A stretch of 64,000 nucleotides of DNA from an uncultured Planctomycetota bacterium (GTDB lineage: Bacteria > Planctomycetota > Planctomycetia > Isosphaerales > Isosphaeraceae): positions 32,001-96,000 of the forward strand of contig CAWJTV010000038.1 of the NCBI GenBank assembly GCA_963845755.1. Reading direction: 5' to 3'. Each line of letters starts with the position of its first letter. The first letter of the stretch is position 1. Both the position numbers and the translations under genes were made by a program. The notes beneath the pieces are model-generated. The model was not told the origin of the DNA and did not search any database. It saw only the letters and a program-made list of their open reading frames with translations. Shown here piece by piece: positions 1-64,000 of this stretch.

Positions 1-431
1 CCTTTCGGATCCTCGGGCCGAGGACCGTGGCGTACCAGGACCTCGCCGGCAGCGGAATCGAGACGGTCGCCCACCTGCGGGAGAACCGCCGGCTGACGAT
101 CATGTTCTGCGCCTTCGAGGGTGCGCCGATGATCCTGCGACTCCATGGCCGCGGCCGTATCGTCGAGCCGGGCGATCCGGAGTGGGATGATCTCGTCGAA
201 CGATTCCCCAGCCAACCGGGAACGCGCTCGGTGGTCGTCCTCGACCTGGATCGGATCGCCGATTCTTGTGGGTTCGCCGTCCCTGTGTACGAGTACCGTC
301 GCGAGCGGACACAACTGGCCGATTGGAGCCGCCACAAAGGACCCGCTGGCCTGGAGCAGTACAAGGCTGCGAAGAACCGCAATAGCATCGACGGGCTCGA
401 CGGGTTGCGCCGGCTCAAGAGTCTGGAGTGA
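1..431 (+). CDS. Pyridoxamine 5'-phosphate oxidase-like FMN-binding protein (5' partial)
   Basis: Motifs YQDLAGSGIETVAHLRENRRLTIMFCAFEGAPMILRLHG and SCGFAVP; the frame is open from the window edge. Confidence 0.8.
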   Translation, partial: FRILGPRTVAYQDLAGSGIETVAHLRENRRLTIMFCAFEGAPMILRLHGRGRIVEPGDPEWDDLVERFPSQPGTRSVVVLDLDRIADSCGFAVPVYEYRRERTQLADWSRHKGPAGLEQYKAAKNRNSIDGLDGLRRLKSLE

Positions 432-467
432 TTCCGCTCCGCTCCGTCGCCGGGAAGGCTCCTAATC

Positions 468-1401
468 ATGGAATGCCAACTCGATCTCGACCCGGGTTTC
501 ACGATTCACGATCGTACCATGACCGGCAACCTCGTCATCTTACGAAGCGGCAGGAAACTGGAGGTCCAGGAGTATGGGGATTGCGCGGGACATCCCGTGC
601 TCTTTTTCCACGGACTCATCGGTTCCCATCACCAGGCTTCCTATGTCGCCGAGTGCGCAGATCGGGAGGGGCTGCGGATCATCGCACCGAATCGGCCCGG
701 AGTGGGGCGGTCGGAGTTCGTCGCGCGCCGGAGCGCGCTGGACGCCGTCGACGACGTGGAAGACCTGACGGCGAAGCTGGAGATCGACGAATTCAGTCTG
801 ATCGGCATCTCCGGAGGCGCCGCCCTACGCCCTGGCCTCGCTCTATCGCCTGGGCCGTCACATCCGGTCCGTGACGATCCTCAGCGGGATGGGCCCGATG
901 CAGTTGGCCGGCGCCTTGAACGGGATGGATCAGCGCCGCCGCCTATTCCTGGGGGCCGGCTCCCGGTACCCGCAACTGGCGCGACGAGGCTTCCAGGTCG
1001 CCGCCGACCGATTCCGGGCTGACCCGGACCGATTCCTCCACCGCCTCATCACCACGTGGTCGGTCCCCGACCAACGGATGTTCCAACGAAAAGAGGTCTT
1101 CGACCTCTTCCTCAAGGATCTGCACGCCGTGTTCACCGAGGGCCACGGCGCGGAGGGCCTCGCGCAGGAGCTGACGATGTACCGGAATTACGGTTTCGCG
1201 CCGAGAGATCTGCCCCCGAAACCGCGGGTCGTCCTCTGGCATGGACTTTCCGACAACATCGTCCCGCCCGCGATGGCCTGGAAGATGGTGTACGCCCTGC
1301 CCAACGCCGAGGCCCATTTTGTCCCGGGCGGCCATTTCATGGCGATCGACGCCGCCGGTCTCATCGTCGCTCGGCTACGGCAAGGTCTCTCCGGCGAGTA
1401 G
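468..1401 (+). CDS. Alpha/beta hydrolase (frameshift at about 820-830)
   Basis: FFHGLIGS, APNRPGVG and nucleophile motif GISGG in ORF 468-1022; continues in ORF 871-1401 with LWHGLSDNIVP and GGHF. Confidence 0.8.
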
Positions 1402-1603
1402 GCTGAGTCGGGATTCACCCTCTCCGGTTGCTCGATACGCCTCCAGGATGAGCCAGGTTGCCGCGAGGAAGGCGATCGGGCCGATGTGGAAAAGCAGGCG
1501 GGGCATGGCACTGTCAAGGTGCCATTCGAGGGGTTGAGGCGTGAGCTGAAAGATCACCAGGTAAACCAGGAGTTGGGCCGCCGGGAAGATCCAGAGAACC
1601 TTC
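1375..1603 (-). pseudogene. Orphan 3' fragment of a polytopic membrane protein (GT-C-like C-terminus)
   Basis: KVLWIFPAAQLLVYLVIFQLTPQPLEWHLDSAMPRLLFHIGPIAFLAATWLIL is a TM-loop-TM pattern with no credible start of its own; it abuts the VOC gene stop. Confidence 0.45.
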
Positions 1604-2011
1604 TCATAAGGGCTTGCCAATTTCCCAATGGTGTCCGAACGGATCGACGATCCTTCCCAGGCGCCAGCCATACTGATTGCCGACGGGCGAGACCACGGTG
1701 GCTCCCGCCGTGACGGCACGTTCGAAAGCAGCGTCCGGATTCTCCACGATCATCACCATCCGCACGGAACCGCCGCCGAGCGTTTCGGGACTGAAGTTGA
1801 GGTGTTCCGGTGACTCGTCAGCGACCCAGAATTCGGCTCCCTCCACGCACAGACGAGCGACCACCTCTCCACTTTCGGCGTCGATGCGGAACAGTTCGCT
1901 CGCCCCGAACGCCGCCTTGTAGAACTCGATCGCCTTCGCTCCGCGACGAACCGAGAGCATCGGGGCGATCGCGGTCTTCGGATCCCTGGCGATGTTCGAG
2001 TCATGGCTCAC
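1604..2011 (-). CDS. VOC/glyoxalase (PhnB-like) family protein
   Basis: AIEFYKAAFGA and YGWRLGRIVDPFGHHWEIG. Confidence 0.9.
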   Translation of the reverse strand: MSHDSNIARDPKTAIAPMLSVRRGAKAIEFYKAAFGASELFRIDAESGEVVARLCVEGAEFWVADESPEHLNFSPETLGGGSVRMVMIVENPDAAFERAVTAGATVVSPVGNQYGWRLGRIVDPFGHHWEIGKPL

Positions 2012-2052
2012 GGGAAATCTCCTGAACTTGACTTCACTTGTCGTACACGCCC

Positions 2053-3576
2053 TCAGGGCCGGGTACGGCCCGCCTCGCGGATCGACCGGAGGCGGGCGGC
2101 CATCGCCTGGACGCGCTCCAGGTGCCGGGTTGCGACGTTCCTCGTCTCGCCGAGGTCATCGACGAGCTCGTAGAGCTGATCGACCGGGGCATTGCCGGTC
2201 TCGGTGGTTGTGTTGGTCTGGACGGCCGGGCCCGGCCCGGCCGGGATGTATTTCCAAGACCCCTCCCGAAGGGCCAGCCGGCTGGAGTGGTGGACGGAGT
2301 GGTCGCGGCCCTGACGCGACTCGCCGAGTAGGGCCGGCAGGACGTTGAAGCTGTCGGGCACGGAGCCCTCGGGAAGAGTCCGGCCGGTCAGCGACGCGAG
2401 GCTGGCCAGCATATCGACCTGGTTCACCAGCGCGTCGGAAACACCCGGACGGACCCGACCGGACCATCGGACCAGGAACGGGACCCGCGTGCCGCCCTCG
2501 AACAGGCTATACTTGCCCCCGCGGAGCGGACCGGCCGGCCGGTGACCGTCGCGGTCGCGGACAGCTCCGTCGGCGTAACCGTCGTCTACCACCGGGCCGT
2601 TATCACTGGTGAACAGGACGAGCGTCCGGTCCGCGAGCTTGAGCCGGTCGAGCGCGTCGAGGACCTGACCGACGCACCAATCCAGCTCCTGCACGACGTC
2701 GCCGCGCACGCCGCACCCGCTGGTCCCGGCGAACCGCGCGTGAGGGACGCGCGGCACGTGGATGTCGTGGGTGGCGAAGTAAAGGAAGAAGGGGCTCGAC
2801 GCGTGCCGCTCGATGAACGCGACAGCCTCGCGGGTGAAGACGTCGGCCATGTCTTCGTCAACCCGACGCGCGGCCTTCCCGCCGGCCATGTAGCCGATCC
2901 GGCTGATGCCGTTGACGATCGTCTGGTCGTGGCCGTGGCTCGGCTTCAGCTTGAGCAGTTCCGGGTGCGCCGCACCGGTCGGCTCGTCGCCGATCGGATT
3001 CCCGTAACGGACCCGGATCGGGTCGAGCGGGTCGAGACCGACGACGCGGTCGCCCCTGACGAACACGCAGGGTACGCGGTCGCCGGTCGCCGCCATGATG
3101 AAGGAATCATCGAAGCCGACCTGCTGGGGGCCCGGCTTGATCGCGCCGTTCCAGTCGATCGGACCAGACCCGAGCCCGAGGTGCCATTTGCCAACGACGC
3201 CCGTCGCGTAGCCCGATCGCTTCAGCATGGCGGACAGGGTCTCGCGGCCCGGCTCGATGATGAGCGCGGCATCACCCGGGAGGACGCCCGTCCCTTTCCG
3301 TCGCCACGCATATTCCCCCGTGAGCAAGGCATATCGGGACGGCGTGCAGGTCGACGAGGCCGCGTGCGCGTCGGTGAACCGCAGGCCCTCCCGCGCCAGC
3401 CGGTCGATCTTCGGCGTGCGGACCCGCGTCGCTCCGTAGCACCCGAGGTCGCCGTAGCCCAGGTCGTCGGCATAGATGAGAACGACATTCGGCGCGTCGG
3501 CGGCGACCCTCCGACCATCAGGCAAGCCCGCCACAAGCGAGAGGACGGCCGCCAGGCAGGCATGTCGGAGAGTCAT
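2053..3576 (-). CDS. Secreted arylsulfatase
   Basis: Signal peptide, PNVVLIYADDLGYGDL, formylglycine motif CTPSRYALLTG, GKWHLG, TSDNG; alternative start at 3645. Confidence 0.95.
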   Translation of the reverse strand: MTLRHACLAAVLSLVAGLPDGRRVAADAPNVVLIYADDLGYGDLGCYGATRVRTPKIDRLAREGLRFTDAHAASSTCTPSRYALLTGEYAWRRKGTGVLPGDAALIIEPGRETLSAMLKRSGYATGVVGKWHLGLGSGPIDWNGAIKPGPQQVGFDDSFIMAATGDRVPCVFVRGDRVVGLDPLDPIRVRYGNPIGDEPTGAAHPELLKLKPSHGHDQTIVNGISRIGYMAGGKAARRVDEDMADVFTREAVAFIERHASSPFFLYFATHDIHVPRVPHARFAGTSGCGVRGDVVQELDWCVGQVLDALDRLKLADRTLVLFTSDNGPVVDDGYADGAVRDRDGHRPAGPLRGGKYSLFEGGTRVPFLVRWSGRVRPGVSDALVNQVDMLASLASLTGRTLPEGSVPDSFNVLPALLGESRQGRDHSVHHSSRLALREGSWKYIPAGPGPAVQTNTTTETGNAPVDQLYELVDDLGETRNVATRHLERVQAMAARLRSIREAGRTRP

Positions 3577-3641
3577 TCGAGTCAACCCCGGTGATCGTGA
3601 ACGAAGGTGACGGTGACGGTGCGCGGTCGCGGCATCCCGAG

Positions 3642-4016
3642 TCACAAGTAGTCTTCGCGAACCGGCTGGAACACGTCAAGCGCCAGCGCAGGCTGGTCCA
3701 GGGCGCGGACGCGGTGCACGACACCTCCGGGTATGCGCCAGAGATCGCCGGGGCCGAGGAGGCGCGTGACGCCGCCCACGGTGAACTCGAGCTGTCCTTC
3801 CAGCAGCATGCCCATTTGCTCATGAGGATGCGCATGGTCGGTCACGACGGATCCGGGTTCGAACCGGACGACGGAGAGCATGACGCCCTTGCCCGCGGTC
3901 GTGCGGATCTCGACGCCGGGGAAGATGACGTGGCGCGACCCCGATCCCGCGGGGAGGAAGTAGCCATCCGGGTCGGGCAGGAGCCCGGCGTCCCTGGCCG
4001 GGTCGTTACCGGTCAT
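3642..4016 (-). CDS. Cupin domain protein
   Basis: HAHPHEQ and IPGGVVH cupin motifs; the start overlaps the upstream stop (ATGA). Confidence 0.9.
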   Translation of the reverse strand: MTGNDPARDAGLLPDPDGYFLPAGSGSRHVIFPGVEIRTTAGKGVMLSVVRFEPGSVVTDHAHPHEQMGMLLEGQLEFTVGGVTRLLGPGDLWRIPGGVVHRVRALDQPALALDVFQPVREDYL

Positions 4017-5602
4017 TCGAGGTTCCCGTAACGCGCGGCGACCCACTCGCCGGTGATGTTCAGGAATTCCTCGCGGCCGCCGTGATAGACGTCTTTGAGC
4101 ATGTCATCCAGGTTTGTCGGGCCTTTGAGCATGCCGCGGAGGAATCTCGGGAAGTTTCGGCTGAATTCGGTGGTCATCATGCATTCGACCAGTGAGAAGC
4201 CGACGGCGCGGAGGTCGCCGCTGGTGATCTGTTCGCCCCCGCCCAGGGCCTGGTTGGCCTTGGTCTCCCAACCCTGCTGGAAATTGGCCAGGGCGGTCTG
4301 GCGAAGCTGGTGATAATAGGGGCTCCGGGGCTCGACGCGGGAGGCCATGTAGAGGCCGATCCCGTCCTTCAGCCAGCGCGGGGGCGTCCCCTCGGAGGCC
4401 ACGACTCCCGAGCCCAGTCCTTCGGCCAGAAGCCCGAGCAGCGACCGCTCGGATCCCCCCATCCCGCCCGCTTCGCTACGCTTGCCCCGGCCCCGCCGCT
4501 TCGGCGTGGACTCTTCCTTCTTGCCGCCGGCCGGGTCCAAGGTCGCGAGATAGGGCTGAGCGGACGCGAGCTTGACGGTGGAGAACTCCTCCGGTTCGAG
4601 CTCGCGGCCCTCGACGGTGCGGACGAACTCGACGAAATCGTTCTTACTGCTGAAGACATAGAGGCTCACCTTTTCGACCCAGTCTTTGGCCGGTACGCCC
4701 AGACGCCTCAGGTGCAGATACTGGGTCTCCAACTGCTTGATGGTACTGGTCGCCCGGTCCTTCGGCAGATTGCTGAACATGATGAATTGTTTGCCGTGGA
4801 CGATCTCGGGCGTCAGCTTGGGATTGGCCTGCTTCCAGCGCTGCAATCCGACGGCCTCAATCTGCTTATCGCGCTCTGAGACCGGCAGCCTGGCGAGCTC
4901 TTTCTGGGCCAGTTGCTCGGGCGTCGCCGCGTAGGAATCCAGCTTTGCCTTGGGGTCGAGCCCCTTGTCGAGTTGGGCTCCTTCCTTGACCCATCGGGTG
5001 ATCTTGGCGACCGCTTCGTCCGAGATTTCGCGGTTGCCCCCTTGCGGCATCTTCGGGGTCTCCTCGCCGTTGATCCTCAGGACCAGGTGGCTCTCCTCCG
5101 GCTTGCCGGCGACGAACACGGGATGGTCGGGCCCCGTCCCCTTGCGGAGGTTCTCGTACGTCGTCATGTCCAGCTTGCCCTTACGTACGCCCACCTGGCC
5201 GGGTCGATGGCAGCCGACGCAATTGGCGACGAGGATCGGCGCGATATCTTGCGAGAATTTGAGCTGGCCACCACCGGCCGTCTTCGTCTCCGTGTCCGCA
5301 TCCGCGTCCTTTTTGGCCTTGGCCTTCGGGGTCCCTTTCTCCGCGAGCCGGGCTTTCTTGCGGGCGGTCTTCTGGGAACGGCTGGGGCGCGGCGCGGCGT
5401 CCGGGTCGTCCGGTGGCTGAAACGGCCTCGGGTTGGGGGCCTCCTCGCCGCCGGTTTCTTGAAGCGCATGGTTCTGGGCAGCCGCTCGAACCCGCCGGGA
5501 CGAGATCAGGAACACGGAGAGTTCGACCGGCACAAGCCAGAGCGCGGTCAACACGACGACACCGACCCGCCTCAGACCAGGCGACCGCATGATGCGCGAC
5601 AT
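4013..5602 (-). CDS. Planctomycete cytochrome c domain protein
   Basis: N-terminal hydrophobic segment, FSQDIAPILVANCVGCH heme motif, GKPEESHL...KMP...ITRWVKEGA. Confidence 0.85.
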   Translation of the reverse strand: MSRIMRSPGLRRVGVVVLTALWLVPVELSVFLISSRRVRAAAQNHALQETGGEEAPNPRPFQPPDDPDAAPRPSRSQKTARKKARLAEKGTPKAKAKKDADADTETKTAGGGQLKFSQDIAPILVANCVGCHRPGQVGVRKGKLDMTTYENLRKGTGPDHPVFVAGKPEESHLVLRINGEETPKMPQGGNREISDEAVAKITRWVKEGAQLDKGLDPKAKLDSYAATPEQLAQKELARLPVSERDKQIEAVGLQRWKQANPKLTPEIVHGKQFIMFSNLPKDRATSTIKQLETQYLHLRRLGVPAKDWVEKVSLYVFSSKNDFVEFVRTVEGRELEPEEFSTVKLASAQPYLATLDPAGGKKEESTPKRRGRGKRSEAGGMGGSERSLLGLLAEGLGSGVVASEGTPPRWLKDGIGLYMASRVEPRSPYYHQLRQTALANFQQGWETKANQALGGGEQITSGDLRAVGFSLVECMMTTEFSRNFPRFLRGMLKGPTNLDDMLKDVYHGGREEFLNITGEWVAARYGNLE

Positions 5603-5763
5603 GATCTCACCCCTTTTGGCTTGCCCGAACGATGGTGACCGGACCAATCCATTGTTTCCCCCGTTGCGTGGTTTGACAAGATGAGCCATGATCGAACGCA
5701 TTCACCACCGAGTCACCGATCCGATGCCGTCAAGGGGCTCCTGGGAGTGTGAAACGCCAACGG

Positions 5764-7270
5764 TTACGGGACGGTGCCCTCATCCTCCGTTGTCGAGGCC
5801 CGAACCATGCCCGTGAGAAAGAGGCAGCCGGACAGGAACGTCGGCAGTCCGCATCCCTCTTGCAACATTTCCCAGGGTGCCGATGTCACATCAGCGAAGG
5901 TGTCACACACATCGAAGGCGGCCAGCCACGCGAAGTGCCAGCCGATCGCGACTCCCAGGAGGGTCCGAGCCCTGAGTTGCCCCCAGTTGCGGAGGGCCCA
6001 GCACGAGGCGAGCACGAACGGCACCATGTGATACTGCGGGAAGCCGACGCGATAGAGCAGGACGGTCGTCGCGGCCACGACCGCGGCGGACGCCTCGAGA
6101 TTCGGTCGCCGGGCGCAGCGACCAGGACCACGCCAGCATCAGGGCCAAGAATAGGATGACGGGCGAGAGGGCGTCGTAGTTGATCGGGGCCCCCAGCCGG
6201 AGGAGCGGGGAATAGGGGCCTCGGATGAACCGGAAGATCGACAGCGTGGTCGACGGCCGATTCGCGGCAAACTCCAGGGGGCGCAGCGTCGACGGCCCCC
6301 ACAACCAGCAACTCAGTATAAGGCCGAACCCGATCGATGCCAGGGCCGCGATCAGCAACCGGAGGCGGAATCGGCCGCGATCCAGGGCGAGAAAGGGGAG
6401 GAGTACAATCGGGAGGTATTTCAGCAAGACGCCCAGCGCCAGACACACGCCCGAGAGGATTTCGCGCTCCCGGAGGCGCTCGTGGATCGCCGCCAGGCAC
6501 AACAGGCCGACCAGGATGTCGAAATGACCCCGGATGGCGATCTCAACCCAGGGATATGGGTTCCAGAACAGTGCGAAGAGCCCCAGCGCCCGGAGGCCCG
6601 ACGACTGTCGGCCGGCCATGGCGCCCTTGATCTGCACGATCGCGAACACAACATAAGCAGAGGCGAAGAGCAGCTTGGGCGCCAGCGGATTCAGCCACGA
6701 CAGGCCTGCTAGCAGGTTGAACACGGGGCCGTAGGCGTTCAGCGGTCCCATGCCGTGCGCCCCGCCGACGAGCCACCAGGGGTCATGTCCCTGACGCACC
6801 TCATACCAGATCTGAAGGTAAAAGTAATAATCGTGCCGCGGCCATGTGAGGACGGTAACTGCCAGAAAGGCAAGGGCGAGGACCGAGAGCGACAGGCTGA
6901 CGCATCGCGCCGCGCGGAGGTCGTTCGCGGATCGTCCTTCGGCGGCCCGGAGATCGTAACGCTGAAGGATCAAGAGGATCATCAGATGGAGGAACCCGGC
7001 GATCCCCACGGCAACCGAGAGCTCGACCCAGCGACCGAGCAGGTCCGTACCGGTGAAGGGTGTGACGAACCCCTGAATGTAACGCTTCACGGCCGCGTGA
7101 AGGTCTCCCGGATGCTCCGCGACCAGGAGCGGCGGCACGACCCAGCGGGCGAGTCCGGCCCAGGCCACGGTCAGGGTGACGTACAGCGCTAGCCGTATTT
7201 GCAGCCGAGTGCGATCGATCTGGGCCATCGACAGGCTCGAATACGTCCGCTTCCTCAGGAAAGGCGGCAT
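5764..7270 (-). CDS. GT87/DUF2029-like integral membrane glycosyltransferase (frameshift at about 6115)
   Basis: Many TM segments, NAYGP, WNPYPWVEIAIRGHFD, GVLLKYLP; the C-terminus continues in ORF 5764-6078 (VGFPQYH). Confidence 0.7.
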
Positions 7271-7763
7271 GCGGCAACGTCTCGCCGCAGGCCGCCGATC
7301 GGATTCTGCCCCCTCCGGCGCGCGATTTCAACCGGGCACCGAGGAATGCCGAGGGGATACCGGCCTCACCACGCGACCACGGTTGTATCAGCTCGTTCCC
7401 ACGCGAAAAGTGCGGAGCAAGCCGCAAGTACCACGGTCTCCTGATCCCAGTTCCTCGAGCAGGTCCCTACCGGATGCAAGCCAAGAAGAACCGGAAGGTG
7501 ATTCGAACAAGAATTGCTATCTTCGACCAGAGACACTATCGTGGGGGTCCATGTGGGTCCGTCATTGTGCTCCGGCTCGGTCCGTTAACGGCGTCCATTC
7601 CTGAAGCTTCGCCATGGTTGTTAGCCGTCCCCTCTTACTCATACTGGATCGGGACCGGTAAAGAGACGTATAGGGAGGCTCCCGCCGGTTGGGGCGAGGA
7701 CGGCGGTCGAATGTGGGCTCGAAGCCTAAGTGGCGGAATGATGATTACTGATTGGAGTTGAAC

Positions 7764-8577
7764 ATGAAATCCCTCCTTCGGCCTCTCGCTCGTTTCGCCG
7801 CCGAGCCACCGTTCCGGCTGTTCGTGCGATCCGCATGCCACGTCTTGCCGGTCTCGGTTCGGACCCGTGCCCGATGGGACGCGACACCCCGACCCCATTA
7901 TCTCGTCGGTACCCTCTTCGCCGCCGACCAAGCGAGGCGCGAGAAAATCCCTGCCATTTCGGTGGTCGAGCTTGGAGTGGCGAGCGGCGGCGGCCTGCTC
8001 GTACTCGAGCGCGCGGCTAAGGAGGTCGCGAGAGAGACCGGAGTCTCGATCAGCGTCTTTGGGTTCGACTCCGGCGCAGGGCTCCCTGAGTTCATCGGCG
8101 ACTACCGCGATTTCCCGGATGTTTGGCAGGCGGGGTGGTACCCGATGGATGAAGCGTCGGTGCGGGCGAAGCTTGACCCGAGCACAACCCTGCTGATCGG
8201 CAATGTGCGCGACACGATACCCCAGTTCCTCAGGGACCACGACACGCCCCCCATCGGGTTCGTCGCGGTCGATCTCGATCTCTACTCGTTCGACGGCCGT
8301 CGCGCTCCAGCTTCTCTCAGCCCCCAATCGACGCATGCTCAAACACGTCCCGGTATACCTGGATGATATCCATCTCGACGGCACCCACCAATTCGGGGGT
8401 GAGCTACTGGCGGTCGCCGAATTCAACGAACGGAACGATGAGGTGAAGATCGATTCCTGGCGGGGGCTCCCCGAGAGGCGGCCCTTCAGGGATGCGGGCT
8501 GGCTGCCCCTGATGTGGATGGCACACGACCTCAAGGCGATCGGGCAGATCGCGCCGAAGGTTCAAAAGGTGACATAG
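7764..8577 (+). CDS. TylF/MycF-like SAM-dependent methyltransferase-fold protein (frameshift at about 8290)
   Basis: VVELGVASG, FGFDSGAGLP, GNVRDTIP, AVDLDLYS, then YLDD...GELLAVAEFN in the second frame. Confidence 0.6.
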
Positions 8578-8752
8578 GTTCATAGGGGACATAGGGGGTT
8601 CAGAAGGCGAACAGTGAACCGCAGCCTCTGGACAAGCGTCAGATGGCGCGGAGCCCTGTCAGCAGGCCAAACACCTTGACTCTCCTCAGCGTGGCACTAT
8701 TCGATAATTGGTGCCACCTGTCCGGGCCTTTTTCGCGACGTGGTTTGCTGCT

Positions 8753-12036
<3,284 letters not shown>

Positions 12037-12056
12037 TTGCCACTAACAACTACCTG

Positions 12057-12993
12057 CTACGTAGGGATTCTAGGCAACGGTCCGCGTTCTGACCATGGCG
12101 ACACCACGGCCGAGCTCCCCGGACGGTCGGCGCGTCGATGAGGACGGGGCGGCAATCCGTGGGGCGGTTCGGCCCTTATTGGGACGGGCCACGTTTCCAG
12201 GTCGGTTGACCGGACGGCTCGATTGACGGAATCGAACAGGTCGTCGATGTCACAGGGGAGTTCGAGGCAAGCGACGGCCCCGGCGGCCTTGGCCCGGGCC
12301 ACGATCGCCCGATCGGCGAATCCCGCAAGCCCGATGACGGGGCCGGTCCGGGTCGCGGCGCCATTCCAGCCGATCCGCCCAGCCCGGCTCGAGGACCGGG
12401 ATCTCCCAGATCGTCAGTACCCGCTCCGTGACGACCTCCGATCGATTCCGGCTCTGGAGAAGTCCTCCGATCTCCTGATCATCGATCACGTCCGCCCGAT
12501 AGCCCGCCGCCCCAAAGGCATCAGCCAGCGCCCGGCACATCTCGTTGTCGCCGCCAGCCAATTCGATCCGGAACGCCGGCGCGATGGACCGCGGACTCCG
12601 GCGTTCCCCTCCCTCAAACAAGCGGCCGAGCTGGCCGGGCAGCACCTCGACCGCGACCGCCTCCGAGACGACGAGATCGACCAGCCCCGCCCATCGTTCG
12701 AGGTCCTCATAACGGACATAAGGGCTGACACAGAGGATCACCACCGGCACGGGTCCGCCGCTCAGGGCCTCGCGCCAGCCCTTGACACGATCGGCGTCGG
12801 TCCCGGCAAGCCTGTGCCGATGAATCACCAGGGCGCGCGGCGCATACCCGCGGTCGAAGGGACGCTCCGGGAGTGGCCCCGGGCAGTCCAGTCGTTGGGT
12901 CTCCCCGGCTTCCATGACGACGTCGGCAATCGCGGTGACCCACGGGTCGCCCAAATCGCCCATGAACCAGATGGGGCTTGGTGATGCGTCCAT
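12057..12993 (-). CDS. Hypothetical protein with degenerate receiver-like domains (frameshift at about 12355)
   Basis: ORF 12250-12993 joins ORF 12057-12302 (ARAKAAGAVACLELPCDIDDL resembles a CheY-like C-terminus). Confidence 0.55.
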
Positions 12994-13403
12994 GGAACGC
13001 CCAGCCTCCCTGCTCGGTTGACGACTCCCAGCGCGGACAGCCGCACGCCGTCGGATCGACCCGTCGTTGAACTTATCACAAGGCGCTTCATTGGGCAATG
13101 CAACCACGTCATCCGCAACCGTTCGTCAAGCGTTATGAAGTGCACGCATGCCTTAAGTCTCCTTCGATGGAGGGACGCTCCCATGGGGCGAATCACACAC
13201 AGGTTGGGTCCCGCTCATCGACGACCTTGCGGGAACCGCTCGACCCTCGCGCGGGCCTCGCAGTCGTCGGGGCATTTGGCGAGCACCGCCAGAATCGGAA
13301 AGCGGGGACCAGCACGCCTGGGGCCAGGCAGTCGCCGTTGACCAGGGTCACTTCACCAGGCGGCCATTGCGCCTCCCCCATCGAATGGCACGGAGCACTC
13401 GTT

Positions 13404-15580
13404 TTACGAGGAAACTGCCTTGACCATGTAGATGACCCCCGCCCCCGTGCCTTGCGAACTGAACAAGTCCCCGTTGCTGGACAAATCGGCGATGAAGAGC
13501 GCGTTGCTGGTGGACAAGAGCCCGTCCAGGTGGCCGATGTTCGGCTCGTTATTGCCGATGAAGTCGAAGTATTTGCCGGTCGCCCGGTTGTAGAAGACCA
13601 GCGGGTTTTCCTCATTCGCCAGTCCGCCGAGGTCGAACCGGCCGTGGAACCCGACGAAGATTCCGTTGTTCAGGCTACTCGGGAAGCCCGCCGGTGCGAA
13701 GGCGATCTCGGAAGGCCCCTCGCTCTCCGAGCCGGTGTAGGGGTCCGGCCACGGCTGGAAAGCCACCACTGCTCGCATCGGAGAGCCGACGATTTTGCCG
13801 GTCCGGTAGGCAATGTAAGAGTCGGGGAAGCCAAAGTTGAAAACCTTGGTCCCGATCCGGGACGCCGGGATCGCGAAAACTCTGTTGACGCTGAGAGGCT
13901 CATCTTCGTTGGGGGGGAAGTCAATTCCGTTTTCCTCGAAGTAGAGATCGCCCGTCGTCGGGTCGAACGCCATCCCGGCGGCATTCCTCAGACCGCTGGC
14001 AATCTGGGTCAATCCGCTCATGGTCACGGAAGAGCTGGAATCCTGGACCGTCACCATGTAGATCGAGGAGCCATGGAGCGTCCCTGAGATCAAGCCGTTC
14101 ACTCCGACCATGTCGGTGTCGGGCGCGTCGTTGTACTCCGAGCCGATGTTGAAGAAGAGATCGTACTCACCAGGGCCACCGCCAGGCGTCGGCCGGACCG
14201 CCGTTGCGAAGGTGGTATGTTCCCAGGAGGCATTGGGAAACGCGAAGTTCAGGCTCCCGACCAGCGAGTATGGGTCGGACGGCGAGGCACCCATGCGGAG
14301 GACCCAGATCGACTCGCTTTGTGTCTGCGAGCTCGTGACGAAAACGAGATCGCCGGCCACTCGCATGGCCGTGAGTGTTCCCGGCAGTCCGGAATACATG
14401 ACCTGGCCCGGCCCGTCCGCCACGCCATTACCGTCGGCGTCCACGAAGCGGAGCAGCGTGCCCGTCGAATCGTAATAGTTCCCCCCTGGCAGCGGGTCGC
14501 TCGTTCGACACGAGGAGCGACCCGTCGGGGAGCTGCTGCATGCTGTGGGGATAGTTGAGCCCCGTAGCGAAGGTTGTGATCCGGTAGTCGGCCGGGTTCA
14601 CGCTGGGGTCGCCCCCGATGGCAAAGGGCTGGGGCAACTGGACCGTCCCAGCCACGGAAACCGAGTCGAACGATGCGGTGGAGTAGCCCTGGCCCTTTAC
14701 GGCTGCGCCACCATCGAGTGCCGGATCGCCACCAGTGCGGTCGGTCCAGCCGCTCTGCTGGAACATCCAGCTCGAGGGTTCGGGCGTCCCGTCCTGCCAC
14801 ACTTTGCCCAGGAGCGTCCCGCCCTGGTCCGTGAGTTCGAACCAGTACCAAGTGCCCTTTTGCCAGGAGAAGGGGAAGGCATTGCCCCAGGTCACGCCGT
14901 CGTCGAGGAACTGAACCTGGTTCTTCCCGTGCAGGACCAGCTCGTAACCCTGACCCGTATTGGGGTCCGTGTAAATCCCGACGCCGGCGGCGCGCCGCAT
15001 CACCCGCGACCCAGTTGGTGACCGAGAGCTTGGCCGTGATCGCTTGATCCGATGGATAAGACTGGTCAGTCAGGATCGCCTTGCTGCTGCCGGAAGGTCT
15101 TGTAGTGTTGAACTGCTGAAGCATCCCGTCTTTCTGCTGCCACCTGCCCCCTACGAACGACCAAGCCGGGTTGAGGGCCCGCGAGTTCAAAGAGTCCGCG
15201 AAGATGGGATACGGATTCGGGAGGGCGGCTTGGGTGTAGGCGGATGCAATGTTGCTGCGCTGGACGTCGCCCGAAGCATTGCGAGCGACCACCTGATAGC
15301 TGTAGAGGATGCTGTAGTAGAGCCCGGTATCCGAATAACTCGTTGTGCCGCGTTGGGCGGTCGCGATCGTGAAGAAATCGATGCCGTTGTAGCTACTCTG
15401 AATCCTGTACGAGACTTCGGGCTTGTCCGTCGTCCAGGACAGATCGATCTCGCCGGGGGGGCCCGTGACCGCACTGAGCGTTACGGACGGCACAGCCCGG
15501 TCCTCGAGGGGCTCGAGGCAGAAATGACGGGCGACTCGCCGACGGCGGGTTGACGTCGAGTCTCCACGCATGTGTCTCAT
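13404..15580 (-). CDS. Planctomycete exported protein: LEPLEDR motif, fibronectin type III domain, glucose/sorbosone dehydrogenase-like propeller (frameshifts at about 14990 and 14490)
   Basis: RRRR..FCLEPLEDRAVPS; FN3 pattern IDLSWT..SYSDTGL..YSYQVVARN; FATGLNYP, ASGLRNAAGMAFDP, FNFGFP, FVGFHG. Confidence 0.7.
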
Positions 15581-16278
15581 GGCTGCGCTCTCCTGATCCA
15601 GGGTGTGGCTCAAAACCGATCGGTTACGAGAGAGGTGATCGGCGTATGGGCCAAGCTTGGTGGATGTGGATCCTTGGGGTCGGTCCTCTGTTGCGCAGGC
15701 ATGCCGCCTACGGGGCCGCTCAGGCAGGAGGCACTCCGGCCCCGTTACCGATCTTGGCCCATGAGTCTGGTGATCTTCGGTAGCCCATCCCAGCGGCGAG
15801 ATGCACGATTTCCCTGGTGTAATGATTGGGCGGCCGAGATCGTTAAGATAAGCCCCCACGCTCCCAGGGTCAATGGCCCGCAAAACGGGGATACATTTGC
15901 CTTGGCCTGCTCCCCATTTTTTGGTCCAGTGATCATGGGCATCACCTGTTCGTTGATTCAGTAGACTAGTCGTGCCTTGCTCCTCAGCATCGTTGGTCGT
16001 GACATGCCCATTCTCACTGGAAACCGGGGCCTGGCATGGAGTCATCCCAGACCCCGGTTTGTTTGGGGCCATCGGCCCCTTTGAGAGGGACTGTCTGCCG
16101 GTGCTTGTGCAATTTCCCCGATCATCACCCCGTGCATAAAGGCCCGAGGGTGCCGTGTGAAGTCTCCGTGAAGACTCTGAGAAGCATCGGGATTCGAGTC
16201 GGGCCGGGCGAATAGACTGGCAGAAACGGTCCGAATCGGGTTCCCAGGAGGCGGGGCGGCACAAAAGGAGCCATTTCG

Positions 16279-17859
16279 ATGGGTTGGCCGGCGCGATTAG
16301 GCAAACGGGTCCGCGATGGCTTACTCGCCATCCTTGGGGTGGCGGCGCTGAGCCTTGGGACTTTCTTCGCCCTCCACGAGCCGCGGGAGCGACCCGTCCG
16401 GCTGCGGATGACCGCCGGTCAGGACGGGGGAACCCGTCATCGCATCGCACTGGCGCTGCAGCGGGAGGCGGCCCACCGTGCAATCGCGATCGAGTTGCAA
16501 GCGATGGTTGGCTCGGGGGAGGCCCTCCAGGCCGTGGAGTCAGGACGGGTCGATGCGGCTTTCGTGCAGGGTGGGCTCGACATGATCGACCATCCGGGCC
16601 TCCGTCAGGTCGCGGTACTCCACGTCGAACCGCTTCATCTGTTGGTCAAGGAGGAGATCCAGCGCGCGGTCACCGGCAACCTCGGCGGGCTGCGCGGGAA
16701 GGTGGTCAATTTGGGCGAGCGCGGCAGCGGAACCTACTCACTGGCCAAGGAGGTCCTGGCCTTCTCTGGCTTGCGGGCTGGGATCGATTATACCGAGAGC
16801 ACTCACACCTATGTCGATCTGGAGCGGGAGCCAGAAGGATCCCGGTTGCCCGACGCGGTCTTCACCGTCTCGACCCTTCCCTCGCCAATTGCGCGCCACC
16901 TGGTCACGAGGCACCACTACCGGCTCACGTCGCTGCCCTTCTACGAGGCGTTCGCACTCGGGACCCTCGACGAAGACCACGCCCTACACAATCCCCGGGG
17001 TCAGTCGTTCTCCCGGATCGATCGTCGGCGCGTCTACGACGCCACGATCCCAGCGTTCGCGTACGAAATCGAGCCCGGCGTCCCGCCAGAGGCGATCCAC
17101 ACGCTCGGTACCCGATTGCTGCTGGTCGCCCGCAAAGATATCGCGGCAACCACGATCCGACGCCTCCTGGAAGTGGTCTTCAATTCCCCGTTCTCACAGG
17201 TCCTCCAGCCAGCGCTCGATGCGAGGCTGTTCGAGTCGCCGCCGGAACTGCCCTGGCACGACGGCGCGATCGAATACGTCCGTCGCAACTCTCCCCTCAT
17301 CGCGGGCGACGTCATTGACCTGATCGAGAAGGAGGTGAGCATCCTCGGGGTCCTAGCTGGCGGCCTATACTGCCTGATCCAGTGGCTGCGCCGGCGGTTT
17401 CGCCGACGACGCGCGCGAAGCTTCGAGGCGTATATTCTTCAGGTCGCCCGGGTTGAGCGCCTGGCGTTGGCGTTGTCGCGGGCGCCGACTCTAGACCTCG
17501 CGCAGTTGCTGCAACTCCAGGAGGACCTGGCCCAAATCAAGGGGGAAGCGCTCGAGCGCTTCGCCGACGGGGAACTCGATGGCGAGGAACTCATGTCGGG
17601 ATTCCTGGTTCACGCCAGCGACGCCAGAGACTTCCTGATCCGACTGATCTTGCACGAGCGCGACAATCTGGAGGACCACGCCCGGGCTCAGCACCGACCT
17701 GCAGAGGTACTCTGGAAGGAGGCGGTTGGCGAACCCATCCACGGGGCAGTGGATCATCGCGGAGTCGTCAACAGCCAAGACCTGGTTCCCGTGTCAAACT
17801 CAGCCGGCTCCTCGCTCGAGGTACCCTACTGGAGGCATGGGTCGGCGGGGGCAGATTGA
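16279..17859 (+). CDS. TAXI-family TRAP solute-binding protein, membrane anchored, with C-terminal extension
   Basis: GSGEALQAVESGRVDAAFVQGG, EPLHLLV, LRGKVVNLGERGSGT, LPWHDGAIEY; N-terminal and internal TM helices. Confidence 0.85.
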   Translation: MGWPARLGKRVRDGLLAILGVAALSLGTFFALHEPRERPVRLRMTAGQDGGTRHRIALALQREAAHRAIAIELQAMVGSGEALQAVESGRVDAAFVQGGLDMIDHPGLRQVAVLHVEPLHLLVKEEIQRAVTGNLGGLRGKVVNLGERGSGTYSLAKEVLAFSGLRAGIDYTESTHTYVDLEREPEGSRLPDAVFTVSTLPSPIARHLVTRHHYRLTSLPFYEAFALGTLDEDHALHNPRGQSFSRIDRRRVYDATIPAFAYEIEPGVPPEAIHTLGTRLLLVARKDIAATTIRRLLEVVFNSPFSQVLQPALDARLFESPPELPWHDGAIEYVRRNSPLIAGDVIDLIEKEVSILGVLAGGLYCLIQWLRRRFRRRRARSFEAYILQVARVERLALALSRAPTLDLAQLLQLQEDLAQIKGEALERFADGELDGEELMSGFLVHASDARDFLIRLILHERDNLEDHARAQHRPAEVLWKEAVGEPIHGAVDHRGVVNSQDLVPVSNSAGSSLEVPYWRHGSAGAD

Positions 17860-18007
17860 AAGGGACTCAGCCGGTTACCTGTCACGGCTCTGACAGGACA
17901 GGCTCATGAACTCCGGCACAAGACGAACCGCGGCAGCCGCCTACCCGACCGTTACTTACCTCTACCCGGCGACCGGGAATCGACGATTGCATGCACTTGC
18001 CAACCGG

Positions 18008-18110
18008 CAGGCTGTGGGACAAACCACCGAATCCGCCCTGCATCAAGCCGTGGGGCAAATACCCTGGGGTCACAACCTCGTCCTGGTCGAGCCGCTCAAG
18101 GCTCTCCGTG
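18008..18110 (+). pseudogene. Remnant of a DUF1016/YhcG (PD-(D/E)XK nuclease) N-terminal domain
   Basis: QAVGQ..LHQAVGQIPWGHNLVLVEPLK matches the QQ.VGQIPWGHN.LL..LK signature as recalled for this family; the rest of the gene is absent. Confidence 0.55.
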
Positions 18111-18190
18111 AGCGGCGCGCCGAGTTGGCTTAACCGCGGCGATGGCAAGCGAGGGAGCGCCAGGATCATGAAGCGTTTTGAGCACACCCG

Positions 18191-18276
18191 GCCGACCGCA
18201 GGTCTCCAGTTCCCACACCCGTCAGGAGACCTTCGGTCCGGCTTACGGCGGGGTCAGGAGACCCGCGCCGAACGGA
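18191..18276. repeat. Composite palindromic intergenic element (REP-like)
   Basis: GACCGCAGGTCTCC / GGAGACCTTCGGTC inverted pair, followed by hairpin CGGCGGGGTC-AGGA-GACCCGCGCCG; GTCAGGAGACC occurs twice. Confidence 0.55.
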
Positions 18277-18407
18277 ATTCCAGAAGTTATTCCCATCCCG
18301 TTCCCAGGCACATCAGGACGATCTGCTCGGATTCCGGAAAAAGTTGTATCGGAACACCGGGGTCCGTGCATCAAATAGGAGATTCTCAACGCGCGGGGGG
18401 ATCTGAT

Positions 18408-20360
18408 ATGAGGTTACACCGGTTCGTCGGTCCGGACCTGGGTCGGATCTTCCGGGGAGAGACGGTCTCCGGACTTTCGGAGTGGCAACTGCTGGAGCGT
18501 TACCTGGAGCGGCGTGACGAGGCGGCGTTCGAGGCCCTGGTCAGCCGTCACGGGCCGATGGTCCTGGGGGTCTGCCGGCGGATGCTCAGAGACACGGCGG
18601 ACGTCGAGGATGCATTCCAGGCGACGTTCCTGGTCCTGGTGCGTCGTGCGCGGCAACTCGGGCCTCGGGATGCGATCGGCCCGTGGCTGTACGGCGTCGC
18701 CGCCCGGGTGGCCTTGCGGGCACGGTCGCAGTTGGCTCGTCAACGCCGTCATGAGCCGGTCGCCCTGGAATATCCGGCCGCCGCGCCGGTCGGCGGGTGG
18801 ATCGATCCCGACCTGGGCGACGTGCTCGACCAGGAATTGAGCCGGCTCCCGTCCAAGTATCGATCGCCGCTGGTCCTCTGCTACCTGGAGGGCCGGACGC
18901 ACGAAGAGGCCGCGCGGGAGCTGAACTGGCCGGTCGGCACGGTCAAGGGCCGGTTGGCCCGGGCGCGGGACCTCCTGCGGTCGCGGCTGACTCGCCGCGG
19001 CCTGGCGCCGACCGCAGGCGTCCTGGCCACGCTCGCGACGTCTGATGCGACGGCCGTGCTCGAACGTCCCGTGATCGAACGAACCGTCAGCGCGTCACTG
19101 AAATTCGCTTCGGGGCAGTCCCTTGCCCAGGTCGTATCGACCTCGATCACCTCACTCGTCGAAGGAGCCTTGGCCGCCATGATCCTCAATCAACTGAAGT
19201 GGGCCGGTCTTTCGATCCTCGTTGCCGGACTCGCATTGACCTCGGCCGGGGTGATGGCCCGGCAGGAGGCCAAGTCGAAAGCCGATCCGCCGTCGACCGC
19301 GGTGAAGGCTGAATTCAAGGCGGCTTTGTCGGACTTCGAGAAAGCCGCACGGAAATCCGACGAGAATCCGCCTGCGGCAAAGAATGCGCCCACGTTCGAT
19401 CCCCGCGAGGAACTGGTCCAGGCTGCGCGGTCGGCGTATCGAGCCACCTGGGAAGCCTACCGCGCCGGGCACGCCTCCGCCGAGCAGGTCGATCATGCCT
19501 CGCAGAAGTGGATGGAAGCCCAGGACAAGGTGCCGAGCAACTCCGAAGCCCAGGTCGCCGCCGCCGATGCCCACCTCGAGCGGATGCGCGAGCTCCTGCG
19601 AGTCCAGGCCGACCGGCCCGGATCTCCATCCAAACCCGCCGAACTGGCTCGGATCAAAGGCTATGTCGCCGAGGCGCGCTTCCTCGTGGCCCAGGCCAAG
19701 ACCCGGCCGACTTTGGCGGACGTCCCGAGCGCAGGCGGATCGGGCGAAGGCGAGGGCTGGGGCAAGGACGCGAAGTCGCGGCAGGTCCTCGCCAAGCTCG
19801 AGGAACCGATCTCGATGTCGTTCGCCGCGGAGACGCCGCTCGACGACGTACTGAAGTACATCAAGCAGGCGACGACCACGCCAACTTACGCCGGAATCCC
19901 GATCTACGTCGATCCCATCGGCATGCAAGAAGCGGAACGATCGCTCAACTCGACCGTCCAGTTGGACCTGGAAGGGATTCCCCTGCGACGGACCCTGCAA
20001 TTGCTCCTCACCCAACTGGGGCTGGTGTACTTCGTGGACGACGGGATGCTCGTAATCACCTCGGCGGATTCGGAACAAAGGGGGTTACCGCCTTCGATGC
20101 TGAAGCAATCTCCCATCCTGGCAAGGGCCGCGAAAGCCGAGCGTGGCGAGCTCACAAAGGCCGAGATGGAGGAATTGATCGAGGATTTCAAACTGCGCGA
20201 GACCGTATTGAGCTACGCCGCGGGGAAAGGGATATCCACGCATGAAGAGGGAGCAAAACGGGATCGCGAACCGATGAACCAGGTTGTCAAGGAGTTACGC
20301 GAGCTGGTCGAGCAGTTGAAGGCCGAGCGGCAGGCGAAGAAGGAGTCGGGGGCGAAATGA
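18408..20360 (+). CDS. ECF sigma-70 factor with a long planctomycete-type C-terminal extension
   Basis: [32 protein letters not shown] (region 2), [31 protein letters not shown] (region 4), a TM helix, then an extracytoplasmic domain. Confidence 0.92.
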
Positions 20361-20670
20361 GCCGCTCCGTTTCGCGCCGGCTGATCCGCCCCAGGGTGGG
20401 ACACGCCGGCGCGGCGAGTTGTCCGGTCTGACGACGTTGGTGCAGAATCGATCAGACCACCGACGCCGTTTCCGAGCCAAAAACGGACACTCCTCGCTGA
20501 ACGTGACCCATCCCCGCGCGGCCAAGCGGCCCGTGCCTCGGGAGCGCCAGGCGTCACGCGGCATGGCAAGCGCTCGAGGTCACGTGCCGGGGTTGCGAGT
20601 GTTGGATTGGCTCAGGCGGCCGGTCGTCCCTGTTGAACCGTAATTCTTGGGCCGTAACCGATGTCAGCCC

Positions 20671-23600
20671 TCACTTCTCCGGCTGTAATTCCCGCCCGGC
20701 CAGGAGTGCCTCGGCCTCCTTCAGGAGCCTTTGTGCTTCTTCATCTCTGGCCGAATTCGGCTTCTGCATCGTCTCGCGTAATCGATTCAGGCTCGCCTGA
20801 GCTCGGTCCTTCTCACCCATCTGGTACCGGGCCATCGCCAGAAAGGCCAGGTCCGCCGGAGCGTGACCCCCTTGATCCGCCTGGTTGAGTTCGTCCGCGC
20901 GCGTCAGCGTGGCCAGGGCCTCCTGGTACTTCCCCAGGCGGTACTGGGCCATCCCCAGAGTGGTATGGTAGGAACCCTCAAACGGAATGAGGCGGCAGGC
21001 GATTTCCGCCTGATGAACCGCCCGGCGGTACGCGGCGGCTCCAGCGCCCGGACGGGAGGCGACCGCCCGACTGGCCCGGTCAAGGTAGCGCGGGGATTCC
21101 CCGAATCGCTCCGCCAGGGCCAGGGCCTCTTGCCGTACAGGTTCGCTAAGGACAGGATCGGCGCGGAGGTGTGCGAGGATCTCAGACCGGAACAGAGGCT
21201 TGTAGATGAGAGACTTCACCGCTTTCTCGGCCTCCTGACGGACGCGGTTTCGCCAAAACGGCTCGACCAGGGTGAGAGCTTGCTGCCGCACGGCGTCGCT
21301 GACGGCGTAGTCTCTGAGCCGGGCCGACACCGCCTCCGGGGCCGGCGATTGGGCGAACAGGAACCTGACCAGGCTTGCCGCCTGCCGCTGTTCGGCAAGT
21401 TCCGTGTCGAGGGGGGACCCTTCCCAGATCGTCACGCCCTCGTCTCCACTGACCGCGAGGCGCCGGCCACCGCGATCGAACGCCACACGGTGCAACTGGG
21501 CCGGCACCCGCGCAGGGTAAGGATTTCCTGTCCGTTGAGGGCGTCCCAGAGCTTCACTTCACCGGAGAAATGCCCTCCCTTGCTCACCCCGCCCGCGGCG
21601 GTGACAAGCCGCCGGTCGTCAGGACTGTACGCCACCCCAAGCACGGCGCTCGTATGTCCGCGGAGAGTAAGGAACGTCTCTCCGGTGACCGCGTCCCAGA
21701 CCTTGACCGACCCGTCTACACTCGCGGCGGCGAGCCGCGAGCCGTCGGGACTGTACGCGATGCGTGTGACAGATCCCTCGAGGCCGGACAGCGTGAGGAT
21801 CTCCTGTCCCGTGGCCGCGTTCCAGACACGCACGGTCCGGCCCGCACTCGTGGCCAGGCGCTCACCGCCGGGGCGATAGGTCACGTGGGCGAACCCGGGG
21901 TCTCTGCCAGGCTCGGTTCGCCCGGGCCGTGTCAAGACCGTCTGCCCCGTCCTCATGTCCCAAATCATGACCTCGCCGGGAACGAGCCGTCCTCCCCCCG
22001 CCAACTCGCGGCTAATGGAAGCGAGACGCTGACCGTCGGGACTAAAGGCCACAGCGTGAATGGAAGCGGTGTGTCCTCGTAAACAGAAGATTTCGACGCC
22101 GTTCGTCGCATCCCAGACACGTACAGTCCGATCCTCTCCGGCGGAAGCGAGCCGCCGGCCGTCGGGACTGTACGCCACTCCCAGAACGGCACGGCAATGC
22201 CCGGTCAGTGTGAAGACCTCCAGCCCCGTGGTTGTATCCAGGATACAAACCGTGTTATCCGTGCCGACCACGGCCAACTTCCGGCCGTCCGGGTCAAACG
22301 TCATATCCTCTATGCGGCCGACGGCCGCGCTCAAAGTGACGGCGTCCATCGCCGCCGTCGCATCCCAGAGCTTCACCGTGCCGTCCCCACTCCCAGAGGC
22401 CAGGCGCCAACCGTCGGGGCTAAACGCCACACTCGCGACGCCGTCCTTGTGGCCGCGCAGGACGGCGGCTTCTTGCCCGGTGGTCACGTCCCAGACCGTC
22501 ACGGAATCGTTCGCAGCCGCAGCCGCGAGTCGCCGCCCGTCCGGGCTAAACGCCAGGCCCACAACTCCACCCACCTGTTGAAAGGCCAGGGTTTCTCTCC
22601 CCGTGTCCGCGTCCCAGACCTTCACCACCCCATCGTTGCTGCTCGAGGCGAGGCGCCGGCCGTCGGGGCTGTACACCACGCTGTTGACCAAGTACGGGTG
22701 CTTGCCCAGGCGGAAAAGGTCTTTTCCCGTGGCGGCATCGCAGACACGAATCGTAGGACCGTCCGCAAAGGCGAGTCGCCGCCGCGGCTCCGCCGCGGCG
22801 GGGCTGAAGGCCACGGCGATGGAGGCAGTCGGCACGGCCGCAGCCTCGTTCCCCGGAATGCACAGCAGTTGCTTCCCACCGGCCGCGTCCCAGACTTTCA
22901 CTTCGCAGGGTAAGACCGAACCCGTGGGAGCAACTCCCCTGCCGAAGGAGGCGAGCTGCCGGCCGTCCGGGCTGAACGCCAGGCCCCAGACCGGAGTGGC
23001 GTGCGCGGGCAGGCCAAGAAGCTCGCGTCCGTTGGCCGTGTCCCATAGCTTGATCTCGCCCGGAGTGAACACTCCCCCATTCGCGGAGGCCAGCCGCCGG
23101 CCGTCCGGACTGAAGGCCAAGCAAGATACGAAGTCCTTGTGCCCGCGCAGGCAAAAGCGCTCCCTTCCCGAGGCCACGTCCCAGACCTTGACCTCCCCTG
23201 GTTGGCCATAATTGCCGGCGGCGGACGCGAGCAGTCTACCGTCCGGACTGAAGGCCACGCAGCGGACGGGAGCCGTGTTGCCGAGCAAGGTGCGCATGTC
23301 GAGCCGGCACAGGCGCTGCAAGTGGTACCACTCGAAGCTTCGCAGGTCCGGCGCACCGGGTTCGTGCGGTTTGAGGACGTCGAGCCGCCGCTCGAGCGAA
23401 GCGAGTTCGCCCTCCTGCCAGTCCTTCTGGGCCAGGGTACTTTCCGCGGCGTACCAGCGTCGGTCGCTACGCGCTTTTTCGGTCTCCAACCTCTGGGCGT
23501 AGGCGAGCGTGTCTTGCTCCCGGTTGCTGGCCTGGATCGCGTAATGCGACGTGCCGGCCATGCCCAGCAGCAGCGAGGCCGCCACCGCGCCGAGTAGGAG

Positions 23601-24842
23601 TGCCACGGCCGGGTTGCGCCGGCACCAGCGCCACGCTCGCTCGGGGCCGGAGATGGGCCGGGCCACGATCGGCTCGCCGGCGCGGAACCGGCGGAGGTCC
23701 TCGGCCATCGCCGCGACATCGGGGTATCGCCGAGCCGCGTCCTTTTGCAGCGCCTTCAGGCAGATCGTCTCCAGGTCGCGGGGCATGCGGGGAATGAGCT
23801 GTGACGGAGCGACCGGCTCGGCGGTCCGGATCAGGTCGAGGGTGTCCAGGATGGACGACCCGCGGAACGGTGGCCGGCCGGTGAGCATCTCGTAGAGGGT
23901 GGTGCCCAGCGCGTACTGGTCGGCGGCGGGGCCAGCCTTCTCGGCGCCGGTGGTCTGCTCAGGCGCCATGTAGCTCGGCGAGCCGAGGATCGACCCGGTA
24001 CCGGTCTGGCCCGAGTCGGCCTCGAGCCGCTTGACCAGGCCGAAGTCGGCGATCTTTGGCGTCGTGTCGGCAGCGAGGAGGACGTTCGCCGGCTTGATGT
24101 CGCGGTGGACGATCCCACGGCGGTGGGCCACGTCCATGGCCCGGGCCAACGTCTCGATGATCCGCGCCGCGTCCTCGATCGGCTGCGGTTTGCCGGCGAT
24201 CCGCTGCGCCAGGCTGCCTCCCTCGAGAAACTCCAGCGAGAAATAAGGCAGGCCGTCGTGCTCGCCGATCTCGAAGATCTTGATGATGTTGGGGTGGTCA
24301 ATCGCGGCGACGGCGCGGGCCTCGGCCTCGAAGCGAGCCAGGTCGTCCGGTTGTGCACCGGCGCCGGCCTTGATCATCTTCAGCGCGACCAGGCGCTGGA
24401 GCCGGAGGTGCCGCGCCTTGTACACGATCCCCATGCCGCCGGCGCCCAGCACTCCCAGGATCTCGTAGCCGGTGATCCGGGGCCGTTTGTCGCCCTCGCG
24501 GCCGACGGTCGATCGGGACGCCTCCTCCGTATTCGCCGCCGCGACACCAGGCGAGTGCACGAAGCCCTCGGTGGCATCGGGGTCGTAGTCGGCCGTCGCA
24601 TCGCGGTCCGGTGCGGTCGGGGCGTCGGGATCCCGGTCGGCGGTGGCATCACGGTCGAAGTCCGTGATCGCGCCGCGGTCGAGGTCCGTGATCGCGCCGC
24701 GGTCGAAGTCGGTGGCATTCGGATTCGAGACCTCGGCATCGGGCTTGTAGTCAGCCGTCGCGTCGCGGTCGAGGTTGGTGACCGCGTCGCGGTCGAGATC
24801 CGCGGCATTCGGATTCGAGGCCTCGTCTGGGAGACGTGCCAT
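20671..24842 (-). CDS. Ser/Thr protein kinase with WD40 propeller and C-terminal TPR-like region (frameshift at about 21510)
   Basis: LGAGGMGIVY, VALKMI, HRDIKPAN, DFG, YMAPE; a hydrophobic helix; many GH..V..VAFSPDGRRLAS..D.TVKVWD repeats; TLGMAQYRLGKYQEALATL. Confidence 0.95.
24560..24825 (-). repeat. Imperfect 24-nt (8-aa) tandem repeats at the kinase N-terminus
   Basis: DRDAVTNL DRDATADY ... DRGAITDL DRGAITDF DRDATADR DPDAPTAP DRDATADY DPDATEGF; SNPNA(A/T)D occurs twice. Confidence 0.85.
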
Positions 24843-24976
24843 GAGTGACCCACCCTACGACGGTTGACCTGGCACGCTGCCGCTGACCGGACCAGCCCCG
24901 AGCACGAACGAGGGATCAAAGAGACCTGCTCGCTCGCGCTCGGCTGGTTGATACGTAATCCGCTTAGGACAACAGG

Positions 24977-25222
24977 TTATAGGCCCCCGACTTTGCAACC
25001 ACAAAACCCCGTGCCCGGATCAAGGTCACATATCTGACCAGTAGCACAGCATGTGGCCGTGCCGTTGCTGCAAATGCAAGCATTGGGATAACTGGGATTC
25101 ATACAACTGATGACGGTGTGAGCGGGTTCGATGCCAGGTTCGGTGCTGCCGCGGGCGGGTCGGTGCGTTGGCCAGGAACAGCTCCCACGGACGACCGCGG
25201 GTGCTTGCACGGGAGGTTTCAT
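24977..25222 (-). CDS. Putative RiPP precursor 2: cyanobactin-like leader plus 8-Cys core (81 aa)
   Basis: AAGGAG RBS at 25230-25235; MKPPVQAPAVVR...GIEPA|HTVISCMNPSYPNACICSNGTATCCATGQICDLDPGTGFCGCKVGGL; paralog of the neighbouring ORF. Confidence 0.82.
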   Translation of the reverse strand: MKPPVQAPAVVRGSCSWPTHRPARGSTEPGIEPAHTVISCMNPSYPNACICSNGTATCCATGQICDLDPGTGFCGCKVGGL

Positions 25223-25288
25223 GTCCGGTCTCCTTTCAAGTGGACCCGAGGGAAAAAAGGTGCGCGGGGATGGCTTAATTTAGAAGCT

Positions 25289-25344
25289 GTTTCTAAACGG
25301 GGACTGGCTCCGAGTCTTCGAGGTGCCTGTCCCCCTTTTGAAAC
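25289..25344. repeat. Imperfect palindrome (REP-like or RNA hairpin) between the two precursor genes
   Basis: GTTTCTAAACGGGGACTGGCTC ... GTGCCTGTCCCCCTTTTGAAAC. Confidence 0.65.
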
Positions 25345-25350
25345 CGCCTT

Positions 25351-25629
25351 TTAGGGCTTGGGCTTGCAGGCACACCCGCCGGTGAGAATGGCATTACCAT
25401 CCTTAGCCGGTTCGCACCCATACTGGCAGCAATTGCAGGTACCATTAGGGCACCTGCACACCTGATAATTACTGTCAAAGTTGCACTTCCACTTATCACG
25501 TGAGGCGTTACCTACACAGACGTCGAAGTCGCTTCGGAAGGACGCAGAGACGCCATGGGCCGAAGAACGGCGGGCCGGCCAGGAGTGGCCCTCACGGAGG
25601 ATGGCTGCGGCTTGCACGGGAAGCTTCAT
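25351..25629 (-). CDS. Putative RiPP precursor 1: cyanobactin-like leader plus 10-Cys core (92 aa)
   Basis: AAGGAG RBS at 25637-25642; MKLPVQAAAILR...GVSAS|FRSDFDVCVGNASRDKWKCNFDSNYQVCRCPNGTCNCCQYGCEPAKDGNAILTGGCACKPKP. Confidence 0.82.
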   Translation of the reverse strand: MKLPVQAAAILREGHSWPARRSSAHGVSASFRSDFDVCVGNASRDKWKCNFDSNYQVCRCPNGTCNCCQYGCEPAKDGNAILTGGCACKPKP

Positions 25630-25679
25630 GTTCAGTCTCCTTGTGGGTTGCCCGGCGCAGTGCGCTGCCGGGGACACAT

Positions 25680-27543
25680 TCAGCGCGTGAACCAGGCCGC
25701 GCGTTCGGACCGACCGTCACTGGCACGGTGTCGCTGACGTCCACCGTAAACCGGTACACCCGGCGCACCGTCTGCACCTGCCGCTCGGGATAGAAGAAGT
25801 ACAGTTCGACATCCCAGCACTCCGAGCCGGGTCGGCAGATCGGGCTGCGGACGACGTTGACGCTCTCCAATTCCATCTTTTCCTTCAGGGCGGCTTCGTA
25901 GATTCTCTCGAAGGCAAAGGCATTGGTGGCCGCGAAATTGATGGCCCGGTCCTGCGGCGTCAGACCCAGGTTGCGCAGGCCGTGGTAAACGCGGTCGAGG
26001 AAGTTGCGGAGGCCCTCCGTGCGCTGCGCATGCGCATCGCGCTCGGGCTGGGGAGCCTCCGCCGCGGGCGCGGGGCCGGCCACTGAGTCCGTCAGGGCCG
26101 CAGTCGTCCAGCTAAACATGCCGCGCAATTCCGGCACGATGACGGGCACGACCTGCCCCGTCAGGAGCGTGGCCTTGCCGGCAACGACGCCCGGGATCGA
26201 TACACGCTCGACCCCCTCGTCCAGTTGCTCACGCAGGAACCGCCGCAGTTCCTTGTAAGCGTCGGCGGCGAACGGTCCTTGCGGCCGGACCGCGTAAATC
26301 GCCGTGCCGTCGAGAGAGAGGGTCCATTCGACGGAGGCGGCGTCCCAGGGGTGCTCGTCGAGATAGTCGAGCATCCGCCGGGGGTCGAACGCCAGGACGC
26401 GTTCCGTATGACTCGCACCGGTGACGCCGGCTATCACCTGGGCGAGGCTGTCGAGGCGGGCTTCGCTGACCAGGTCGTAGCCGAGCTGGCCGAGAGCGTA
26501 GACCAACTGCCGCGACCCGGCCTGACAACCGCAAGCGGACGGTTGGACTGCCGCGGGGCGAACCGCGTTTTCGGTCGGGCCGGGTGGGATCGGCGAGGCC
26601 GCGTCCAGGTTGTCTTGGCTTGGCGCCACCTCGCTCTGTGAGGCGGTGGAGTCGGACATGGTCAGCATACTCCGCGTGAGGATTGTTACGGCTCCATCGA
26701 CACTCAACCGTCCAGCCAGGAGGCGGCGGCAATCCGTTGTCGGCTTCTGATCACATCCGAGGGCACTGAGCAACAATGCCTCCCGGACGAACTGCGGGCT
26801 CGGCTGCCGGCCGCGTTTTCGCTGCAAACTCAGGAGCAGGGCCGCGACTCCCGAAACCACGGCCGTCGCGTAACTGGTGCCGGTACCCGCGCCGTACCTC
26901 CACCGGGTTGCGCTCCCAGTATATCCACGCCCGGCGCCAATATCCCCTGGATTCCGTAAAGAGCGCCCCAATTGCTGGACTCGAGGGGTTTCCCCTGGGC
27001 ATCCATCGCGCCCACCGCCAGCACCGAGTCGAGGGCGGCGGGGACGTGGAGGCACGCGCAACCGTCATTGCCCGCGGCGGCGACGATCAGGACGCCGCAC
27101 CGGGCGCAATCGCGGACCACGTCGGCCAGCAGCGGGTGAGCAGTGCCCGAAGGGGAAAACTGTCCGCCGCTGATGTTGACGACGTGGGCGCCCTGCTGTA
27201 CCACCTGGGAGATGGCCCGTGCGAGATCGAGTTGCGAACAGAGCTGAATCGACTGCTCACTGACGGACTGAAAAATCGGCACGAGGACGCCTCGGCAGAG
27301 CGGCGCGAGGCCCGGCACGGGCCCGTCGTGCTGGCCGAAGATCACGCTGGCGATGTGGGTACCGTGCCGGCTGGCCAGGCCGAGGTCGGCGGTCCCCGAA
27401 ACCAGGGTTTCCACCTGCGTGAGGTTCGCAGTTTTCAAACTCGGGTGGGAGCGGTCAACCGGCCCGTCCAGCACCGCGATGCAGACCGCGGGATCGCCAA
27501 GGGTCTCGGCCCAGATTTCTCGGATTCCGGAGAGGAGGCCCAT
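25680..27543 (-). CDS. PatA-like cyanobactin maturation protease: S8 domain plus PatA/PatG C-terminal DUF (frameshifts at about 26887 and 25700)
   Basis: Catalytic triad IAVLDG, HGTHIASVIFGQ, GTSYAT; CSQLDLARAI, NISGG, AAAGNDGCACLHVPAA; DUF motifs LVYALGQLGYD, FLDRVYHGLRNLGLT..DRAINFAATNAF, SPICRPGSECWDV, VYRFTVDVSDTVPVTVG; corrected end ..AWFTR-stop at 25680. Confidence 0.93.
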
Positions 27544-27672
27544 GACGATACAACCGCAATCTGCCCACGAAGATGAACGCTAGAAGTGGTCGCACGCCTT
27601 GTGAGCCCACTCCCCTGTGTGTCACTAGGATAAGCCGCCCGCCACGCGATGACAAATGAAAAACGCATCCTG

Positions 27673-27922
27673 ATGGCACCCTCGAAATTTCGAGCGATCT
27701 CTGCGTTTGTTCCAGCGCCAAAGTCCATTCCGGCCGTTCTCGGTCACCTTGGTGAATGGCAATCGCTTTCGCGTCCATCATCCCGAGGCCATCGTCGTGC
27801 GGAATGGGGTCGGGGTATACTTGGCGGCGGATGGTGAAATCTGGCTGTCCCATCATGAGAGCGTCCGCCAGTTCGAGTGGGAGCCGTCGAGTAAGAAGTC
27901 CCGCCGGCAGGCGAACTCGTAA
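27673..27922 (+). CDS. Small conserved hypothetical protein
   Basis: PFRPFSVTLVNGNRFRVHHPEAI; an extra base near 27680 appears to separate the ATG at 27673 from ORF 27707-27922. Confidence 0.65.
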
Positions 27923-27981
27923 GTAGGTCAGGCTTTCCAGCCTGACGTCGGCGGATTGTCAGGCTGGAAAGCCTGACCTAC
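27923..27981. repeat. GTAG-type REP doublet (perfect 24-bp inverted repeat) between convergent genes
   Basis: GTAGGTCAGGCTTTCCAGCCTGAC-N11-GTCAGGCTGGAAAGCCTGACCTAC; each arm is itself a hairpin. Confidence 0.88.
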
Positions 27982-28925
27982 AGGGTCTCGACCTCGATCG
28001 CCTCGGTCCACCGCTGGACCTCGGCCAGTTCGATGGCCCCGGCGTCCCAGACCAGGGCGTTGGCGACGGCGCAGGCCAGCGCGTGGCGGAACAGCGGTTC
28101 GGGATCCCACCGCTCGAGCCAGCCGTCAACCAAGCCGGCCAGGAGCGAATCGCCCGAGCCGATCGGGTTGACGACCTCGACCGCGGGCGGGATGGCGCGA
28201 TAATGCCGCCCTCGGAACTGGGCCGCGACGGGATGGGGCCCGTCGGTGATGATGCCGCAAACCACGCCGTGGCGATGCCAGTCCTTGAGCAAGCCGGCCG
28301 CGTCGTCGTCAGTGAGGCTGGGCTTGTGGAGATGGGCGGCGGCCTCGCGGCGATTGAGCTGGATGACCGTCGGCCAGAAGCCCCAGATCGCCCCGAGCGC
28401 CGGTCCGTACGTATCCAGGAACACCGGCACCCGCCGCGTCCGGGCCATCGCGATCAAGTCGCTGAACAACCCGTGCGTCGCCGGGCACGGACTGGAGCCG
28501 GAGAGTGTCAGCGCCTCGACGTCGCCGCGGAGGGCCTCATTGACGCGCTGGAGCATCGCGCCGGCTTCGGTCGGCGTGATGGCCGGATCGGGGTCGAAGA
28601 ACGCCGTCTGCTCGGCACTCGATTCGGTCCGGACCGTCAGGATCACGCGGGTCGGTGCCGCGGTCGGGATGGCCAGCGATTCCAGGCCGTCGTCGGCACG
28701 CAGCAGGGCCTCACACGAGGCGCCGACCGGCCCTCCCAGGAAGGTCACAGGCACCGGGTCTCGTCCCAGCCGCCGCAGAGCGCGGGCGACGTTATTCCCC
28801 TTTCCGCCTACGACCTCGCGGAGGGCTGTCCCACGCACCAGGTCTCCCGGACGCCAGGGAGGGACCGTCAAGGTCTTATCGAGACACGGGTTCAAAGTGA
28901 CGCACAAGATCATGGCGATGGTCAC
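27978..28925 (-). CDS. 1-phosphofructokinase-family (PfkB) hexose kinase
   Basis: CVTLNPCLD, GGKGNNVAR, LSGSSP, NPIGSGDSLLAG. Confidence 0.92.
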   Translation of the reverse strand: MTIAMILCVTLNPCLDKTLTVPPWRPGDLVRGTALREVVGGKGNNVARALRRLGRDPVPVTFLGGPVGASCEALLRADDGLESLAIPTAAPTRVILTVRTESSAEQTAFFDPDPAITPTEAGAMLQRVNEALRGDVEALTLSGSSPCPATHGLFSDLIAMARTRRVPVFLDTYGPALGAIWGFWPTVIQLNRREAAAHLHKPSLTDDDAAGLLKDWHRHGVVCGIITDGPHPVAAQFRGRHYRAIPPAVEVVNPIGSGDSLLAGLVDGWLERWDPEPLFRHALACAVANALVWDAGAIELAEVQRWTEAIEVETL

Positions 28926-28954
28926 CAGGTTCGTCGATCACTGAGTCATCCGTT

Positions 28955-29581
28955 CTAATCCTTGGCCTGTCCGGGCTCGGCCGCCCCATTCGGGTTGGAT
29001 GGCAAGCTCGTGGGCGGCTCATGTTGCGGGAAGATCTCCCGCACGGGGCAACGGAAGCCGGGGATGATGTCCTCGCCCGAGAGGTCGTCCCCTTCACGCA
29101 CGCGGCGGCATGAGCCGTCAACGCGGTAAACCTTCACCGTGCGCGACTTTGGAAAAACCACCCAGATCAGCGGAATCCCCGCTCGTTCATAATCGTCCAG
29201 CTTCTCATCCAGCTCCTCCGCGGTATCATTGGGCGAGACGACCTCCACGGCCAGGTCGGGACGGATCTTGATCCAACCCCTGGGCAGCACGCCGCCGGCA
29301 AGGCGGCCGTAGCCGACGAATGAGACATCGGGCCTCCGGACGAGGCGAGGAGCGTGGGGAAAGCATTGGTAGCCGTTGTCGGCGGGGAAGATCCACCCCA
29401 GATCGTGCTCCTCACAAAAACGTCCGAGGCGGGAGCTCAAACGAACTCCCACCCAACTGGATTCGGCTCCCATCTTGCACTCCACGAGTTGACCATCGAC
29501 CAGCTCGAAGGTCTTTTCGTCGGGCAGTGCCAGTAGGTCTTCGGGCGTGTACTCGGTCGGGGTCGCGACTGCCGTGCTCAT
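28955..29581 (-). CDS. Uma2-family endonuclease
   Basis: FELVDGQL, RRPDVSFV, PDLAVEVVSPND, K..DY..AGIPLIWVV. Confidence 0.92.
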   Translation of the reverse strand: MSTAVATPTEYTPEDLLALPDEKTFELVDGQLVECKMGAESSWVGVRLSSRLGRFCEEHDLGWIFPADNGYQCFPHAPRLVRRPDVSFVGYGRLAGGVLPRGWIKIRPDLAVEVVSPNDTAEELDEKLDDYERAGIPLIWVVFPKSRTVKVYRVDGSCRRVREGDDLSGEDIIPGFRCPVREIFPQHEPPTSLPSNPNGAAEPGQAKD

Positions 29582-29792
29582 GGTCGGCCTCTCTCGATCG
29601 ATGACGTTGAGGATCACGGATCGACGTCATTGTACCATCGATTCCCGCGCCTTGGAGTCGAGACGGCGGACAGCCCCGTTGTCGGGACGCCCTCGCGTCG
29701 GATATGGTGTACCCGGTTTTCCTTGCGTCGATACGCAACGAGAGGGTTCGGACAAGATCGGACCGGGGCCGCCGGCGGGGAGCATCCAGTTT

Positions 29793-32700
29793 ATGCAAGG
29801 TCTTGCGCGCTTGTTACCGTACGCTCTGGCATTCACGAGCAGTCTGTGCATCATGATCCTGGAGCTGGTTTCGAGCCGGCTGGTCGCGCCGCACGTCGGC
29901 TCGTCTTTGACGGTCTGGACCAGCGTGATCGGGATCATCCTCGGCGGCATCTGCTTGGGGAATGTGCTGGGAGGCCGGCTGGCGGACCGGGTCCAGCCCC
30001 GTCGGGCGATCGGACCGCTGTTCGCCCTGGGAACGTTGCTGACCCTCGCGACCTTGTGGATGAATGGGGCCGTCGGCAGCATCCTCCCGCGCCCCGACCA
30101 GATGAACTGGGAGCTGCGGACGATCCTGGTCGTGACGGTCGTTTTTCTGATCCCTGCGACCGTCCTGGGAATGGTCGGACCGGTCGTCGCCAAGATGGCC
30201 GTGGAGCAGGCGGCGAAGTCGGGCAGCGCGATTGGCGACGTGTACTTCTGGGGCGCGATCGGATCGATCGCCGGCACGTTCCTCTGCGGCTTCGCGCTGA
30301 TGGCCCTGGCCGCGACCTCCACCATCGTCATCCTGGTCGCTGCGGCACTCGCCCTCCTGTCGGCGGCATTGATCGGCACTCCCGGCGGCTGGATTGCCGG
30401 TCTGTTGACAGCCCTCCTCCTGGTGCTGGGCGCGAGCCCCGCGGTGGTGAGCGGGCTCGGTCTCGGTGGCGTGAACCTCGGCTCGTACACGCTGAATTAC
30501 ATCGTCGTGGCGGGGAATGTCCTGGCTTGCGCCCTGGGCCTCGTCGGCCTGACCGGCCTGCTGGGCGCCGGACGGACGAACGAGGACGTTTCCGCCAGGC
30601 CGGCTTCCAAACCTGTCCTCAAGGAGGAGGACGAGGATCAACCGCGCCCCGGCTTGTGGGACCTGGCCGCGCTGGCCTTCGTGGCCAGCCTCGTGTTCAT
30701 GGCCCTGGAGATGGTCGCCGGCCGGATGGTGACCCGGCATCTGGGTTCCAGCATCTACGGCTGGACCAGCGTGATCGCCGTCCTGCTGGCCGGCCTGAGC
30801 TTCGGCAACTTCCTGGGCGGCAAGATCGCCGATTTCATCAAGAACGAGAAGCACGCGAGCTGGCTGTTCCTCGTCGCATCGGTCCTCACCCTCGTCATCC
30901 TGGTGCTGGAAAGCCCGCCCAAGTGGCTCCACGACCAGTTCCTCGAGGATATGCCGCTGAATCGGTCCATACTGAGCAGCGCGATCTCGCTCGACCATTT
31001 ACCCCTTCCCGGCGGGAACGCCCTCGACCTCTCCTGGCCTTATCGCATCCTGCTGGTCGTCGCGATCGTCTTCTTCCTCCCCGCCTTGTCGCTGGGAACC
31101 GTCAGTCCGGTGGTCGCCAAGCTCGCCGTCGATCGCCTGAAACGCTACCAACGCACCGGCACGGCCATCGGTGAGGTGTACGCCTGGGGGATGGTCGGCA
31201 GCATTCTCGGTACCTTCCTGACCGGCTTCTTCCTGATCGACACACTCGGGACTAAGGGGGTCATCCTGGTGCTGGGGACCGTCCTGGCCTTCGGCGCGAC
31301 CATGCTGGGCACCCTCTGGCATGCCATCTGGGCCGGGATCCCGCTGGGTCTTTGCGTCCTGGCGTTCACCCCGCCCGGATGGGTGGATTCCGTCAATCGC
31401 CTCATGCCCTGGTTCCCCAGCGGTCAGTCCTTCGAAAAGATCGGGCTCGACTGGGGCATCCGCGAGAAACAGGGGGACCTCGGCGACAAGAAGGCGGAGC
31501 TCGCCTGGATCGATGAGAGCAAGTACTATTATATCAAGATCGAGAACGAGCTCCTCGGCGACGGCGAGACCCATCGCCGTACGCTCGTGCTCGACAATCT
31601 GATCCATGGATACTTCATCCTCGGCCACCCCGAGCGGTTGGATTACGATTACGAGCACATCTATGCCCTGGTCGCCTACCGGGCCGCCAAGGCCGGCGGC
31701 AAGGTGACGTTCAAGCCCGAAGCCGACATCAAGGGTGAAGATTCGACCCCATCGCCTGACGCGAAGCCCGATGACAGTAGTCCGGCGAAGCCCGCGGAGC
31801 CCAGCAAGGGCGGCGCAACCGAGTCACCGAAACCGGCCGACCCGAAGGACACCGACACGACCGATTCGCCCAAGGCGGAGGCCGGATTGAGGAGCATCCC
31901 CGCGTCGATCCAGGACGAGAAGGGATCCGGCACCCCGGCCCAGAAGGACGCCCCCAAGCCGGAGCCCAAAGCCCCGACGACCCCGCCCAAGGCAGAGGCC
32001 CCTGCCGGGGACCAGGCCGGAGCCAAGCCAGCCGAACCGCCCAAGAAGGACGTGCCCCAGGCGGAGAAGCCGGACGCCTCTCCCGAGAAAACGGATGCGG
32101 GAGAAGTCGAGAAGAAGGAGGTTCCCAACGATCCGGATAAAGAGAAGATCCAGGAGGACCTCTCGAAACTCAAGAAGATGGTCTTCCAGGACGAGCGACC
32201 CGAGCCGTATATCCCACGCGGGTCCGCGCCGAACCTCAAGACCTTGTTCCTCGGCGGCGGCGCCTATTGCTTCCAGCGGCACATCCGGTACGTCTACGAG
32301 GGGGCCGGGGTCGACGTCGCCGAGATCGACCCGGCCGTCACCAACGCGAACTTCCAGGCCACCGGCCTCACCGAGCAGGACCAGATCCAGACCTACTGGG
32401 GAGACGCCCGCCAGTTCGTCGAGCTGCATCAGGATACCAACAAGTACGACCTTGTCTTCGGCGACGCGTTCAACGACTTCTCGGTCCCCTGGCACCTCAC
32501 GACCCGCGAGTTCAACGAAAAGATCAAGAAAATGCTGACTCCTAATGGCGTCTATATGATTAATATCATCGACGTCTACGAGTCGGACAAGGAGGCCCAG
32601 AAGAAGGCCGAGAACGAGATCGAGAGAGACAGCGTGTCCGACGAGGGGAAGAAGACTCGGATCCACAAGAAGTACCAGGAGCAGGCCCGCCGCTATGGCG

Positions 32701-33029
32701 GATTCCTCGGCGCCTGGACCAGGACCGCCCAGGAGACCTTCCCCCACGTCTACATCTTCGGGACGGATGAACCGGGAGGCGGGCGCCGGGAGACATTCGT
32801 GGTCGTCGCCTCCATGCAGGATCTCGATCTCAAGGACCTGGGGCTCCGCAAGGACGATCCGCGGTACTTCACCCCCAGCGGGAAGCAGACTAAGGCGGAG
32901 GTCTATGGGCCCGAGGATGAGAAGGTCGTCGTCGGTGATCGGTCGCGGAACATCATCTTGACCGACGACTATGCCCCGGTGGAGAACCTGCTCGCCCCGG
33001 TCGCCGAGACCCGCGCCGATGACGATTAA
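29793..33029 (+). CDS. Fused membrane / spermidine-synthase-like SAM-dependent transferase
   Basis: Two homologous TM modules (LELVSSRLVAPHVGSSLTVWTSVIG and LEMVAGRMVTRHLGSSIYGWTSVIA); LFLGGGAY, AEIDPAV, GDARQF, DLVFGDAF, VPWHLTTREF, ILTDDYAPVENL. Confidence 0.88.
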   Translation: MQGLARLLPYALAFTSSLCIMILELVSSRLVAPHVGSSLTVWTSVIGIILGGICLGNVLGGRLADRVQPRRAIGPLFALGTLLTLATLWMNGAVGSILPRPDQMNWELRTILVVTVVFLIPATVLGMVGPVVAKMAVEQAAKSGSAIGDVYFWGAIGSIAGTFLCGFALMALAATSTIVILVAAALALLSAALIGTPGGWIAGLLTALLLVLGASPAVVSGLGLGGVNLGSYTLNYIVVAGNVLACALGLVGLTGLLGAGRTNEDVSARPASKPVLKEEDEDQPRPGLWDLAALAFVASLVFMALEMVAGRMVTRHLGSSIYGWTSVIAVLLAGLSFGNFLGGKIADFIKNEKHASWLFLVASVLTLVILVLESPPKWLHDQFLEDMPLNRSILSSAISLDHLPLPGGNALDLSWPYRILLVVAIVFFLPALSLGTVSPVVAKLAVDRLKRYQRTGTAIGEVYAWGMVGSILGTFLTGFFLIDTLGTKGVILVLGTVLAFGATMLGTLWHAIWAGIPLGLCVLAFTPPGWVDSVNRLMPWFPSGQSFEKIGLDWGIREKQGDLGDKKAELAWIDESKYYYIKIENELLGDGETHRRTLVLDNLIHGYFILGHPERLDYDYEHIYALVAYRAAKAGGKVTFKPEADIKGEDSTPSPDAKPDDSSPAKPAEPSKGGATESPKPADPKDTDTTDSPKAEAGLRSIPASIQDEKGSGTPAQKDAPKPEPKAPTTPPKAEAPAGDQAGAKPAEPPKKDVPQAEKPDASPEKTDAGEVEKKEVPNDPDKEKIQEDLSKLKKMVFQDERPEPYIPRGSAPNLKTLFLGGGAYCFQRHIRYVYEGAGVDVAEIDPAVTNANFQATGLTEQDQIQTYWGDARQFVELHQDTNKYDLVFGDAFNDFSVPWHLTTREFNEKIKKMLTPNGVYMINIIDVYESDKEAQKKAENEIERDSVSDEGKKTRIHKKYQEQARRYGGFLGAWTRTAQETFPHVYIFGTDEPGGGRRETFVVVASMQDLDLKDLGLRKDDPRYFTPSGKQTKAEVYGPEDEKVVVGDRSRNIILTDDYAPVENLLAPVAETRADDD

Positions 33030-33067
33030 TCCGATCAAGGCAAGTAACGAGTGGCAGGCGAAGACCC

Positions 33068-33622
33068 ATGACCGAACCGAGTCGAAAACCTGGTAAGGAC
33101 TGGCTACTGGCGGCCATGGGGTTTCTCATCTTCTGGATCGGGTATCTGATCTGGATGGCACCGCGACCGGAGGTGGCGTCGCTGGAGAACTCGGGGAAAC
33201 GCCGGCCGGCGGAGTACAACTGGACTGTGCTCGATTTGAAGGACGAACCGGTGCCGTTCTCCCGGTTCCAAGGGAAGGCCGTGTTCTTGAACATCTGGGC
33301 GACGTGGTGCGGGCCCTGCATCCAGGAGATGCCGTCGATCGCGCGGCTGGCTGAGGATCCGCGGCTGCGCGGCAAGGAGGTCGCGTTCGTCTGCGTTTCG
33401 GTCGATGACTCATCCGAGGATGTCCGGCACTTCCTCGAGGGTCGGACGTGGAGCATGACGTTCTTCCGGGCCGAGAAGCTTCCTGCCGTCTTCATGACCG
33501 ACGGAATCCCGGCGACATTCATCATCGCTCCGAACGGCCAGATCGTCGCGGACCAGGTCGGCTCGGACCAGTGGGATCGATCCGAGGTCGTCACCTTGCT
33601 GGAGAAGATCGCCACTCATTAG
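33068..33622 (+). CDS. TlpA-family thiol:disulfide oxidoreductase
   Basis: N-terminal TM anchor; FLNIWATWCGPCIQEMP; GIPATFII. Confidence 0.92.
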   Translation: MTEPSRKPGKDWLLAAMGFLIFWIGYLIWMAPRPEVASLENSGKRRPAEYNWTVLDLKDEPVPFSRFQGKAVFLNIWATWCGPCIQEMPSIARLAEDPRLRGKEVAFVCVSVDDSSEDVRHFLEGRTWSMTFFRAEKLPAVFMTDGIPATFIIAPNGQIVADQVGSDQWDRSEVVTLLEKIATH

Positions 33623-33692
33623 GAAGGATTCATGGGAAGGATGAAGGATGAGTCAGAACCGGTTTTATTCATCCTTCTCCTTCATCCTTCCG
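33622..33692. repeat. Heptamer (GAAGGAT)n inverted-repeat hairpin
   Basis: GGAAGGATTCATGGGAAGGATGAAGGATGAGTCAGAA ... TTCATCCTTCTCCTTCATCCTTCC. Confidence 0.75.
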
Positions 33693-34613
33693 ATCAGGGT
33701 GTCATAGGTGGCGGCCAGGAGCAAGTCGGTCAGGGGGAGCGTGAAGAACAGCCCCACGCAGAAGGCGAGCCCCCCCGCCAGGTTGATCGCGACCAGGGCG
33801 AGATACAAGAGGAACAGGGTCGAACAGGCGACCGTGCGTCAGGCGCCACGAGCCCCGCAGTGACTCCAGCACGCCTGCATCTCGGTCGATGATCAGGTAC
33901 CCGAACTGTCCCAGTCGGGCCAGCAGGACCAGGATCAGGAGCGATCCAAGTCCCACCGTGCCCACGATCGTCATGAGGGCGACGTCGATACCATGACTCC
34001 ATTCCGAAGAAAGGCTCCTGTTGAGGGACTCGAGGACCGGCTCCGGTGCCTTGGCGGCCGACAGGAGGACGAAGACGCCCAGGTTGGAGGAGAACGCGGG
34101 GAACTCGGACAGGCACCAGTCGATCGCATAGTAGACGACCAGCACCGGCATCCCGGCGACCGCCAGGATGGCTGCGGTAGCCAGGAGTTTCGTCAAGAGT
34201 AATCGGCCGCCACGGAACAAGTCTTCGACAGCGACCGGCTCCTGACGGACGATCTTGAGCATGATCAGGTCGAGGCCGATCCGCAGCCAGACTGGAACCA
34301 GGATCTGGATGAGAAAGAACGCGAAGCGAGAGAACTCCAGGAACGCAGGTTCCCTGAGGGCGTCGTTGAGACCGGAGATCACCAGGAGCACGGTCGCCAG
34401 GATGGACCAGTTCGCCAGGGCCTCGCCCCAGTAGCCGAACCAGCAGGCGGAGAGCCTGGCCTGGTAGGTCGACCAGGTCCGGGACAGGATTTCGCCGGCC
34501 AAGGACTGGGGATCGGTCAAGAGGGCCGCCGGAGCAATTCGCTCGAATGAGAGCCGGCGCGGGGCGGGGTCGTCGATCGGGCCACGCTCATCAGTCGGAG
34601 GGCGAAGATCCAT
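33665..34613 (-). CDS. Integral membrane protein (frameshift at about 33825)
   Basis: Several TM helices, YLIIDRDAGVLESLRGSWRLT; the corrected C-terminus LAGGLAFCVGLFFTLPL ends at TAA 33665. Confidence 0.65.
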
Positions 34614-34904
34614 CGGGCCGATCTCCAGGAACCGAGTCCGGCCGGGACCCTATCACGCGGAGCCGGCGAATTCGCCGGACCGGACCGGCGGCGCGGCGTG
34701 TCAACGAGATGTCCCGGTATTCGCGGCCCGTCAAGACCACGCGCGTCGGGAACAAACGGGCACTCAGGAGCTTGGGAACGCATCGGAGGGACGATTCCAG
34801 ATTCCAAACAGAACAGATGTAAAGAGTTGCTGAAAAAGGAGTTAATATTCGTCCGCGCTTCGACGATTATGAGTTTTGAATCGAAGCTCTTACCGTTTCT
34901 CGGG

Positions 34905-36412
34905 TTAACGGCCAAGTTGAGACTCCGCGATCTCGATCGCCTTGAGCAGTCCCCTGGCCTTGTTGACCGTCTCCTCATATTCGGCGCCGGGTACGCTGTC
35001 GTGGACGACGCCTCCGCCGGCCTGGATATATGCCGTACTCCCCCGGATGACAAGGGTCCGGAGGGCGATGCAGGTGTCCATGTTGCCGGTAAAGTCGATG
35101 TAGCCGACGGCGCCGGCATAAGGGCCGCGCTTGCTGGGCTCGACCTCATCGATGATCTGCATGGCCCGGACCTTGGGGGCGCCGGAGACCGTGCCGGCGG
35201 GGAGTCCGGCGCGGAGTGCATCGAAGGCCGTCTGGTCGGCACGGAGGCGACCGGTGACATTGGAGGTAATGTGCATCACGTGCGAGTACCGTTCGACCTT
35301 CATGACGTCGGTGAGCTGGACGGAGCCGTACTCGGCGACCCGCCCCACATCGTTTCGCCCCAGGTCGACCAGCATGATATGCTCGGCCCGCTCCTTGGGG
35401 TCCGCCACCAGCTCTTCGGCCAGCGCGCGATCCTCGGCCTCGTTGCGTCCTCGCGGCCGGGTCCCCGCCAGCGGCCGGATCGTCACCAGGCCCTCCTCGA
35501 CTCGCACCAGGATCTCCGGTGAGCTGCCGATCAGGGCGAAATCGCCGAACGGGAGGTAGAAGAGGAACGGGCTGGGATTGACCACGCGCAGCACGCGGTA
35601 GATGTCGAACGGCCGCGCCCGGGTCTCCACCTCGAACCGCTGGCTCGGGACGACCTGGAAGATATCGCCGGCCTTGATGTATTCCTGGCAATGCCGGACG
35701 ACCGACTCGTACTGTTCGCGGGTGAAATTGGAGCGGAACGGGAGCGAGACCGGCGTATCGGTGGCGATGTCGCAGACCCCCAGGTCCGGACCGGGAGCGG
35801 CCAGGCGGTCGACCAGCTCGTCGATCCGGTCGCAGGCCGACTGGTAGGCGGCCTTCGGATCCGCCGACGGGCCGACGTGCGCTGCGCGACGACGAGGATC
35901 GTCTTGCGGATGTGGTCGAAGAGGACCATGCGATCGTAGAGCGCGAACGAGAGATCGGGGAGCCCCCGATCGTCGGGGGGGACGTTGGGCAGGTCCTCGG
36001 TGTATCGCACCGCGTCGTAGGACGCATAGCCGACGGCCCCGCCGGCGAACCGGGGGAGCCCCGGGAGGGCAACGGCCCGGAATTGCTCGATGAGCCGCTG
36101 GAGGTCGCCGAACGGGTCGGTCGAGGAGAACCGCCGATCCGCGGGGCCGCCGGCGCCCTCCGCGATCGTGACCTCGGACCCCCGGGCTTCGAACCGGAGG
36201 AACGGCTCGGTCCCCAGGAAGCTGAAGCGGCCGACCTTCTCGCCGCCGATGACGCTCTCGAAGAGGAACGATGGGTCCGCGCGCGCGATCCGGCAGAACG
36301 CGGAGACCGGAGTCAGCCCATCCCCGGTCAACTGTCGGTAGACGGGCACGCACGACACCGAGGGTCCCAGGTACCGGGCGAACTCTTCGTAAGACGGGCG
36401 ATAACGACTCAT
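34905..36412 (-). CDS. trpE: Anthranilate synthase component I (frameshift at about 35880)
   Basis: [75 protein letters not shown]. Confidence 0.96.
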
Positions 36413-36613
36413 CGACGGCCCATTTCCCGCAAGTCCCGCGTGCGAACCGCAATGCATGTACGTTAACACCCCCGATCCCTCGCGACAAGCCCGGCCGCGG
36501 GGGATACGCGGCGGCAGCCCGGCGCCGCGGTCACGCCGGAAATCGTACGATTTATTTGCGTTAAGTCCGGAGCCTTCGCCCGGGACGCCGGATGGCCGCG
36601 TCGTCGCGGTTGC

Positions 36614-36641
36614 TTGACACCCCCGGAGGGAGAATTAGAAT
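36614..36641 (+). promoter_or_regulatory. Putative sigma70 promoter of the mcsA-mcsA-mcsB operon
   Basis: TTGACA-N16-TAGAAT in the divergent intergenic region. Confidence 0.55.
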
Positions 36642-36799
36642 ACCAGGTGAGATTACGCTCGATCGTCAGCCTGTGACCGCAGTCGCAGCACTCCGTCCGG
36701 TCGTTCGCCTCTCGGGATGAGGGATGACGGACCCGAGTGGGACACGCTCGGCGCGGATCGGGATCGGGTGGGACCGGATCGGACCGGCGGAGTCACTCC

Positions 36800-37311
36800 A
36801 TGAAATGCCAGAAATGTGCCAAGCCCGCCACATTTCACATAACGGACATCGTCGAGAAAGGGAAGCATCGTGAGTTCCATTTCTGCGACGAGCATGCGCG
36901 GCAACATCTGGCCCCCCCCGAGGAGGCGCTGGAGACTCCGACGATGAGTGAAATCGCCAAGAAGTTGATCGTCGGCGCCGCGGCGCGCTCCGCGAACCGT
37001 CGCCCGCGGACAAGCAGGTCTGTCCCGTCTGCCAGATCACGTTCCTGGAGTTCCGGAATTCGGGGCGGTTGGGCTGCCCCTACGATTACGAGGTGTTCCG
37101 CGACGAGCTGATGCCGTTGCTGGAGAACATCCACGGGGAGACGCGGCATTCCGGCAAGGTCCCGCGACGCGCACCCCGGAATACCCAGCAGCAGACGACC
37201 TTGATCCAGCTCCGCAACGAGTTGAAGCGGGCCGTCGCGGCGGAGGATTACGAGGCGGCGGCGCGGTTGCGGGATCAGATCAAGGTCATCGAGCAAGAGC
37301 AAGGGCGGTGA
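36800..37311 (+). CDS. mcsA: McsA-like protein with UvrB/C motif (frameshift at about 36985)
   Basis: CQKC..ATFHIT, CDEHA, CPVC, GRLGCPYDY, H.GKVP, AVAAEDYEAAARLRDQI. Confidence 0.88.
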
Positions 37312-37384
37312 CGAACGTGTCGCGATCGTTGGCGCATTCCCCCCGGCCAACAGGTCGGCCGCTCCTTCTCAGGTGGTCGGGTCC

Positions 37385-37879
37385 ATGAGGTGTCAACGGT
37401 GCCAGAAGGAAGCCTCGGTCCACCTGACCGAGCCGATCAACGGTCAACGTCGCGAGCTGCATCTGTGCCAATCTTGTGCCCGAAAGGCGGGTCTCTCCTT
37501 GCCGGAATCTCCACCAAACCTGGCGCTGGACGCGGTCGTTCAGAGCCTGATCGTGGCCAATGTAGGCGAGCTCGTCGGCGAGCTGGCCGAGCTGCAATGC
37601 CCCGATTGCGGGATCAAGTTCATGGAGTTCCGGGCGGGCGGCCGGCTCGGCTGTCCCCAAGACTATCGGGTGTTCTCGGCCGGGCTCCTGCCGCTGGTCC
37701 AGCGATATCATGGCGCCAGCCGGCACGTGGGCAAGATGGCCCGCCGCCGCGAGCAGGCCGGCCTTCGTCTGCGGCTCCGAACTCAGCTCCGCCAGGCGAT
37801 CGCCCGCGAAGATTACGAAGAAGCCGCTCGATTGCGAGACAAGCTCCGCGTCAAGGATCCCACGCATGACTCTCGATGA
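37385..37879 (+). CDS. mcsA: Second McsA-like protein
   Basis: CQRC, LCQSC, CPDC, GRLGCPQDY, HVGK, AIAREDYEEAARLRD. Confidence 0.88.
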   Translation: MRCQRCQKEASVHLTEPINGQRRELHLCQSCARKAGLSLPESPPNLALDAVVQSLIVANVGELVGELAELQCPDCGIKFMEFRAGGRLGCPQDYRVFSAGLLPLVQRYHGASRHVGKMARRREQAGLRLRLRTQLRQAIAREDYEEAARLRDKLRVKDPTHDSR

Positions 37880-38963
37880 CCTCACGAAATCCTCCGGCGA
37901 GTGGCTGCGTGGCATGGGCCCCGAGAGCGACATTGTCATGTGCTCCCGGATCCGGCTGGCGCGCAACCTTGCCGACTTCCCCTTCACCAATCGCGCCAGC
38001 CGCAGCGAAAAGACCGAGATCGAGGCGCATTTCCGCGCCGCGCTTCCGAGCCTCAAGCTCGACCTGAGCTACCTGGACGTCAATGTTATGGGGAAACTCG
38101 ACAATCAGTTCCTGGTCGAGCGCCAGATCATCTCCCGCGAGCTGGCCAACGGCGAGGGCCCGCGGGGCGTGGCGATCAGCAGCCTGGAAAACATCGCAAT
38201 CATGGTCAACGAGGAGGACCATCTCCGCGTCCAGTTCATGCTCTCGGGCTTCCGGCTCCCGGAGGTCTGGGACGCGGTCAACCAGCTCGACGACCGGCTG
38301 GAGGAACAGCTCGCCTATGCCTTCAGCCCCCAGCTCGGCTACCTCACCGCCTGCCCCACCAATGTCGGTACCGGGATTCGCGTCGGCGTCATGCTCCACC
38401 TGCCCGGCCTGGTCCAGACCAAGCAGATCGACAAGGTCTTCCGCGCCCTCCAGAAGATCAACCTCGCCGTCCGCGGCCTCTACGGCGAGGGGAGCCAGGC
38501 CTCGGGCGACTTCTACCAGATCTCCAATCAGCAGACCCTGGGCAAGAGCGAGCCGGAATTGATCAAAATCCTCACCGACGTGGTCCCGCAGGTACTACAC
38601 TATGAGCGGGCGGCGCGCCAGACCTTGCTCACCGAGCGGAGGCAGCACCTCCACGACCAGGTCAGCCGGGCCTATGGCGTCCTCAAGACGGCCCAGACGA
38701 TCTCCAGCGAGGAGACGATGCTCTTATTGTCCAGCGTCCGGATGGGGATCAACCTGGGACTGATCGACGACCTGTCGATCGCCACGGTGAACGAGCTGTT
38801 CATCCAGACCCAGCCGGCGTTCCTGCAGAAGCTCCGCGGCTCCGAACTCGGCGTCGAGGAGCGCAACGTCGCTCGGGCTACTTACCTGCGAAGCCGGTTA
38901 TCCAACGGGCGACAAACACCGCGACCAGGCGGAAGGATGAAGGATTCATCATCGGAAGGCTGA
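37866..38963 (+). CDS. mcsB: Protein arginine kinase
   Basis: SRIRLARNL, MVNEEDHLR, GYLTACPTNVGTG, VRGLYGEGS, YQISNQ. Confidence 0.95.
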   Translation: MTLDDLTKSSGEWLRGMGPESDIVMCSRIRLARNLADFPFTNRASRSEKTEIEAHFRAALPSLKLDLSYLDVNVMGKLDNQFLVERQIISRELANGEGPRGVAISSLENIAIMVNEEDHLRVQFMLSGFRLPEVWDAVNQLDDRLEEQLAYAFSPQLGYLTACPTNVGTGIRVGVMLHLPGLVQTKQIDKVFRALQKINLAVRGLYGEGSQASGDFYQISNQQTLGKSEPELIKILTDVVPQVLHYERAARQTLLTERRQHLHDQVSRAYGVLKTAQTISSEETMLLLSSVRMGINLGLIDDLSIATVNELFIQTQPAFLQKLRGSELGVEERNVARATYLRSRLSNGRQTPRPGGRMKDSSSEG

Positions 38964-39527
38964 AGGATGAGTCAGAAAGGGCTTCGGCAGAAGGCTGAAG
39001 AGACGATATGTATGGACCTGAAGGAGAGGACGAAACAGTTTGCTTTGCGAATCATCCGATTGTATGTCGCTCTACCGAAGACGACAGAGACCCAGGTTCT
39101 TGGGAAGCAAGTACTTCGATCGGGAACATCGGTCGGAGCCCATTATCGAGTGGCTTCGCGGGGCCGGTCGGTGGCGGAATTCGTAAGTAAGATCCAGACT
39201 GGTCTGCAAGAGTTGGAGGGAACGGCCTACTAGTTGGAACTCCTGATCGAGGCGGACATTATTCCCGCCAAACGTCTCGAAGAACTGTGCAAGGAAGCCG
39301 ACGAACTCACCGCGATCCTGACCACCTGCGTCAAGGACGCCAAGTACAAGGCTTCATCTTCACCGGAAGGCTGAGGGCTGAAGGCTGAAGGAGGAGTCAG
39401 AAAAGGCCTCGGAAGAATGCTGAATCAAAGCAGGCTGATCCGTCTGTGTTGCTTCGACTCATCCTTCAGTCTTCATCCTTTATCCTTGTGAACTGACTCA
39501 TCCTTCATCCTTCATCCTCCATCCTTC
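38931..39527. repeat. Inverted heptamer-repeat arms (GAAGG[A/C]T)n and (ATCCTTC)n framing the four-helix-bundle gene
   Basis: Left arm 38931-39000 (GAAGGCTGAAGGATGAGTCAG); further copies at 39365-39400; right arm 39455-39527 (CTGACTCATCCTTCATCCTTC). Confidence 0.8.
39012..39374 (+). pseudogene. Four-helix-bundle protein (23S rRNA IVS / TIGR02436-like) with an internal TAG at 39231
   Basis: MDLKERTKQFALRIIRL..QVLRSGTSVGAHYR..FVSKI..ELEGTAY*LELL..EADELTAIL; TAG sits where the family normally has Trp (YWLELL). Confidence 0.85.
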
Positions 39528-39531
39528 GAAA

Positions 39532-40265
39532 ATGTCGCAGTTCAGCTTCGAGATCGACCCGCTCAAGGTACTTGGCGTGACGGCCGAGGCGTCGCTGGAG
39601 CAGATCCGCGACGCCTACCGCCAGAAGGCCAAGAAGTACCACCCGGACGCCGGCGGAGAAGACTGGGCGTTCCGCATCCTCAGCCAGTCGTACGAGGTGC
39701 TCTGCTCGGCGCGAGTCGTCCGCGCCGCTCATTTCGAGTCGCCCGCACCCGCCGCGCGGCCGACGTCGAGGCCCACACCGAGGCCCCGCACCGAGCCCAG
39801 CGCCGAGACGGTCCACGCGGGCATCCACGATAAGGACGTGGACCCGAGTCGGATCGTGGCCGTCGAACACCTGTGCGTCCGATATCTCTGGGACGATGCC
39901 AGCTACCTCTGGCTCGGCCATGCGGTTCCCGACGATCAGCGGTTCCTGAGCTGTAGCTTGAATCTCAGTTGGCCCGACGCGGCCCGGCCGGACCGCGATC
40001 GTCCGATCCCCGACGCCGCGCGCATCCTGGCAGGCCTGGGCGAAATCTTCGATTCCGTGATTCTCGCGACCCGTGTGATCAGCTCGCGTTCGCGCATCGA
40101 GGACGAGCGGTTCTCCGGCTGGCTGAGCTACTCCAGTTTCGACCGCTCCTGGAAGGCGCTCCAGTCCCTGCACGGCGCACTCCGGCGCGCGGCCTGGGGC
40201 TGCGCCACTGGTCGCGTGACCTGTTCCTCCCCCGGGCCTGGCAGTTCGACCGGTCGGAGGTTTAG
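39532..40265 (+). CDS. J-domain (DnaJ-like) protein (frameshift at about 40190)
   Basis: DPLKVLGV..IRDAYRQKAKKYHPDAGG..F..L..SYEVL; the C-terminus probably ends RDLFLPRAWQFDRSEV at 40265. Confidence 0.8.
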
Positions 40266-40317
40266 CCTCGTCGATCTTCGATGGACCGGCATCAAGGGAA
40301 AGCCTTCGACATTCATC

Positions 40318-40346
40318 TTGACAGGCCTCATGATCGACCGTACAGT
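40318..40346 (+). promoter_or_regulatory. Putative sigma70 promoter of the VOC gene
   Basis: TTGACA-N17-TACAGT, about 55 nt upstream of the ATG at 40400, which has an AGGAGG RBS. Confidence 0.5.
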
Positions 40347-40399
40347 ACGGCGCATTTGCGGCGACTCTGTACAAATCATCAGATTCAGGAGGGAAGGCG

Positions 40400-40798
40400 A
40401 TGGATCATACGGTTTGCCATTTTGAGATCCCTGCCGAGCAGCCGAAGCGGGCCGCGGAGTTCTATCAGGGGCTTTTCGATTGGAACATCCGCGCGTGGGA
40501 CAGTGCAGACAACAAGGCGGAGATCATGATGATCTCGACGGTGCCGACCGACGAGACGGGCCGGCCGGCCAGGCCGGGCGTCAACGGGATGATCATGAAG
40601 CGGCAGCATCCCCAGCAGCCATTCGCCAACTACATCAGCGTCGAAAGCGTAGATGAGTACGGGGCCAAGGTCGAAGCCCTGGGAGGGCAGGTGGTCATGC
40701 CCAAGACCCCGGTACCGGGGATGGGCTGGTTCCTCTACTTCAAGGACCCTGAGGGGAATATTCTCGCTCTCTGGCAGCACGACCCGGCCGCGGCCTGA
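40400..40798 (+). CDS. VOC/glyoxalase family protein
   Basis: VCHFEIPA..RAAEFYQGLFDW..GVNG..GMGWFLYFKDPEGN. Confidence 0.92.
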   Translation: MDHTVCHFEIPAEQPKRAAEFYQGLFDWNIRAWDSADNKAEIMMISTVPTDETGRPARPGVNGMIMKRQHPQQPFANYISVESVDEYGAKVEALGGQVVMPKTPVPGMGWFLYFKDPEGNILALWQHDPAAA

Positions 40799-40821
40799 CC
40801 CGGCTGAGCTGTGACGCTCAG

Positions 40822-40880
40822 CCAATCCCCGATCGGGATTCTCGGAAATCTGGTATCGGGAATCCGGAATCCGGCAACTC
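40822..40880. repeat. Heptamer (GGAATCY)-type repeat or hairpin
   Basis: AATCCCGATCGGGATT, then GAAATCT GGTATCG GGAATCC GGAATCC; similar tracts at about 45040-45123 and 54065-54152. Confidence 0.55.
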
Positions 40881-40912
40881 CCCGCCGGGTTCCGGCGATT
40901 GGGCTTCCGGCC

Positions 40913-41443
40913 TCACGACGATCCCCAAGCGTCGGTGGCCTCGAGCTTCGAAACGATCACGGCAATCAGCTCCTCCGGGACGAATTGCTTGAGCGCCTCG
41001 ATGCCCCCGTAGCGCACGACCTGCTTGATCAGCGAGCTGGAGACGTGCTGGTACTCGGCGTCGGCCATGAGGAAGACGGTCTCGATCGACGGGTCGAGCC
41101 GTTGATTGGTCAGGGTCATGCCGAACTCGTACTCCATGTCGGAGAGTGTGCGGAGCCCGCGGAGGATGACCTGTGCACCGATCCGGCGCACGTACTGGAC
41201 GGTCAGCCGTTCGAATGCCTCGACCGAGACATTGGGAAAGCGGCTGACGACCAGCCGGGCCATCTCAACCCGCTCCTCCACGCTGAAGAGTGACATCTTG
41301 TTCGGATTGACGCCGATGCCCACGACGACATGCTCGAAGAGCAGCCGACCGCGACGGATGATGTCCAGATGGCCGAGCGTGATCGGGTCGAACGTGCCGG
41401 TGAAGACCGCCGTGCGATAGGGATCCGTCGTGTGGGGAATCAT
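40913..41443 (-). CDS. coaD: Phosphopantetheine adenylyltransferase
   Basis: AVFTGTFDPITLGHLDII, ILRGLR..DMEYE, VSSSLIK. Confidence 0.97.
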   Translation of the reverse strand: MIPHTTDPYRTAVFTGTFDPITLGHLDIIRRGRLLFEHVVVGIGVNPNKMSLFSVEERVEMARLVVSRFPNVSVEAFERLTVQYVRRIGAQVILRGLRTLSDMEYEFGMTLTNQRLDPSIETVFLMADAEYQHVSSSLIKQVVRYGGIEALKQFVPEELIAVIVSKLEATDAWGSS

Positions 41444-41456
41444 CGTCGCTTCGCTC

Positions 41457-41529
41457 CAGTTTTCCGTTCTCAGTGTTCAGTTTTCAGCATGAAAACGTTG
41501 ACGTGGTGAACATCAAACCGTGAGAACTG
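41457..41529. repeat. Heptamer (CAGTTTT)-type inverted repeat
   Basis: CAGTTTT CCGTTCT CAGTGTT CAGTTTT CAG, followed by the degenerate complements TGAAAAC, TGAACA, TGAGAACTG. Confidence 0.55.
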
Positions 41530-41545
41530 CATCGGCCCGGCTGCT

Positions 41546-42700
41546 TCACCGGAGGCTTTCCAGTCCCACTCGGAGCCGGTCGAGATCGTCCTGGTTGTTA
41601 TAGACGTGCGGGCTGATCCGCAGCCGCCCCCGGCGGCATGCCGCGACGACGCCGTGATCTCGGCGGAGCTCGATCGCCGCGGCGGCCGGGTCGACGCCGT
41701 CGCGTTCGAGGACCACGATGGCCGAGCGGTCCACGTCGCGCGGGGAGCCGTACACGGTCCATCCTGCCGAGGCGGCCAGGTCGCGGACGGCCTCGGCCCG
41801 CTCGACGATCCGCTGTGAGACCGCGTCGAGCCCCCATTCGTGGAACAAGTCCACGCTGGCGCCGAACGTCAGCAGGCCCGGCATGTTGAACGAGCCGCCT
41901 TCCCAGCGCTGGGCGTTCGGCTTGAACGTGAGCTCGATCCGTGGTGCGTTGTACGAACCGACGACGCTGTGCCAGCCGACGCCGAGCGTCCGGAGCCGGT
42001 CGATCCAGTCCCGCCGGATGAAGAGGAATCCCGCGCCTTCGGGACCGAGCAGCCATTTGTGACCGTCGGCGGCCAGGAAGTCGATTGGCGTCCGGCGCAC
42101 GTCGATGCGATGTGGGCCGAGCCCCTGGATCGCGTCGACGAACAGGGCAATCCCCCGGGCCTGGCACAGATCCGCCAGCGCATCCAGGTCGTTGCGGAAC
42201 CCGGTGGCGAACTCCACGTGGCTGATGGCCAGGACCCGAGTCGAGCGATCGAAGGCCGCTTCCAGATCCTCGAGCCGGATCCGGCCGTCGCGGCTGGGCA
42301 CCTGTCGCAATGTGACGCCCCGGCTCGCCAGGTTCATCCAGGGCAATAGGTTCGACGAGTATTCGTCGGCGGGCGCCACGACGTTGTCGCCGTCACGCCA
42401 GGGATAGCCCTCGGCGATCAGGCCGATGCCGTGGGTCGTGCTGTTGATGAAGGCGATCTCGTCGCGATCGGCGCGGATCAGGGCGGCGACCTGGTCGCGG
42501 ATCGCCTCGAGTCTCCGCTCGTTCTCCGCCCAGCCGACGATGCCCTGATCCTCCTGAGTGCGGCCCCATTCCCGCAGGACTTCCCCGGACCTCCGGGGCA
42601 AGGGAGCGATGGCGGCATGGTCGAAATACGCCCAGTTCCGCGTGACCGGGAACTGCGTGTTTCGCACGAAGTCCCAGTCGATTCCCGGGGAGCCGTCCAC
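41546..42700 (-). CDS. Class V PLP-dependent aminotransferase (cysteine desulfurase-like)
   Basis: YFDHAAIAP, NSTTHGI, FVDAIQGLG, ADGHKWLLGPEGAG, LRISPHVYN. Confidence 0.92.
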   Translation of the reverse strand: MDGSPGIDWDFVRNTQFPVTRNWAYFDHAAIAPLPRRSGEVLREWGRTQEDQGIVGWAENERRLEAIRDQVAALIRADRDEIAFINSTTHGIGLIAEGYPWRDGDNVVAPADEYSSNLLPWMNLASRGVTLRQVPSRDGRIRLEDLEAAFDRSTRVLAISHVEFATGFRNDLDALADLCQARGIALFVDAIQGLGPHRIDVRRTPIDFLAADGHKWLLGPEGAGFLFIRRDWIDRLRTLGVGWHSVVGSYNAPRIELTFKPNAQRWEGGSFNMPGLLTFGASVDLFHEWGLDAVSQRIVERAEAVRDLAASAGWTVYGSPRDVDRSAIVVLERDGVDPAAAAIELRRDHGVVAACRRGRLRISPHVYNNQDDLDRLRVGLESLR

Positions 42701-42730
42701 GGGCAGGGTCTCCTGATCCCGAGAAGCGGC

Positions 42731-42952
42731 TCAGCGACGTGCCGACTTGCCCACGACGAACAGGGCGAGCAACACCAGGGTGATGGTACCCAGGTAGCCG
42801 TCCAGCGGCCGGCCCTCGCTCTTCTCGGCACCCTCGGCGGGGGCCGGCTCCTGGGCACGGACGGTGGTGGTCATCGTCGGAGTCAGGGCCAGTCCGAGGG
42901 CCAGGAGCACCGGGGCCATCCGGCGGGCGAATCGGTTCCAGATGCAGGTCAT
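42731..42952 (-). CDS. Small membrane protein (signal peptide plus C-terminal TM)
   Basis: Signal-like N-terminus ending VRA|Q; C-terminal YLGTITLVLLALFVVGKSARR; the start overlaps the upstream stop. Confidence 0.65.
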   Translation of the reverse strand: MTCIWNRFARRMAPVLLALGLALTPTMTTTVRAQEPAPAEGAEKSEGRPLDGYLGTITLVLLALFVVGKSARR

Positions 42953-43509
42953 TTTTCGCGTTCCTTGACGGGGGTCGGTCGTCGGGAAGAATCGAAGCTC
43001 ATCGGCAGCCATTCTCGCAGGGGCCGCACGCGGCGCCGGAAGGCGCGACGGGCCATCGCGACCGCTTTCCAGGCCGGCCCTCGCGAGCGGAGATGGGCGA
43101 TATAGTCGTCGAGTCCGACCGCCCAGAATCGGTACTCGCGGCCGCGGAATTCATAGGCCCCATTGTCCCGAGGCAAGGGAAACGGCTGGATCGGCTCGGC
43201 ATAGGCGAACGCCAGGACCGCCCGGAATCCGGGCCCGAAGATCGCTTGCCAGCGCATCAGGGCATCCAGGTCGTCGGTCGTCACCCAGTTCTCCCAGTCG
43301 CGACGGCCGCGACGGTTCTTGCTCCGTTTGCCTTTGACCTCGACCACGAGGTTAGTCCCGAACTGGGGATACAGCAAGAAGTCGGGATTCTTCAAGCCCT
43401 CTTCGCCGAAGATCGCACGCTTGGCCTCGTTGACGGCCACGCAGGGGACGCGGAGCGATCGGATGAACGCCTCGAAGGCCGCCTCGTAGTGGTTGGATCG
43501 ATTGGCCAT
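42949..43509 (-). CDS. HYExAFE family protein (PD-(D/E)XK-like)
   Basis: NHYEAAFE, PDFLL..VVEVKG, WENWVT.DD. Confidence 0.85.
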   Translation of the reverse strand: MANRSNHYEAAFEAFIRSLRVPCVAVNEAKRAIFGEEGLKNPDFLLYPQFGTNLVVEVKGKRSKNRRGRRDWENWVTTDDLDALMRWQAIFGPGFRAVLAFAYAEPIQPFPLPRDNGAYEFRGREYRFWAVGLDDYIAHLRSRGPAWKAVAMARRAFRRRVRPLREWLPMSFDSSRRPTPVKEREK

Positions 43510-43612
43510 GACCGTCGTGATCCGCGATCACCCTCGTCGTTCGGGCCACGGGACCCGGGTGTCGTGCCAGTTCCCGCCTGTCCACTCAATCTTCCGACTT
43601 CCGGCCCGAGCG

Positions 43613-44086
43613 TCAATGCTCTACCGGCGATTTCGAGCCGTTCAGGGTCACGATCGGCAGCGTCGGGCCCCGGGTCTTCCGTCGGCGCCTGGGCGGAAGC
43701 ACAGCCTCGGCATACTCCCAGATCTGCTCGGGGGTCTCGAAGATTTTTTCGAACGCCCATTCGTCATCGTATTCGCAGTTCGCCGTCGTGTAGTCGTGGC
43801 AGATCTTGGGCCGGTTGAGATAGATCCCGCAACGGTCGTCGGCGGTCAGGTACTGGCATCGCGTCATCACGAGGAGATACCACTGGCTTTTCTCCACGTA
43901 GATCATCGTCCGGCCATGGGCCAGGTACCATCGGATCGAGTCGTAGTCGTCCCAGGTCGTCGGATTATCGATCGGCAGGGAGAAATAGCGGCAGCACTTC
44001 CCGGTGCAGTGGTCGCAGAGGCATTCGCCGGGCTTGAGCTGATCGCGACGGGGCTTGGTCTTCTTCGACGGGCGTTTCGTTCTCAC
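43613..44086 (-). CDS. YkgJ-family cysteine cluster protein
   Basis: CDHCTGKCCRY, CQYL..CGIYLNRPKICHDY; the GTG start overlaps the upstream stop. Confidence 0.88.
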   Translation of the reverse strand: MRTKRPSKKTKPRRDQLKPGECLCDHCTGKCCRYFSLPIDNPTTWDDYDSIRWYLAHGRTMIYVEKSQWYLLVMTRCQYLTADDRCGIYLNRPKICHDYTTANCEYDDEWAFEKIFETPEQIWEYAEAVLPPRRRRKTRGPTLPIVTLNGSKSPVEH

Positions 44087-44991
44087 GGGCGAGCTCCGGT
44101 TGGGTCGGGCGGGTTCGGGTCTTGGTACGGCAAGCACGCGGTGGCGAGCGCATTCACATGCGCGGCGGTGGTGCCACAGCAGCCGCCGATCAGGCGGACG
44201 TTCCATGCGACGAGCCGGGGCACTGCTGCGGCGAACGCGGCCGGGACCGAGCTCGAGTGCGGATCGCCCAGGCCGGCTGCGCTGGGTTTGACCAGGAGGG
44301 GGCACGCGCCGACCCGATCGAGACGCCGGGCGAACGCGAGGGTCGTCGCGAGTGGCTGACAATTGATGCCGATGGCCGTGACGCCCAGGTCCAGGAGCCG
44401 CTGCACGGCGGGCTCGGGCGGGTCCGGCCACTGCCACAGGCTGGCGAGGATTGGGACGGGCGTCACCAGCGCCGCCCGGACTTCCTGGAGTACCTGGAAC
44501 AAGGGCTCGGCGCGATAGGTCTCGAAAACGAGGGCATCCACTCCGGAATCGACCAGGAGCGTCGCCTGTCCGGCCGCCGCGCCGGCTTCCTGGGCCGCGG
44601 TCGGGCCGATGTCGCCGACAACGAAACCCTCCGGGCCGATGGCTCCCCGCGCCAGTGCGACCGCCCGGCCATTGATCGCCGCGACGGCCTCCGCTCGTCC
44701 GAAGTTCGCCAGCCAGGACCGATTAGCGCCGAAGGTGTTGGTGAACAGGACCTGGGAGCCTGCGGCCACATCGCGTTCGTGCAGGTCGAGAACCTCCGAC
44801 GGATGCGTCAGATTCCAGAGGCAGGGATCATCGGACCTGAGGTCCAGGCCGCGGTCGCGAAGCCGCGTCCCCATCGCCGCATCGAGCACCAGCGGCCCGC
44901 GATTCCACGCGGAGACCAAACCCCCGAAGGCTCCCCGGTTCGTTGGGATTGGCCGAACTGCCAGGGTGGCGCGCCGCTCGGAATCGCCCAT
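44083..44991 (-). CDS. Homocysteine S-methyltransferase family protein
   Basis: LDAAMGT, TNTFGAN, GDIGP, FET, GINC, IGGCCGTT. Confidence 0.9.
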   Translation of the reverse strand: MGDSERRATLAVRPIPTNRGAFGGLVSAWNRGPLVLDAAMGTRLRDRGLDLRSDDPCLWNLTHPSEVLDLHERDVAAGSQVLFTNTFGANRSWLANFGRAEAVAAINGRAVALARGAIGPEGFVVGDIGPTAAQEAGAAAGQATLLVDSGVDALVFETYRAEPLFQVLQEVRAALVTPVPILASLWQWPDPPEPAVQRLLDLGVTAIGINCQPLATTLAFARRLDRVGACPLLVKPSAAGLGDPHSSSVPAAFAAAVPRLVAWNVRLIGGCCGTTAAHVNALATACLPYQDPNPPDPTGARP

Positions 44992-45186
44992 GCTGTGGTT
45001 CACCGCCCACGACCTGACGCAGCCATCGGCCGCAACCCAATCGGGAATCCCGATTCGCGATTCAAAACTCCCAATAGGGCATGATTCGGGAATCTGGAAT
45101 GTGGAATCACGAATCTGGTATCCCGCCGATGCGCGCATGACGCAGGCATCCTGCGGAGGAAGACTCTACGATCGACTGCCCACGGC

Positions 45187-46266
45187 TCACGCATTCTTGG
45201 TCCGATTGCGATAACGGGCGCTGACGCGGACGAGGAAGCGGTTTTCTTCATCGGTCAGGGAGTTGCGACCTTCGCGGTGGAGCTTCTCGAGGATCTCGTC
45301 CATCCGTCGTTCTTCGGCGATCTCACGCGCCATCCGGCGTTCCCGGCGCAGCTCGGAGCGGCGCCGTCGCCAGCGCTTCAGCGCGCCCTCCCGATGAGGG
45401 CGGACCTTCGCGGCACCGCCGTCGATGCTCAGATAGCCTTCCGAGAAATCGTAGCCGAAAATGCCGTCGTCGAAATAGCCACCCTCTTCCAGCAGACGCG
45501 CCTCGACATGCACGAGGTACTCGATCACCAGCGCCAGGAAGATCAACGTCACGCCGTCCCCGCGCCAGTACACCAGCAAACGCACCAGCCCGACCAGAGC
45601 CAGGAACATGGCGGAGGCCCGGGCGGTGTAGAAGGCATAGGGATTATCCCGGGACGAGACGACCGATGTGCTGCCCAGGAGGGCACGGAGCATGCGGCCG
45701 CCGTCGAAGGGCAGGGCGGGGATGAGGTTGAACAGGAACAGGATCCCGTTGAGGTAGGCGAACCAGCCGAGGATCCAGACCCGGCTCAGCGGTGTGGCCA
45801 TAACGCCGTGGATCCAGGGAGCCCCGGCGTCCAGTTCGGCATTCCCGTACGGATTCCAGACGACCTGGGCTCCCGCGAACAGGTACAGGCAGATGGCCGT
45901 GACGAGGAAGATCGTACCGCTGACGAGCGGCCCGGCCATCGCGACCAGGAAATGCTCGCTGGAGCGCGGCACGAACGTCGGTCCCACCAGGTTCCCGAGC
46001 GGCCAGAGATGCACCTCCTCCTGGTCGCAGTCGAGCCAGTAGGCAAACGCGGCATGTGCCAGCTCGTGGACAGCCAGCGCGATCAGGAGCAGCCCCAACC
46101 AGCACGCCGTGTGGCTGATCGTTTGAAGCTGGCCCTTGGCGGCCAGGGTGACTGCGGACCAGACCAACCGGACCACCACGAAGAGAATCAATAGGATGTG
46201 GACACGAACCGCCGTGCCGAACCATCGGCCCAGACTGATCGGCGACCAGGTCAAGGGATCGTTCAT
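45187..46266 (-). CDS. Site-2 protease (M50) family membrane metalloprotease
   Basis: AVHELAH, VAMAGP, FNLIPALPFDGGR; C-terminal MDEILEKLHREG..SLT. Confidence 0.9.
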   Translation of the reverse strand: MNDPLTWSPISLGRWFGTAVRVHILLILFVVVRLVWSAVTLAAKGQLQTISHTACWLGLLLIALAVHELAHAAFAYWLDCDQEEVHLWPLGNLVGPTFVPRSSEHFLVAMAGPLVSGTIFLVTAICLYLFAGAQVVWNPYGNAELDAGAPWIHGVMATPLSRVWILGWFAYLNGILFLFNLIPALPFDGGRMLRALLGSTSVVSSRDNPYAFYTARASAMFLALVGLVRLLVYWRGDGVTLIFLALVIEYLVHVEARLLEEGGYFDDGIFGYDFSEGYLSIDGGAAKVRPHREGALKRWRRRRSELRRERRMAREIAEERRMDEILEKLHREGRNSLTDEENRFLVRVSARYRNRTKNA

Positions 46267-46604
46267 GGCCGGCCATCCCGGGTGGATGCAAAACGCCCGT
46301 GTCTCACGCGGCATCGAGCCGTATTCAGACTCCCCAAGCGCCGGGATCGGAGATCCATGAACCCGAACGATTCGCGCCTCGCGGAGGCCGCACGGAGGTC
46401 GAATCCCGGACACTCAATTCTTACAGATTCACTTTAGCAGCCTCCGCCGTGGGTCGCAACGCAAGGTGCGAGCACCAAGGCCGGTTCACGACCGGGTGCG
46501 GAGGTCGATCGAGGCACCCGCTCTTCAGGCAGCGGCTGGTCCGTGCTAGACTATATCCCGAGACGGAGGCCGATCCTTTCACGCGGATTTCCTGGACATC
46601 TGCC

Positions 46605-47738
46605 ATGGAAGAAGACTCGAACGCGACGGACCTCCGCGTCCCGGTTGAGCTCGGACCGCGCTCGTACGAGGTCCGGGTCGTGACCGGCAGGCTGGACGAG
46701 TTCGGCCCGTTCGCACGCGCCGCGCTCCAGGCGACCTGGGCCGGCCGGTCTTGCCGGTTCGCGCTGATCGTGACCGACGCCCACGTGGCAGAGCTGTCGG
46801 TTCACGAGGGATACGCGGCCGCTTTTGCCGGGCTGGGAATCGAATCGACGACCACCGTCGTTCCGGCCGGGGAAGCCAGCAAATCGCTTTCGTGCGTGTC
46901 CCGGCTTTATGACGAGTTGGTCGCTCGCAAGGCCGATCGTCACACGGCCATCGTCGCGCTGGGAGGCGGTGTGATCGGGGACCTCGCCGGGTTCGGTGCG
47001 GCCACCTTCGCCCGGGGCCTGCCCTTGATCATGGTCCCGACCACCCTGCTCGCGCAGGTGGATAGCTCGGTCGGAGGCAAGGTCGGGATCAACCATCCAC
47101 AAGCCAAGAATATCATCGGGGCATTCCACCAGCCGATCGGCGTCTGGATCGACACCGAGACGCTCGAGAGCCTTCCGGACCGGGAACTTCGCTGTGGGCT
47201 GGCCGAGGTCGTCAAGTACGGCGTCATCCTGGATGGTGAGTTTTTCGCCGAGCTGGAGGACCAGGCCGATCAGATCCTTGTGCGCGATGGCGCAGCACTG
47301 CGCCGGATCGTGGCGCGGAGCTGCCAGCTCAAGGCCGGCGTCGTCTCCCGCGACGAGCGCGAAGAGACCGGCCTCCGCGCCGTGCTGAACTTCGGCCACA
47401 CAGTCGGCCATGCCATCGAGTCGGTCGCCGGTTATGGGGGATCCTACCAGCACGGGGAGGCCGTGGCCGTTGGCATGGTCGCCGAGGGCCGGCTGGCCCG
47501 GCGGCTGGGCTGGATCGGACCCGACCTCGTGGATCGCCTAGTCAGCCTGCTAGACCGCCTCGGCCTGCCGACGTCCGCGCCGGGACTCGACGCCGACCGG
47601 CTGATCGACGCCATGGGCCGCGACAAGAAGAACCGCGGCGGCCGGCTCCGGTTCGTCTTGCCGCGCTCGATCGGTCATGTCGAGCTGACCGACACGGCCG
47701 ATGAAGCCGATATCCGCGCCGTCCTGGCCAGTCTTTGA
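46605..47738 (+). CDS. aroB: 3-dehydroquinate synthase
   Basis: GEASKS, LGGGVIGDLAGF, PTTLLAQVDSSVGGKVGIN, LNFGHTVGHAIE, HGEAVAVG, DKK. Confidence 0.97.
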   Translation: MEEDSNATDLRVPVELGPRSYEVRVVTGRLDEFGPFARAALQATWAGRSCRFALIVTDAHVAELSVHEGYAAAFAGLGIESTTTVVPAGEASKSLSCVSRLYDELVARKADRHTAIVALGGGVIGDLAGFGAATFARGLPLIMVPTTLLAQVDSSVGGKVGINHPQAKNIIGAFHQPIGVWIDTETLESLPDRELRCGLAEVVKYGVILDGEFFAELEDQADQILVRDGAALRRIVARSCQLKAGVVSRDEREETGLRAVLNFGHTVGHAIESVAGYGGSYQHGEAVAVGMVAEGRLARRLGWIGPDLVDRLVSLLDRLGLPTSAPGLDADRLIDAMGRDKKNRGGRLRFVLPRSIGHVELTDTADEADIRAVLASL

Positions 47739-47744
47739 TCGAGG

Positions 47745-48888
47745 ATGCCTGATGCGAGGGAACCGAGATTGAGCGAACCGAACCCCGATGCCGACTTGCT
47801 CGACCTGATTCGTCTGACGATGGTCCCGGGCGTGGGACCGCAGACGACGCGTGCCCTGCTGGAGCATTTCCGGACGGCCGGCCGGGTCCTATCCGCGAGC
47901 CAGTCGGAGCTGCGCGGGGTGGACGGCATCGGCCCCAAGCTGGCCGAAAAGATCGGCCAGGCGCATCGGGATTGCGACGCCGAGACGGAGCTGGCGCTCT
48001 GCCGACGCCTGGATGTGCAGGCCATCCCGCGCGACGACCCGAACTATCCCGCCGCTCTCCTGAACATCCCCGACCCGCCGGGCCTGATTTACGGGAAGGG
48101 GCGGTTCGAACCTCGCGATCAGTTGGCCATCGCGATGGTCGGGTCGCGGCGTTGTACGCCGTACGGCGCCCGGATCGCCGAGAAGCTGGCGGCCGGACTG
48201 GCGCGCATCGGTTTCACGATTGTCTCGGGGCTGGCGCGGGATCGATGCGGCGGCTCACCGCGGGGCTATCAAGGCCGGAGGCCGCAGCATCGCCGTGCTG
48301 GCCAACGGGCTGGCCTCGGTCTATCCGCCCGAGCACGAGGACCTCGCCCGTGCCTTGACCGAGGCCGGCGGACTCTACAGCGAGATGTCCATGCGGCAGG
48401 TCCCGCTGGCCGGCCTGTTCACCCAGCGCAACCGCATCATCTCGGGTCTGAGCCTGGGCATCGTCGTGGTGGAGGCGGCGCCGCGGAGCGGGTCGCTGTC
48501 GACCGCCCGGCATGCCGTCGAGCAGAACCGGGAGGTCTTCGCGGTACCGGGCCCGGTGGATAGCCTCAACAGCCGGGGCTGCCATGGCCTGATCCGGGAC
48601 GGGGCCAAGCTCGTCGAGACCGTCAACGACATCCTGGAAGAGCTCGGGCCCCTGGTCCAGGAGGTGCGGACGGACACGGACGAGCCCCCCGTGCGGCATC
48701 CGGCCGAGCTGGCGCTCACCGACCCGGAGCGCGCGCTGCTCGGCCAGCTCGACGACTCTCCCACCGCGGTGGACGAGCTGATCCTCCGCACCGGGCTCAC
48801 CGCGGCGCAGGTCATGGCCAACCTCAGCGTCCTGGAGATGAAGCGGCTCGTCCGCCGGATGCCCGGCCATCGGTTCGTCCGCGCCTAA
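47745..48888 (+). CDS. dprA: DNA-processing protein A (frameshift in a G run at about 48240)
   Basis: YPAALLNIPDPP, AMVGSRRCT.YG, VSGLAR|GIDAAAH, F.QRNRIISGLS, VVEAAPRSGSLSTA, VFAVPG. Confidence 0.95.
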
Positions 48889-49037
48889 GAGACCCGGCTC
48901 AGGGGAATCCTTGGTGTCAGTAGATGATGACTTGCGGAAAAATGCATTGACACCCAATCTCGTGTTGTGCTTTCCTGTGTATCGAATCATCCTCGATGAC
49001 GGACGTACGTCTCATTCCATTCCGCATTCGATCGAAC

Positions 49038-49850
49038 ATGAACATCTTTCACGACGGTTTATTTCTGGGAAAGGTGGCGCTGATCACGGGCGGAGGCACC
49101 GGCATCGGCCGCGGGATCGCCGAGGCACTCGTCCGGCATGGGGCCGACGTGGCGATCGTGAGCCGCAAGCCGGAAAGCCTGGACGCGGCGGCCGGGCAGA
49201 TCGCCACAGCGACGGGCCGGCGCTGCCTGCCGATCGTCGGCGACGTCCGCCAGCCGGAGGCGGTCGAGTCGGCCGTGGGTCGCGTCGTCCAGGAGCTGGG
49301 CGGGCTGGACATCGTCGTCAATAATGCCGCGGGCAATTTCTTCTGCCCCTCGGCCGATCTGAGCCCGAACGGGTTCGGCACGGTGATCGACATTGATGCA
49401 AAGGGGACCTGGAACGTCTCGCGCACCGCCTACCAGGCCCGGTTCAAGGATAACGGGGGCCAGATCCTGAATATCAGCGCCACCCTGCACTACGGCGGCA
49501 CGCCCGGCCAGGTTCACGTGGCGGCGGCCAAGGCGGCCGTCGACGCCATGACCCGCACGCTGGCCGTCGAGTGGGGCCCGCAAGGAATCCGGGTCAACGC
49601 CATCGCCCCCGGGCCGATCCTCGACACGGAAGGAGCCCGACGCCTCTTCCCGGGGCCGGCGGCCGAAGCCCTCCGGACCATGACGCCGACCCGCCGGCTG
49701 GGCACGATCGACGATATCGTCAATCTCGCCCTCTTCGTCCTGAGCGACGCCGGCGTCCACCTCAACGGCGCCATCCTCGTCTCCGACGGCGGTCTCTGCC
49801 TGACCGGCCGCTTCGACCTCGGGCTCGTGCCGGCGGCCAGGTCCGTTTAA
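49038..49850 (+). CDS. SDR oxidoreductase (2,4-dienoyl-CoA reductase-like)
   Basis: ITGGGTGIG, NNAAGNF, LSPNGF..VIDID, AAKAAVD, RVNAIAPGPI. Confidence 0.9.
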   Translation: MNIFHDGLFLGKVALITGGGTGIGRGIAEALVRHGADVAIVSRKPESLDAAAGQIATATGRRCLPIVGDVRQPEAVESAVGRVVQELGGLDIVVNNAAGNFFCPSADLSPNGFGTVIDIDAKGTWNVSRTAYQARFKDNGGQILNISATLHYGGTPGQVHVAAAKAAVDAMTRTLAVEWGPQGIRVNAIAPGPILDTEGARRLFPGPAAEALRTMTPTRRLGTIDDIVNLALFVLSDAGVHLNGAILVSDGGLCLTGRFDLGLVPAARSV

Positions 49851-50071
49851 ACCCTCCCGCGGCCTTGGTACAAGATTTTCATGGCTACCAGGAGTCTGGA
49901 AGCTGCTTGACGCCCATGTTGAGGTCGATTTAACCTGGATTTCAGAGCCGCTTGTGACCGGGCGGCCCATCGGCGGCCATGGCAGCCCTATCCCGTGTCG
50001 CCCGCGGACGGCGACCTGGGTGGGGCGTTTTCATTTCGTTGATGCGGCCTTGGATGAGGTTGGAGGCGGTC

Positions 50072-50746
50072 ATGATCAAGCCATTCGCGGATCGGGCTGC
50101 GGCCGGGCAAGTGCTGGCCAAGAAGCTCGAAGCCTATGTCGGGAGGGACGACGTGATCGTCCTGGCGCTGCCGCGTGGCGGGGTCCCCGTGGCGTACGAG
50201 GTCGCCACGGCGCTGGGCGTTCCGCTCGACGTCTTCCTCGTGCGGAAGCTCGGCGCGCCGGGCCACGAAGAGCTGGCCATGGGCGCGATCGCTTCGAGCG
50301 ACGTCGTGGTCATGAACGACGACGTGGTCAAGGCGATGAAGGTTTCCGATGACGTGGTCGAGGCCAAGATCGCCAGCGAACGTCAGGAGCTGGCTCGTCG
50401 CGAGTCGGCCTACCGCGACGACCGACCCCCGCTTCAGGTCGCGGGGCGGACCGTGATCCTGATCGATGACGGGCTGGCCACCGGCTCGACCATGCGGGCC
50501 GCCGTGACGGCGTTGCGGCGCCAGCGCCCCGCGCGGATCGTGGTCGCCGCGCCGATCGGAGCCGCTTCGACATGCACCGAGATCCAGTCGATCGCCGATG
50601 AAGTCATTTGCGCCGTCACACCCGATCCGTTCCGGGCTGTCGGCCTGTGGTACGATGACTTCGAGCAGACCAGCGACGCCGAGGTCAGCGACCTGTTGGC
50701 CCGGTCCTCCGGAGCAAGCGACCGCCGCGAGGAGGGATCATCATGA
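50072..50746 (+). CDS. Phosphoribosyltransferase-family protein
   Basis: LALPRGGVPV, VRKLGAPGHEELAMGA, PRPP motif ILIDDGLATGSTM. Confidence 0.92.
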   Translation: MIKPFADRAAAGQVLAKKLEAYVGRDDVIVLALPRGGVPVAYEVATALGVPLDVFLVRKLGAPGHEELAMGAIASSDVVVMNDDVVKAMKVSDDVVEAKIASERQELARRESAYRDDRPPLQVAGRTVILIDDGLATGSTMRAAVTALRRQRPARIVVAAPIGAASTCTEIQSIADEVICAVTPDPFRAVGLWYDDFEQTSDAEVSDLLARSSGASDRREEGSS

Positions 50747-51411
50747 GCCAGGCCTTCGAACCGAGCCTTATCGAGCGCGACGCGACGATCTCCACGGGAG
50801 GTCGGACGCTCCGAGGCACCTTGAAGCTGCCGAAAGGGGCCGGCGCGGGGGTCGTCTTCGCACACGGCAGCGGGAGCGGGCGGCTCAGCCCGCGCAACCA
50901 GTACGTGGCGCAGGTCTTGCAGGAAGGTGGACTGGCGACGCTCCTGGTCAACTTGCTGGAAGATCGCGAGGCCGACGACCGCTCCAAGGTCTTCGACATC
51001 AAGCTGCTGGCCGAGCGGCTCCAGGCCGCGGCCGACTGGCTGGTGAGCCAGCCCGAGGCGAAGGGCCTCCGCCTGGGCTATTTCGGCGCCAGCACCGGCG
51101 CCGGGGCGGCGCTGCTGGCAGCGGCCTGGGCGCCGGATTCCATCGGCGCCGTGGTTTCGCGCGGCGGCCGGCCCGACCTGGCCGGCAACGCCCTGCCACG
51201 GGTCACCGCGCCCACCCTGATGATCGTCGGTGGCGACGACGAGGTCGTCCTCGAGCTCAACCGCGAGGCGTTCGAGCAACTCACCTGCCCCCGGCAGCTC
51301 GATATCATCCCCGGCGCCACCCACCTCTTCCCCGAGCCGGGCGCCCTCGAAGAGGTCGCCCGCATGGCCCAGGAATGGTTCGTCCATTATTTGACTCCGC
51401 CGGTCCCCTGA
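50743..51411 (+). CDS. Dienelactone hydrolase-family alpha/beta hydrolase
   Basis: FAHGSGSGRLSPRN, GYFGASTGA, VSRGGRPDLA, ATHLFPEPGAL. Confidence 0.9.
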   Translation: MSQAFEPSLIERDATISTGGRTLRGTLKLPKGAGAGVVFAHGSGSGRLSPRNQYVAQVLQEGGLATLLVNLLEDREADDRSKVFDIKLLAERLQAAADWLVSQPEAKGLRLGYFGASTGAGAALLAAAWAPDSIGAVVSRGGRPDLAGNALPRVTAPTLMIVGGDDEVVLELNREAFEQLTCPRQLDIIPGATHLFPEPGALEEVARMAQEWFVHYLTPPVP

Positions 51412-51425
51412 GCACGGGGCGGAGC

Positions 51426-53947
51426 TCAATACTGGTCGGCCGAGATGACCTCGCCCGAGCCCCGAGTGATCAGGGCCTTCCAGACCTGAAGAGCGACCGA
51501 GTTCTTGAGGAACCGAACCGAGCCGTCGGCGAACGCGGTGTTGAACCCGCCGGGGTGGGGCGAGCCGGCGCCCTGGAGCGAGGGCTTGGCTTCCGGGTCG
51601 AACTTCAGCTCATCGGGCTTGGACCAGGGGACCGCGTCCTTCGACTCCACGACCATGACCGTGTTGGACGTGCCATCGGTGACATTCTGGAAGCCCATGC
51701 TCTGACCCTCCTCGAACAGGGCGCCATTCCCCACGAAAACCCGGTAGGTCGTCGTGCCGGCCTCGGGACTGCGCCGGCTGGGGCAGAGGTAAACCTGCGG
51801 CATCTCCTTGATGAGGGGCTTGTTGTTCGGGCTGTCCCACGGCTCGTCGAGCTTGAATTTGTTGTAGAGCTCCTGCTGCTCGAGATACGGGAGGATGGCC
51901 ACCCGCCAGCTCAGGAGCGGCTTGCCGTCCTTGTCGGTGATGGCCGGCATGGGTAACGCATTGTTGGCGGAGTGGTGATTGTGGAAGGCCAGGGCGATCT
52001 GCTTGAGATTATTGACGCACTGGGCTCGACGAGCCGCCTCGCGCGCCGATTGCGTGGCCGGCAGGAGCATCGCGATCAAGAATCCGCCGACGGCCGGTGA
52101 GGTGAGGCCCGGGATCGGCTCGCGCGCGATCAGGCTCGCCCCCTGCCCGTCCACCTGAAGTGCCGTCGACGCGGGGAACAACAAGGGGATCAATTCCTCG
52201 GCGCGAGGGAGCTTGTCGGGGTCGACCCTCAGGGTCGGAGTCGCGGCTGCGCCGGCTGGCGGCGGAGGGCCGAACTGGCCGCGCATCCGCCGCGCCTGGG
52301 CCATCTGGGCGTTGATCTGCTCCGCCAGGATCGGCAGGGCTTCGAGGAAAGCCGGCATCGTCTGGCGTGGATCCGCGATCCGCAAGTAGACCAGGTTCGC
52401 GGGGACCTTGCTCACGACCGGGACAAAGGCTTCGGTAGGCTTCCAGCGCCGGTCCATCGGGAGTCCGGAGAGGTTGGCGGTCTGCTCGGCCGCGACGGTC
52501 GAGGCGGCGATGGCGAGCTGATCCTTGCCCAGGACGATGGTCGGCCGGAACAGCGTCGCGAACGGCGGCGGCAGCAAGCCGGCGGGCAGGTCCAGGACGT
52601 ACGCCGGGCGCGTGCCCTCCTGCTTCCGGAATTCCAGGCCACCGCCGACGGGGACTTGCTGCAATATCTGGTTCGCCGTCTTCATCACCGGATCGATCGC
52701 GCGCGTCAAGGCGGCCTGATCGTGGACCTCAGCCGCGATCGTGAGGCCGGAAAAACTGTTCATCATCTGCGCCGCGCGACTCCCGCCGCCTTCGGCGCCC
52801 CCGGGGGACGCCTGCACGTAAACGGCCAACTTCGGGCCGAGGCCGGCGATCAGGTCCTTGCGGAGGTCGAAGCCGAATTGCTGGCGGATGGCGTCCTCGA
52901 CCATGGCGACGCGGTCGGGGCCATTGGCATCGGCCGGCTTCAAAAGCGTGGTGATCTGATCATACGTCTTCGTGAAGTCGATCGACAGCACGGTGAATCC
53001 GGTCAAGCCGGCGGGCATCGGAGGCAACGAGCCGGCGTCGAAGGTGGGCTGATCCATCAGTGCGAGCAATCCACGCCGGGGAGCTGGGGCCACCGCGCGG
53101 AGCACGGTCCGCATGGCGTCTCCCTCGAAGCCCCAGACGAACTCGATGCGCTTCACCCCGTCGAGACCCAGACGCACGGCGTCGGATGACATCGGTGGCA
53201 ACTTGGTGACGTCGAAAAACCCCACCGCGGCGGGCTGGAAGCCGCCCTCAGCCTTCAGAAGCGCCGTGCGGAGCGGATGATCGGAAGCGCCCGGCTGCTT
53301 GCCATCGAGCACGGCGAGGATCAAGTCGGGCTGGTTGGACAGGACCAGGTCACCTTTCTCGATCCACCAGAAGCTCTCCGGATTGATCGCGTGGATCGCG
53401 CGCCGGACTTCTGGACGGGCTCAGGCGCGGGGTCGGATCGGGTCGCGAGCTCGAGAAGTCGGTGCAGCTCCGGCCGGTCGCCGCCGCGTACCACGAAAAC
53501 CGTCCCGACCTGCTCGGGACCCTTCTCCCAGGCACCGAAGGCAAATCCCTGGCGAGCGGCCAGCTCGAACGTCCCGATGATGTCGGCCGACTTGACCCGG
53601 CTCTCCGCCGGTGTGAATTGCTGGCTCACCTCGGTGTACTGGCCCACCAGGTCTTCCAGAAGTACGCCCAACTTGGTGCTGGTCAAGAGTTTGTAGGCGG
53701 CCGACGCCCGCCATGCGGCCTGATGCGCGTCGACTCCGTCGAATTCCAGGTAGCTGATCAGGTCCTGTTGCGGCACATATCGCGCCAGTGGCCCCTGGAC
53801 GCCAGGAGGGATGGCCGGCTGGGCCACCTGGCCGCGAGCCCATCCCGAAGATGCCGCCAGCAGGAAAGCGATTCCCACAACCACCCCACCGATCCGACGC
53901 CGCCTCGTTGAACCATCCGCGGCTGCTGAAACGCCAGCACTCATCAT
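51426..53947 (-). CDS. DUF1559 domain protein with a large N-terminal exported domain (frameshift at about 53385)
   Basis: LLPATQSAREAARRAQCVNNLKQIALA, LSWRVAILPYLEQ, DGTSNT, HPGGFNTAFADGSVRF; the N-terminal part is in ORF 53321-53992. Confidence 0.88.
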
Positions 53948-54194
53948 ATCAATCTCCGTTTTGCAGTCCGTGAGTTGAGGTCCATGGGCCATCGTGCAGG
54001 CTATTCGGCGAGGGTCTCACAAGATTGAATCCGTGGGGGAAGTTATGCCTTGAGCCTGAGGGACGGATGCATTCTCGATTCAGGATTCCCAGGAACGCGG
54101 TTGGAGACGCTTCCCGATCGGGGAATCTTGAATCTCGAATCCCTCGAGGGATTGCGGCCGCAGGCCGCATGAGAAGTCCCGATCGCCGACCCGC

Positions 54195-54638
54195 TCAATC
54201 GCCCGAAGGCGCCGGGATCGCCGGCGAGAGGTACGCGTCGAAGACCCGGACCTTCTCCCAGTTCTCCTTGTTGTCCTCGATGAACTTCAGGTGCCGCGGG
54301 TGATCGTGGTACTTGTCGTGGGCCGCCTTGTTGACGAAGAGCAGGTGCAGCGACACATCCCAGTCGCGGTCGTTGACCTCGCGCCGGAGGTCGTTGGCGA
54401 CCGTCCCGGTGGCGAACGAGATGGTGCCCTCGTGCTTGGTGAGGTAGACCTTGCAAGCGGCGAGCAGCTTGGCGCGGGCTTCTCCCGAGTTGTCCTTGAG
54501 CTTGAAGAAGACGGTATGGGCTAACTGGGTGCCGTCATCCGCGGCACCCGTGGCCACGGCAGCCAGAGGGACCGCCATCGCGATGGCTGCCAGGGCCATC
54601 AGGCCGCCGAGAATCGAAATCGTATGGGTCGTGAACAT
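54195..54638 (-). CDS. Dabb-family (stress-responsive alpha/beta barrel) protein
   Basis: AHTVFFKLK..DVSLHLLF..HDKY..HPRH..VRVFD; signal-like N-terminus. Confidence 0.85.
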   Translation of the reverse strand: MFTTHTISILGGLMALAAIAMAVPLAAVATGAADDGTQLAHTVFFKLKDNSGEARAKLLAACKVYLTKHEGTISFATGTVANDLRREVNDRDWDVSLHLLFVNKAAHDKYHDHPRHLKFIEDNKENWEKVRVFDAYLSPAIPAPSGD

Positions 54639-54786
54639 CAGGATTCCTCGAACGATCGACGATCAGAAGCTAGCCCTCGCGCACCGGAGGCGCGAGGGCA
54701 CGAAACATCACGGTCCGTCATGATGGCCCGAAATGGTCCGGTTCGCAAGGCTTCGCCGCCGTCCGGCTGGACGACCGAGCCCGCGA

Positions 54787-55617
54787 TCAGCCGGTCTGGC
54801 TTTCGCGGCGAAGCAGCGGCAAAGGCACGTAGTAGGTGCGGTAGCACTTGCCGTCGGAGAACCTCTGACCGCCGGGGTCCGGGACCAGCACGGTGGCGCG
54901 GCGGGTGATCCGGTTGACATGACCGAGGTGCCGCACGCCGTCGAGCACGAAGCTGACGGGGTCGCCGACCTTGATCCCGAAGGCCACCACGGCCTCCTCG
55001 CGCGGAGTGACCAGGTCGTGATAGGCCCCCTCGTGGGCGAAGATCCGCCGGGACAGGGCATGGAAGTTCCCGGCCCGGCAATTCGACCGGCCCCAGCCCA
55101 GGAACTCGGCCAGGTGCAGCAGCTCGTGCTCGAAGATCCGTTGCAGGGCCTCGAGCCGGTCGCGACAGACCAGCCCCCCGACCTCGACCCTCCGATCCAC
55201 GTTCTGGAACGTGTTGAAGAGCAGGGTCGTCGAGACCGTGATCTCGTATTCGACCTGGGTCGCCGGCCTGCCGGCGCGCACGACCCGCCGGACCTGCCGC
55301 ATGGTCTGACCGGCCGCGCGGACCAATCGCCGCGACAGCCGGAACGCCATCGGATGGGCCCCGTCCTCGTGGAGCATCTCGCCCAGCCGGCCGCGGAAGT
55401 ACTCGCGGTCGTAAGCCGAGAAGAGCCGCTCCAGGTCGTCGCCGCCGATCACCGTGAAATTCCCGGTGCGGATGTGGGGAGACTGGCCCAGGATCTCGTC
55501 GTAGATCCGGCGCGCCCGCTGCTCGACCTCCTCGGCCGAGTAGAGCAGCGCGAACAGTTTGGCCTGCCGCTCCGGTCCCGGGCCTGATATGATAGAGAAA
55601 CCCACGTCGTCGTTCAT
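54787..55617 (-). CDS. SprT-like HExxH zinc-dependent protein (start uncertain)
   Basis: F..YDREYF, LSRRLVRAAGQT, RIFEHELLHLAE; SH3-like tail VNRITRRATVLV. Confidence 0.65.
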   Translation of the reverse strand: MNDDVGFSIISGPGPERQAKLFALLYSAEEVEQRARRIYDEILGQSPHIRTGNFTVIGGDDLERLFSAYDREYFRGRLGEMLHEDGAHPMAFRLSRRLVRAAGQTMRQVRRVVRAGRPATQVEYEITVSTTLLFNTFQNVDRRVEVGGLVCRDRLEALQRIFEHELLHLAEFLGWGRSNCRAGNFHALSRRIFAHEGAYHDLVTPREEAVVAFGIKVGDPVSFVLDGVRHLGHVNRITRRATVLVPDPGGQRFSDGKCYRTYYVPLPLLRRESQTG

Positions 55618-55830
55618 CAGTGATCGGTTGCTCCAACATGCTTTGATCTCTGAGCATCCGCAGACCGAATCGGGCACGACGTGCGGATCCTTCTGTCGTG
55701 CATCTTCGACGATTTGTGACGACGGTAGCATGGACGCCAGCACCCTGTCCACCTCTCCAGAACCGAGGTCGAGCCATGACGCCGACAAGCGCTTCCGAGG
55801 AAGCCGACCACGATGCGGCGGGACGCCGGT

Positions 55831-57303
55831 ATGTTCGTGCGACGGTTTCGAAGTTGTGTCGCCGTCGCCGCCTTGCTGACCGCGGGACAGGCTGCGGCGT
55901 TTCAGGCAAGCCGGCCGGTCGAAGGGAGGCCGGTACCCGCCGGGACCGAACCCTTACTGCCGGGAGCATTGGGACGCGTACCGGACGGGATCGGCACCGG
56001 CGCGCCGTTCGACGTCGCGGCGTTCTTCGCGGCACCACCGGCCGATCTCAACGCCGCCCCCCTTTATCTCGATGCCCTGTTCGAGTTCGATCCCGTGATG
56101 GCCGCCTGTTTCCCGGCGAATGCGGAGACGGCGCGGCGGAAACAGATCGCCGAGCCGAGGATCCAGTCCGTAAGCCAGGCGTATGACGCATTCGTGAAAG
56201 ACCCGGCGTCGGTCTCCGCCGAGGCGATCGACCGGCTGGTCGCGGACCTCGAAACGGGGATGCGCAGAGTGGAGGAAGCCCAGCGCCGCCCGCGGTGCGT
56301 GTTCCAGACCGGCCTGAGTCTCAGGAGCCCGCCGGTCCACGCCCATGCGGCCCGTCAGGTCGCGCGCCTCGCGGTCTTGCGAACCCGGCGCAGTCTCGAC
56401 CGCGGAGACCTCGAGCAGCCGCTGCACGATCTTGCGATCGTTTTGCGCCTGGCTCGCGATCTCCGCCCCCGCGGACCGATGACCTGCCAGCTCGTCGCCA
56501 CCACGATGACCGGGGTGTGCAGCAGACAAATCACCCTTCCCCTGCTGGCCAATCCGGCTTTCGGCGACCAGCACGCGCGCCGGCTCTTGAAGCTCTGGGC
56601 CGACCACGAAGCGAACTCGATCGACGGGTACCGAGAGGGACTCCAGGCGGAATACGTGACGCTCCGCAAGCTCCTCGCGGAGGTGCTGAAGGACCCCCAC
56701 GGATCGATCCCCGACTTGCTCGATCGGATCCTCAACAACCGAAGGGAAGGCCCGAGTGAGAAGCCCAGGGCCTACACTCAGATCGTGCGGCATCAGATCG
56801 AGGGCATGACCGTCGAGCAGGTCAACCAGGTGAACTCCAAGGTCAACGAGGTTTTTCGCGACTTGCTGGCCCTCGAGGATCGCCCGTTCCCGCGCTGGCC
56901 CGAGGAGCCGTTCGACGTCAAGCAGTTCGTGGATGGCTCGTTCTATGCGAAGCTACCAGCCATCGTTCTCCCGGCCGCCCGTTCCTGCGGTGAGGCCGAG
57001 TCCCGTGCGAAGGCGTATGTCCGGTGCACCATGAGTCTCATCGCCCTGAGAATGTGGATGGATCGGACGCACCGGCTGCCGACGGACCTCGACGACGTAA
57101 TCAAGGCCGCCGGCCTGCCGAAGGTTCCGGTCAACCCGTATTCCGGCGACCCTCTTCGCCTGGCGATCATCGACGGCAAGCCGGTGATCTACTCGATCGG
57201 CAAGGACGGTCGCGACGATGGCGGGAAGATCGACTCCAACTATGACCATAAGCCGGGTGATCTGACGTTCCGCCTCCCGGCGATCGAGGAGCCGGAACGA
57301 TGA
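55831..57303 (+). CDS. Exported helical hypothetical protein
   Basis: Signal peptide; C-terminal LP..L..L..VPVNPYSG..L..VIYSIG.DG.DDGG motif. Confidence 0.7.
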   Translation: MFVRRFRSCVAVAALLTAGQAAAFQASRPVEGRPVPAGTEPLLPGALGRVPDGIGTGAPFDVAAFFAAPPADLNAAPLYLDALFEFDPVMAACFPANAETARRKQIAEPRIQSVSQAYDAFVKDPASVSAEAIDRLVADLETGMRRVEEAQRRPRCVFQTGLSLRSPPVHAHAARQVARLAVLRTRRSLDRGDLEQPLHDLAIVLRLARDLRPRGPMTCQLVATTMTGVCSRQITLPLLANPAFGDQHARRLLKLWADHEANSIDGYREGLQAEYVTLRKLLAEVLKDPHGSIPDLLDRILNNRREGPSEKPRAYTQIVRHQIEGMTVEQVNQVNSKVNEVFRDLLALEDRPFPRWPEEPFDVKQFVDGSFYAKLPAIVLPAARSCGEAESRAKAYVRCTMSLIALRMWMDRTHRLPTDLDDVIKAAGLPKVPVNPYSGDPLRLAIIDGKPVIYSIGKDGRDDGGKIDSNYDHKPGDLTFRLPAIEEPER

Positions 57304-57410
57304 CGCCCGCCGAGGAGGCCACGACCCGCGCCTACCGCGTCGCGCTCACCGGCTTAGGGATCATCCGGATGCAGACGGGCTTGCTGAGATCCGTGATCGA
57401 TCATCTCACC

Positions 57411-58853
57411 TCAGGCCAGGATCTCCCGGATGACGCGGCCGTGGACGTCGGTCAATCGCCGGTCGATGCCATTGTGGCGAAAGGTCAGGCGGGTATGGTC
57501 GATGCCGAGCAGGTGGAGCGCGGTGGCGTGGAGGTCGTAGCCGTAGGTGGGGTTCTCGGCGGCCTTGTATGACCACTCGTCGCTGGCGCCATGAGTTATG
57601 CCGCCCTTGATGCCTCCGCCGGCCAGCCAGGAGGTGAAGGTCGCCGGATTGTGATCGCGTCCCTTGCCGCCCTGACTGCACGGCATCCGGCCGAACTCGG
57701 TGGTCCAGATGATGAGCGTGTCGTCGAGCATCCCGCGCGACTTGAGGTCCTTGATCAGGGCCGCGGCGGGCCGGTCCATGCTCCGGCCCATCTCGCCGTG
57801 GTCGCGGGCGATGTCCTCGTGCGAGTCCCAATTGCGACGCGGGAACCCGTTGTCCGCGCCGCTCCAGACCTGGACGAACCGCACGCCGCGCTCAAGCAAC
57901 CGGCGGGCGACCAGGCAGTTTTGGCCGAAGTCGGCCGTGATCGGCTCATCCAGGCCGTAGAGGTCCCGGGTGGCGTGAGACTCGCTGGAGAGATTCAGCA
58001 CCTCGGGCGCGCTCAATTGCAGCCGGGCGGCCAGTTCGTAGGAAGCGATCCGCGCGTCGAGCCGCGAGTCACCGTCGCGCCCGGCGCGATGCGCGCGGTT
58101 CAGCGTATCGAGCAAGGCCAGCCCGTCACGCTGGCTATCGGGGGTCAGTTCCGGATCGTCGGGCGGGAACAGGTCGAAGATCGGGTTCCGGGAGGCGGCC
58201 TTGACCATCGTCCCCTGATAGGCCGCCGGCAGGAACCCGGCGGCCCAGTTGGCCGGCCCGTTCGGGGCGAACCCGCGCGAGTCGGGCAGGACCACGAATG
58301 CCGGCAGGTTGTCGTTGAGGCTGCCCAGGCCGTACGAGACCCACGCACCGAAGCTCGGGAAGCCCGGGAGGACGAACCCCGTGTTCTGCATGAACGTCGC
58401 CGGCCCGTGCACGTTCGACCTCGAGATCATCGCCGGCAGGAACGCCATGTCGTCAACGCAATCGGCCAGATGGACGACCAGGTCGCTCATCCACTTGCCG
58501 CAGCCGCCGTATTGCTTCCAGCTCCAGGGGCTCTTCATGACCGCGCCCGGCGTGCTCTGGAACAGCTCGATCTTGCCCCCCGGGTCGAACCGCTCGCCGT
58601 GCTTCCGGATCAGCAGCGGCTTGTAGTCGAACAGGTCGCACTGGCTGGCCGCGCCCGACATGAAGAACTCGACGACCCGCCGCGCCCGTGCCGGATGGTG
58701 CAGCCCGCCATTCCACTCCGAATGAGCCCGGTGTGACGCGCCGTCACCGGCCAGCAATCCCTCGGTTCCGAGCATGTGCGCCAATGCGACTCCTCCGAGG
58801 CCGCCCCCGGCGCTCCAGAGGAAGCGACGCCGATCAAGTCGATGCGCGCTCAT
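57411..58853 (-). CDS. DUF1501 domain protein
   Basis: Twin-Arg RRRFL, FMSGAASQCDLFDYKP, PSFGAWVSYGLG, ARRLLERGVRFVQ, TTEFGR, GRDHN. Confidence 0.95.
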   Translation of the reverse strand: MSAHRLDRRRFLWSAGGGLGGVALAHMLGTEGLLAGDGASHRAHSEWNGGLHHPARARRVVEFFMSGAASQCDLFDYKPLLIRKHGERFDPGGKIELFQSTPGAVMKSPWSWKQYGGCGKWMSDLVVHLADCVDDMAFLPAMISRSNVHGPATFMQNTGFVLPGFPSFGAWVSYGLGSLNDNLPAFVVLPDSRGFAPNGPANWAAGFLPAAYQGTMVKAASRNPIFDLFPPDDPELTPDSQRDGLALLDTLNRAHRAGRDGDSRLDARIASYELAARLQLSAPEVLNLSSESHATRDLYGLDEPITADFGQNCLVARRLLERGVRFVQVWSGADNGFPRRNWDSHEDIARDHGEMGRSMDRPAAALIKDLKSRGMLDDTLIIWTTEFGRMPCSQGGKGRDHNPATFTSWLAGGGIKGGITHGASDEWSYKAAENPTYGYDLHATALHLLGIDHTRLTFRHNGIDRRLTDVHGRVIREILA

Positions 58854-58874
58854 GGGCCGTCCTCAAAGGTTCTC

Positions 58875-61800
58875 TCAATCAATAAACAGAAACTCATTCG
58901 TATTGAACAAGAGTCGACAGGCGTTGGCCAGGCCATGTTTCACGACGTATGCGATCGTGGCGTCACGCTCGGCAGGGTTCGGCGGTCGTCCCAGCGCGCG
59001 GACGAACGCGGCCTCGACCTGCCGCGCCGGGTCGCGATCGAGGCTCGCGACCCGGCGCGCGAACTCGTGCGATTGCTTGACCATGAATACGTCATTGAGT
59101 AGCGCGCAGCGCCTGGAGGGCCGTGATCGTCGTGCTCCGCACCGGCGTGTTCACGTTCGGGTCGGCGCCGTCCATGCAATCAAGGAACGGGTTGGGCACG
59201 CTCCGCACGATGAACCGATAGATCGTGCGGCGGCGCACCCGGGGATTGTCGATCGCCTCGGGCGCGGTGTGGTCATAAATCGGCGAGTGGTCATCCTTGA
59301 ACCGGAACAGCTCGAAGCCCGGCCCGCCCATCCGAGAATCGAGCGTGCCGCTGACGGCCAGGACGCTGTCGCGCAGCTCTTCGGCGTCGAGCCGCTGGCG
59401 GTTCATCCTCCAGAGCCATCGGTTGTCGCCGTCGACCTTGGCGGCGGCGGGGTCGTCGCGCGACGACTGCCGGTAGACGGCGCTGGTGACGATCAACCGG
59501 TGGATCGACTTGAGCGACTGGCCGCCGCCATCGCGGAGTTCGACCGCGAGCCAGTCGAGCAGGTCCGGGTGGGTCGGCCTCGATCCATTCCGACCGAAGT
59601 CGTTGGGCGTGTCGACCAGTCCGCGCCCGAAATGGTAGTGCCAGAGTCGGTTGGCGATCGAGCGCCAGGTGAGACGATTGGCGGGGCTGGCGATCCAGTC
59701 GGCCAGCGCGGCGCGGCGTGCCCCCTCATCCTGGGAATGGGGGAGTGTGAAGAGAGGATCGAGCCCCGGCACACACGAGAGCGACCCGGGCCGGACCGCC
59801 TCGCCGGGCTGCTCGACGTCACCGCGGCGGAGCACGGAGATCGGCCGCGGAGCGTGGGGCCTCACGCCGTAGACCATCTCACCGGGAGGCAGATCCTTGA
59901 TCCGCGCATCCCGCTCGGCCATCTCCTTGCGGGCCGACTCGAGTTCCGCGCGCAAGCTCGGGTCGATCAGGGTGCCGGCCAGGCGGCGCCGGTTGCGGAC
60001 CAACTGCTGGATTCGCGCGAGGAGTTCGTGGCGGCGGGCCGCCGACAGATCGGCCGGTCCCGGCCGGCGGCGCCGGCTATCGAAGCCATCCACCAGGTGC
60101 GCACGTCCCCACAATCCCCCCTCGATCGAGTCGAGCGCGGACACCGCCGCACCCCGGGCGACGTTCTCGCCACCGGAGATCACCTCCAGCTCGGAAAGTG
60201 CGAAGATATAATCATTTGTCCGCTTCCAGAGCCGGCCGGCCGTGACGCGTACGAACCGCGCGGGCCTTCCGTCGGCGCGGGCGACGTAGGGCTCGTCCTC
60301 GACGTTGGGCACGTCGGGCCGCTCCTCATCCGCGACGGCGATCGTCCGGCCTTTCGCGAAGGTCGGGTCTTCGGAGACTTCGACCCGGAACCGCACGGGG
60401 AACCCGAAGCCGCGCGTGTCGGCGAAGTCTACGGGACGGGCCGGGACCAGCCGGATCTCCTCGATGGGCACCGAGCGGCCCAGGTCCGCCTGGACCCACG
60501 CCGTGGCCTCGGGCGTGGCATGGATCGCCGAGTGGTACCCGTTGCTCGGGCTGGGCGACTTCCCCTCGGGACGCGGAGCATCGCCCAGCTCCGCACGAAG
60601 CGCTTTCAATGTCGCATCCAACCGGGCAAGTTCCGGGCTGGCCAGCGCAGCGATCCTGCGCTCGGCCGTTCCGAGGCGATTGGCAGCCGCGCGGCGTTCC
60701 TGTTCCAGCTCGCCTCGGAGCCGATCGGTTTCCCGGGTGTCATACGGCCGGTCGCCGCGATCGATGCCCGCGAACACCGCCTGCAATCGGTAATAGTCGC
60801 GCTGGGGAATCGGGTCGAATTTGTGGTCGTGGCATCGGGCACAGTGGACCGTCAGGCTGACGAAGGTGGACATGGTGTTGGACACCATGTCGTCGCGGTC
60901 GATCAATCGAGTCTTGAGCTTCTCGACGGTCGTCTCGCCCAGCTCGACGTGGCCGACGAAGTCCCACGGCCCGGCTGCGATGAACCCGGTGGCGATCACG
61001 CCGCGCGGGTCGTTCGGCTCGAGCACGTCGCCGGCGACCTGCTCGTGGATGAATCGGGAGTACGGCACATCCTCATTCAAGGATCGGATCACATAATCGC
61101 GGTAAGGCCAGGCATGATCCCGGCGCTTGTCCTTGTCGTAACCGTGGGTATCGCCATAGTGGACGACGTCGAGCCAGTGCCGGCCCCACCGTTCGCCGTA
61201 TCGCGGCGACGCCAGGAGTCGGTCGACCACCTTCTCGTAGGCGTCGGGAGCGCCGTCGCCGAGGAAGCGGTCGATCTCGTCGGGGGTCGGCGGCAGGCCG
61301 TGCAGGTCGAAGGTCACGCGGCGGATCAACGGCCGGCGATCGGCCTCGGGGCCGGGACGGAGGCGCCGGTCCTCGAGCTGACCGAGGATGAACCCATCGA
61401 TCGGCGTGCGAACCCAACGCCGGTCGCGGACCGCGGGCAGAGTCGGCCGGGTCAGCGGTCGGAACGCCCACCATGCCTCTCCGTCGAACCGGCGATCCCG
61501 CAGCGCCAGGTCCTCGGGCCAGCGAGCGCCCTGTTCGATCCACCGCCGCAGGCCCTCCACCTGGTCCTTCGAGAGCGGCTTATCCTTCTGGGGCATCTCG
61601 GGTGGATCGCCGGAGACCATGTCGAGGAGCGGGCTTTCCTCGGGCTTCCCCGGCTCGACGACCGGCCCGTTCTTACCACCTCGCCTCAATGCCGCGGCGG
61701 TCGTCAGCGACAACCCGCCCTTAGCCGAGGTCGCCCCGTGACAATGAACGCATCGCTTCTCGAAGATCGGCGCGACCTGATCGCGGAACAGCCGGTCCGG

Positions 61801-61875
61801 CTCGGCGGCGACGGCATCCGCCATCAATCCGAGCACAATCCCCAGCCCCACGACGATGTGCGCTGCCATGGTCAT
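58875..61875 (-). CDS. Planctomycete cytochrome c / DUF1549 / DUF1553 protein with an F5/8-like insert (frameshift at about 59110)
   Basis: CVHCH, RRVTFDLHGLPPT, YGERWGRHWLD, CARCHDHKFDPI, NRLWHYHFGRG, THPDLLDWLA; the C-terminus LLFNTNEFLFID is in the second frame. Confidence 0.95.
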
Positions 61876-62235
61876 GAATGATCTCTCAAAGAACGTCAAT
61901 CCGACGGAATGGTCAACGGACTCACCTTCCGGTGCGCAACCTCGCCTTGGGTCGGACCAGGAACCCGCCACCAACTGGTCGGACCACTTATCACGAATGA
62001 TAGTGGGGGTCCTGATGGAGCGTCAAGGATCAGATGGGATGTCTGGCCGAGGAGGTATTTTAAATGTTTAGATAAATATTTTTAAGTTATCTTTGTAAAT
62101 AACACGCACGACCGCGCCATTCCGCAGGGTTCGCTACGACTGAAGGAGCAAGGAAGCCTCGTCGCTCGAACTCGGATTACCCGAGATCAAGAACTCGGGG
62201 AATCCACCCGTCAACAGGAACTTGCGCCTATAATC

Positions 62236-62499
62236 TTAAAAACCCGCTACGTCAATCCGCTCTTTGATACATGCGGTGATCGTCGAGAAGAGCGTGTCGC
62301 GGACAGGGATCGTGATCCCTCGCTCAATGAGTGCCAGGTATTCGGACGAAACCTTGAGCGAGCGGATCCGCACCGCAACGAGCCGGGCCGACTTGATCGC
62401 CGAGACGAAGTCGTGAAAAAGCGGATGCAAGCAATCCCACCGGACCCAGCAGGGCAAGCCGATATCCCCATTCTTCCGCCCGAACTCGGCGCCCGTCAT
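62236..62499 (-). other. Possible degenerate XRE-type helix-turn-helix ORF
   Basis: LKVSSEYLALIERGITIP resembles an XRE recognition helix and turn; the rest of the ORF is unconvincing. Confidence 0.25.
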
Positions 62500-63080
62500 C
62501 GCTGTGTCGACAGAGACCCGTGACTCGCACCGGGCCGCGCGTTCGGATTCTCGCGGACAGGCGGACCATGCCGATCCCCAAGGCTCACTCGCGATTCAGG
62601 AGGGGTCTCGATGAGCGAAACCGGCGAGACCCTCGGCCTGAGGCTTTCGTGATCCGCGGGCACGCCTGCGAGCCAATAAGGTGGTATTCTCTGGATCGCC
62701 CCGCCCATGATTGCATTGCCTGGCGAGACTCCTTTCTGATAGAATCCGCGGTGTTAAACAATTGTCACGCTAGCGTCGGAAGGAACGGGATGAGTAAGAT
62801 AGAAGGGGACGCTTTCCTCCGAGCGCAGCCGGTGAATGCCTGCGAGGGTCGTTTAGGGCGCACGGCTTCGGGCGACCGGGAGGATCGAGCTTCGTGCTGC
62901 AACGTCAACCACCCACCCCCGGCCCGAGATGGACACCGAGGACGATTCTCACCGAAATGACTGAGAGAGACCGGGAGCCTCGCCCGGAGTGAGGCGCTGA
63001 TCAGCCGGCCCAGGGGACTGGACCTGGAAGGTTGAACGCGACCGACGACCTCGCAGATCGCTACATGGGAGCAGACCGAG

Positions 63081-64000
63081 ATGGCGAAGATCATGGCGAA
63101 AGGGAGTTGGGGGATCGGGGCCCTGGTGGTCCTGTTGATGGGGTCGGTCGCGGCCGGCGCCTCGGATGAGAAAGAGAAGGCCAAGGCGAAGGTCAAGAAA
63201 CCGGCCGGTACGGCGGTGTCGGCCTCGGGGCCGAAGATCAGTTACGACCGGCAGATCCGCCCGATCCTCCAGGCCCAGTGCCAGGGTTGCCATCAGCCGG
63301 CCAAGGCTGGCGGTGCCTATGTGATGACGGCCTTCGATCGGATGCTCAAGGGTGGCGAGAGCGACGTGCCAGCGATCGTGCCCGGCAAGCCGGATGAAAG
63401 CTACCTCATCGACAAGATCACCCCCCAGGACGGCAAGGCGGAGATGCCCCAGGACAAGCCGCCGCTGTCGACCGCCGAGATCGAGCTGATCGGCCGATGG
63501 ATCGCCCAGGGCGCCGCGGATGACATGCCCCAGAACGCCAAGGCGCGGTACGACATGAATCATCCCCCCGAGTACACCCGGCTGCCGGTGATCCCGGCCC
63601 TGGCGTTCTCGCCCGATGGGTCGCTCCTGGCGATCGCCGCGTTCCATGAAGTCCTGCTCTGGAAGGCCGACGGATCCGAGCTGGTCGGCCGGCTGGTGGG
63701 CCTCTCCGAACGCGTCGAGTCGCTGGCGTTCTCGCCCGACGGCAAGAAGCTTGCCGTCACCGGCGGGCGCCCGCGCGAATGGGCGAGGTGCAGGTCTGGG
63801 ACGTCGCCGAGCGCAAGCTCTTGCTCTCCGTCCCGGTCACCTATGACACCGTCTACGGCGCAAGCTGGTCGCCCGACGGCACCAAGATCGCCTTCGGCTG
63901 CGTGGATAACACCGTCCGGGCCATCGACGCCAAGACCGGCCAGCAGGTGCTGTTCATGGGCTCGCACAGCGACTGGGCCCTCAACACGGTCTTCTCGGCC
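63081..64000 (+). CDS. Planctomycete cytochrome c / WD40 protein (3' partial; frameshift at about 63775; absent from the ORF track)
   Basis: Manual translation: [21 protein letters not shown].., [53 protein letters not shown]. Confidence 0.88.

Follow-up and report, generated by a model that had tools for sequence, protein, structure and literature searches.

Can a PatA-type protease, standing apart from the other cyanobactin enzymes, free Cys-rich peptides from leader-bearing precursors encoded beside it? This question is raised by a locus in a 64,000-nucleotide stretch of DNA (the window) from an uncultured planctomycete, in which a PatA-type S8 protease gene, two small ORFs, and a Ser/Thr kinase-WD40 gene all lie co-oriented on the minus strand (table 1). 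A first-pass annotation had described three co-oriented genes, namely, a protease of ~620 aa with the PatA/PatG C-terminal DUF and two paralogous ORFs of 92 and 81 aa, each preceded by AAGGAG. The ORFs, domain profiles, and sequence agreed with this description, and the small ORFs were paralogous by BLASTP (E 3e-8; 31% identity over 70 residues). On the flanks, the kinase gene is present, and a domain search detected no PatB, PatC, PatD, PatF, or PatG gene nearby on either side. Upstream of the protease, ORFs without any family were followed by pfkB and Uma2 genes. The sigma-70-like match before the protease agreed at 9 of 12 hexamer positions, with one site observed against 0.2 expected. The repeat between the precursor genes folded as RNA into a long imperfect hairpin with a z score of only -1.84; it had 78 blastn-short matches within its own genome, and in soil runs its contig depth was very high with many loose ends.

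Table 1. Positions of the features of the locus within the window
Feature	Position	Strand	Evidence or details
Ser/Thr kinase-WD40 gene, 1136 aa, start 135 nt past precursor 2	21432..24842	-	Pkinase E 3.3e-46, WD40 repeats
Precursor 2, 81 aa; predicted 34-aa leader and 47-aa core with 8 Cys	24977..25222	-	ORF, orthologues
AAGGAG ribosome-binding site of precursor 2, 7 nt before ATG	25230..25235	-	Sequence
Hairpin-forming dispersed repeat between both precursor genes	25283..25350		RNA fold, blastn-short, contig depth
Precursor 1, 92 aa; predicted 30-aa leader and 62-aa core with 10 Cys	25351..25629	-	ORF, homologues
AAGGAG ribosome-binding site of precursor 1, 7 nt before ATG	25637..25642	-	Sequence
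Protease gene, read through	27543 to about 25680	-	~620 aa; S8 + PatG_D/PatG_C
Protease piece A, 237 aa; N-terminal two thirds of S8, catalytic Asp and His	26830..27543	-	Peptidase_S8, TIGR03895
Protease piece B, 489 aa; catalytic Ser motif, S8 end, PatG_D, PatG_C	25592..27061	-	Domain profiles
Frame break 1; CCC run (GGG when read as coding strand), immediately 5' to the catalytic Ser codon	26884..26889		Soil contigs
Frame break 2; two extra bases near protease 3' end	25698..25706		Contigs X2, X5
Weak sigma-70-like promoter match, 84 nt upstream of protease start	27627..27655	-	Consensus match only

The protease gene and its frame breaks

The assembly reads the protease in several frames, as two overlapping ORFs (pieces A and B). 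Piece A matched Peptidase_S8 (E 5.3e-19) and reached 223 bits on profile positions 1-158 of TIGR03895; piece B matched PatG_D (E 3.1e-10) and PatG_C (E 5.1e-38) and by itself scored 421.6 bits against TIGR03895, above the curated cut-off of 421.05 bits. As assembled, the first ~45 and last ~37 residues of piece B are out-of-frame read-through. The catalytic Asp, His, and Ser and the oxyanion Asn were invariant in 50 aligned relatives and are present in the window pieces, with the Ser in another frame than the Asp and His in the assembly. The profile placement proposed in the first-pass annotation put the window protease nearer to PatA/PagA than to the PatG macrocyclase: against solved structures, piece A scored 264 bits with PagA (4h6w) and 227 bits with PatA (4h6v), compared with 107 bits with the PatG macrocyclase structures 4aks/4h6x. 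An intact relative gave the same ranking (250 bits for the PatA/PagA type vs. 105 bits for the PatG macrocyclase), and the PatG DUF structure 4uvq scored 178 bits against piece B. The match of piece A to the QhpE model NF049966 was weak (39.7 bits, far under the cut-off of 165). Judged by these scores, the protease is of the PatA type and not of the PatG type. No signal peptide was found in its own sequence.

We addressed the frame breaks with contigs from soil sequencing runs. At frame break 1, contigs from runs of two studies (X3 and X5; ~92% alike the window, with depths of 4.7 and 2.9) carry one extra C behind 26885, which brings pieces A and B into one frame; no contig of the near-identical runs X1 and X2 spans 26885, so this repair was seen only in the ~92%-identical contigs. 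Within the same 13 nt, three of the four close relatives' assemblies are also one base short. At frame break 2, single bases at 25698 and 25706 are missing from a near-identical X2 contig of depth 2 (1 mismatch in 151), and the X5 contig lacks 25698 and 25704. After this repair the gene would end at ~25680 with the family's consensus C-terminus; the uncorrected C-terminal tail deviates from the consensus that six intact relatives share at this end. Kinase domains served as a control across the genome: 49 of 234 were split between frames. Because the short-read contigs are in frame and the kinase domains are so often split, we infer that the breaks are assembly indels and that the protease is most likely intact in nature, rather than a dead gene.

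The two small ORFs and their leader box

Small ORFs adjoining the protease share an N-terminal box, M-K/R-L-P-x-Q/L-..-V-x-R; in 52 peptides, M1 and P4 were invariant and R12 nearly so. A frequent site at the leader end, G-(I/V/L)-x-(P/A)-(S/Q/A), resembles the cleavage consensus of PatA, given as G(L/V)E(A/P)S in PMC10885120, and the loose form of this motif occurred in only 41 of the 92 adjoining candidates. Putative cuts after G-V-S-A-S (residue 30) in precursor 1 and after G-I-E-P-A (residue 34) in precursor 2 would yield the core lengths and Cys counts given in the first-pass annotation (62 aa with 10 Cys and 47 aa with 8 Cys). In total, precursor 1 has 10 Cys and precursor 2 has 9, one of which lies in the leader. 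Both stop at most 5 residues past the last Cys and have no follower. Counts of leader ORFs were based on a stated sequence pattern with an internal control, in place of a 14-residue leader HMM, which at E 0.01 overlooked the window's own peptides and those of 33 of 101 loci. In the whole 14.27-Mb genome, the pattern with a further 40-130 aa up to the stop occurred 87 times; 4 or more Cys are present in 17 of these ORFs, 5 of which are situated at PatG-domain loci.

Homologues of both peptides were detected in related genomes. Precursor 1 has two in G430 (phmmer E 1e-18 and 8e-18); precursor 2 has orthologues in G430, G429, and G446 (phmmer E 3e-22 to 9e-22) and relatives in three metagenome proteins (70-81% identity). 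Contigs of run X1 cover precursor 1 over 25325-25697 with 1 mismatch and are identical to the window over 24965-25270 at precursor 2. In an alignment of seven sequences, seven of the eight Cys columns of the precursor 2 core were invariant (P 3.6e-4), and by this alignment the Cys scaffold is fixed and the remaining core sequence is variable. Across four genomes and three metagenome proteins the peptide ORFs remain uninterrupted, their Cys invariant and their AAGGAG sites kept. For the peptide genes, pairwise dN/dS was 0.7-1.2 overall and up to 1.6 in the cores, with no general signal of purifying selection; thus, the argument for coding rests on the open frames, the Cys columns, and the leader.

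Neither precursor matched any family in Pfam and NCBIfam, and none of 20 relatives scored above the cut-off of the curated models. The ESM Atlas gave no usable match for precursor 2, and a search of 5.8 billion clusters returned only 18 proteins, all unnamed. The AlphaFold2 model of precursor 2 was poor (mean pLDDT 55.4), with a disordered leader and four short core strands at pLDDT 60-71. In relatives with six Cys, the Cys spacings fit a cystine-knot pattern.

Neighbours of the protease across bacteria and archaea

Within the order, the protease was present in 26 of 121 genomes, and an adjoining same-strand leader ORF was found at 20 of 29 loci, with no candidate peptide at the other 9. A wider search with a query alignment of six intact proteases covered many bacterial and archaeal phyla; same-strand small ORFs stood beside the protease at 54 of 72 loci, and 4 of the 18 loci without a candidate have <600 bases downstream. 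Thus, the neighbours by which the first-pass annotation had proposed to judge its reading were present at most loci in both sets. At the same loci, leader ORFs numbered 369 per Mb of strand downstream compared with 20.6 elsewhere. At least 4 Cys were present in 68 of the 92 adjoining candidates, and tandem paralogues numbered up to 9 at one Methanosarcinaceae locus. By these counts, the pairing of protease and peptide is not due to chance. In a tree of the homologues, the canonical cyanobactin PatA formed one well-supported clade. The first-pass annotation had suggested that a cyanobactin module was reused in a planctomycete; the adjacency, box, and cut motif sustain a PatA-type leader protease with leader-bearing long Cys-rich cores and no other cyanobactin enzymes, but not the planctomycete reuse of a cyanobacterial module, since the module occurs in many phyla with canonical PatA as one clade among them, so that borrowing may have gone either way. 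In the main texts of an open-access-weighted literature, stand-alone PatA-type proteases with Cys-rich precursors were not found described.

An orthologue of the kinase gene occupies the corresponding position in G430 (74% identity over 1123 residues) and in G429, and kinase genes follow the peptides at two of the three other PatG-domain loci of this genome; the kinase gene is possibly linked to the module. Orthology of the kinase across clades was considered and rejected: identity was 37-39% to convergent kinase-WD40 genes at other Isosphaeraceae-type loci and 42-58% to own-genome paralogues. Because the own-genome paralogues are closer, any link to kinases would be one of repeated adjacency, not of shared descent.

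Other pathway enzymes were sought by profile in the genome, which is 87.9% complete, as the first-pass annotation had advised for YcaO, PatF, and PatG, and none of these was found. YcaO (PF02624) gave no match with its control detected; the PatF-type LynF/TruF prenyltransferase (TIGR04445) and PatB (TIGR04220) gave no match with controls that did not register. A PatG-type macrocyclase was not found in the PatA/G family search, in which only one full PatA/G-type gene was detected; the remaining PatG_C loci are split S8 and domain sets. Near the module, no exporter or thiol oxidoreductase was conserved at 12 loci of the order or 30 diverse loci. Together with the protease's lack of a signal peptide, this suggests that the Cys-rich cores would arise in the reducing cytoplasm. 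For the intact G462 protease and its peptide, complex prediction gave weak support, with a score of 0.53 (best of three controls, 0.01); the runs shared 60% or more of contacts, and partner pLDDT was 59 or higher. Of 157 solved complexes, 116 passed the score mark, as did 2 of 215 mismatched pairs; at scores up to 0.60 these include only 18 of the 157 solved complexes and both passing mismatches, and the counts are rough, with our own alignments used.

Candidate mechanism, alternatives, and known systems

We proposed that the locus is probably a minimal leader-peptide maturation module, in which a PatA-type protease frees linear Cys-rich cores. Two ribosomal precursors would each carry a leader of 30-34 residues, with the box at the extreme N-terminus and G-(I/V)-x-(P/A)-(S/A) at its end. 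The cytoplasmic subtilisin with its C-terminal PatG-type domain, encoded just upstream, would cut after this site, and linear cores of the predicted sizes would result with no macrocyclization, heterocyclization, or prenylation. In the freed cores the Cys may form disulfides, as in a knottin-like mini-protein, bind metal, or be modified by unlinked enzymes. An in vitro result given in PMC4259220, that a homologous PatG DUF did not bind PatE, counts against this explanation. So do the reducing cytoplasm in which the cores would arise, the loci with no candidate peptide, the presence of the loose cut motif in only 41 of 92 candidates, the dN/dS values, the poor model of precursor 2, and the repair at 26885 in ~92%-identical, shallow contigs alone.

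Other explanations were weighed against this module. The locus may be decaying, with a protease truly frameshifted in this strain and small ORFs left to drift after the module ceased to be active: compared with intact relatives, three indels fall within 1.9 kb, broken frames also occur in the close relatives G430, G446, and G429, and dN/dS is near 1 in the peptide genes. We consider decay highly improbable, however, given that indels are genome-wide in this assembly, that short-read contigs hold in-frame versions, that the peptide ORFs are kept open with their Cys and AAGGAG across genomes and metagenomes, and that relatives still share 78-85% identity in the downstream protease domains. It also seems very unlikely that the small ORFs encode accessory or regulatory proteins of the PatB kind, binding the protease through the N-terminal box without being cut to release a product. 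They do occupy the patB position directly after a patA-type gene, and bona fide PatB proteins in other loci (TIGR04220, 91-134 bits) open with the same box, and two relatives match TIGR04220 weakly at the N-terminus (E 0.12 and E 0.0028); in addition, the role of PatB is given as unknown in PMC4259220 and PMC4663559. The window peptides themselves, however, had no match to TIGR04220, and a PatA-like cut site precedes their cores. Hypervariable cores on a fixed Cys scaffold, with tandem paralogues, are the pattern of a product rather than of a conserved accessory protein, and actinomycete homologues have the same box on obvious multi-core precursors, free of Cys, beside them.

In a full RiPP pathway, unlinked enzymes would modify the Cys (as thioether, heterocycle, or otherwise) ahead of leader removal. 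In favour of this, modifying enzymes are usually guided by leaders, no reader has been assigned to the N-terminal box, and the search of the 14-Mb genome covered only YcaO, the PatF-type prenyltransferase, PatB, and the PatA/G families. On the other hand, no modifying enzyme recurred among 106 neighbour proteins of the 30 diverse loci or at the 12 loci of the order, and only the S8 and PatG-domain pair, fused or split, constantly accompanies the leader box, making such a pathway unlikely. A more far-reaching scheme, which we hold to be rather improbable, is a pan-prokaryotic pro-peptide convertase system of which cyanobactin pathways would be an elaborated offshoot; the PatG-type domain, to which no role has been assigned since 2014, would read the leader box, also on PatB, and the planctomycete Cys-rich peptides would be signals to the adjacent WD40 Ser/Thr kinase and to ECF-sigma circuits.

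If the protease does free the cores of a minimal module, this would be a widespread and genetically tiny route to leader-guided Cys-rich mini-proteins in bacteria and archaea, for which one protease gene and one or more genes of 60-100 codons suffice. The module is currently overlooked by gene callers and family libraries. Such a module would also place both PatB and the PatA/PatG domain of unknown function in a context open to testing, make cyanobactin pathways a specialized branch of a larger family, and offer a compact two-gene system for libraries of disulfide-rich peptides.

Among known systems, eukaryotic knottin, conotoxin, and defensin precursors have a conserved pro-region and a hypervariable core on a fixed Cys scaffold, released by a subtilase. 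This likeness is one of working, with no homology to the window peptides claimed, and the fold model is too weak for comparison. QhpC is a Cys-rich leader peptide and the substrate of QhpE. NisP, ElxP, and QhpE are described in PMC10885120 as subtilisin-type S8 proteases that take the leader off a ribosomal peptide. The predicted cleavage in the window would likewise make an S8 protease the leader peptidase, but the radical-SAM or flavoprotein partner and the lanthipeptide enzymes of the QhpE and lanthipeptide systems are lacking here. The small ORFs share with PatB/AcyB/McaB (TIGR04220, a 61-position model with a 55-bit cut-off) the position directly downstream of a patA-type gene and the first ~12 residues; however, the PatB body is conserved and almost free of Cys, whereas the window peptide bodies are variable and Cys-rich. 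As in the pat, tru, and pag cyanobactin pathways, a PatA/PagA-type S8 protease with C-terminal PatG_D/PatG_C stands with precursors of the PatE type, whose N-terminal leader box is joined by a G-(L/V/I)-x-(A/P)-S-like site immediately ahead of the core, and several precursor genes with hypervariable cores share one locus. In contrast to these pathways, no PatG macrocyclase, C-terminal recognition sequence, YcaO, prenyltransferase, or PatB/C was found for the window system, and its predicted cores are 47 and 62 residues long with 8-10 Cys, where cyanobactin cores are short. A 2015 review (PMC4663559) describes cyanobactins as exclusively cyanobacterial; the window system has a planctomycete host, and many phyla carry the module.

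Protease, precursor genes and frame breaks

All features of the module in the window lie on the minus strand (table). The first-pass annotation had described three co-oriented genes, a protease and two paralogous small ORFs with AAGGAG ribosome-binding sites, and both the ORF layout and the family matches bore this out; AAGGAG stands 7 nt ahead of the ATG in each small ORF. Upstream of the protease we found only family-less ORFs, followed by pfkB and Uma2 genes. The 68-nt element between the peptide genes is a dispersed repeat, with 78 short-BLAST matches in the window's own genome (G000) and with very high depth and many loose ends in the soil-run contigs. A sigma-70-region ORF lies about 1 kb past the kinase-WD40 gene on the opposite strand.

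Features of the module and of related loci (window coordinates; L numbers are fetched neighbourhoods of related proteases, each with its own coordinates)
Feature	Position	Strand	Remarks
Protease gene	27543 to about 25680	-	First in 5' to 3' order
Protease ORF, piece A	26830..27543	-	Asp and His part of S8 domain
Protease ORF, piece B	25592..27061	-	Ser motif, PatG_D, PatG_C
Precursor 1, 92 codons	25629..25351	-	Second, after protease
Spacer between precursors, 128 nt		- (as read)	Long hairpin (RNA fold)
Dispersed hairpin-forming element	25283-25350		Between peptide genes
Precursor 2, 81 codons	25222..24977	-	After hairpin spacer
Ser/Thr kinase with WD40 repeats, 1136 aa	24842..21432	-	134 nt beyond precursor 2
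Sigma-70-region ORF, 789 aa	17991-20360	+	Regions 2 and 4 mid-protein (residues 183-330)
C14 (PatG_C locus of G000)	L059:5563-12092		Separate S8 and PatG-domain genes, then Cys-rich peptides
C31 (PatG_C locus of G000)	L061:4993-7431		Separate S8 and PatG-domain genes, then Cys-rich peptides
C36 (PatG_C locus of G000)	L060:7968-10878		Remnant
Third small-protein class	L084:3605-3799, L096:4671-4862, L061:5917-6117		Adjoining proteases
PatB-family proteins with leader box	L094:7288-7488, L106:5550-5762, L117:5544-5750, L112:5043-5261		TIGR04220, 91-134 bits
Actinomycete Cys-free precursors	L119:3196-3366, L123:3181-3357, L128:3218-3358, L130:3181-3357, L132:3139-3360		Directly upstream of protease

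Among solved structures, the N-terminal cyanobactin proteases PagA (264 bits) and PatA (227 bits) came closest to piece A, whereas the PatG macrocyclase structure reached only 107 bits. TIGR03895 (NCBIfam, PatA/PatG family; cut-off 421.05) scored 223 bits on piece A and 421.6 on piece B, and the structure of the PatG domain of unknown function (4uvq) matched piece B at 178 bits. On these matches the protease is of the PatA type. No signal peptide was seen at its N-terminus, where the PagA alignment begins at residue 4.

The protease gene is split between frames in the assembly. Break 1 falls within three consecutive G of the coding strand, directly ahead of the catalytic Ser codon; contigs from two soil runs of two studies carry one extra base here, which brings pieces A and B into frame, these contigs being about 92% identical to the window (no same-strain read covers the site) with depths of 4.7 and 2.9. 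A base is missing within the same 13 nt in three of the four close relatives' assemblies, at seemingly non-identical positions. At break 2, near the 3' end, two bases are absent from a contig that differs from the window at 1 position in 151; with this reading the protein closes with the C-terminal consensus shared by six intact relatives, and as assembled it gains 37 residues that run over the start of the precursor 1 gene. Across G000, 49 of 234 kinase domains were spread over two or more frames within about 750 nt, and we know of no real genome with such a share. We therefore read both breaks as probable assembly indels. The G000 assembly is rich in frame breaks, and apparent pseudogenes in it should therefore not be trusted at face value.

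Peptide evolution and conserved pairing with the protease

The two precursors are paralogues (E 3e-8) that share the N-terminal box M-K-(L/P)-P-V-Q-A-x-A-(I/V)-x-R, and contigs of run X1 cover their genes with 0 and 1 differences. Precursor 2 has orthologues behind the protease in three close relatives (G430, G429 and G446), three metagenome proteins are 70-81% identical to it, and precursor 1 is present in two copies in G430. In the alignment of seven precursor 2 sequences, 7 of 8 core Cys columns were invariant, compared with 13 of all 43 ungapped core columns (hypergeometric P 3.6e-4). The peptide genes had pairwise dN/dS of 0.7-1.2, rising to 1.4-1.6 in the precursor 1 core, so there is no blanket purifying selection. 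The pattern in these alignments is a fixed Cys scaffold within a fast-changing core; this fits a diversifying product, and weak constraint would, from the pattern alone, fit as well. AlphaFold2 modeled precursor 2 from the seven-row alignment with a mean pLDDT of 55.4, a disordered leader and a core of four short strands (pLDDT 60-71), values too weak for naming a fold.

The protease was rare in the phylum sample (2 of 401 genomes, including that of the window) and occurred in 26 of the 121 genomes of the window's order (14 of 53 genera). The neighborhoods of homologues, where the first-pass annotation had proposed to look for leader-bearing small ORFs, largely contained them. Within the order, 28 neighborhoods were fetched, and with the window's locus included, 20 of 29 had beside the protease a small ORF on its strand that fits the leader pattern, 19 of these being Cys-rich and one a PatB; of the nine loci with no candidate, two are contigs about 2.5 kb long. 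The more distant order loci carried the leader M-R-L-P-x-L-S-x-x-V-x-R and cores with six Cys whose spacings fit a cystine-knot pattern. A wider scan with six intact proteases against one genome per species gave 155 relatives, and 72 loci were retained from them; the record titles included Acidobacteriota, Alpha-, Beta- and Gammaproteobacteria, Chloroflexi, Nitrospira, Clostridia, Cyanobacteria, actinomycetes and Entotheonella, and among Archaea Methanosarcina and Thermoproteota. Adjacent same-strand candidates occurred at 54 of these 72 loci, 92 in total, in up to nine tandem copies per locus and at a density of 369 per Mb of strand downstream versus 20.6 elsewhere in the same loci; 68 of the 92 had at least four Cys. 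M1 and P4 never varied among 52 aligned peptides, and R12 hardly did.

Also adjoining these proteases are small proteins of a third class, which match no Pfam or NCBIfam family and keep a two-Cys body (G-L-G-D ... P-C-x-x-C ... L-N-R-W); the leader box heads two of the three members and is degenerate in the L061 member.

Proposed maturation and neighboring genes

A review (PMC10885120) gives G(L/V)E(A/P)S as the motif behind which PatA-like enzymes cut. The leaders of the window peptides end in G-I-E-P-A and G-V-S-A-S, and cuts placed there give cores of 47 and 62 residues, the lengths proposed in the first-pass annotation; relatives' peptides carry G-(I/V/L)-x-P-(S/Q) at the corresponding site, and a loose form of the motif was present in 41 of the 92 candidates of the wide locus set. 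A well-motivated proposal from these sequences is that the PatA-type protease would strip the leader and free linear Cys-rich cores. Complex prediction for the intact protease of G462, a genome of the same order, with its own peptide scored 0.53 (best of three controls, 0.01), with runs agreeing in at least 60% of contacts and partner pLDDT at or above 59. Of 157 solved complexes 116 passed this mark, as did 2 of 215 mismatches; passes at 0.60 or under came from only 18 of the 157 and from both of those mismatches, counts that hold only roughly because our own alignments were used. The prediction weakly supports the G462 pairing and, giving no contacts, does not tell the active site from the PatG-type domain.

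G000 holds four PatG_C loci, of which the window's is the only fused one. The peptides at C14 and C31 have up to 14 Cys and a differing leader box, M-x-(L/M/F)-P-G-(F/L)-.. Three of the four loci (the window's, C14 and C36) are followed on their own strand by a Ser/Thr kinase gene that begins no more than 1.7 kb downstream, at one of them, C14, behind an ECF sigma gene. With 228 kinase-domain places in 14.27 Mb, this adjacency exceeds expectation, on small numbers. The other Isosphaeraceae-type loci have two VWA genes ahead of the protease, and their peptide gene is faced by convergent ECF sigma and kinase-WD40 genes; L036, L038, L039, L040 and L047, from the same order, keep the order of two VWA-domain genes, protease and peptide, followed by the convergent kinase-WD40 gene and the ECF sigma gene. 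These kinases were considered as orthologues of the window kinase and rejected. We regard the kinase and ECF sigma neighborhood as a lead rather than a finding.

YcaO (PF02624) was not found in G000 (87.9% complete), and control genomes gave hits for it; neither the LynF/TruF prenyltransferase (TIGR04445) nor PatB (TIGR04220) was found there, the control genomes being silent for both, and G000 has no second full PatA/G gene. The first-pass annotation had seen no PatB, C, D, F or G gene in the flanks. No recurrent modifying enzyme appeared among 106 neighbor proteins of 30 diverse loci, where YcaO was confined to a canonical Nostoc locus and a second S8 to actinomycete loci and a few others. 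The module is a protease with a PatG-type domain, fused or split, plus peptides.

Relation to cyanobactins

The first-pass reading of a cyanobactin-type leader and protease module was right in substance, and its framing as reuse in a planctomycete too narrow in scope, as the module occurs in many bacterial and archaeal taxa. A literature search, covering few subscription journals, found no description of a stand-alone module of this kind, which is interesting and directly testable. A 2015 review regarded cyanobactins as exclusively cyanobacterial (PMC4663559).

In a FastTree of 50 proteases (619 columns, midpoint root), Nostoc sequences with PatB and YcaO alongside clustered with actinomycete sequences (support 1.0), whose precursors are Cys-free and multi-core with an acidic follower at the end. 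G429, the proxy for the window clade, grouped with two sequences titled Gemmataceae (0.97), and its join to the other Isosphaeraceae-type clade was unsupported (0.10). Since the rooting is not secure, the tree does not assign the ancestral form. The actinomycete precursors share the leader box and contain short cores that repeat between A-G-V-E-Q-S-like sites, plus the C-terminal follower, and a second S8 gene lies downstream; these loci look like true macrocyclic cyanobactin-like pathways.

According to two papers (PMC4259220, PMC4663559), no role is known for PatB, PatC or the domain of unknown function, and in vitro binding to PatE was not observed for the PatG domain. One PatB-family protein adjoins a PatA-type protease in G520, a genome of the window's own order. 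PatB proteins open with the box that heads the Cys-rich precursors.

Follow-up and report, generated by a model that had tools for sequence, protein, structure and literature searches.

Organization of the locus

Within the 64,000-nucleotide stretch of planctomycete DNA analyzed here (the window), two short open reading frames, each with an AAGGAG ribosome-binding site ahead of it, immediately follow a gene matching TIGR03895, Peptidase_S8, PatG_D, and PatG_C. Judged from its sequence, the locus is a minimal PatA-type system made of an S8 protease-DUF and Cys-rich precursors. Its features are as follows.

25680..27543, minus strand: PatA-type S8 protease with cyanobactin DUF (PatG_D and PatG_C; TIGR03895, PF00082, PF18047, PF18065)
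26870..26881, minus strand: GTSY motif of the catalytic serine, which this assembly places in another frame than the Asp/His part
26525..26551, minus strand: AVQPS-ACGC in the linker immediately ahead of the DUF, an embedded site resembling those of the precursors followed by a Cys pair
25683..26506, minus strand: DUF domain, whose predicted tag pocket combines two strands (GM[FY]SW and the C-terminal one) with the TNAF loop
25351..25629, minus strand: precursor 1, 92 aa; predicted core with 10 Cys
25594..25629, minus strand: tag of precursor 1 (aa 1-12), predicted DUF ligand by matrix rank and co-fold
25540..25554, minus strand: GVSAS, predicted P5-P1 of precursor 1 (aa 26-30)
25276..25350, no strand assigned: REP-like hairpin repeat between the precursor genes, outside the system
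24977..25222, minus strand: precursor 2, 81 aa; predicted core with 8 Cys, leader with 1 Cys
25187..25222, minus strand: tag of precursor 2 (aa 1-12), by matrix rank
25121..25135, minus strand: GIEPA, predicted P5-P1 of precursor 2 (aa 30-34)

The window peptides matched no NCBIfam model, Pfam gave nothing usable for them, and the ESM Atlas returned unnamed clusters only, all below 0.8. Counterparts of precursor 2 are present in the loci L001 and L027. A promoter and terminator scan stayed at chance level. The hairpin at 25276-25350 had 101 BLAST matches in the genome, self-matches and matches of both arms counted, and is absent from the contig of a relative, where 34 other letters are found instead. 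A second family of REP-like hairpins, at window positions 27923-27981, gave 175 BLAST matches in the genome. In the window, L001, and L014, the precursors are followed by a codirectional Ser/Thr kinase gene with WD40-like repeats (window 21432-24842), and an opposite-strand repeat-protein gene apparently takes its place in several family-level relatives (loci compared: L022, L023, L024, and L029).

The protease-DUF gene and its interrupted frame

The protease-DUF protein has about 620 aa when intact. In this assembly the gene carries two frameshifts, one near 26885, just ahead of the GTSY catalytic motif, and one near 25698-25706. The base missing at 26885 is present in the contigs of relatives from two of four short-read runs, and the extra bases near 25700 are absent from such contigs in two of four runs. 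The orthologs of P0017 (91% identical) and L014 (620 aa) are intact, and the neighboring kinase gene is likewise frameshifted relative to its own intact ortholog. Since the contigs and orthologs of relatives keep the frame and the kinase gene is also shifted, the frameshifts are probably assembly errors. One locus counts against this: L001 is shifted at the same place as the 26885 site and has an in-frame TAG in addition. This shared position raised the possibility of a programmed frameshift ahead of the catalytic serine, which we rejected in view of the intact close orthologs. Further window genes look frameshifted (14249-16483, 21432-24842, and 34905-36488), which fits an indel-prone assembly.

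The shift shared with L001, together with the broken copies seen in several relatives, could also mean that the window copy is a decaying pseudogene that has lost its active protease, its similar leaders being left over from a recent duplication. We hold this to be very improbable, given that intact orthologs span 610 to 654 aa, that at both places the frame stays open in short-read contigs from relatives, that the broken kinase gene points to indel errors, and that the tag described below is conserved across phyla.

The intact ortholog is of the A type, with an E value of 1e-96 to PagA versus 1e-47 to PatG, and the fold match agrees. Its full-length model (pTM of 0.86; linker disordered, with pLDDT below 50) is consistent with the protease and DUF domains packing together. 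In another locus (L003:6000-7400), the DUF coding region is split by an insertion of several hundred bases, and a transposase-like ORF lies nearby.

An N-terminal tag shared by the leaders

A 12-residue tag, M-K-x-P-V-Q-x-x-x-[IV]-x-R, opens both window peptides. A position matrix trained on 20 regex-picked leaders from nonorthologous loci ranked them first and second (21.7 and 19.5 bits; the next scored 11.4) among the 130,249 ATG-started ORFs of 40 to 200 aa in the genome, so the tag goes beyond chance. The alignment of 26 leaders gave the consensus MxLPxQxxxVxR ... GxxPS, with M1, P4, and R12 invariant, an invariance partly built in because these leaders were chosen by pattern. A profile search of representatives returned 20 matches; the profile contains the cleavage site and is hence no independent test of it. 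Genome searches for PF18065 were positive in 5 of 401, 13 of 101, 3 of 351, and 10 of 201 cases; among plasmids, 12 records matched the DUF, and 5 of them were examined at the locus level. The tag is kept across phyla. A PDB sequence search with a leader gave no match.

An earlier note, made from the letters alone, had pointed to LPVQAAAILR and PPVQAPAVVR near the N termini, a shared SWP..R, and GVSAS (aa 26-30) or GIEPA (aa 30-34) ahead of the Cys-rich region, and all of these lie where it placed them. It also took the N-terminal motif to be that of PatE, and this part needs qualification. Its statement on PatE agrees with the published cyanobactin leader motif KKNxxPxxxxPVxR (PMC3428304) and with the PatE peptide NILPQQGQPVIR (PMC5108345). 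Relative to the former, the window peptides keep P4, V/I10, and R12 and have neither KKN nor P9. The PatE model TIGR03678 was matched by 4 of the 26 family leaders (best E value of 0.0012) and by neither window leader. The link to PatE therefore runs through the relatives, because the window peptides themselves have no NCBIfam match, KKN, or P9. The PatB model TIGR04220 was also matched by 4 of the 26 leaders. In the leaders of relatives, aa 3-17 align to positions 7-21 of TIGR03678 and aa 1-12 to positions 1-12 of TIGR04220, and the 12-residue tag also opens PatB of Gloeothece PCC 7822 (L018:12389-12604), again in register from Met1. Going by these alignments, the tag matches the N terminus of PatB as well as PatE, so it is not specific to PatE.

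The tag and the cleavage site recur in the family, but SWP..R is confined to close relatives. It can thus be ruled out as a family-wide recognition element, although W17 still touches the DUF in the best co-folding run.

On a Streptomyces plasmid (L021:7212-9125), six small genes lie together, most of them with Px(Q)xPP[VI]xR tags, G[VL]EA or GVES sites, and Cys-free hydrophobic cores.

Predicted cleavage site and Cys-rich cores

In PatE, GVEPS is a site of PatA and LAELSEE is the heterocyclase-binding motif. GLEAS is described as a protease signature of PatE and A/SYDG as its follower (PMC3995012). Neither window peptide contains an AYDG-like or LAELSEE-like motif, which bears out what had been noticed at first reading. 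Of 22 distant precursors, 17 have a strict [VIL]xP[SQA] site between aa 15 and 55 (shuffles: mean of 2.5, maximum of 8) and the other 5 lack one; a looser form admitting GVSAS occurs in 10 of 10 near relatives, and a second count of site conservation gave 19 of 26, with about six automatic site picks that look misplaced kept in the counts. Within one homologous core family, the site alternates among GVSAS, GISAS, GLSPS, GVEPA, GVEPS, and AVEPS, and length changes fall directly after it. In the AlphaFold2 model of the precursor, aa 1-35 are disordered and the rest is folded, the core forming a small beta-sheet with a mean pLDDT of 60; a comparison of this model with PDB folds (Foldseek, VIA-align) gave no match. 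The exchange of sites, the length changes right behind them, and the disordered first 35 residues make it very probable that cleavage occurs after S30 in precursor 1 and A34 in precursor 2, as had been proposed.

The predicted cores, of 62 aa (precursor 1) and 47 aa (precursor 2), run to the stop codon. The number of Cys is even in 48 of 52 predicted cores and in 8 of 12 further cores, and these mostly even counts suggest that the cores are disulfide-bonded. No signal peptide or exporter was identified, a point against the pathway proposed below, since it offers no account of where the disulfides would form.

Relation to cyanobactin systems

The 88%-complete genome contains no match to the YcaO heterocyclase model (PF02624; controls positive in 5 of 14), to PatB (TIGR04220; control genomes silent too), or to the PatF/TruF prenyltransferase (TIGR04445; controls silent too). 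It has a single fused protease-DUF gene plus split loci, and a G-type protease/macrocyclase with a capping helix was not found in it. These negatives support the absence of the other enzymes, the one for the heterocyclase being backed by positive controls, and the protease is of the A type. The C-terminal RSIII follower (A/SYDG, FAGD) was not found in the window cores. Two cyanobactin features are present: the A-type subtilisin protease with a C-terminal DUF, frame-split here and intact in orthologs, and the five-residue N-terminal protease signature GVSAS/GIEPA, a predicted site interchangeable with GVEPS/GVEPA in homologs. Judged by these predicted features, the module operates as PatA does in cyanobactin biosynthesis and falls outside the group for want of a G-type protease and a follower.

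We compared the system with its closest known counterparts, with a single plasmid locus, L018, and PDB entries standing for the canonical cyanobactin clusters. PatA and PagA (TIGR03895; PDB 4h6w, 4h6v, 3zxx, and 3zxy) gave the best sequence and fold matches and share the S8 protease with a C-terminal DUF, and their PatE-type substrates carry a five-residue G-[VIL]-x-[AP]-[SA] signature such as GLEAS (PMC3995012). Their pathways differ from the present one, which has one protease, no PatG, PatD, PatF, or PatB found, no A/SYDG follower, and a planctomycete host. PatE-type precursors carry short cassettes, whereas each window precursor has one long Cys-rich core of 47 to 62 aa. Among other cyanobactins, piricyclamide precursors were found by the N-terminal KKNxxPxxxxPVxR and some of the products have disulfides (PMC3428304), while the anacyclamide cluster lacks a PatD homolog, as here (PMC2854353); both differ in having a G-type protease, followers such as FAGD, and macrocycles of 7 to 22 aa, in contrast to the absence of G-type protease, follower, and KKN in the window system. 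PatB, AcyB, and McaB (TIGR04220) share the tag in the same register from Met1, as seen in PatB of L018, but have a conserved body and no Cys-rich core; the function of PatB is described as unknown (PMC4663559).

Two classes of tag and two classes of DUF

Pattern matching detected the PxQ tag at 19 of 25 fused-class loci but at none of the 13 stand-alone-DUF loci, whereas the PGFTAE tag was detected in all 13 stand-alone-DUF loci and in none of the 25 fused ones, two of the loci in the set, L002 and L037, being near duplicates. Four further fused loci (L017, L023, L026, and L030) have a tag-like start by eye, and three DUF loci (L031, L032, and the methyltransferase-DUF locus L020) have no tagged peptide within 600 bases downstream of the DUF. 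The DUF tree consists of two clades, with a support of 1.0 for the stand-alone class; since the classes form two clades, the split between tags and DUFs counts as one phylogenetic contrast.

Three more DUF loci occur in the genome of the window (C31:175037-177430, C14:49562-52520, and C36:419967-420554, i.e., L010, L012, and L013). Those on C31 and C14 encode the S8 protease and the DUF as separate genes, while that on C36 is a remnant, and the Cys-rich peptides at these loci start with M-x-[MFL]-PGF[TSG]A. Having both tag classes in one cell offers a natural test of specificity. In two genomes (L039, L047, and L049 in G865; L042, L048, and L050 in G890), the protease-DUF gene is followed by a protease-free tandem-DUF gene and then by tagged precursors.

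Predicted binding of the tag by the DUF

The earlier note had suggested that the DUF may recognize the N-terminal motif and that the pair be co-folded. We used the DUF of the ortholog P0017 (residues 345-620; 101-row alignment) in place of that of the window gene, together with aa 1-32 of window precursor 1 (26 rows). The co-fold score was 0.72 (runs of 0.72, 0.00, and 0.81), and the best of three controls, which were unrelated proteins rather than scrambled or other-class tags, reached 0.02. The mark used was reached by 116 of 157 solved pairs versus 2 of 215 mismatched pairs, a calibration that is no more than approximate for our own alignments. Across the runs, contact agreement was at least 0% and the pLDDT of the partner at least 26. 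The confident interface joins leader aa 1-12 and 17 to DUF residues 432-449, 475-488, 540-546, 599-600, and 609-615. The only solved DUF sequence that we found, 4uvq, is a structure of the DUF alone (PMC4259220), so recall of a solved complex is an unlikely source of the prediction.

In a set of 17 fused and 11 stand-alone DUFs, conservation at the 32 interface positions exceeds that at random DUF positions (0.74 versus 0.62; P = 0.003), and 11 of the 32 switch between the DUF classes, versus 5.5 expected (P = 0.01; e.g., G475Q, W479F, N541R, A542Y, T600R, and V609F), with the reservation for both tests that these positions are not independent and that some may belong to the buried core. On the strength of the co-fold and of this class switching, we consider it rather likely that the DUF binds the N-terminal tag.

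The co-fold run at 0.00 speaks against this, and the published evidence on PatG likewise points the other way. Mann et al. (2014) found the HSQC spectrum of 15N-PatE' unchanged when PatG-DUF was added at up to 2 equivalents, in an experiment that left PatA-DUF and PatB outside the test, and put a reproducible ITC curve of PatG-DUF with PatE' down to aggregation (PMC4259220). PatG-DUF (PDB 4uvq) is the same domain (E value of 9e-52) and keeps the GMYGW and TNxF segments of the pocket; it is reported not to bind PatE' and differs around the predicted pocket for tag position 2, where Glu439 is found here and Gly in 4uvq and L018. PatE residues 1 to 15 do not bind the heterocyclase and were given no role in that study (PMC3995012). 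The domain was still called "of unknown function" in 2025 (PMC12639078). In our literature search, whose coverage left out most subscription journals, home of much cyanobactin biochemistry, we found no description of the module or of a DUF ligand.

The negative NMR result with PatG-DUF, along with the activity of isolated protease domains without the DUF (PMC4259220), would suit an arrangement in which cleavage takes place as predicted but the tag is read by a protease exosite, an exporter, or another trans-acting factor, with the DUF being structural or oligomerizing. An oxidase could be such a factor: the peptide NILPQQGQPVIR was co-crystallized with ThcOx on the strength of unspecified evidence for possible binding and showed no density (PMC5108345). 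Moreover, protease and DUF are inherited together, so cosegregation cannot separate them. We nevertheless judge such a reader outside the DUF unlikely, considering that the co-fold puts exactly the 12 conserved residues on the DUF, that the pocket residues switch with the class of tag, and that the surroundings of the window locus showed neither an oxidase gene nor any other tailoring gene.

An embedded site ahead of the DUF

The linker motif AVQPS-ACGC resembles a precursor site followed by a Cys pair. Of 120 homologs, 113 could be parsed; 112 of these 113 have CxC or CxxC within 30 aa before the DUF, and 60 have a precursor-like [VIL]x[PA][SQAE] site ahead of it (shuffles: mean of 3.1, maximum of 12). 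DUFs that stand alone, occur in tandem, or are fused to a methyltransferase have comparable site motifs in front of them. The embedded site may mark self-processing or autoinhibition. It recalls the emRS of G-type macrocyclases in that an enzyme holds an internal copy of the recognition sequence of its substrate; the emRS mimics RSIII and lies beside the capping helix, whereas the window motif mimics the A-protease site and precedes the DUF (bioRxiv 2020.03.17.996157).

The near-universal Cys pair, the embedded site in its various DUF contexts, and the title of the PatA structure 3zxx, which calls it self-cleaved, could also indicate a DUF that binds the tag mainly as a folding or redox/metal chaperone: once freed at the embedded site, it would expose CxC/CxxC and oxidize, isomerize, or metal-load the cores. 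This role seems improbable to us, as no such site was found within 45 aa in 53 of the 113 homologs, the model shows a disordered linker, and the tagged peptides of Streptomyces are mostly free of Cys.

A proposed maturation pathway

We moderately favor a reading of the locus as a minimal operon for peptide maturation of the PatA type. In this reading, the leader has two parts, the DUF is the leader-binding domain, and a subtilisin cut yields linear cores. In the precursors, the tag (aa 1-12) and a variable spacer lead up to the G[VI]x[AP][SA] site, behind which comes a Cys-rich core that is hypervariable. The DUF, acting as the substrate-recruiting domain, would grip the tag as an extended strand in its predicted pocket; the spacer would bring the site to the subtilisin cleft; and the attached subtilisin domain would cut after S30 or A34. 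The linear 62- and 47-aa cores thus freed would probably be disulfide-folded, with no azoles and no macrocycle.

A broader version of this proposal is more speculative, and we lean somewhat against it as a whole. Here, the DUF, whose structure of 2014 left its role unexplained, would be a leader-binding domain with a fold unrelated to RRE, coevolving with its tag (PxQxxxVxR versus PGFTAEASL) and released or regulated via the embedded site, and the protease-DUF would be the ancestral core of a widespread maturation system for disulfide-rich miniproteins, to which cyanobactin chemistry was added later. As PatB begins with the same tag, it would be a natural ligand or competitor of the DUF in canonical clusters. 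If true, a single interaction would tie together the DUF, PatE residues 1 to 15, and PatB, with named residues to mutate.

The predicted pocket makes the old question of DUF function testable, and nowhere could the interaction of DUF and tag be tested more cleanly than in this minimal system of two components. The Cys-rich, hypervariable cores make up an unexplored group of bacterial miniproteins, and a portable 12-residue tag recruiting a PatA-type protease could serve peptide engineering. DUFs fused to methyltransferase-like domains, with no protease, occur at L018:9892-12291 and L020:6329-7885, and such fusions fit a portable substrate-recruiting module.
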